Shown here piece after piece: positions 1 through 24,000 of a DNA stretch of 24,000 nucleotides. The stretch comes from Paenibacillus athensensis (GTDB lineage: Bacteria > Bacillota > Bacilli > Paenibacillales > NBRC-103111), in assembly GCF_004514475.2 (NCBI RefSeq), contig NZ_MYFO02000011.1:47212-71211 (forward strand), written 5' to 3'. Below the pieces are notes generated by a model, which saw nothing but the letters and a program-made list of their open reading frames with translations, ran no database searches and was not told where the DNA came from. The translations under genes and the position numbers were made by a program. Within the stretch, counting starts at the first letter, position 1, and each line of letters starts with the position of its first letter.

Positions 1-537
1 TTTAGGACCGCGAATTTTCATTACGGCCTGATTGAGCGTCAGTCCGTCCAGCTTCTCGCCGTTGACGGAGAGGATGACGTCGTTCGCCTGCAAGCCCGCT
101 TTCTCGGCCGGCGAGCCTTTAATCGGGGACACAATGACGAACTTGCCGTCATTCATGGAGATTTCCGCGCCAATCCCTTGGAAGGAAGACGAAATGCTCT
201 CGTCGAACTGCTGTGCTTCCTTCTGGTCCATGTAAGCCGTAAACGGGTCCTCCAGCGCTTCAATCATGCCGTTGATGGCACCGTTAACCAGCTTGTCATG
301 ATCCACATCGTTCAAATACTTGCTTTCAATCAGCTGGTACGTCGTTGAAATTTTGCTCAAATCCTTGCTAGTCAACCCGCTGGCGGCCGTGGCCGCCGAG
401 GCGGCGGCTGCGCTGCCGGACGCCCTTTGTTTGCCGAAGCTCCAATTACCGGAATCGACAAACGTCAGCGTGACGATGCTGCTTGCGAACATCGCCAGCA
501 AAACAAAAGCGAACACGGTACGTCCCTTAAACTGCAT
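1..537 (-). CDS. ctpB: S41 family C-terminal processing peptidase (CtpB-like); the first 179 codons only, as the 3' end runs off the window
   Basis: Absent from the ORF track because it is open at the window edge. Minus-strand translation from the ATG at 537 reads MQFKGRTVFAFVLLAMFASSIVTLTF...SFQGIGAEISMNDGKFVIVSPIKGSPAEKAGLQANDVILSVNGEKLDGLTLNQAVMKIRGPK. That is a signal/TM anchor followed by the PDZ region typical of CtpA/CtpB proteases. The RBS AAGGTGGTGA ends 8 nt before the ATG. Its position after ftsEX matches B. subtilis ctpB. Confidence 0.85.
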   Translation of the reverse strand, partial: MQFKGRTVFAFVLLAMFASSIVTLTFVDSGNWSFGKQRASGSAAAASAATAASGLTSKDLSKISTTYQLIESKYLNDVDHDKLVNGAINGMIEALEDPFTAYMDQKEAQQFDESISSSFQGIGAEISMNDGKFVIVSPIKGSPAEKAGLQANDVILSVNGEKLDGLTLNQAVMKIRGPK

Positions 538-626
538 CGCGCGATTCACCACCTTGTCTCTTTAACCCAATTCGTTGCGCTTGCTTATTATATGACAAGC
601 CTTCTGCATTTTATAACCAGATGCCT

Positions 627-1835
627 TTAGCGCAAATACGGCTTCGGATCCACCGGAACCTGATCGCGGCGAACCTCGAAGTGCAAATGGTTGCCGGTCG
701 ATTGGCCGGTTGAGCCGACCTCGGCGATTTTTTGCCCGCGCTTGACGGTATCGCCCTTCTTCACGACAATCCCGTCGTTGCGGATGTGCCCGTATAAGGT
801 CCACAAGCCGCTTCCGTGGTCGATAATGACCGTATTGCCGTAGCCATTGGACCATGAGGCGTAGATGACGACACCGTTCTCGGCCGCGCGAATTTCCGTA
901 CCCTTGGGCGCGCCCAGATCAATGCCCTTGTGATTTTCCTGCTTGCCGGTAACCGGATTGATCCGGCTGACGAAGTCGGAGGTCAGCGGCGCTTGCACCG
1001 CCAGCGGATAACCAAGCTTGCCGCCCGCATACGAGAACGGCGACTTGGCGTTCGCTTTGGAGGCCGCCGCTTGTGCCGCGCGCTTTTTCGCCTGCAAATC
1101 GGCTTCCTGCGCAGCAATCTGGATCAGCACCTTTTCGTTCTCCTCGGTGATGTTCTCCAACTCTTTTTCCTTCTTCGACAAGCTGGCGATCTTGACTTCC
1201 TTTTCCTTTTCCTTTGCCTGCAGATCCTGCCGGACGACATCGGCTGCGGCATACAGCTGCTTCACCTGCTCCAGCTGGGCTTCCGTTTCCTGTTTTTTCT
1301 GCTCAATTGTATCCCGGTCCCGCTTGTTGTCGGCCAGAATGTCCTTGTCCTGCGATACAATCGTCCGCAGCGCCTCAAAGCGCGACAGGAAGTCGGAAAA
1401 GCTCGTCGAGCTGAGCAGCACGTCGAGATAAGACACCGAGCCGTTCATATACATCAAACGCACGCGCGATCTCAGCATCTGGTCGCGGCTTTCCACACGA
1501 ACCTCAGCAGCGTCCAGCTCCTTGCCGTTCTGCTCCAGCTCAGTGCTGACGGTATCGATCTGCTCGTTCAAATCGGACAGCTTTTTACCCGCTTCCTCCA
1601 GCTGGCCCATGATGGCATTCATGTCCTGCGTCGTTTGCTCTTTTTCGTCATGTACCTTGTCGATCTGATTTTGCGCCGCGGCGGCGCTGCGTTCGGCATC
1701 GGCCTTTTTCTTCTTCAGCTGCGAAAGCTGCTGGTCAATTTTTTCCGTAGCCGTTGCGGCATGACTCACATAAGGAACCACAAGCAGTCCCGCCACCCCA
1801 ATCGTCATCAACACACTCAACAGTCGCTTCTTCAA
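627..1835 (-). CDS. Secreted or membrane-anchored coiled-coil M23 metallopeptidase (EnvC/PcsB-like architecture with an intact catalytic domain)
   Basis: ORF 627..1859. It has an N-terminal hydrophobic anchor (LKKRLLSVLMTIGVAGLLVVPYVSHA) and about 230 aa of Q/K/E-rich coiled coil. The C-terminal M23 domain keeps its metal ligands (HKGID = HxxxD; HLHFE = HxH). The likely start is TTG at 1835, 8 nt after GGGGAGG (1850-1844). The track start at 1859 (GTG) has no RBS. Confidence 0.85.
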   Translation of the reverse strand: MKKRLLSVLMTIGVAGLLVVPYVSHAATATEKIDQQLSQLKKKKADAERSAAAAQNQIDKVHDEKEQTTQDMNAIMGQLEEAGKKLSDLNEQIDTVSTELEQNGKELDAAEVRVESRDQMLRSRVRLMYMNGSVSYLDVLLSSTSFSDFLSRFEALRTIVSQDKDILADNKRDRDTIEQKKQETEAQLEQVKQLYAAADVVRQDLQAKEKEKEVKIASLSKKEKELENITEENEKVLIQIAAQEADLQAKKRAAQAAASKANAKSPFSYAGGKLGYPLAVQAPLTSDFVSRINPVTGKQENHKGIDLGAPKGTEIRAAENGVVIYASWSNGYGNTVIIDHGSGLWTLYGHIRNDGIVVKKGDTVKRGQKIAEVGSTGQSTGNHLHFEVRRDQVPVDPKPYLR

Positions 1836-1916
1836 GCACGTAGCCTCCCCATTTTCCACACAACGCCCGGCTGGTTGATCCTGATAACTGGCAGCTTCCA
1901 GCGGCCCGGCGTCGCA

Positions 1917-2837
1917 TTAAACTCGCAAAAATTTACGGACGGACAACAAGCTTCCCCACACGCCGATAAACATCCCGATGCACAAAAGCAGCACCGACAG
2001 CGTCATGCCGATTTCCCCAAACGGCTTGAGCTGAATCATAAACAGGCTCAGCGTATCGGCATCCGCGACCTGCAGCAAATTCCAGTAACCAATCAGCAGC
2101 AGCGCAATCGGAATGACCGAGCCGACCAGTCCAAGCAACGCGCCTTCAATAAAAAACGGCCAGCGAATAAACGAATTCGTCGCTCCGACCAGCTTCATGA
2201 TCGAGATTTCCTTACGCCGGGCCAGAATTGTAATTTTGATCGTATTGGCAATCAGGAACACCGCGCTCAGCGACAGCAGCAGGACGATGCCAAAGCCGCC
2301 CCAGCGGATGATATCCATGATTTTAAACATTTTCTTGATCGTATCCTTGCCGTAATCGATTTTGTCGATCGGCTTGGGGTCCTTGCCCAAATTCAAAGCG
2401 CTGATTTTGTCAGCCACCACGCTGACGCTGCGCGGGTCCTTCGCTTCCACTGTAAAGGCGTCGCCCAGCGGGTTGTCTTCGCCGTCCAGCCCCTCCAGCA
2501 AATCCTTGTTGTTCTCGCCCAACTGCTGACGCAAGAACACAAGACCTTCCTCCTTCGAGACAAAGGTGACGCTCTTAACCTCGGGAATCGCCTTCATATC
2601 GGCTTCCAGCGAGTCCACCTGCTCCTGCGGCACGCCAACCTCCAGATACACCTTCACTTCAACCCGGTTTTCCACCTGATCGGCCAAATAATTGGCATTT
2701 AATGTAAGCAAGACGAAAACGCCGAGAATAAACAACGAAATCGCAATCGAGCTGATCGATGCGAAGGTCATCCAGCCGTTGCGGATGATGTTGCGGACGC
2801 CTTCTCGCAGGTGGCGGGACACGGTATTAATCTTCAT
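1917..2837 (-). CDS. ftsX: Cell division ABC transporter permease FtsX
   Basis: ORF 1917..2870. The sequence MKINTVSRHLREGVRNIIRNGWMTFASI..., four TM segments and a large extracellular loop are typical of FtsX. The preferred start is ATG 2837, preceded by a GGGGGG RBS. It overlaps the ftsE stop by 11 nt, which suggests translational coupling. Confidence 0.9.
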   Translation of the reverse strand: MKINTVSRHLREGVRNIIRNGWMTFASISSIAISLFILGVFVLLTLNANYLADQVENRVEVKVYLEVGVPQEQVDSLEADMKAIPEVKSVTFVSKEEGLVFLRQQLGENNKDLLEGLDGEDNPLGDAFTVEAKDPRSVSVVADKISALNLGKDPKPIDKIDYGKDTIKKMFKIMDIIRWGGFGIVLLLSLSAVFLIANTIKITILARRKEISIMKLVGATNSFIRWPFFIEGALLGLVGSVIPIALLLIGYWNLLQVADADTLSLFMIQLKPFGEIGMTLSVLLLCIGMFIGVWGSLLSVRKFLRV

Positions 2838-3513
2838 AGCCGTATTCCCCCCGCAGCTCGTCGCGCACAATGGTGCCGCGTTCGATGGCGATGACTCGTT
2901 TGCGCATCGTGTTGACGATTTCTTTGTTATGCGTAGCCATTACGATTGTTGTGCCGCGAAAGTTAATTTCCTCCATCAGCTTCATAATGCCCCACGATGT
3001 TTCCGGGTCCAGGTTACCCGTCGGCTCGTCGGCGATGATGACAGCCGGGTTGTTGACTATTGCCCGGGCAATAGCGACGCGCTGCTGCTCGCCGCCCGAG
3101 AGCTGCGAAGGAAGCGACAAGGCTTTGTCCTTCAAGCGGACAAGCTCCAGAACTTCCATCGTGCGCTTTTTGATATGCTTCTTGGGCGCTTCGATCACTT
3201 CCATAGCAAAAGCTACATTTTCATATATGGTCAACTTGGGGAGCAAACGGTAGTCCTGAAAAATCACCCCGATATTCCGGCGAACATAAGGAATTTTACG
3301 CTGCTTGAGCTTCTCCAGATTAAAGCCGTTGACGAATATTTGACCCTTGGTCGGTTTCTCTTCTCTATACATTAACTTCATAAAGGTAGATTTACCCGCC
3401 CCGGACGGTCCGACGACGTATACGAACTCGTTGCGGTCCACTTTTATATCAATACCTCGCAATGCATGCGTACCGTTGGAGTATGTTTTCCATACGTCCT
3501 GCATTTCGATCAC
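2827..3513 (-). CDS. ftsE: Cell division ATP-binding protein FtsE
   Basis: ORF 2827..3654 contains Walker A (GPSGAGKST), the ABC signature (LSGGEQQRV) and Walker B (VIIADEP). The N-terminus (V)IEMQDVWKTYSNG aligns with the FtsE start MIEM.... GTG at 3513 gives 228 aa, the length of B. subtilis FtsE. The 47 upstream in-frame codons in the track have no RBS support. Confidence 0.92.
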   Translation of the reverse strand: MIEMQDVWKTYSNGTHALRGIDIKVDRNEFVYVVGPSGAGKSTFMKLMYREEKPTKGQIFVNGFNLEKLKQRKIPYVRRNIGVIFQDYRLLPKLTIYENVAFAMEVIEAPKKHIKKRTMEVLELVRLKDKALSLPSQLSGGEQQRVAIARAIVNNPAVIIADEPTGNLDPETSWGIMKLMEEINFRGTTIVMATHNKEIVNTMRKRVIAIERGTIVRDELRGEYGYED

Positions 3514-3607
3514 AGAATCACATCCCTTTCGCACATAGCCTTTATCCATTCGACATAAAAGCCGAAAATCCTCTGCCGTCATCCGAAATTTCGTCTCTAT
3601 CGGCTCA

Positions 3608-3616
3608 ATTATATCA
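3608..3616 (-). promoter_or_regulatory. Candidate extended -10 promoter element for ftsEX
   Basis: The minus strand reads TGATATAAT (TGnTATAAT) about 95 nt upstream of the ftsE GTG. The -35 region is poor (TTCTAT at 17 nt spacing). Confidence 0.35.
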
Positions 3617-3833
3617 TTTTTTTTGCAAGAATAGAAAAGCTGAACTTCTGCCAAAAGCCGGCCAGCGCGCTTCGTCCCCTGCCGCGCAGCCGTTGTCCGC
3701 GGCAGCCGGTAAATATGTCCGTCCCCGTCCGTCAGGGCCAGTACTATTTGCGCCGCTCCGGCGATACATATAAATAGATCAGGCTGAACGCCTGTCTGCT
3801 CTTATCGATTTGAATGCAAAGGAGCCGCTGGTC

Positions 3834-5297
3834 ATGCCCCACTTTCGATTGTCCGATCGCTCTGTCTCCAAGTATAAAATCGCTGCGGCTCTGGCGCTGA
3901 TGCTAGCGCTGGGCAGCGGCGGCACACTCTATATTTACGGAACGGGAAGCAAGCTGCCTGCGCGCCTGCAGGTCGCCGACTGGCAAGCCGGCGGGTTGAC
4001 CTATGCGCAATTCCAAGCCCGGCTGGACGAGCAAATCAAGCTGTACAGCAGCATGAAGGTACGTCTGGCGTCACCGGACCCGCATGTGCCTGGCAAGGAG
4101 CTTTCGCTGGCCGAGCTCGGCTTGACCGTGCAGCGCGCAGAAGCCGATCAAGCGATCCAGACGCTGTTCCGCGCCCCGCTCAAGGATCGCATTGCCGCAA
4201 GGTGGACGCTTCGCCAAGCCCGGCTGCCGCTTCGTCTGTCTATCGACGCCGCCGCCCTGCAAGCCAAGCTGCCCCAGGTCTGGAAGGAGCTGTACGCGCA
4301 GCAGCCGGTTCCCGCGCAGCGAACCTTCGGAGCCGATGATTCCATTCATTATGTACCTGAGCAGCAGGTGCTGCGCATAGACGCCGCTGCGCTGCTCAAG
4401 GCGATTGAGGAGCAGCTGCCTGCTTTTAGCGGACAGTTGACCGGGGAACAAGCGTTGACCCTGACACTGCCGCTGGTCGCACAAAAACCCGCCGTTACCG
4501 TCGCCACCTTGCAGCAGCAGGGCATTGAACGTAAAATCTCTGAATTTACAACAACCTTCCCCGTATCCGGTCAAGGACGTATTCACAATATCCGCTCCAC
4601 GGCGGCCTCGATTCAGGACCTGCTGCTCGCTCCCGGAGAGACGTTCGATTACAGTAAAATCATCGCGCAAACCGAAACCCGATTCGGCTTTCAGGAAGCG
4701 CCGGTTATTTTGAACGGCAAGCTGGTGCCGGGAATCGGCGGCGGTATTTGCCAGGTATCTTCGACTTTGTATAACGCTGTGCTGCGCACGGGGCTGGAAA
4801 TCGTCGAGCGCCGCAATCATTCGCTGCCCGTCAGCTATGTGCCGCTGGGCCAGGATGCCACCTTTTCGACCGGCTATATCAATTTCAAATTCCGCAATAC
4901 GAGCGGCGCTTACCTGCTGATTCGCACGGTCACGACCGACCGCAATGTGACGGTCAAGCTGTTCGGCCGCATGCCGGCCGGTTTGAGCTACGATATCGAA
5001 TCGCATACCGTGGAGACCCTTGCTCCAACGGTGAAATATGTCCACAACCCTGCGCTGCGCCGCGGCGCCAGCGTCAAATTGAGCAGCGGCAAGCCCGGCT
5101 ATGTGGTCGAAACCTATCGAATCGTCAAAATGAACGGCATCGTTACCGGACGCGAGCTGATTTCCAAGGACCGCTACAGCGCCACGCCGTCGCTTATCGC
5201 CGTGAATCAGGGCCAGCCCGTTCCGGACAACGGCAGCGAACCCGGACCCGGGAAGCCGATTGTCGAAGACGGTCTCAAGGGGCCGGTGTTCCAGTAA
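3834..5297 (+). CDS. VanW/YoaR-family protein: N-terminal TM anchor, VanW domain and a C-terminal G5-like domain
   Basis: ORF 3810..5297. The preferred start is ATG 3834, 9 nt after AAGGAG. There is a TM helix (KIAAALALMLALGSGGTLYIY). The VanW core includes FDYSKIIAQTE..GFQEAPVI.NGKLVPGIGGGICQVSSTLYNAVLRTGLEIVERRNHS. The C-terminal segment GKPGYVVETYRIVKMNGIVTGRELISKDRYSATPSLIAVN resembles a G5 domain. Confidence 0.85.
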   Translation: MPHFRLSDRSVSKYKIAAALALMLALGSGGTLYIYGTGSKLPARLQVADWQAGGLTYAQFQARLDEQIKLYSSMKVRLASPDPHVPGKELSLAELGLTVQRAEADQAIQTLFRAPLKDRIAARWTLRQARLPLRLSIDAAALQAKLPQVWKELYAQQPVPAQRTFGADDSIHYVPEQQVLRIDAAALLKAIEEQLPAFSGQLTGEQALTLTLPLVAQKPAVTVATLQQQGIERKISEFTTTFPVSGQGRIHNIRSTAASIQDLLLAPGETFDYSKIIAQTETRFGFQEAPVILNGKLVPGIGGGICQVSSTLYNAVLRTGLEIVERRNHSLPVSYVPLGQDATFSTGYINFKFRNTSGAYLLIRTVTTDRNVTVKLFGRMPAGLSYDIESHTVETLAPTVKYVHNPALRRGASVKLSSGKPGYVVETYRIVKMNGIVTGRELISKDRYSATPSLIAVNQGQPVPDNGSEPGPGKPIVEDGLKGPVFQ

Positions 5298-5357
5298 ACG
5301 CCTCTGTGAACGCCGCCGCGCGCTAAAATGACACTCTACAACTGCATATGCAAGCTT

Positions 5358-5397
5358 ATGACAGGTCATATGACTCTAGATACTAGGTCACTATGAC
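5358..5397 (+). promoter_or_regulatory. Operator-like ATGAC/GTCA half-site repeats upstream of the DUF1700 gene
   Basis: The first unit is ATGAC-AG-GTCAT (5358-5369). It is followed directly by ATGAC-N12-GTCAC (5370-5391), whose spacer holds the nested inverted repeat CTAG-ATA-CTAG. A further ATGAC lies at 5393-5397. The repeats sit 60-100 nt upstream of ATG 5458. Confidence 0.35.
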
Positions 5398-5457
5398 TTT
5401 TTTCATTTATTCTAAGAACATGGAAGTCGAACACACGCCTTAAAGGAGGCACCGACC

Positions 5458-6255
5458 ATGAGCAAAGCTGATTATTTCAAAGAGCTGGCCTACCGGCTTC
5501 GCGGACTCCCCGAGCGGGAGCGTAATAATATAATTTCCGTCTACGAGGAGCTGTTCCAAAAAGCGATGGAGAACGGCAAGCAGGAGGAAGAGGTTGCCCG
5601 ATCGCTCGGCTATCCGCGCGTCCCCAATTGGGATAACGTGCGGGAACGCAGCGGCTACGACGAGCCGGCCCAGCCGGAGGATTCGCTGGCCCGGGAGTAC
5701 GCGCCGGTTCCCGGCTATGCACCCGCTCCCGATTATGAGCCCCTGCAGCCGCCGCCGGTGAGCGGCCATGCCCGGCCAGAAGCAGGCCCCCCTAACAAGG
5801 CGGCAGGCGCAAGCGCATATGAGCAAGCCACCTACACGGCCGGGCAAACGCCGCCCTATTATCCGCAGCGGCCGCAGCACCACGGCTACCCGCCGCCGCC
5901 GTACGATTATCCGTATCCCGCCAAACGCGAATCGGGCGGCAAGGCGATTATCGTGAGTATTGCCCTCGGCTTTTTTAACCTGCTGTTTGTCGTTGGGCCG
6001 TTCTTCGGTCTCGTCGGGGCGCTGCTCGGCCTGTTCGTCGGCGGCGTAGCGATGCTGCTAGCTCCTCTGGCGGCGGTAGCTGCAGGCTGGTGGATGAATC
6101 CGGCCGACGATCTGCGGCTGCTTTTCTTCTCGATGCTGGCTTGCTTCGGCCTCGGCATCCTGCTGACGTCGTTCTCTGTGTGGCTGATCAAAGGCTTCGG
6201 CAAATTGACCTGGAAATATGTGCAATTTAACGTGAAATTGATTCGGGGGGTGTGA
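5458..6255 (+). CDS. DUF1700 (HAAS-type) membrane protein with a Pro/Tyr-rich linker
   Basis: The RBS AAAGGAGG lies 8 nt upstream. The N-terminus MSKADYFKELAYRLRGLPERERNNIISVYEELFQKAMENGKQEEEVARSLGYP is the characteristic DUF1700 helical module. A low-complexity P/Y/A/Q linker of about 110 aa follows, then C-terminal TM helices (IIVSIALGFFNLLFVVGPFFGLVGALLGLFVGGVAMLLAPLAAVAAGWW...). Confidence 0.8.
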   Translation: MSKADYFKELAYRLRGLPERERNNIISVYEELFQKAMENGKQEEEVARSLGYPRVPNWDNVRERSGYDEPAQPEDSLAREYAPVPGYAPAPDYEPLQPPPVSGHARPEAGPPNKAAGASAYEQATYTAGQTPPYYPQRPQHHGYPPPPYDYPYPAKRESGGKAIIVSIALGFFNLLFVVGPFFGLVGALLGLFVGGVAMLLAPLAAVAAGWWMNPADDLRLLFFSMLACFGLGILLTSFSVWLIKGFGKLTWKYVQFNVKLIRGV

Positions 6256-6258
6256 TCG

Positions 6259-7134
6259 ATGAAGCTGACCATGAAATTCATATTGCTGCTGGGCGTCGCT
6301 TGTCTGGTCGTCGGGCTGATCGGCACGGCCGCCACGCTGAAGGATGTGGATTGGAACACCGCCGGCGTCGACATCGATCTGGAGAAAAAGCTGCCCGCTG
6401 CCGATATCCGGCGCTTCTCGATTGAAGCGGACACCACCCCGATTACGTTCCTGCCCAGCTCGACGGACGAGATTGTGATTCATTTGAAGGGCACGGTCTC
6501 CGAGCAGCAAGCGGAGTATGTAAACATCGACACGGACGGTAGCGGCGCTCAGGATGTGAAGGCTGTCATTCGCACGGATAAAAAATTCCATATCGGCATC
6601 AGCGTCGCCGATATCAAAAGCTGGATGAGCGATTACCGGCTGCGCGCTGAGGTCGAGCTGCCCGGCAAGCTGTACGACGAGCTGCGCGTCAAAACGGATA
6701 TCGGCTCCATTGAGCTGAACGACGTGAAGGCGCAGACGCTGATCGGTCAAACGAACACCGGCCGGATTCACGTCGGCCGCTTTGAGGGCCAATCGCTCCA
6801 GCTGCAGACGGACACAGGCGGCATTGAGGTGGAAGAAGCTACAGGCGACGTGCGCCTGCAAACCGACACCGGCTCGATCCGTGCCGGATTGCGCGACCCC
6901 GGCAAGACCATTAGCGCCAGCAGCGATATCGGCAGCATCGGGTTGCGTCTCCTGTCGCCGCTGGACTCGGCCAGCTTCGATTTGACGAGCGACATCGGCG
7001 GCATCGATTTCTCCGTACCGGGGGCAGCCGTAGACGAACGCGAACGCCATCGTCTGCACGGCACGCTCGGCGACGGCAGCGGCACGCATATCCGCGTGCA
7101 GACGGATACGGGGCATATTGAAGTGACGAAATAA
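6259..7134 (+). CDS. DUF4097 (Toastrack / putative adhesin) domain protein with an N-terminal TM anchor
   Basis: It starts 4 nt after the DUF1700 stop. There is an N-terminal TM segment (FILLLGVACLVVGLIGTAA). Beta-helix rungs recur with T/SD(T/I)G(S/G)I motifs (KTDIGSIEL, QTNTGRIHV, QTDTGGIEV, QTDTGSIRA, SSDIGSIGL, TSDIGGIDF, QTDTGHIEV). Confidence 0.8.
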   Translation: MKLTMKFILLLGVACLVVGLIGTAATLKDVDWNTAGVDIDLEKKLPAADIRRFSIEADTTPITFLPSSTDEIVIHLKGTVSEQQAEYVNIDTDGSGAQDVKAVIRTDKKFHIGISVADIKSWMSDYRLRAEVELPGKLYDELRVKTDIGSIELNDVKAQTLIGQTNTGRIHVGRFEGQSLQLQTDTGGIEVEEATGDVRLQTDTGSIRAGLRDPGKTISASSDIGSIGLRLLSPLDSASFDLTSDIGGIDFSVPGAAVDERERHRLHGTLGDGSGTHIRVQTDTGHIEVTK

Positions 7135-7146
7135 ACCGGCGAACCA

Positions 7147-7192
7147 AACAGGGCTGTCTCGCGAGGTAATATCCTCATGAGACAGCCCTGTT
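7147..7192. terminator. Long perfect hairpin between the convergent DUF4097 and argH genes (probable bidirectional terminator)
   Basis: AACAGGGCTGTCTC (7147-7160) pairs perfectly with GAGACAGCCCTGTT (7179-7192). The 18-nt loop can itself pair (GAGG/CCTC). The flanking U-tracts are weak on both strands. Confidence 0.55.
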
Positions 7193-7314
7193 CCTTAATA
7201 AATGTCGCAAACCAAACGCACGTCCGTTCACAGCAAGCGCCGCGCCGGCGGCCGAATGCTTTTTGCAGCGAACATGGATCAGAGGCTGACCGTCATCGGA
7301 CGGCTCCGCTCTCC

Positions 7315-8730
7315 TTACTTGCTTTTCTCCAAATACTCGGCGAACCACGCCTGCGATTGCTCCACAACCGTCTTGGCGCGATCGATCGCTGCGGATACCT
7401 GGCTGCTGGCCGTACCGCCGTATACATTGCGGGCATTCACCACATTCTCCGGCTGCAGCACATCGTAGATATTACCGTCGAACAGGTTGGAGAAGCCCGT
7501 AAACTCTTCGAGACTCAGGTCGAGCAAATATTTCTTTTGCTGAATGCAATAGAGCACGATTTTGCCGATGACTTCATGCGCTTGACGGAAAGGCAGCCCT
7601 TTGTTAACCAGATAATCGGCGATGTCCGTCGCGTTGGAGAAGTCCTGGTTGACGGCTTGACGCATCCGCTCCGTGTTGACCTTCATCGTCGATACCATCG
7701 GCGCAAACAATTGCAGCGCGCCTTGCAGTGTACGCACCGTATCGAACATGCCCTCTTTGTCCTCCTGCATGTCCTTGTTGTAAGCCAGCGGCAGGGACTT
7801 GAGCACGGTCAGCAGACCAAACAAATTGCCGTAGACGCGACCCGTTTTGCCGCGGACCAGCTCGGCGACGTCGGGATTTTTTTTCTGCGGCATAATCGAG
7901 CTGCCTGTGCAGAAAGCGTCATCCAGCTCGACGAACGCGAACTCGGTGCTCGACCAGAGCACCATTTCCTCGCAAAAACGCGACAGGTGCATCATGATCA
8001 TCGAAGCGTTGGACAGAAACTCCAGAATGAAATCGCGGTCGCTGACGGCATCGAGGCTGTTCTCGTATACGCGGTCGAAGCCGAGCTGCTCGGCTACGAA
8101 ATGGCGGTCGATCGGGAACGTCGTACCGGCCAAGGCGCCGGCTCCCAGCGGCAGCACGTTAATGCGCTTGTAGCTGTCCTGCAGACGCTCAATGTCGCGC
8201 TGGAACATGCTGACATACGCCATCAAATGGTGCGCGAACAGGATCGGCTGCGCGCGCTGCAGATGCGTATAGCCCGGCACGATCGTATCGAGATTGTTGG
8301 CTGCTTGCTCCAGCAGCGCCTCTTGCAGCTTGACCAGCAAGCCGACGAACTCAACCACGCGCTTGCGCAAATACAAGTGCATGTCCGTCGCGACCTGGTC
8401 GTTGCGGCTACGGCCGGTGTGCAGCTTGCCGCCGACGGGACCGATCTGGTCCATCAGCGTTTTTTCGATATTCATATGGATATCTTCATTCTGAATCGTA
8501 TATTCCAGCTCGCCGCGGCGAATCATGCCCTGAACGGCATGCAAGCCGTCCTTGATTTTCTCCACGTCCTCTGCCGGCAAAATGCCGCATTTGCCCAGCA
8601 TCGTCACGTGCGCCAGACTGCCTTGAATATCCTCTTCGGCCAGCTCCTTGTCGAACATGATCGAAGCCGTATACTCCTCGACCAGCTGGTCGGTTTGCTT
8701 GGTAAAACGTCCACCCCACAGCTTAGACAC
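7315..8730 (-). CDS. argH: Argininosuccinate lyase
   Basis: 471 aa. The sequence (V)[23 protein letters not shown]... contains the fumarate-lyase signature region [15 protein letters not shown] start at 8730. Confidence 0.95.
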
Positions 8731-8861
8731 TCTAAATCGTGCTCCTTTCTTAACACACCCAAAGGCTTCCCGTTTTCGGAAAGCCCGTTTGTTTCCTGAC
8801 TATGTAAAAACCGGGAGCCGGACAGGAGCGGAGTACACTCCCCGCACCGGCCGGCCGCAGC

Positions 8862-10100
<1,239 letters not shown>

Positions 10101-10125
10101 GAATTGATCTCTCCGTTTCTACGAA

Positions 10126-11094
<969 letters not shown>

Positions 11095-11170
11095 ACCTTT
11101 CTGTATTCAAATCTAAAACTCCGGTGAAAAACCAGTGTCCTCCAGTCAATAGCGGTTTCCACTCGCTGTT

Positions 11171-11222
11171 GTAGCCGGATTTTCCGATGAAATGACCCTG
11201 TTTGGGATAAAAATCCGTCTAC
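11171..11222 (-). other. 13-bp stem hairpin inside the argD-argF spacer
   Basis: In minus-strand RNA, GUAGACGGAUUUU (11222-11210) pairs with AAAAUCCGGCUAC (11183-11171), giving 12 Watson-Crick pairs and one A.G mismatch. The 26-nt loop contains a CCC-AAACA-GGG mini-hairpin. Confidence 0.5.
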
Positions 11223-11326
11223 AAAGGCTACCGTTGGCGTTGTTTCCGTTCCATGCCGACTCTCCGGCCATTGGCACCAGACCTCTAAACGGCTTACACC
11301 CTCTATTTCGCGAAAATAATCCCGGC

Positions 11327-12520
11327 TTACTGCACAGCAGCGGCAGCCTTTTGCGCCAGCACCTGACAAACGGCGTCAAGGCCCGCATCCAGATCGGCTT
11401 GCGGAATGGTCAGGCTCGGCGCCAACCGGATCACATTCGGCCCGGCCGGAATGACGAGAACGCCTGCTTCTTGCAGCGCGCTGATCAGCTCTCCCGCCGG
11501 CTGCGTGCATTCGATGCCGATCAGCAGCCCCTTGCCGCGCACTTCCTTGACGATCGGGTTGTCCGCAAGCCGCTGCTTCAACGTATCTATCGCGTACAGG
11601 CCGATTTCCTCGGCGCGCTTGACAAGCCCTTCATTCAGAATCGTCTCGATGGTCGCAATCGCTGCTGCCGTCGCAATCGGCGTTCCGCCAAAGGTCGAGC
11701 CGTGGCTGCCTGCGGAAAATGCCTCGGTCAGCTTCGCTTTGCCCAGCATGGCGCCAATCGGGAAGCCGCTGCCCAGTCCCTTGGCCAGCGTGATGATGTC
11801 CGGCTCAATGCCGTAATGCTCATACGCAAACAGCTTGCCGGTCCGGCCGACGCCCGTCTGAATTTCATCGACGATCAGCAGCAAATCCTGCTCCCGGCAC
11901 AGCTGTGCCAGTTGCTGGATAAACGCCGGATCGGCCGGCGTAACGCCGCCTTCGCCCTGCACCATTTCCAGCATAATCGCACACGTCTTGTCACTGACCA
12001 ACTGCTGCACAGCGGCAAAATCATTATAAGGCGCATACACAAAGCCGTCCGGCAGCGGATGAAAGCCTTCCTTGACCTTATCCTGCCCGGTGGCTGTCAG
12101 CGTGGCCAGCGTCCGGCCGTGAAACGATTTTTCGAACGTGATAATTTCGTAACGCCCGCTGCCTTGCACCTTGGAGGCATACCGGCGCGCCAGCTTGATC
12201 GCCGCTTCGTTCGCTTCCGCCCCGGTCGAGCAGAAGAACACCGCATCGGTACAGCTATGCTCGGTCAGCAGCTGGGCCAGCTTCTCCTGATTCGGGATAT
12301 GAAACAGGTTGCTGACATGCCACAGCTCGTCGAGCTGCGCGACCAGCCGTTCCTTGACCGCTTGCGGCGCATGGCCGAGATTGGTCACGGCAATACCGCT
12401 CATCAGATCGATATAAGCTTTGCCCGTATCGTCCCACAGCCGGCTGCCCTCGCCCTTGATCATCGTAATCGGGTATCTGGCATAGGTCGGGAACAACGCG
12501 CTTTGTTGATCGTTACCCAT
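11327..12520 (-). CDS. argD: Acetylornithine aminotransferase
   Basis: ORF 11327..12565 is a class-III PLP aminotransferase (MGNDQQSALFPTYARYPITMIKGEGSRLWDDTGKAYIDLMSGIAV...). The preferred start is ATG 12520, after AAAGGAG. The 15 upstream codons lack an RBS. Confidence 0.9.
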   Translation of the reverse strand: MGNDQQSALFPTYARYPITMIKGEGSRLWDDTGKAYIDLMSGIAVTNLGHAPQAVKERLVAQLDELWHVSNLFHIPNQEKLAQLLTEHSCTDAVFFCSTGAEANEAAIKLARRYASKVQGSGRYEIITFEKSFHGRTLATLTATGQDKVKEGFHPLPDGFVYAPYNDFAAVQQLVSDKTCAIMLEMVQGEGGVTPADPAFIQQLAQLCREQDLLLIVDEIQTGVGRTGKLFAYEHYGIEPDIITLAKGLGSGFPIGAMLGKAKLTEAFSAGSHGSTFGGTPIATAAAIATIETILNEGLVKRAEEIGLYAIDTLKQRLADNPIVKEVRGKGLLIGIECTQPAGELISALQEAGVLVIPAGPNVIRLAPSLTIPQADLDAGLDAVCQVLAQKAAAAVQ

Positions 12521-12575
12521 CGCTTTCACTCCTTTGACGCAGCATGAATCCCAAGCGGGGTCCATCCCGCAAAAA

Positions 12576-13367
12576 TTAACGCACGATCCGCGTGCCGATC
12601 CCGCCGCCCTTGAGCACCTTGCTCAGCACGTTCGGCTCCGCGCCGTTCACAATAACCACTTCCTGCACATCGCCCTGAATGCACTGCATCGCAGCGCGCA
12701 CCTTGGGGATCATGCCGCCGTAGATTTCGCCGCTTGCGATCATCGCTTCGATTTCGGCAATGGTGGCCACAGGCAGCACCTGCTTCTCGCCATCTACGGT
12801 TTTCAAAATGCCCGGCACATCGGTGACGACGACCATTTGCTCCACGCCTAGATGCGAAGCTACCGCTCCTGCCGCCGTATCGGCATTGATATTGTAACGC
12901 TGTCCGCCGTCCGCTCCGAGTCCCACAGGCGCAATCACCGGAATGTAGCCCATTCCGACGACGCCCTGAATCAGCTCCGCATTGACGCGGGTCACGTCCC
13001 CCACGAGTCCAACCTCGTGGCTGTTGCTGACCGGCTGCGCTTCAATCAGGTGTCCGTCTACGCCGGACAAGCCAAGCGCTTTGGCGCCGGCCAGCTGAAT
13101 TCGTCGGACGATCTCCTTGTTGATTTGCCCGGACAGCACCATTTCCACGACGTCCAGCACCGCTTCGTTCGTCTTGCGCAGACCGTTCACGAATTCCGTC
13201 TCGATGCCAAGCTTCGTCAGCGTTTCCGAAATCGCCGGACCGCCGCCGTGCACGATCACCGTCACGATACCTTCCTCCTGCAAACCGCGCATATCGGCAA
13301 AAAAGCTCTCCGGCAACGCCGCCAGCGTGCTCCCGCCGCATTTCATTACAAAGCAATTGTTCTTCAC
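12576..13367 (-). CDS. argB: Acetylglutamate kinase
   Basis: 263 aa. (V)KNNCFVMKCGGSTL aligns with the ArgB N-terminal KxGG motif, and the protein has amino-acid-kinase-fold motifs throughout. The GTG start at 13367 lies 9 nt after GGGGA. Confidence 0.92.
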   Translation of the reverse strand: MKNNCFVMKCGGSTLAALPESFFADMRGLQEEGIVTVIVHGGGPAISETLTKLGIETEFVNGLRKTNEAVLDVVEMVLSGQINKEIVRRIQLAGAKALGLSGVDGHLIEAQPVSNSHEVGLVGDVTRVNAELIQGVVGMGYIPVIAPVGLGADGGQRYNINADTAAGAVASHLGVEQMVVVTDVPGILKTVDGEKQVLPVATIAEIEAMIASGEIYGGMIPKVRAAMQCIQGDVQEVVIVNGAEPNVLSKVLKGGGIGTRIVR

Positions 13368-13559
13368 AGCTTTCGTTCCCCTTTACTTGTCGCTTTGGCC
13401 GGAAGTGCGCAGCCCTGCCGAGAGCGGCGTGCTTGCCCCCGCACTGTGCGGTTCCCGTCATGACGCCGACTGTATAGCGGCGGACAGATTGCTGCGGCGG
13501 GGCTGGCATTGCGCGCCGCACAGCAGCGGCGTTTCCCGACCGCTCCCCGCGTAGGTCTT

Positions 13560-13607
13560 CCGCACGCGCACGACTCCCGGAGCGCGGTACCGGCCGTCCA
13601 GCAGCTG
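13560..13607. repeat. Copy of the GC-rich repeat family also found downstream of prfB, within the argJ-argB spacer
   Basis: CCGCACGCGCACGACTCCCGGAGCGCGGTACCGGCCGTCCAGCAGCTG aligns to prfB-array unit 2 (17677-17725). By hand alignment, 38 of 48 positions are identical with one 1-nt gap. The orientation is the same. The flanking sequence (about 13500-13660) looks like further degenerate copies. Confidence 0.6.
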
Positions 13608-13766
13608 TTAGACCCGTGCAGCGGCTGTACCGCTCGCGCCGCCGCCTGTGCCGCTATACCGGCGGACCTGATCGATGCGGCCCTAAGCTCGCACCGTTCT
13701 GGCTGTTCTGCTAGCCGCCGTACAGCCGTTACCGCCCCTGGTCGCCGTCAGCCGCCCGCCACCCGA

Positions 13767-14993
13767 TCAGGTCCGGTATGCCGCATTGATCCTTACATAA
13801 TCATAAGTCAAATCGCAGCCCCAGCCCGTTGCCTTGCCGTCAGCCATATGTAAATCAACCTGAATTTGCACAAAATCGCCCTTCAAATATTCCGCTGCCC
13901 GCTCCTCGTCGAATTTCACCGGACGGGATTGCTCCAGCACCATGATATCGCCGAGCCGGATATCCACCGTCTCCGTATTCACCGGCTGGCCGGCCCGGCC
14001 GACTGCGGCGATGATCCGCCCCCAGTTGGCGTCGGCGCCAAAGCACGCGGACTTCACCAGGCTGGAGCCGATCACGGTCTTGGCAATCGCGCGCGCCGCA
14101 TCGTCGGATGCCGCGCCTGCGACATTCACCTCGATCAGCTTCGTCGCGCCTTCGCCGTCACGGGCAATCGCCTTGGCGAGATATTCGCCGACGTATTGGA
14201 AGCCGGCCGCGAACGCTTCCCAGTCCGGGTGCTGCGGATGTAACGCCTCGTTCTCCGCGAGGCCGCTCGCCATCACCACGACCATGTCGTTGGTGCTGGT
14301 ATCGCCGTCAACCGTAATCATATTAAACGTGTTGTCGGTCGTGCGGCTCAGCAGCTGCTGCAGGTAGCTGCTGTCGATCAGGGCATCGGTGGTCATGAAG
14401 CCGAGCATGGTCGCCATGTTCGGATGGATCATACCCGAGCCCTTGGCCGCTCCGGCAATGTGCACAGCTTTGCCGTTCACCGTGAGGCGGACGCAAGTCA
14501 TCTTCTGCACGAGATCCGTCGTCAGGATCGCCTGACAGAAGTCGTCGCCACCGTCCGCCTTGACCCGTTGCGGCAGCTGCTCAATGCCGCCAAGCACCTT
14601 CGTCATCGGCAGCAGCTCGCCGATGACGCCAGTGCTGGTCACGCCGACATGATGTTCGGCGAGACCCAGCGCACGGGCGGCGGCGGCGCGCATCGCGAAC
14701 GCGTCGTCTTCGCCCTGCTGGCCCGTGCACGCATTCGCGTTGCCGCTGTTGACGAGCATCGCTTGCAGCTTGCCCTCAGCGGCAATGCTCATCTGCGTGA
14801 CGCGCAGCGGCGCCGCTTGGAACGCGTTAAGCGTGTACACGCCCGCCGCCGCCGCCGGAACGTCGCAGACGATGACGCCCAGATCGTGGCGCTCCGTCTT
14901 TTTCAATCCACAATGCAAGCCGCCTGCGCGAAAGCCCTTCGGCGACGTTACCGAACCATCGGGAACTACGGTAAATTTTGCTGAAGCCGTCAT
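13767..14993 (-). CDS. argJ: Bifunctional glutamate N-acetyltransferase / amino-acid acetyltransferase (ornithine acetyltransferase)
   Basis: 408 aa. MTASAKFTVVPDGSVTSPKGFRAGGLHCGLKK... has the autoproteolytic ATML site (PNMATMLGFMTTDA), which is typical of ArgJ. An AGGTGA RBS is present. Confidence 0.95.
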   Translation of the reverse strand: MTASAKFTVVPDGSVTSPKGFRAGGLHCGLKKTERHDLGVIVCDVPAAAAGVYTLNAFQAAPLRVTQMSIAAEGKLQAMLVNSGNANACTGQQGEDDAFAMRAAAARALGLAEHHVGVTSTGVIGELLPMTKVLGGIEQLPQRVKADGGDDFCQAILTTDLVQKMTCVRLTVNGKAVHIAGAAKGSGMIHPNMATMLGFMTTDALIDSSYLQQLLSRTTDNTFNMITVDGDTSTNDMVVVMASGLAENEALHPQHPDWEAFAAGFQYVGEYLAKAIARDGEGATKLIEVNVAGAASDDAARAIAKTVIGSSLVKSACFGADANWGRIIAAVGRAGQPVNTETVDIRLGDIMVLEQSRPVKFDEERAAEYLKGDFVQIQVDLHMADGKATGWGCDLTYDYVRINAAYRT

Positions 14994-15112
14994 GTTTCTT
15001 GTTCACCTGTCCATTTCATCCATAATATAAAATCGCGGCCAGGCCGGCTGCGCCAAGCCTGCTTGCCCAAATATCCCCTTCACCTGCCACAGCCGCAAAA
15101 CCGCACCCGCTC

Positions 15113-16162
15113 CTACGGATACACCGGCGAGAACAACAATCCGGTCGATTCTTCCCAGCCCATCATCAGATTCAGGTTCTGAATCGCCTGACCAGCCGCG
15201 CCTTTGACCACATTGTCAATGACGGAAACAATCGTCACCCGGCCCGTGCGCGCATCGACGGCAAAGCCGATATCGCAGTAATTCGAACCGAACACTTCCT
15301 TCGTCGCCGGCAGCTTGCCTTTATCCCGCACCCGCACAAAACGGCGTCCCTGGTAGAAATCGCGGTAGAGCGCAATAAAATCCTCTTCCGTATGCGCACC
15401 GTTTACCGTGGCGTACATCGTCGCCATAATTCCCCGCGTCATCGGCACCAGATGCGTCGTAAACGTCGTCACGACCGGCGCGCCGGCAATCCGGCCCAGC
15501 GCCTGCTCGATTTCAGGAATATGCTGGTGGCGGTTGACCTTGTACGTGCTGAAGTTTTCGTTCACCTCGGAATAGTGCACGCCAAGACCTACGCCGCGGC
15601 CCGCTCCGGACACGCCGGATTTGGCATCGATAATGATCGTAGCCGGATCGATCCAGCCCGCCTTCAGCGCCGGAATCAGCCCGAGCAGCGAAGCCGTCGG
15701 ATAGCAGCCCGGATTCGAGACGAAATCCACGCCCTTCACCTCTTCGCCGAACACCTCGCACAAACCGTAGACAGCCTTGGCCAGATCCTCGTCGGAAGCC
15801 GGCTTATGCTTATACCACATCTCGTAAAGCGCCCCCGATTTCAAGCGAAAATCACCCGACACGTCGATCACCTTGAGCCCCGCTGCCAGCAGCTTGGGCG
15901 ACAGGTCCGCACTGACGCCAGCCGGCGTAGCCAGGAACACCAGATCCGCCTTGCCGGCAATCAGCTCGACATTCAGCTCATCCAGCAAATCCACCATAAT
16001 TTGATTCAAATGTGGAAAACCATCCGCAATCGGCGCTCCTGCGTTCGATGTAGAAATCACCGACGTAATTTTCACATGCGGATGCGCCTGCAAAAGCCGG
16101 ATCAGCTCCGCGCCTCCGTAACCCGTCGCTCCCACGATAGCCGCTCTCAATTCCTGACTCAC
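15113..16162 (-). CDS. argC: N-acetyl-gamma-glutamyl-phosphate reductase
   Basis: ORF 15113..16186. The N-terminus (V)SQELRAAIVGATGYGGAELIRLL carries the NAD(P)-binding GxTGYxG motif, and the catalytic Cys context is NPGCYPT. The preferred start is GTG 16162, 6 nt after GGGGGA (16174-16169). Confidence 0.93.
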   Translation of the reverse strand: MSQELRAAIVGATGYGGAELIRLLQAHPHVKITSVISTSNAGAPIADGFPHLNQIMVDLLDELNVELIAGKADLVFLATPAGVSADLSPKLLAAGLKVIDVSGDFRLKSGALYEMWYKHKPASDEDLAKAVYGLCEVFGEEVKGVDFVSNPGCYPTASLLGLIPALKAGWIDPATIIIDAKSGVSGAGRGVGLGVHYSEVNENFSTYKVNRHQHIPEIEQALGRIAGAPVVTTFTTHLVPMTRGIMATMYATVNGAHTEEDFIALYRDFYQGRRFVRVRDKGKLPATKEVFGSNYCDIGFAVDARTGRVTIVSVIDNVVKGAAGQAIQNLNLMMGWEESTGLLFSPVYP

Positions 16163-16193
16163 ATGAATTCCCCCAAACGTTCCCAAAAAGATA

Positions 16194-16228
16194 TGTATTA
16201 TTATACAGTTTCATACATAATAATTCAA
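16194..16228 (-). promoter_or_regulatory. argC promoter with two overlapping ARG-box-like operators (ArgR/AhrC type)
   Basis: The minus strand reads TTGAAT (16228-16223), a 17-nt spacer, then TATAAT (16205-16200). Two 14-mers fit TGNAT-W4-ATNCA: TGAATTATTATGTA (16227-16214) and TGTATAATAATACA (16207-16194). They are 6 nt apart and cover the -35 and -10 elements. Confidence 0.6.
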
Positions 16229-16599
16229 TGCCTATTTTCCGCGATTTCTCGCGCGCACAGCCCAAAGAAATCAGCGCGGATTCAGCGAAGCTTCACGGCT
16301 TTTTCGGCATTCCGTCCATCGGTCTACCGTCTGTGCATCCCCCGCTCCTCTTGCATTTCCCCAAGGCCAATATACACTTTATGCAAAGAATTCTGCATAT
16401 TTATCCACTTGCTTTAAGAAGCCCGCCTTTGCTGAACAGCAGACGCACCCCCTCTATTATCCCAGATGAAGCGCCCTTTGGGCAAATCCAACTTTGACAG
16501 TTCGGCGAACGCCGGAGCCGTCCTTTCTGGTATCGCTTTCACAAAAGCTCGGGCTGCAACCCCGTGCTCCGGGCCTGCCCCTGCCAATCTTTCGCCCCT

Positions 16600-17469
16600 T
16601 CAGCGGGGTCGGCCAAATCCTTCGCCCAGCACCTCGTGCGCCTCGCTGAGAATCACAAACGCCTGCGGATCCACCGCATGGACCAATGACTTCAGCCGGC
16701 TCACTTCATTTTGATTGACCACGACCATCAGCACGACGCGCGCCGCTCCGGTAAACCCGCCCGCTCCGTTCAGCTCCGTCAGCCCGCGATCCAAATCGTA
16801 CAAAATCGCCTGACGCAGCTCCTCCGTGCGCTCGGAAATAATGAACGCCATTTTGGAGTAATTAAAGCCTAGCTGCACCACATCAATCGTTTTCGTCGTA
16901 ATAAACAAACCGATCAGCGCATACAGCGCATTTTCCGGGGTAAACACCAGCCCGGCCGTCACAATCACCAGCCCGTCCAACACCGCAATCGAATAGCCCA
17001 AGCTCATCCCTGTATATTTATGCAAAATCTGCGCCGCCAGCCCCAGCCCGCCCGTCGAGCCCCGGCCCTTGAAGACGATGCCCAGACCGAGCCCGGTGCC
17101 AATACCGCCGTAAATACTTGCCAGCAGCGTATTGTGCGTAGGCGTGGCCACATGTGCCGTCAACAGTACGCACAGCGGAAAAATCACCGAGCCCACCGCT
17201 GCCTTCACCCCGAACTGCCCGCCCAGGAGCCACAGCCCCAAGCCAAAAAGCGGAATATTCAACGCCCACTGCGTCAGCGCCGGGCGGATGCCGATCAGAT
17301 GCTGCACAATGGTCGAAATGCCCGCTACCCCGCCCGAGGCAATCTGATTCGGATTTAAAAACGCATTGAAGCTAAACGCCATAATCAGCGAACCCGCCAG
17401 CAGCAGCACATATTCGCCGACCGTCTGCAGCTTGCCGTTAACGCCGGTTCCCGTTCGTTTTCTGCCCAT
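16600..17469 (-). CDS. YitT-family membrane protein (DUF161 repeats plus a C-terminal DUF2179), YvjA-like by position
   Basis: 289 aa and polytopic. Its motifs include NAFLNPNQIASGGVAGISTIVQHL and STGGLGLAAQILHKYTG, with a C-terminal soluble domain (VLMVVVNQNEVSRLKSLVHAVDPQAFVILSEAHEVLGEGF). The RBS is GAAGGAAGGAG. In B. subtilis the gene after prfB is the YitT-family gene yvjA. Confidence 0.85.
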   Translation of the reverse strand: MGRKRTGTGVNGKLQTVGEYVLLLAGSLIMAFSFNAFLNPNQIASGGVAGISTIVQHLIGIRPALTQWALNIPLFGLGLWLLGGQFGVKAAVGSVIFPLCVLLTAHVATPTHNTLLASIYGGIGTGLGLGIVFKGRGSTGGLGLAAQILHKYTGMSLGYSIAVLDGLVIVTAGLVFTPENALYALIGLFITTKTIDVVQLGFNYSKMAFIISERTEELRQAILYDLDRGLTELNGAGGFTGAARVVLMVVVNQNEVSRLKSLVHAVDPQAFVILSEAHEVLGEGFGRPR

Positions 17470-17492
17470 GGGTAGCTCCTTCCTTCACGCAT

Positions 17493-17526
17493 AAAAAAAA
17501 TCCTACACCGCTCTAAGGTGTAGGAT
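17493..17526 (-). terminator. Rho-independent terminator downstream of prfB, 23 nt upstream of the YitT-family start codon
   Basis: The minus strand reads AUCCUACACC-UUAGAGC-GGUGUAGGAU, a perfect 10-bp stem, followed by U8 (plus-strand A-run 17493-17500). Confidence 0.8.
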
Positions 17527-17610
17527 GTTCGTCTGCTTGCGCCAGTATGCGCCTTGTCGGCGATTCGCGCGCCCGAGGCGTGGGATCGCTGCGTCGGTTC
17601 CTGCATGCTG

Positions 17611-17874
17611 CCGCATCACGCGCGGCTCCCGAAGTGCGGTGCCCTCCGTTCAGCGGCTGCCGATCCCGACTCCCCTCCGCATCGCGCGCGACTCCCCAAG
17701 CGCGGTGCCCTCCGTTCAGCGCCCGCGGTCGCGACTCTCCTCCGCAACGCGTGCAGACCCCGGAGCGCGGTGCTCGCCGTTCAGCGGCTGCCGATCCCGT
17801 CTCTCCTCCGCAACGCGCGCAGACCCCGAAGCGCGGTGCCCTCCGTTCAGCGCCCGTCGGTCCCGTCTACTCCT
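17611..17874. repeat. Tandem array of four GC-rich repeat units of 65-67 bp
   Basis: The units are 17611-17676, 17677-17741, 17742-17807 and 17808-17874. Each begins CCGCA(T/A)C and contains GCGCGGTGC(C/T)C(T/G)CCGTTCAGCG, and the CCGTTCAGCG motif recurs at 17646, 17712, 17777 and 17843. Units 1 and 3 share the tail GCGGCTGCCGATCCCG. Units 2 and 4 share the tail GCGCCCG.GGTC.CG, which gives a higher-order period of about 131 bp. The last 8 nt overlap the prfB stop codon and its final two codons. Confidence 0.9.
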
Positions 17875-18980
17875 CCGTGCGGCGAATCTGCAGCCGCAGG
17901 TACGCATCGATGAACGCATCGAGATCGCCGTCCATCACAGCCCCGACATTGCCCGTCTCTTCGTTCGTTCTGTGATCCTTCACCATGCTGTACGGGTGAA
18001 ACACGTAGGAACGAATCTGGCTGCCCCAGGCAATGTCCGACACCTCGCCGCGAATTTCCGCCAGATGCTTCTCCTGCTCCTCGATTTTCTTCTCGTAGAG
18101 CTTGGAGCGCAGCATCTTCATCGCCCGTTCGCGGTTTTTGATCTGCGAGCGCTCGGTTTGGCAGCTCACCACCACGCCCGTCGGCATGTGCGTAATCCGC
18201 ACCGCCGAATCCGTCGTGTTGATGTGCTGGCCGCCAGCGCCGCTGGAACGATACGTGTCGACCTTGAGATCTTCGGTGCGGATCTCAATCTCCACGTCAT
18301 CGTCAATCTCCGGCATCACATCGCACGAGACGAACGACGTGTGCCGCCGGCCCGACGCATCGAAAGGGGAAATGCGCACCAGTCGATGCACGCCTTTTTC
18401 CGCCTTCAGATAGCCGTAAGCATTAAAGCCCTGAATGAGCAGCGTTACACTCTTCACGCCTGCTTCATCGCCGGGCAAATAGTCCAGCACCTCAACCTTG
18501 AAGCCGCGTTTCTCTGCCCAGCGCCGATACATCCGCAGCAGCAGCTCCGCCCAATCCTGCGACTCCGTGCCGCCCGCGCCCGGATGCAGCTCCAGAATCG
18601 CATTCAGCCGGTCGTACGGCTGGCTTAACAGCAGCTGCAGCTCGAACGCCTCCAGCCGCTTGATCAAGCCGGCGATTCCGCTGCCGATCTCGGCGGCCAT
18701 GCTGGCGTCGCCTTCTTCTTCAACCAGCTCGACCATGACCTGCAAGTCGTCGAACTCGCCGGACATCGCCTGAAACTGGTCGACGACGCCTTTGATCGCG
18801 TTAAGCTCGCCAATGGTCCGCTGGGCTTTTTCGTTGTCGTCCCAAAAATCGGGCGCCGACATTTTTTCCTCAAAATCTCCGATCGCTTCGAGCTTATGAT
18901 CTAAGTCAAAGAGACCCCCTTAATTCCGTTAATCGCTTTGCCGTCTCTCTTAAATCCTGTTTTACTTCCGGTTCCAACAT
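17867..18980 (-). CDS. prfB: Peptide chain release factor 2, expressed through a programmed +1 ribosomal frameshift
   Basis: Frame 0 runs from ATG 18980 for 24 codons ([24 protein letters not shown]) to the in-frame TGA at 18908-18906. Frame +1 resumes at GAC (18907) and joins ORF 17867..18862 (...[29 protein letters not shown]...). The SPF and GGQ motifs are present ([15 protein letters not shown]; [17 protein letters not shown]). Confidence 0.93.
18905..18920 (-). promoter_or_regulatory. prfB autoregulatory +1 frameshift site
   Basis: The minus strand reads AGGGGG TCT CTT TGA C. That is an internal Shine-Dalgarno-like AGGGGG (18920-18915), the slippery CTT, then a UGA followed by C. The E. 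coli site is AGGGGGTATCTTTGAC. Confidence 0.9.
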
Positions 18981-19210
18981 GTAACAACACCTCTTTACTT
19001 GTATTCGGCCAAATGGCCCGCAGCGGACAACGTCTCACGACAAACCCACCAGTCCGCAACCCCTCCGGCAACCGCCGTAAGGCTGACACTGCACTCCCCA
19101 CGAACGAGCTGTCGACTGCCCACTGCAGGCTTCAAAGCGGCACACCGTGCCGCGCAGCCCCGATGAATCGGAACCACACCGCACGGCGCGCTTTTCAAAA
19201 ACTCTCTGTT

Positions 19211-21721
19211 TTATTTATTCATGCCGTGGCACTGCTTATACTTCTTGCCGCTGCCGCAATGGCACGGATCGTTGCGCCCGATGCGATCATCGCGCACGAG
19301 CGGCTTGCTGCCGCCGGCTTCGTTTTTCGGATCGACCGCTTGCCCTTCGGCTACCGCCTGGCGCTCCAGATTGCTTTCCACATGCGCCTTCATGATATAA
19401 GTCGCGACTTCCTCTTGAATATTCCCGATCATCTCGTGGAACATCTCGAAGCCCTCGAACTGATACTCGCGCAGCGGATCGGTGCCGCCGTAAGCGCGAA
19501 GATGAATCCCTTGACGCAGCTGATCCATCGCATCGATGTGGTCCATCCATTTGCTGTCTACCGCGCGCAGTACAACAACCTTTTCGAATTCACGCATGAA
19601 TTCCGGACCGATCTGCTGCTCGCGCTCATCGTAACGCTTGCTCACGATCTCTTGCACGTACTCGATAATTTCATCCTGCTCTTTGCCCCAGATGTCCTTC
19701 TCCGTAATCTGGCCTTCCTGCAGGAATGAGTTGTTGATGAACGTCGCGACTTCCTCCAGCTCCCACTCCTCGGGAATTTGATCCTCCGGACAATGCGCCT
19801 TCACGACGCGCTCGATGACCGATTTGATCATGCTTTCGGCAATTTCGCGAATATTTTCTGATTCCAGCACCTCGCGGCGCTGCTTGTAAATGATTTCCCG
19901 CTGCTGATTCATCACGTCGTCGTATTGCAAAACGACCTTCCGCACGTCAAAGTTATTCCCTTCAACGCGTCTTTGCGCAGACTCGATCGCCCGGGTAATC
20001 AGCTTGCTTTCAATCGGCTGATCTTCTTCCATCCCCAGACGGTCCATCATCGCCATAATATTCTCGGCGCCAAAACGCTTCATCAGCTCGTCGCCCAACG
20101 AGAGGTAGAACTGTGAGGAGCCCGGGTCGCCCTGACGTCCGGCACGACCGCGCAGCTGGTTATCGATCCGGCGGCTTTCATGCCGCTCCGTACCTATAAT
20201 ATGCAACCCGCCAACATCCGCCACGCCTTCGCCCAGCATAATATCCGTACCGCGGCCGGCCATGTTCGTGGCAATTGTCACGGCGGCCGGCTGGCCCGCA
20301 CGCGACACAATCTCCGCCTCTTCGGCGTGATATTTCGCATTCAGCACCTTGTGCGCAATGCCCTTGCGCTTGAGCATTTCCGACAGGCGCTCGGAATTTT
20401 CAATCGACACGGTGCCGACCAGCACCGGCTGGTTCTTTTTATGACGCTCGATAATTTCTTCAACGACAGCCAGGAACTTGCCGTTCTCCGATTTGTAGAC
20501 AATATCCGGCATATCCTTACGAATCATCGGACGGTTCGTTGGCACAACGACGACTTCGAGGCCGTAGATCTTTTTGAACTCCTCTTCTTCCGTCTTGGCC
20601 GTGCCGGTCATACCCGCGAGCTTGCGATACATCCGGAAATAGTTCTGGAACGTAATTGTCGCCAGCGTCATGCTTTCATTCTGGACCTCCAGCTGCTCCT
20701 TGGCTTCAATCGCCTGATGCAAGCCGTCGCTATAACGGCGTCCGGTCATAATCCGGCCCGTAAACTCGTCAACGATCAGGACCTCGCCGTCCTGAACGAC
20801 ATAGTCCACATCCAGCCTCATGATCACGCGAGCCTTGAGCGCTTGGGTAATATGATGGTTCAACGTCACATTCTGATGGTCAAAAAGGTTCTCGATGCCG
20901 AACGCTTTCTCGGCTTTAGCCACACCGGCTTCCGTCAGCGCAACCGATTTCACCTTGATGTCAACCGTGTAATCTTCTTCTTCATTTAATCTGGCGACAA
21001 AACGGTCCGCCGCATAGTACAAATCCGTCGATTTGGCAGCTTGTCCCGAAATAATCAGCGGCGTCCGCGCCTCGTCCACCAGAATCGAATCCACTTCGTC
21101 AATTACGGCAAAATAAAGCGGCCGCTGCACCATTTGTTCCTTGTACAGCACCATGTTATCGCGCAAATAATCGAAGCCGTATTCATTGTTCGTTCCATAA
21201 GTAATATCGCAAGCGTAAGCCGCCCGTTTCTCATCATGCGAAAGGTCATGCAGGTTCACCCCGACCGTCAGACCGAGGAACTCGTAAATACGACCCATTT
21301 CCGCGCTATCGCGCTGCGCCAAGTAGTCGTTGACCGTCACTACGTGGACCCCTTGTCCAAGCAGCGAGTTCAGATATACCGGCAGCGTGCCGACGAGCGT
21401 TTTACCTTCACCCGTTCTCATCTCGGCAATGCGCCCTTCGTGCAGCACCATGCCGCCGACCAACTGTACGTCGTAATGCCGTTTACCGAGCACCCGTTTG
21501 GACGCTTCGCGGACAACCGCAAACGCTTCCGGCAACAAATCGTCCAGGTCCTCGCCTTTTTCCAGTCTGCTGCGGAACTCCGCCGTTTTGCCTTTCAGTT
21601 CTTCGTCGGACAAGCCGGTAACCGTCGGCTCAAGGCTATTAATGTGGTCGACCACTTTCAGCATCCGCTTGATTTCACGTTCGTTGGAATCACCAAAAAT
21701 CTTTTTAACCAGTCCTAGCAT
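19211..21721 (-). CDS. secA: Preprotein translocase ATPase SecA
   Basis: ORF 19211..21778. The preferred start is ATG 21721 ([19 protein letters not shown]...) after GGGAAAGGGG. The DEAD-like motor motifs are present ([28 protein letters not shown]). The C-terminal zinc-binding tail is [14 protein letters not shown]. Confidence 0.96.
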
Positions 21722-21756
21722 CGGTGAACCCCTTTCCCTTGCATTCGTATCCTTAA

Positions 21757-21785
21757 ATTGTATCAGTTTGGCGGACACGCCGCAA
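21757..21785 (-). promoter_or_regulatory. Candidate secA promoter (extended -10)
   Basis: The minus strand reads TTGCGG (21785-21780), a 17-nt spacer, then TACAAT (21762-21757). A TG lies one base upstream of the -10, giving TGATACAAT. The element is about 36 nt upstream of the secA ATG. Confidence 0.35.
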
Positions 21786-21906
21786 CAAAGCGCGCGTACC
21801 GGCGCCTGCTTTTTCCATTTTCCCTGAAGGTTCGGCCTGCAGAAGCCGTTTTCAGCCCTTCATCCGTCACTAATAGTATGAAAAGGCAACGAAATTTGCA
21901 TGCACG

Positions 21907-21933
21907 AAAAAGGAGGCGCTCAGCGCCCCCTCC
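21907..21933 (-). terminator. Rho-independent terminator after hpf
   Basis: The minus strand reads GGGGGCGC-UGA-GCGCCUCC, an 8-bp GC-rich stem, followed by UUUUU. A second 8-bp hairpin, CGCAATCC/GGATTGCG, lies just upstream at 21938-21959. Confidence 0.7.
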
Positions 21934-21985
21934 ATCCCGCAATCCGATTCAGGATTGCGTTTGTTTATTCAAGCGGTCCATCAAT

Positions 21986-22540
21986 TTATTGCGCCGGCTC
22001 AATCAAACCGTACTTGCCATCGTCACGCTTGTACACCACGTTCACTTGATCCGTGTCCATGTTCGCAAAAACGAAAAACGAATGGCCAATCATATTCATC
22101 TGAAGGATCGCTTCCTCCACATCCATAGGCTTCAGATTAAAGCGCTTGGTGCGCACAAGTTCAAATTCATCTTCTTCGTCTACCACGGCCGTTGAAGCTC
22201 CCATAGCCTCCATACGGAACAAGTCCCGTTTGCCGCCTTCCTGACGAATTTTGCGGTTCGCTTTGGTTTTATGCTTGCGAATTTGGCGTTCCAGCTTGTC
22301 GATCACCAAATCCACCGAAGCGTACATGTCATTATTTCGCTCCTCCGCTCGGAGCATTACACCGGATAGCGGAATCGTCACCTCAATTGTTTGCAGCCCT
22401 TTCACTACGCTCAAGGTCACATGCACTTCAGAAGTAAGGGGAGCTTCAAAATACCTCTCTAGCCTGCTCAATTTTTTCTCAACGTAATCCCTGAGGGCTT
22501 CTGTCACTTCCAGGTGTTCTCCACGAATGCTAAAATTCAT
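21986..22540 (-). CDS. hpf: Ribosome hibernation promoting factor (long HPF, YvyD-type)
   Basis: 184 aa. MNFSIRGEHLEVTEALRDYVEKKLSRLERYFE... is followed by the C-terminal dimerisation domain (RTKRFNLKPMDVEEAILQMNMIGHSFFVFANMDTDQVNVVYKRDDGKYGLIEP). The RBS is GGGAGGAG. Confidence 0.94.
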   Translation of the reverse strand: MNFSIRGEHLEVTEALRDYVEKKLSRLERYFEAPLTSEVHVTLSVVKGLQTIEVTIPLSGVMLRAEERNNDMYASVDLVIDKLERQIRKHKTKANRKIRQEGGKRDLFRMEAMGASTAVVDEEDEFELVRTKRFNLKPMDVEEAILQMNMIGHSFFVFANMDTDQVNVVYKRDDGKYGLIEPAQ

Positions 22541-22573
22541 AGTACAACTCCTCCCTTCTCTTACAAGTATACT

Positions 22574-22602
22574 ACATTCAACGCTCCCTTCAAAATTCCT
22601 TT
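22574..22602 (-). promoter_or_regulatory. Sigma-H-type promoter candidate upstream of hpf
   Basis: The minus strand reads AAAGGAATT (22602-22594), an 11-nt spacer, then GTTGAATGT (22582-22574). The Bacillus sigma-H consensus is RnAGGAwWW-N11-12-RnnGAATww. The element lies about 35 nt upstream of the hpf ATG. Confidence 0.45.
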
Positions 22603-22624
22603 ATATTTGACCTACTTTTTCCCG

Positions 22625-22655
22625 AAAATAAAAACACCCCGACTTCTCGAGGTGT
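22625..22655 (-). terminator. Rho-independent terminator after the cold-shock gene
   Basis: The minus strand reads ACACCUCGA-GAAG-UCGGGGUGU, 9 bp including one G.U pair, followed by UUUUUAUUUU. Confidence 0.75.
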
Positions 22656-22689
22656 CCGTTCGTTCTATGCATGCGGCTTCCCGCGTGAA

Positions 22690-22893
22690 CTATTCGACTT
22701 TGGTTACATTGGCAGCCTGCGGACCGCGCGCGCCCTCTACAATATCAAATTCCACCTGCTGGCCTTCTTCCAGCGTTTTGTAGCCAGGAGCGTTAATGGC
22801 AGAGAAATGCACAAAAACGTCGCCCTGCTCAGTTTCAGGCTCAATAAAGCCATATCCTTTTTCTGCGTTAAACCATTTTACTCGACCCAGCAT
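22690..22893 (-). CDS. Cold-shock protein (CspA/CspB family, S1-like CSD)
   Basis: 67 aa. [33 protein letters not shown] carries the RNP1 (KGYGFI) and RNP2 (VFVHF) motifs. Confidence 0.96.
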
Positions 22894-22943
22894 TGCAACA
22901 CATTCCCTTCATCTTCAAATAAAATGTAAGCCCTTACCTTTCG

Positions 22944-22973
22944 AATATATCACCGTTCCGCTTGACCTGTCAA
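22944..22973 (-). promoter_or_regulatory. Sigma-A promoter candidate for the cold-shock gene
   Basis: The minus strand reads TTGACA (22973-22968), an 18-nt spacer, then TATATT (22949-22944). A TG lies one base upstream of the -10, giving TGATATATT. The element is about 50 nt upstream of the ATG. Confidence 0.55.
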
Positions 22974-23014
22974 TTTATCGGGCCCAAAAGAGGCCAAATA
23001 TTTAGAAAATTCGC

Positions 23015-23154
23015 GTATTCACATTTCCTTAACATTCACAAACCTCCCTGAAAGCTTGTTTTCATTAGTTATTCACAAAGATGTCCACATTATCCACAGT
23101 TCATTTTTTCTTTTATTCACAACTTTTTCCCCCTTATCCACCGAGTTATGCACA
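23015..23154 (+). promoter_or_regulatory. Cluster of eight co-oriented DnaA-box-like 9-mers
   Basis: The plus-strand boxes are GTATTCACA (23015), ACATTCACA (23032), TTATTCACA (23069), ATGTCCACA (23081), TTATCCACA (23090, perfect), TTATTCACA (23113), TTATCCACC (23134) and TTATGCACA (23146). Four of them match the relaxed consensus TTATNCACA exactly. Confidence 0.6.
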
Positions 23155-23175
23155 AACCGGCCCGGCATTTGCCAC

Positions 23176-23209
23176 AAAACAAAAAACCTTCCGCTGGTAC
23201 CGGAAGGTT
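23176..23209 (-). terminator. Rho-independent terminator after the fliS/fliT-like genes
   Basis: The minus strand reads AACCUUCCG-GUACCAG-CGGAAGGUU, a perfect 9-bp stem, followed by UUUUGUUUUG. Confidence 0.8.
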
Positions 23210-23224
23210 CTCGAAAACATCGAA

Positions 23225-23560
23225 TTATTTTTTCTTGTCAAAAAAGAAGCTTTCGCCGTCATAAGCATGATCGTAAGCGTTCCGCTGTGTTCGGCTGGTT
23301 TCGAATTTTTGCAATTGCTCTCTGGCCTCGCTGCGGAGCGCCTCCATTTTAGCCTTAAAGATCGGATCCTGGCGAAGCACCTCTTGAATTCTGCCGCGAT
23401 ACAACGCCTGCTGAGCCGTGGTCAGGGAAACAGAAGCAATGGAATTGATAATCGCTGCGCGGCTCTCCATAAACTCGCCCAATTGCTCGTAATCCATGTT
23501 GGGCAGCTGCTCGAGCCCTTGCCTCGTCAACTCCTCCAACCTTTGGATCAGGCTATCCAT
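23225..23560 (-). CDS. fliT: Small helical flagellar protein, FliT-like by position and size
   Basis: 111 aa and predicted all-helical (MDSLIQRLEELTRQGLEQL...). It overlaps the fliS stop by 8 nt. In B. subtilis the 113-aa fliT directly follows fliS. The call rests on synteny and size, not on a motif. Confidence 0.55.
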   Translation of the reverse strand: MDSLIQRLEELTRQGLEQLPNMDYEQLGEFMESRAAIINSIASVSLTTAQQALYRGRIQEVLRQDPIFKAKMEALRSEAREQLQKFETSRTQRNAYDHAYDGESFFFDKKK

Positions 23561-23957
23561 GTACTACACCGGCCTTGGACGGCGCCGCCGCATTAACCTG
23601 CTTGGCGGCTTGAACCCACGTCTCCTTGAGTTCGACCAAATAACCAAGCACCTCTTCAGCCGGCTCAACAGCCTTCTGAATGTTCGCTTCCATTAGCCTG
23701 CGATTGAAATAATCGTACAGCGAAAGCAGTCCGCTGGCCACCGGAGAGGATCGATCCAATGTAATCGAAAATTCGCTGACAATATCCTGCACTTTAACCA
23801 GATTCGTATTAGCTTCTTGGAAATTGTTGTTCTTCAACGCTTCAATGGCCAGACGGCAAAAACGGATACCACCGTCGCAAAGCATAATCAATAGCTGCGC
23901 TGGCGTAGCGGTCTGAACGGTAGACTCCAAATATTTATTGCGTTGCGGCTGTAGCAT
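23553..23957 (-). CDS. fliS: Flagellar export chaperone FliS
   Basis: 134 aa. Its sequence ...VQTATPAQLLIMLCDGGIRFCRLAIEALKNNNFQEANTNLVKVQDIVSEFSITLD...LYDYFNRRLMEANI... is the conserved FliS four-helix-bundle pattern. An AGGAGGG RBS lies upstream. Confidence 0.9.
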   Translation of the reverse strand: MLQPQRNKYLESTVQTATPAQLLIMLCDGGIRFCRLAIEALKNNNFQEANTNLVKVQDIVSEFSITLDRSSPVASGLLSLYDYFNRRLMEANIQKAVEPAEEVLGYLVELKETWVQAAKQVNAAAPSKAGVVHG

Positions 23958-24000
23958 GGATGTCCCTCCTAGTTTTAAATACGACCATCTTAGCCGAACT

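Follow-up and report, generated by a model that had tools for sequence, protein, structure and literature searches.

A predicted DnaA-box cluster upstream of a cold-shock gene in Paenibacillus athensensis and its relatives, with its core recurring beside hpf in distant Firmicutes

A dense, co-oriented array of predicted DnaA boxes precedes a cold-shock gene (csp) in Paenibacillus athensensis. It combines a box density and affinity within the range of the established Bacillus subtilis DnaA-box clusters (DBCs), an intergenic site outside dnaA-dnaN and a conservation that its flank does not share, and we regard this csp/hpf-linked array as probably a real, previously undescribed DnaA docking/regulatory site. 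The interpretation that we favour, and consider reasonably probable, is that of a Bacillus-type DBC that would couple expression of csp, and perhaps that of the neighbouring gene for hibernation-promoting factor (hpf, encoding HPF), to DnaA while also sequestering DnaA. A preliminary description of the window (the whole 24-kb stretch of DNA that was analysed) had proposed a DnaA-box cluster outside oriC, and this part of its reading is supported by an affinity-density value A of 0.70 (defined below), by conservation and by maintained spacing, whereas its link to fliT is incidental, its distance from dnaA holds for the window but probably misleads on the scale of the genome, and the element recurs at other loci. 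The claim made here is modest: elements of this type have been described before, the existence of species-specific clusters was foreseen in 2007, and the present example is a prediction from sequence.

The cluster occupies a 290-bp non-coding stretch between the fliT terminator and csp, with all genes around it on the minus strand, as previously described. Upstream are fliS (23553-23957; Pfam FliS) and fliT (23225-23560; Pfam FliT), and the operon terminator behind fliT (23182-23212, minus strand), with a 12-bp stem and a T-run, bounds the cluster on that side. Directly downstream is csp itself (22690-22893), which encodes a 67-aa cold-shock-domain protein (Pfam CSD, E = 2e-31) and is followed by an intrinsic terminator (22632-22657, minus strand) and then by hpf (21986-22540), whose product is a long-form HPF (Pfam Ribosomal_S30AE plus the C-terminal domain); secA and then prfB (Pfam SecA and PCRF/RF-1) come next on the same strand. 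The remaining genes of the window are a YitT-like gene, argCJBDF, argG, argH, ftsE, ftsX and a gene for an M23 peptidase. The sigma-A promoter of csp (22944-22973, minus strand; 11/12 match plus TG) consists of a -35 TTGACA at 22973-22968, an 18-bp spacer and an extended -10 TGaTATATT at 22952-22944. The boxes are upstream of it, as had been stated, at a measured distance of 42-181 bp from the -35 rather than 45-185 bp, which, counted from the inferred transcription start, is about -78 to -240 and leaves the core promoter free of boxes.

The part of the array that is conserved among relatives is a 30-bp core (23069-23098, plus strand) in which three co-oriented boxes are separated by 0 and 3 bp; it reads TGTGGATAATGTGGACATcttTGTGAATAA in the csp direction. 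Core box 1 (23090-23098) matches the perfect box TTATCCACA over the whole 9-mer, core box 2, ATGTCCACA (23081-23089), abuts it and carries two mismatches, and core box 3, TTATTCACA (23069-23077), follows after the 3-bp gap and matches the relaxed consensus TTATNCACA. The window genome adds four co-oriented boxes distally and two degenerate boxes on the promoter side, all on the plus strand. The first distal box, again TTATTCACA (23113-23121), fits TTATNCACA and is outside the conserved core, an extra of Paenibacillus athensensis; it is followed by a pair (23134-23154) made up of TTATCCACC (23134-23142) and, after 3 bp, TTATGCACA (23146-23154), which looks like a second copy of core boxes 2 and 3 (TGTGCATAActcGGTGGATAA in the csp direction), and finally by a weak box with two mismatches, TTTGCCACA (23168-23176), with the foot of the fliT terminator 6 bp away. 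On the promoter side are GTATTCACA (23015-23023, two mismatches) and ACATTCACA (23032-23040, three mismatches). Eight of these sites had been listed before with the right coordinates and strand, and the weak box at 23168 is a ninth that had been overlooked; the spacing of 21, 23 and 21 bp between the boxes starting at 23069, 23090, 23113 and 23134 was also given correctly. Five 9-mers within one mismatch of TTATCCACA fall in 23069-23154, all on the plus strand.

This concentration is far above chance. Four matches to TTATNCACA occur in the 24-kb window, all within one 86-bp stretch of the array, against 0.29 expected from 100 dinucleotide-preserving shuffles of the window, of which none reached four matches; an earlier estimate of about one chance match per window was thus too high, the shuffles giving about 0.3. 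A single site outside the array had been reported, TTATCCACT at 16401, and it is indeed present, but five more 9-mers with one mismatch exist (at 299, 1852, 5859, 16011 and 20916); these sites are all isolated, and none is clustered. Density and affinity were expressed jointly as A, obtained by adding up the affinities of four successive boxes and dividing by the mean of their gaps, with a threshold of A > 0.3 (PMC2533591). Affinities were set at 4 for TTATCCACA, at 2, 1.5 or 1 for other fifth bases and at 1 for one-mismatch boxes (PMC2533591); runs of at least four successive boxes with no more than one mismatch from TTATNCACA were counted, and the definition of distance in the formula agreed with four rows of Table 2 of the same paper (PMC2533591). 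In B. subtilis this threshold separates the eight sites that DnaA binds stably in vivo, whose values run from 0.36 to 1.64, from all others (Ishikawa et al. 2007, PMC2533591). In the window, A reaches its maximum of 0.70 at 23090-23154 (the boxes at 23090 and 23113 together with the distal pair) and is 0.51 at 23069-23142; the next-best value elsewhere in the window is 0.01. The density had been presented as exceptional, and no other intergenic region, either in the window or in about 680 kb from relatives, reaches the threshold.

The relatives were sampled as 80 HPF-anchored Paenibacillaceae loci of ~8.5 kb each (about 680 kb), the best HPF match being 83% identical to that of the window, and 73 of the loci were testable (one, L010, was left unscored as its sequence ends 152 bp upstream of hpf). 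The cluster is present in 28 of the 73, so that conservation in related genomes, on which the preliminary description had made its reading depend, was found. A exceeds 0.3 in 27 of the 80 loci and is 0.28 in L022; in the remainder it is at most 0.05 across the ~8.5 kb of each. Wherever the cluster is present it is upstream of csp, or of hpf in one locus, L028. Alignment of 29 positive sequences yielded a near-invariant 30-bp core, cCTGTGGAyAATGTGsAtAACtnTGTknATAACt, corresponding to window positions 23098-23069, whereas the 12 bp of flank upstream of it are unalignable (0.07-0.5 bits per position versus 2.0 bits at box positions). Boxes 1 and 2 were located by a regular expression with a fixed TGTG.A.A skeleton, and information can therefore be drawn only from the positions that it left free; box 3 was not used to locate the core, and all 29 sequences share its TGT..A.A. 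At the consensus N position the information is 0.10 bits in box 3 and 0.50 bits in box 2, and the one other variable position, position 3 of the box, holds the A or G that distinguishes TTATCCACA from TTGTCCACA. In 18 of the 29 sequences box 1 matches the high-affinity DnaA consensus exactly, and in the rest it is TTGTCCACA. Variation restricted in this way to positions that DnaA tolerates is the degeneracy that would be expected of selection for DnaA binding, and we conclude that the cluster is very probably under selection as a DnaA-binding site.

An alternative interpretation is that the repeats serve some other DNA-binding protein or reflect chance or base composition. Two further conserved elements between the core and the promoter do point to other factors. 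A palindrome-like sequence, TGAAAGCTTGTTTTCA (23049-23064), is directly promoter-side of the core and is kept as aatgaaaacaagctttca in the window and in L018, L023, L024, L025, L028 and L032; in the other subclades the aligned position is taken by other sequence. Nearer the promoter, and spanning about -74 to -58 relative to the inferred start of transcription, is a conserved AT-rich element, AATATTTAGAAAATT (22997-23011), which is CodY-box-like with two mismatches to AATTTTCWGAAAATT. Relatives share it as gAATTTTCnAAatATTT, abutted by a degenerate box TGTnnATAC whose counterpart in the window is the box at 23015-23023 (read 23023-23015), and the joint consensus of proximal box and AT-rich element across relatives is ..TGT..AT Ac..gAATTTTC. 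We nevertheless consider a non-DnaA site very unlikely, because box 1 is either the exact consensus or its A/G variant, because variation is confined to DnaA-tolerated positions, because the same core pattern retrieves a DBC that is already known beside gcp (see below) and because 0 of 100 shuffles reached the observed count. Chance or compositional repetition, considered by itself, is rejected by the shuffles, the A values and the per-position conservation.

In a neighbour-joining tree of SecA, the positive loci all fall on one side and the 45 testable negatives form a single clade. One gain or one loss is therefore enough to account for the distribution, and we caution against counting the 28 positives as 28 independent events, since they represent one inheritance over deep divergence. 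The csp -35 and the motif TGnTATAnT are kept in all relatives, and the negative clade retains the csp core promoter (-35 and extended -10) together with the 5'UTR and the ribosome-binding site, with an entirely different sequence upstream of them. The boxes of the core, the proximal box and the AT-rich element occur as a set or not at all, which argues that they form one upstream regulatory module. Sister clades of the Paenibacillaceae that differ cleanly in the presence of this whole module constitute a natural experiment; Paenibacillus alginolyticus DSM 5050 (L004) and P. pectinilyticus (L002) are among the species with the cluster, P. lactis (L039) and P. macerans (L044) among those that lack it.

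Within the positive clade, the geometry relative to csp is largely held. The orientation of the core relative to csp is fixed in 28 of 28 loci, and in 21 of the 28 the first base of box 1 stands 146-149 bp from the csp -35, even though the intervening 115 bp share only short motifs between subclades. In the window the distance is 125 bp, a shortening by two helical turns that keeps the phase to within 1 bp, and L018, at 159 bp, differs in length with its phase kept within 1.5 bp. Spacing or phase is off by more than 2 bp in four of the 28 loci (L023, 155 bp; L024, 89 bp; L025, 217 bp; L032, 134 bp). The CodY-like box and the palindrome could explain part of the conserved spacing. The gene upstream of the cluster is more variable. 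In L003, L006, L014-L018 and L023 it is not fliT, and the cluster still precedes csp; the fliT linkage that had been noted is thus incidental, and a role specific to fliT is ruled out.

The same comparison bears on the possibility that the array acts as a transcriptional roadblock or insulator, with DnaA bound to it stopping read-through from the flagellar operon into csp. The array begins 6 bp past the foot of the fliT terminator and its boxes share one orientation, features that would suit such a role, and E. coli DnaA bound at a box in asnC reportedly blocks elongating RNA polymerase in an orientation-dependent manner. However, the geometry is the same in the loci where a gene other than fliT, in a different arrangement, stands upstream, and in the window an apparently competent terminator (the 12-bp stem and T-run) already precedes the array, so that we consider the roadblock very improbable.

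The favoured reading, a DBC acting on csp, can be put as a sequence of predicted steps. Several DnaA molecules would assemble cooperatively on the closely packed co-oriented boxes, nucleating on the perfect box and its abutting neighbours (core 23069-23098), in the manner of other closely spaced sites, and then oligomerising along the array towards the low-affinity proximal box beside the AT-rich element. The resulting oligomer would alter recruitment of RNA polymerase at the csp promoter, such that csp transcription would track the level of active DnaA and with it the status of replication initiation; any read-through into hpf would follow active DnaA in the same way. The array would at the same time sequester DnaA and so damp initiation, as the B. 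subtilis DBCs do. With all boxes upstream of -78, the arrangement resembles that of an activator-like or architectural site rather than one of simple occlusion, and repression by simple occlusion is not supported, since the -35, the -10 and the transcribed region are all free of boxes. Taken separately, modulation of the csp promoter by the cluster is somewhat likely, and a measurable effect on initiation is a reasonable possibility in which we place less confidence.

A dense array that includes two abutting boxes, as in the cores of Firmicute origins, might also be read as a secondary or relic origin or as a site of DnaA-dependent unwinding. Within 22894-23230, however, neither strand contains DnaA-trios (no run of three or more TAA/TAG and no relaxed run of three in six), and no 30-bp stretch reaches 80% A+T, the maximum being 73%, as would befit an AT-rich unwinding element. 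In the window as a whole no dnaA was detected (tblastn with a B. subtilis DnaA query), and no parS was found that would independently point to a nearby origin; the GC skew remains negative from end to end without a change of sign, which makes the minus-strand genes co-directional with replication. With trios, unwinding element, dnaA, parS and skew switch all lacking, the cluster is neither an origin nor an origin relic, and the origin reading, to which we give next to no credence, is effectively refuted by the sequence. The three-box core is also not mainly an oriC signature in the sample, since a tblastn search of all sampled DNA with the same query detected dnaA only in L179, 7.5 kb from a three-box match.

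The absence of dnaA from the window agrees with the earlier statement that the cluster is far from dnaA/dnaN, but on the scale of the genome that statement is probably misleading. In three relatives with records of ~8 Mb (L016, L009 and L024), the cluster is at about 108, 116 and 134 kb, respectively, from coordinate 1, on the plus strand, and if these records start at dnaA it would be origin-proximal there, as the B. subtilis clusters are; in L003 it is 0.87 Mb from coordinate 1. Proximity to the origin is typical of DBCs and not obligatory, yqeG-sda being an exception.

The core is not confined to csp. Metagenome contigs were scanned with the core pattern TGTGGAYAATGTGNAYAANNNTGTNNATAA, of which at least 120 matched, and the neighbours of the core were classified by ORF clustering and Pfam. 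Among the matches listed, hpf is the commonest and most diverse immediate neighbour, with at least 21 loci that represent at least 20 clusters at 90% HPF identity and at least 14 at 70%, and the HPFs of these metagenome loci are 40-55% identical to that of the window. The hpf-linked clusters, again among the matches listed, have A values of 0.57-10, and their cores precede the hpf start by 114-782 bp, in most cases by 200-340 bp; the synteny is usually comFC-like/hpf/secA/prfB or fliS/hpf. In the hpf direction the core reads TTATNCACAnnnTTATCCACATTATCCACA in 21 of the 21 listed loci, an orientation opposite to that in Paenibacillaceae. In a further locus outside these 21 (L085), hpf is divergent from secA with the cluster between them, and the orientation to hpf is reversed.

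The next most frequent neighbour among the matches listed is tsaD/gcp (at least 10 loci and at least 8 clusters at 70% identity), where the core is just downstream of the gene; a DnaA-box cluster at gcp has already been described as conserved (Ishikawa et al., PMC2533591), and its retrieval serves as a positive control that the pattern finds real DnaA-box clusters. The other neighbours among the matches listed are genes for an NlpC/P60 protein, V-ATPase subunit D (in a single species), Lgt, a DUF1294 protein, a solute-binding protein, GlyRS, a PHP protein and WecG. As the sample was selected by pattern, it proves recurrence in many lineages and does not address frequency. B. subtilis has no DnaA binding region at yvyD, fliT or secA in genome-wide in vitro data (Smith and Grossman supplement).

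The cluster is thus beside csp as first described, and the same core adjoins hpf in many distant Firmicutes. We advance only tentatively, and with some doubt, the idea that the cluster of the window is the Paenibacillaceae form of an old, widespread and previously undescribed hpf-locus DBC that would directly tune HPF and that here would act on csp as well. The number and diversity of the hpf-linked loci, their uniform orientation to hpf and the locus L028, where the Paenibacillaceae module directly precedes hpf, are compatible with it. If this were true, the initiation status of replication would bear both on the shutting-down of translation and on nucleic-acid chaperoning.

The same distribution favours a different interpretation, in which the array is purely a DnaA sink or positional element, selected for titration, inactivation or organisation of the origin-proximal chromosome domain and having no specific effect on csp, the intergenic site before csp being one where it is simply tolerated. 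In the Chengkuizengella locus L028, csp is absent and the core, the palindrome and the AT-rich element are directly before an hpf promoter, so that the module has been kept without csp; in at least 14 distant lineages among the matches listed, the core is beside hpf in the opposite orientation and at distances of 114-782 bp, the locus being more conserved than the geometry of the promoter. For these reasons, titration at the level of position fits at least as well as promoter-specific control. The location 108-134 kb from coordinate 1 in three ~8-Mb relatives, assuming a start at dnaA, would suit a sink, and in B. subtilis, where deletion of six clusters leads to early initiation, putting back one cluster gives partial complementation, even if it is inserted at the terminus (PMC3245932). 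A pure sink would not, however, readily account for a box-to--35 distance of 146-149 bp in 21 of 28 loci despite diverged intervening sequence, for an orientation fixed in all 28 or for the gain or loss of the cluster together with the rest of the csp upstream region, and we therefore regard it as unlikely.

In its general features, the cluster resembles the B. subtilis DBCs, which regulate neighbouring genes and restrain initiation and of which species-specific examples were reported near oriC (PMC3245932) and predicted in 2007 for other Bacillus species. Like them, it is intergenic, has at least four close boxes and A > 0.3 (0.70 here versus 0.36-1.64), is adjacent to a promoter and is conserved in a lineage-specific manner; it may also be origin-proximal, and by analogy a dual role in regulating neighbouring genes and restraining initiation would be expected. 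It differs from them in that csp and hpf are absent from the eight B. subtilis sites and from the in vitro binding regions, in that its three-box core is at a fixed 147 bp from the -35 and in that its occupancy by DnaA is a prediction. A parallel in arrangement is the DnaA-activated gene sda of B. subtilis, where the boxes are likewise upstream of a sigma-A promoter rather than over it, so that DnaA would act positively or architecturally; for sda, which codes for an inhibitor in a sporulation checkpoint, the regulation is known from experiment, whereas the target here encodes a cold-shock-domain protein and its regulation is predicted.

E. coli datA also has about five high-affinity boxes away from oriC and lowers the amount of initiation-competent DnaA, but the sequences are not homologous and datA is not at a fixed distance from a promoter. 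datA acts through IHF-dependent hydrolysis of DnaA-bound ATP, and the IHF site between essential DnaA boxes is a feature specific to gamma-proteobacteria; we know of no datA-type equivalent defined for Firmicutes and would expect no IHF-type site there. With the core of Firmicute oriC the cluster shares abutting co-oriented boxes that include a perfect consensus, and it differs from oriC in having no DnaA-trios, unwinding element, nearby dnaA/dnaN or change in the sign of the skew.

In Firmicutes, which are without SeqA and Hda, DnaA-box clusters away from the origin are the presumed means of buffering the initiator, and they are also a route by which DnaA acts as a transcription factor. To our knowledge, the cluster set of B. 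subtilis is the only one that has been studied. The direct DnaA regulon of that species is small, comprising dnaA, sda, ywlC, yydA, vpr and a few others, and no paper linking DnaA boxes with csp, hpf or yvyD was found in the open-access literature. A conserved cluster wired to csp, together with the recurrence of its core beside hpf, would add a new class of candidate DnaA targets, namely an RNA/single-stranded DNA chaperone and a ribosome-hibernation factor, and suggests that a direct line may run from replication-initiation capacity to translation and RNA metabolism.

By eye, many of the hpf-linked metagenome loci also bear facing boxes on the far side, so that the Paenibacillaceae and distant forms look like mirror images of one architecture. 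Rfam at gathering thresholds gave no match in the window, and an alignment-based fold of the csp 5'UTR predicts a hairpin of 4 pairs with weak covariation.

The three-box core, three co-oriented predicted DnaA boxes at window 23069-23098 upstream of csp, recurs 114-782 bp 5' of hpf in metagenome contigs that match the core pattern and represent 14 or more distant lineages (loci L083, L095, L105, L109, L114, L120, L125, L131, L134, L138, L140, L142, L148, L152, L153, L158, L162, L172, L182, L187 and L190; additionally L144 and L085, the latter reversed relative to hpf). Among the first 120 pattern matches listed, hpf was both the commonest and the most varied neighbour of the core, and the HPFs of these distant lineages are 40-55% identical to that of the window. 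The orientation of the core relative to hpf is uniform in the 21 distant hpf-linked loci named first and is the reverse of that in the Paenibacillaceae; no link between DnaA and hpf was found in the literature. A sigma-H-like motif, AGGATTT-14 nt-GAAT(A), was recognized by eye near the start codon of many distant hpf genes, including 50-80 bp 5' of hpf in L083, L109, L114, L131, L144, L152 and L162, and the DnaA cluster lies farther 5' than this motif in these hpf loci.

A second recurrent setting among the metagenome loci is 8-200 bp 3' of tsaD/gcp, often with lgt as the next gene (L087, L092, L093, L100, L104, L130, L151, L156, L171 and L176). These cores agree with the conserved DnaA-box cluster already reported 3' of gcp in Bacillus (PMC2533591), and the known gcp-downstream cluster now reaches at least eight diverse lineages.

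Several kinds of sequence border the core. In the window, the palindrome-like TGAAAGCTTGTTTTCA (23049-23064) lies next to it on the promoter side and is kept in one set of relatives (L018, L023, L024, L025, L028 and L032), and in the Paenibacillaceae loci L011-L022 its position is occupied by TGTCGAA, which resembles a Spo0A box, with a GC-rich hairpin (aaaccgc...gcggttt) after it. In many of the distant hpf-linked clusters the core is followed by CACAAAACAnnnGTTTTGTG. Judged from sequence, the palindrome, the Spo0A-box-like site with its hairpin and CACAAAACAnnnGTTTTGTG are putative partner sites.

Closer to csp, the 15-mer AATATTTAGAAAATT (window 22997-23011) differs from the CodY-box sequence AATTTTCWGAAAATT at two positions and was the sole match at two or fewer mismatches when the 24-kb window was scanned. 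Nearly all cluster-positive relatives keep this element in the form gAATTTTCnAAatATTT, ~22-38 bp 5' of the csp -35 element, and the cluster-negative clade is missing it along with the DnaA boxes. The 15-mer may point to additional nutritional regulation of csp, of the CodY type; alternatively, it could represent an UP-like element. A short hairpin, GTAAGGGCTTAC, marks the start of the csp 5'UTR at the inferred mRNA 5' end (window ~22924-22935, - strand), where relatives carry other arms (GTGGGCATGCCCAC and GTGAGCG..GCTTGC); RNAalifold of 16 sequences recovered four pairs only, with weak covariation.

Outside the cluster, a lone TTATCCACT at window 16401-16409, intergenic between a YitT-like gene and argC, has no neighbouring boxes and an A value (box affinity sum over mean gap for four successive boxes) of 0.01, and is probably a chance occurrence. 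Paenibacillus ferrarius has a second, smaller DnaA-box group ~2.6 kb 5' of csp (L008 970-1053). Two of its boxes are perfect and lie 17 bp from each other, and the third has one mismatch; the group falls under the A threshold because it numbers only three boxes.

Elsewhere in the window, the G+C-rich (0.59) stretch at 3700-7200 carries long ORFs overlapping on both strands, and the three - strand ORFs tested there (4071-5369, 5440-5883 and 5907-6437) had no Pfam match. A prfB +1 programmed-frameshift site, AGGGGGTCTCTTTGAC (~18895-18911, - strand), combines a Shine-Dalgarno-like sequence with CUU UGA C and is located 5' of the 331-aa RF2 reading frame.
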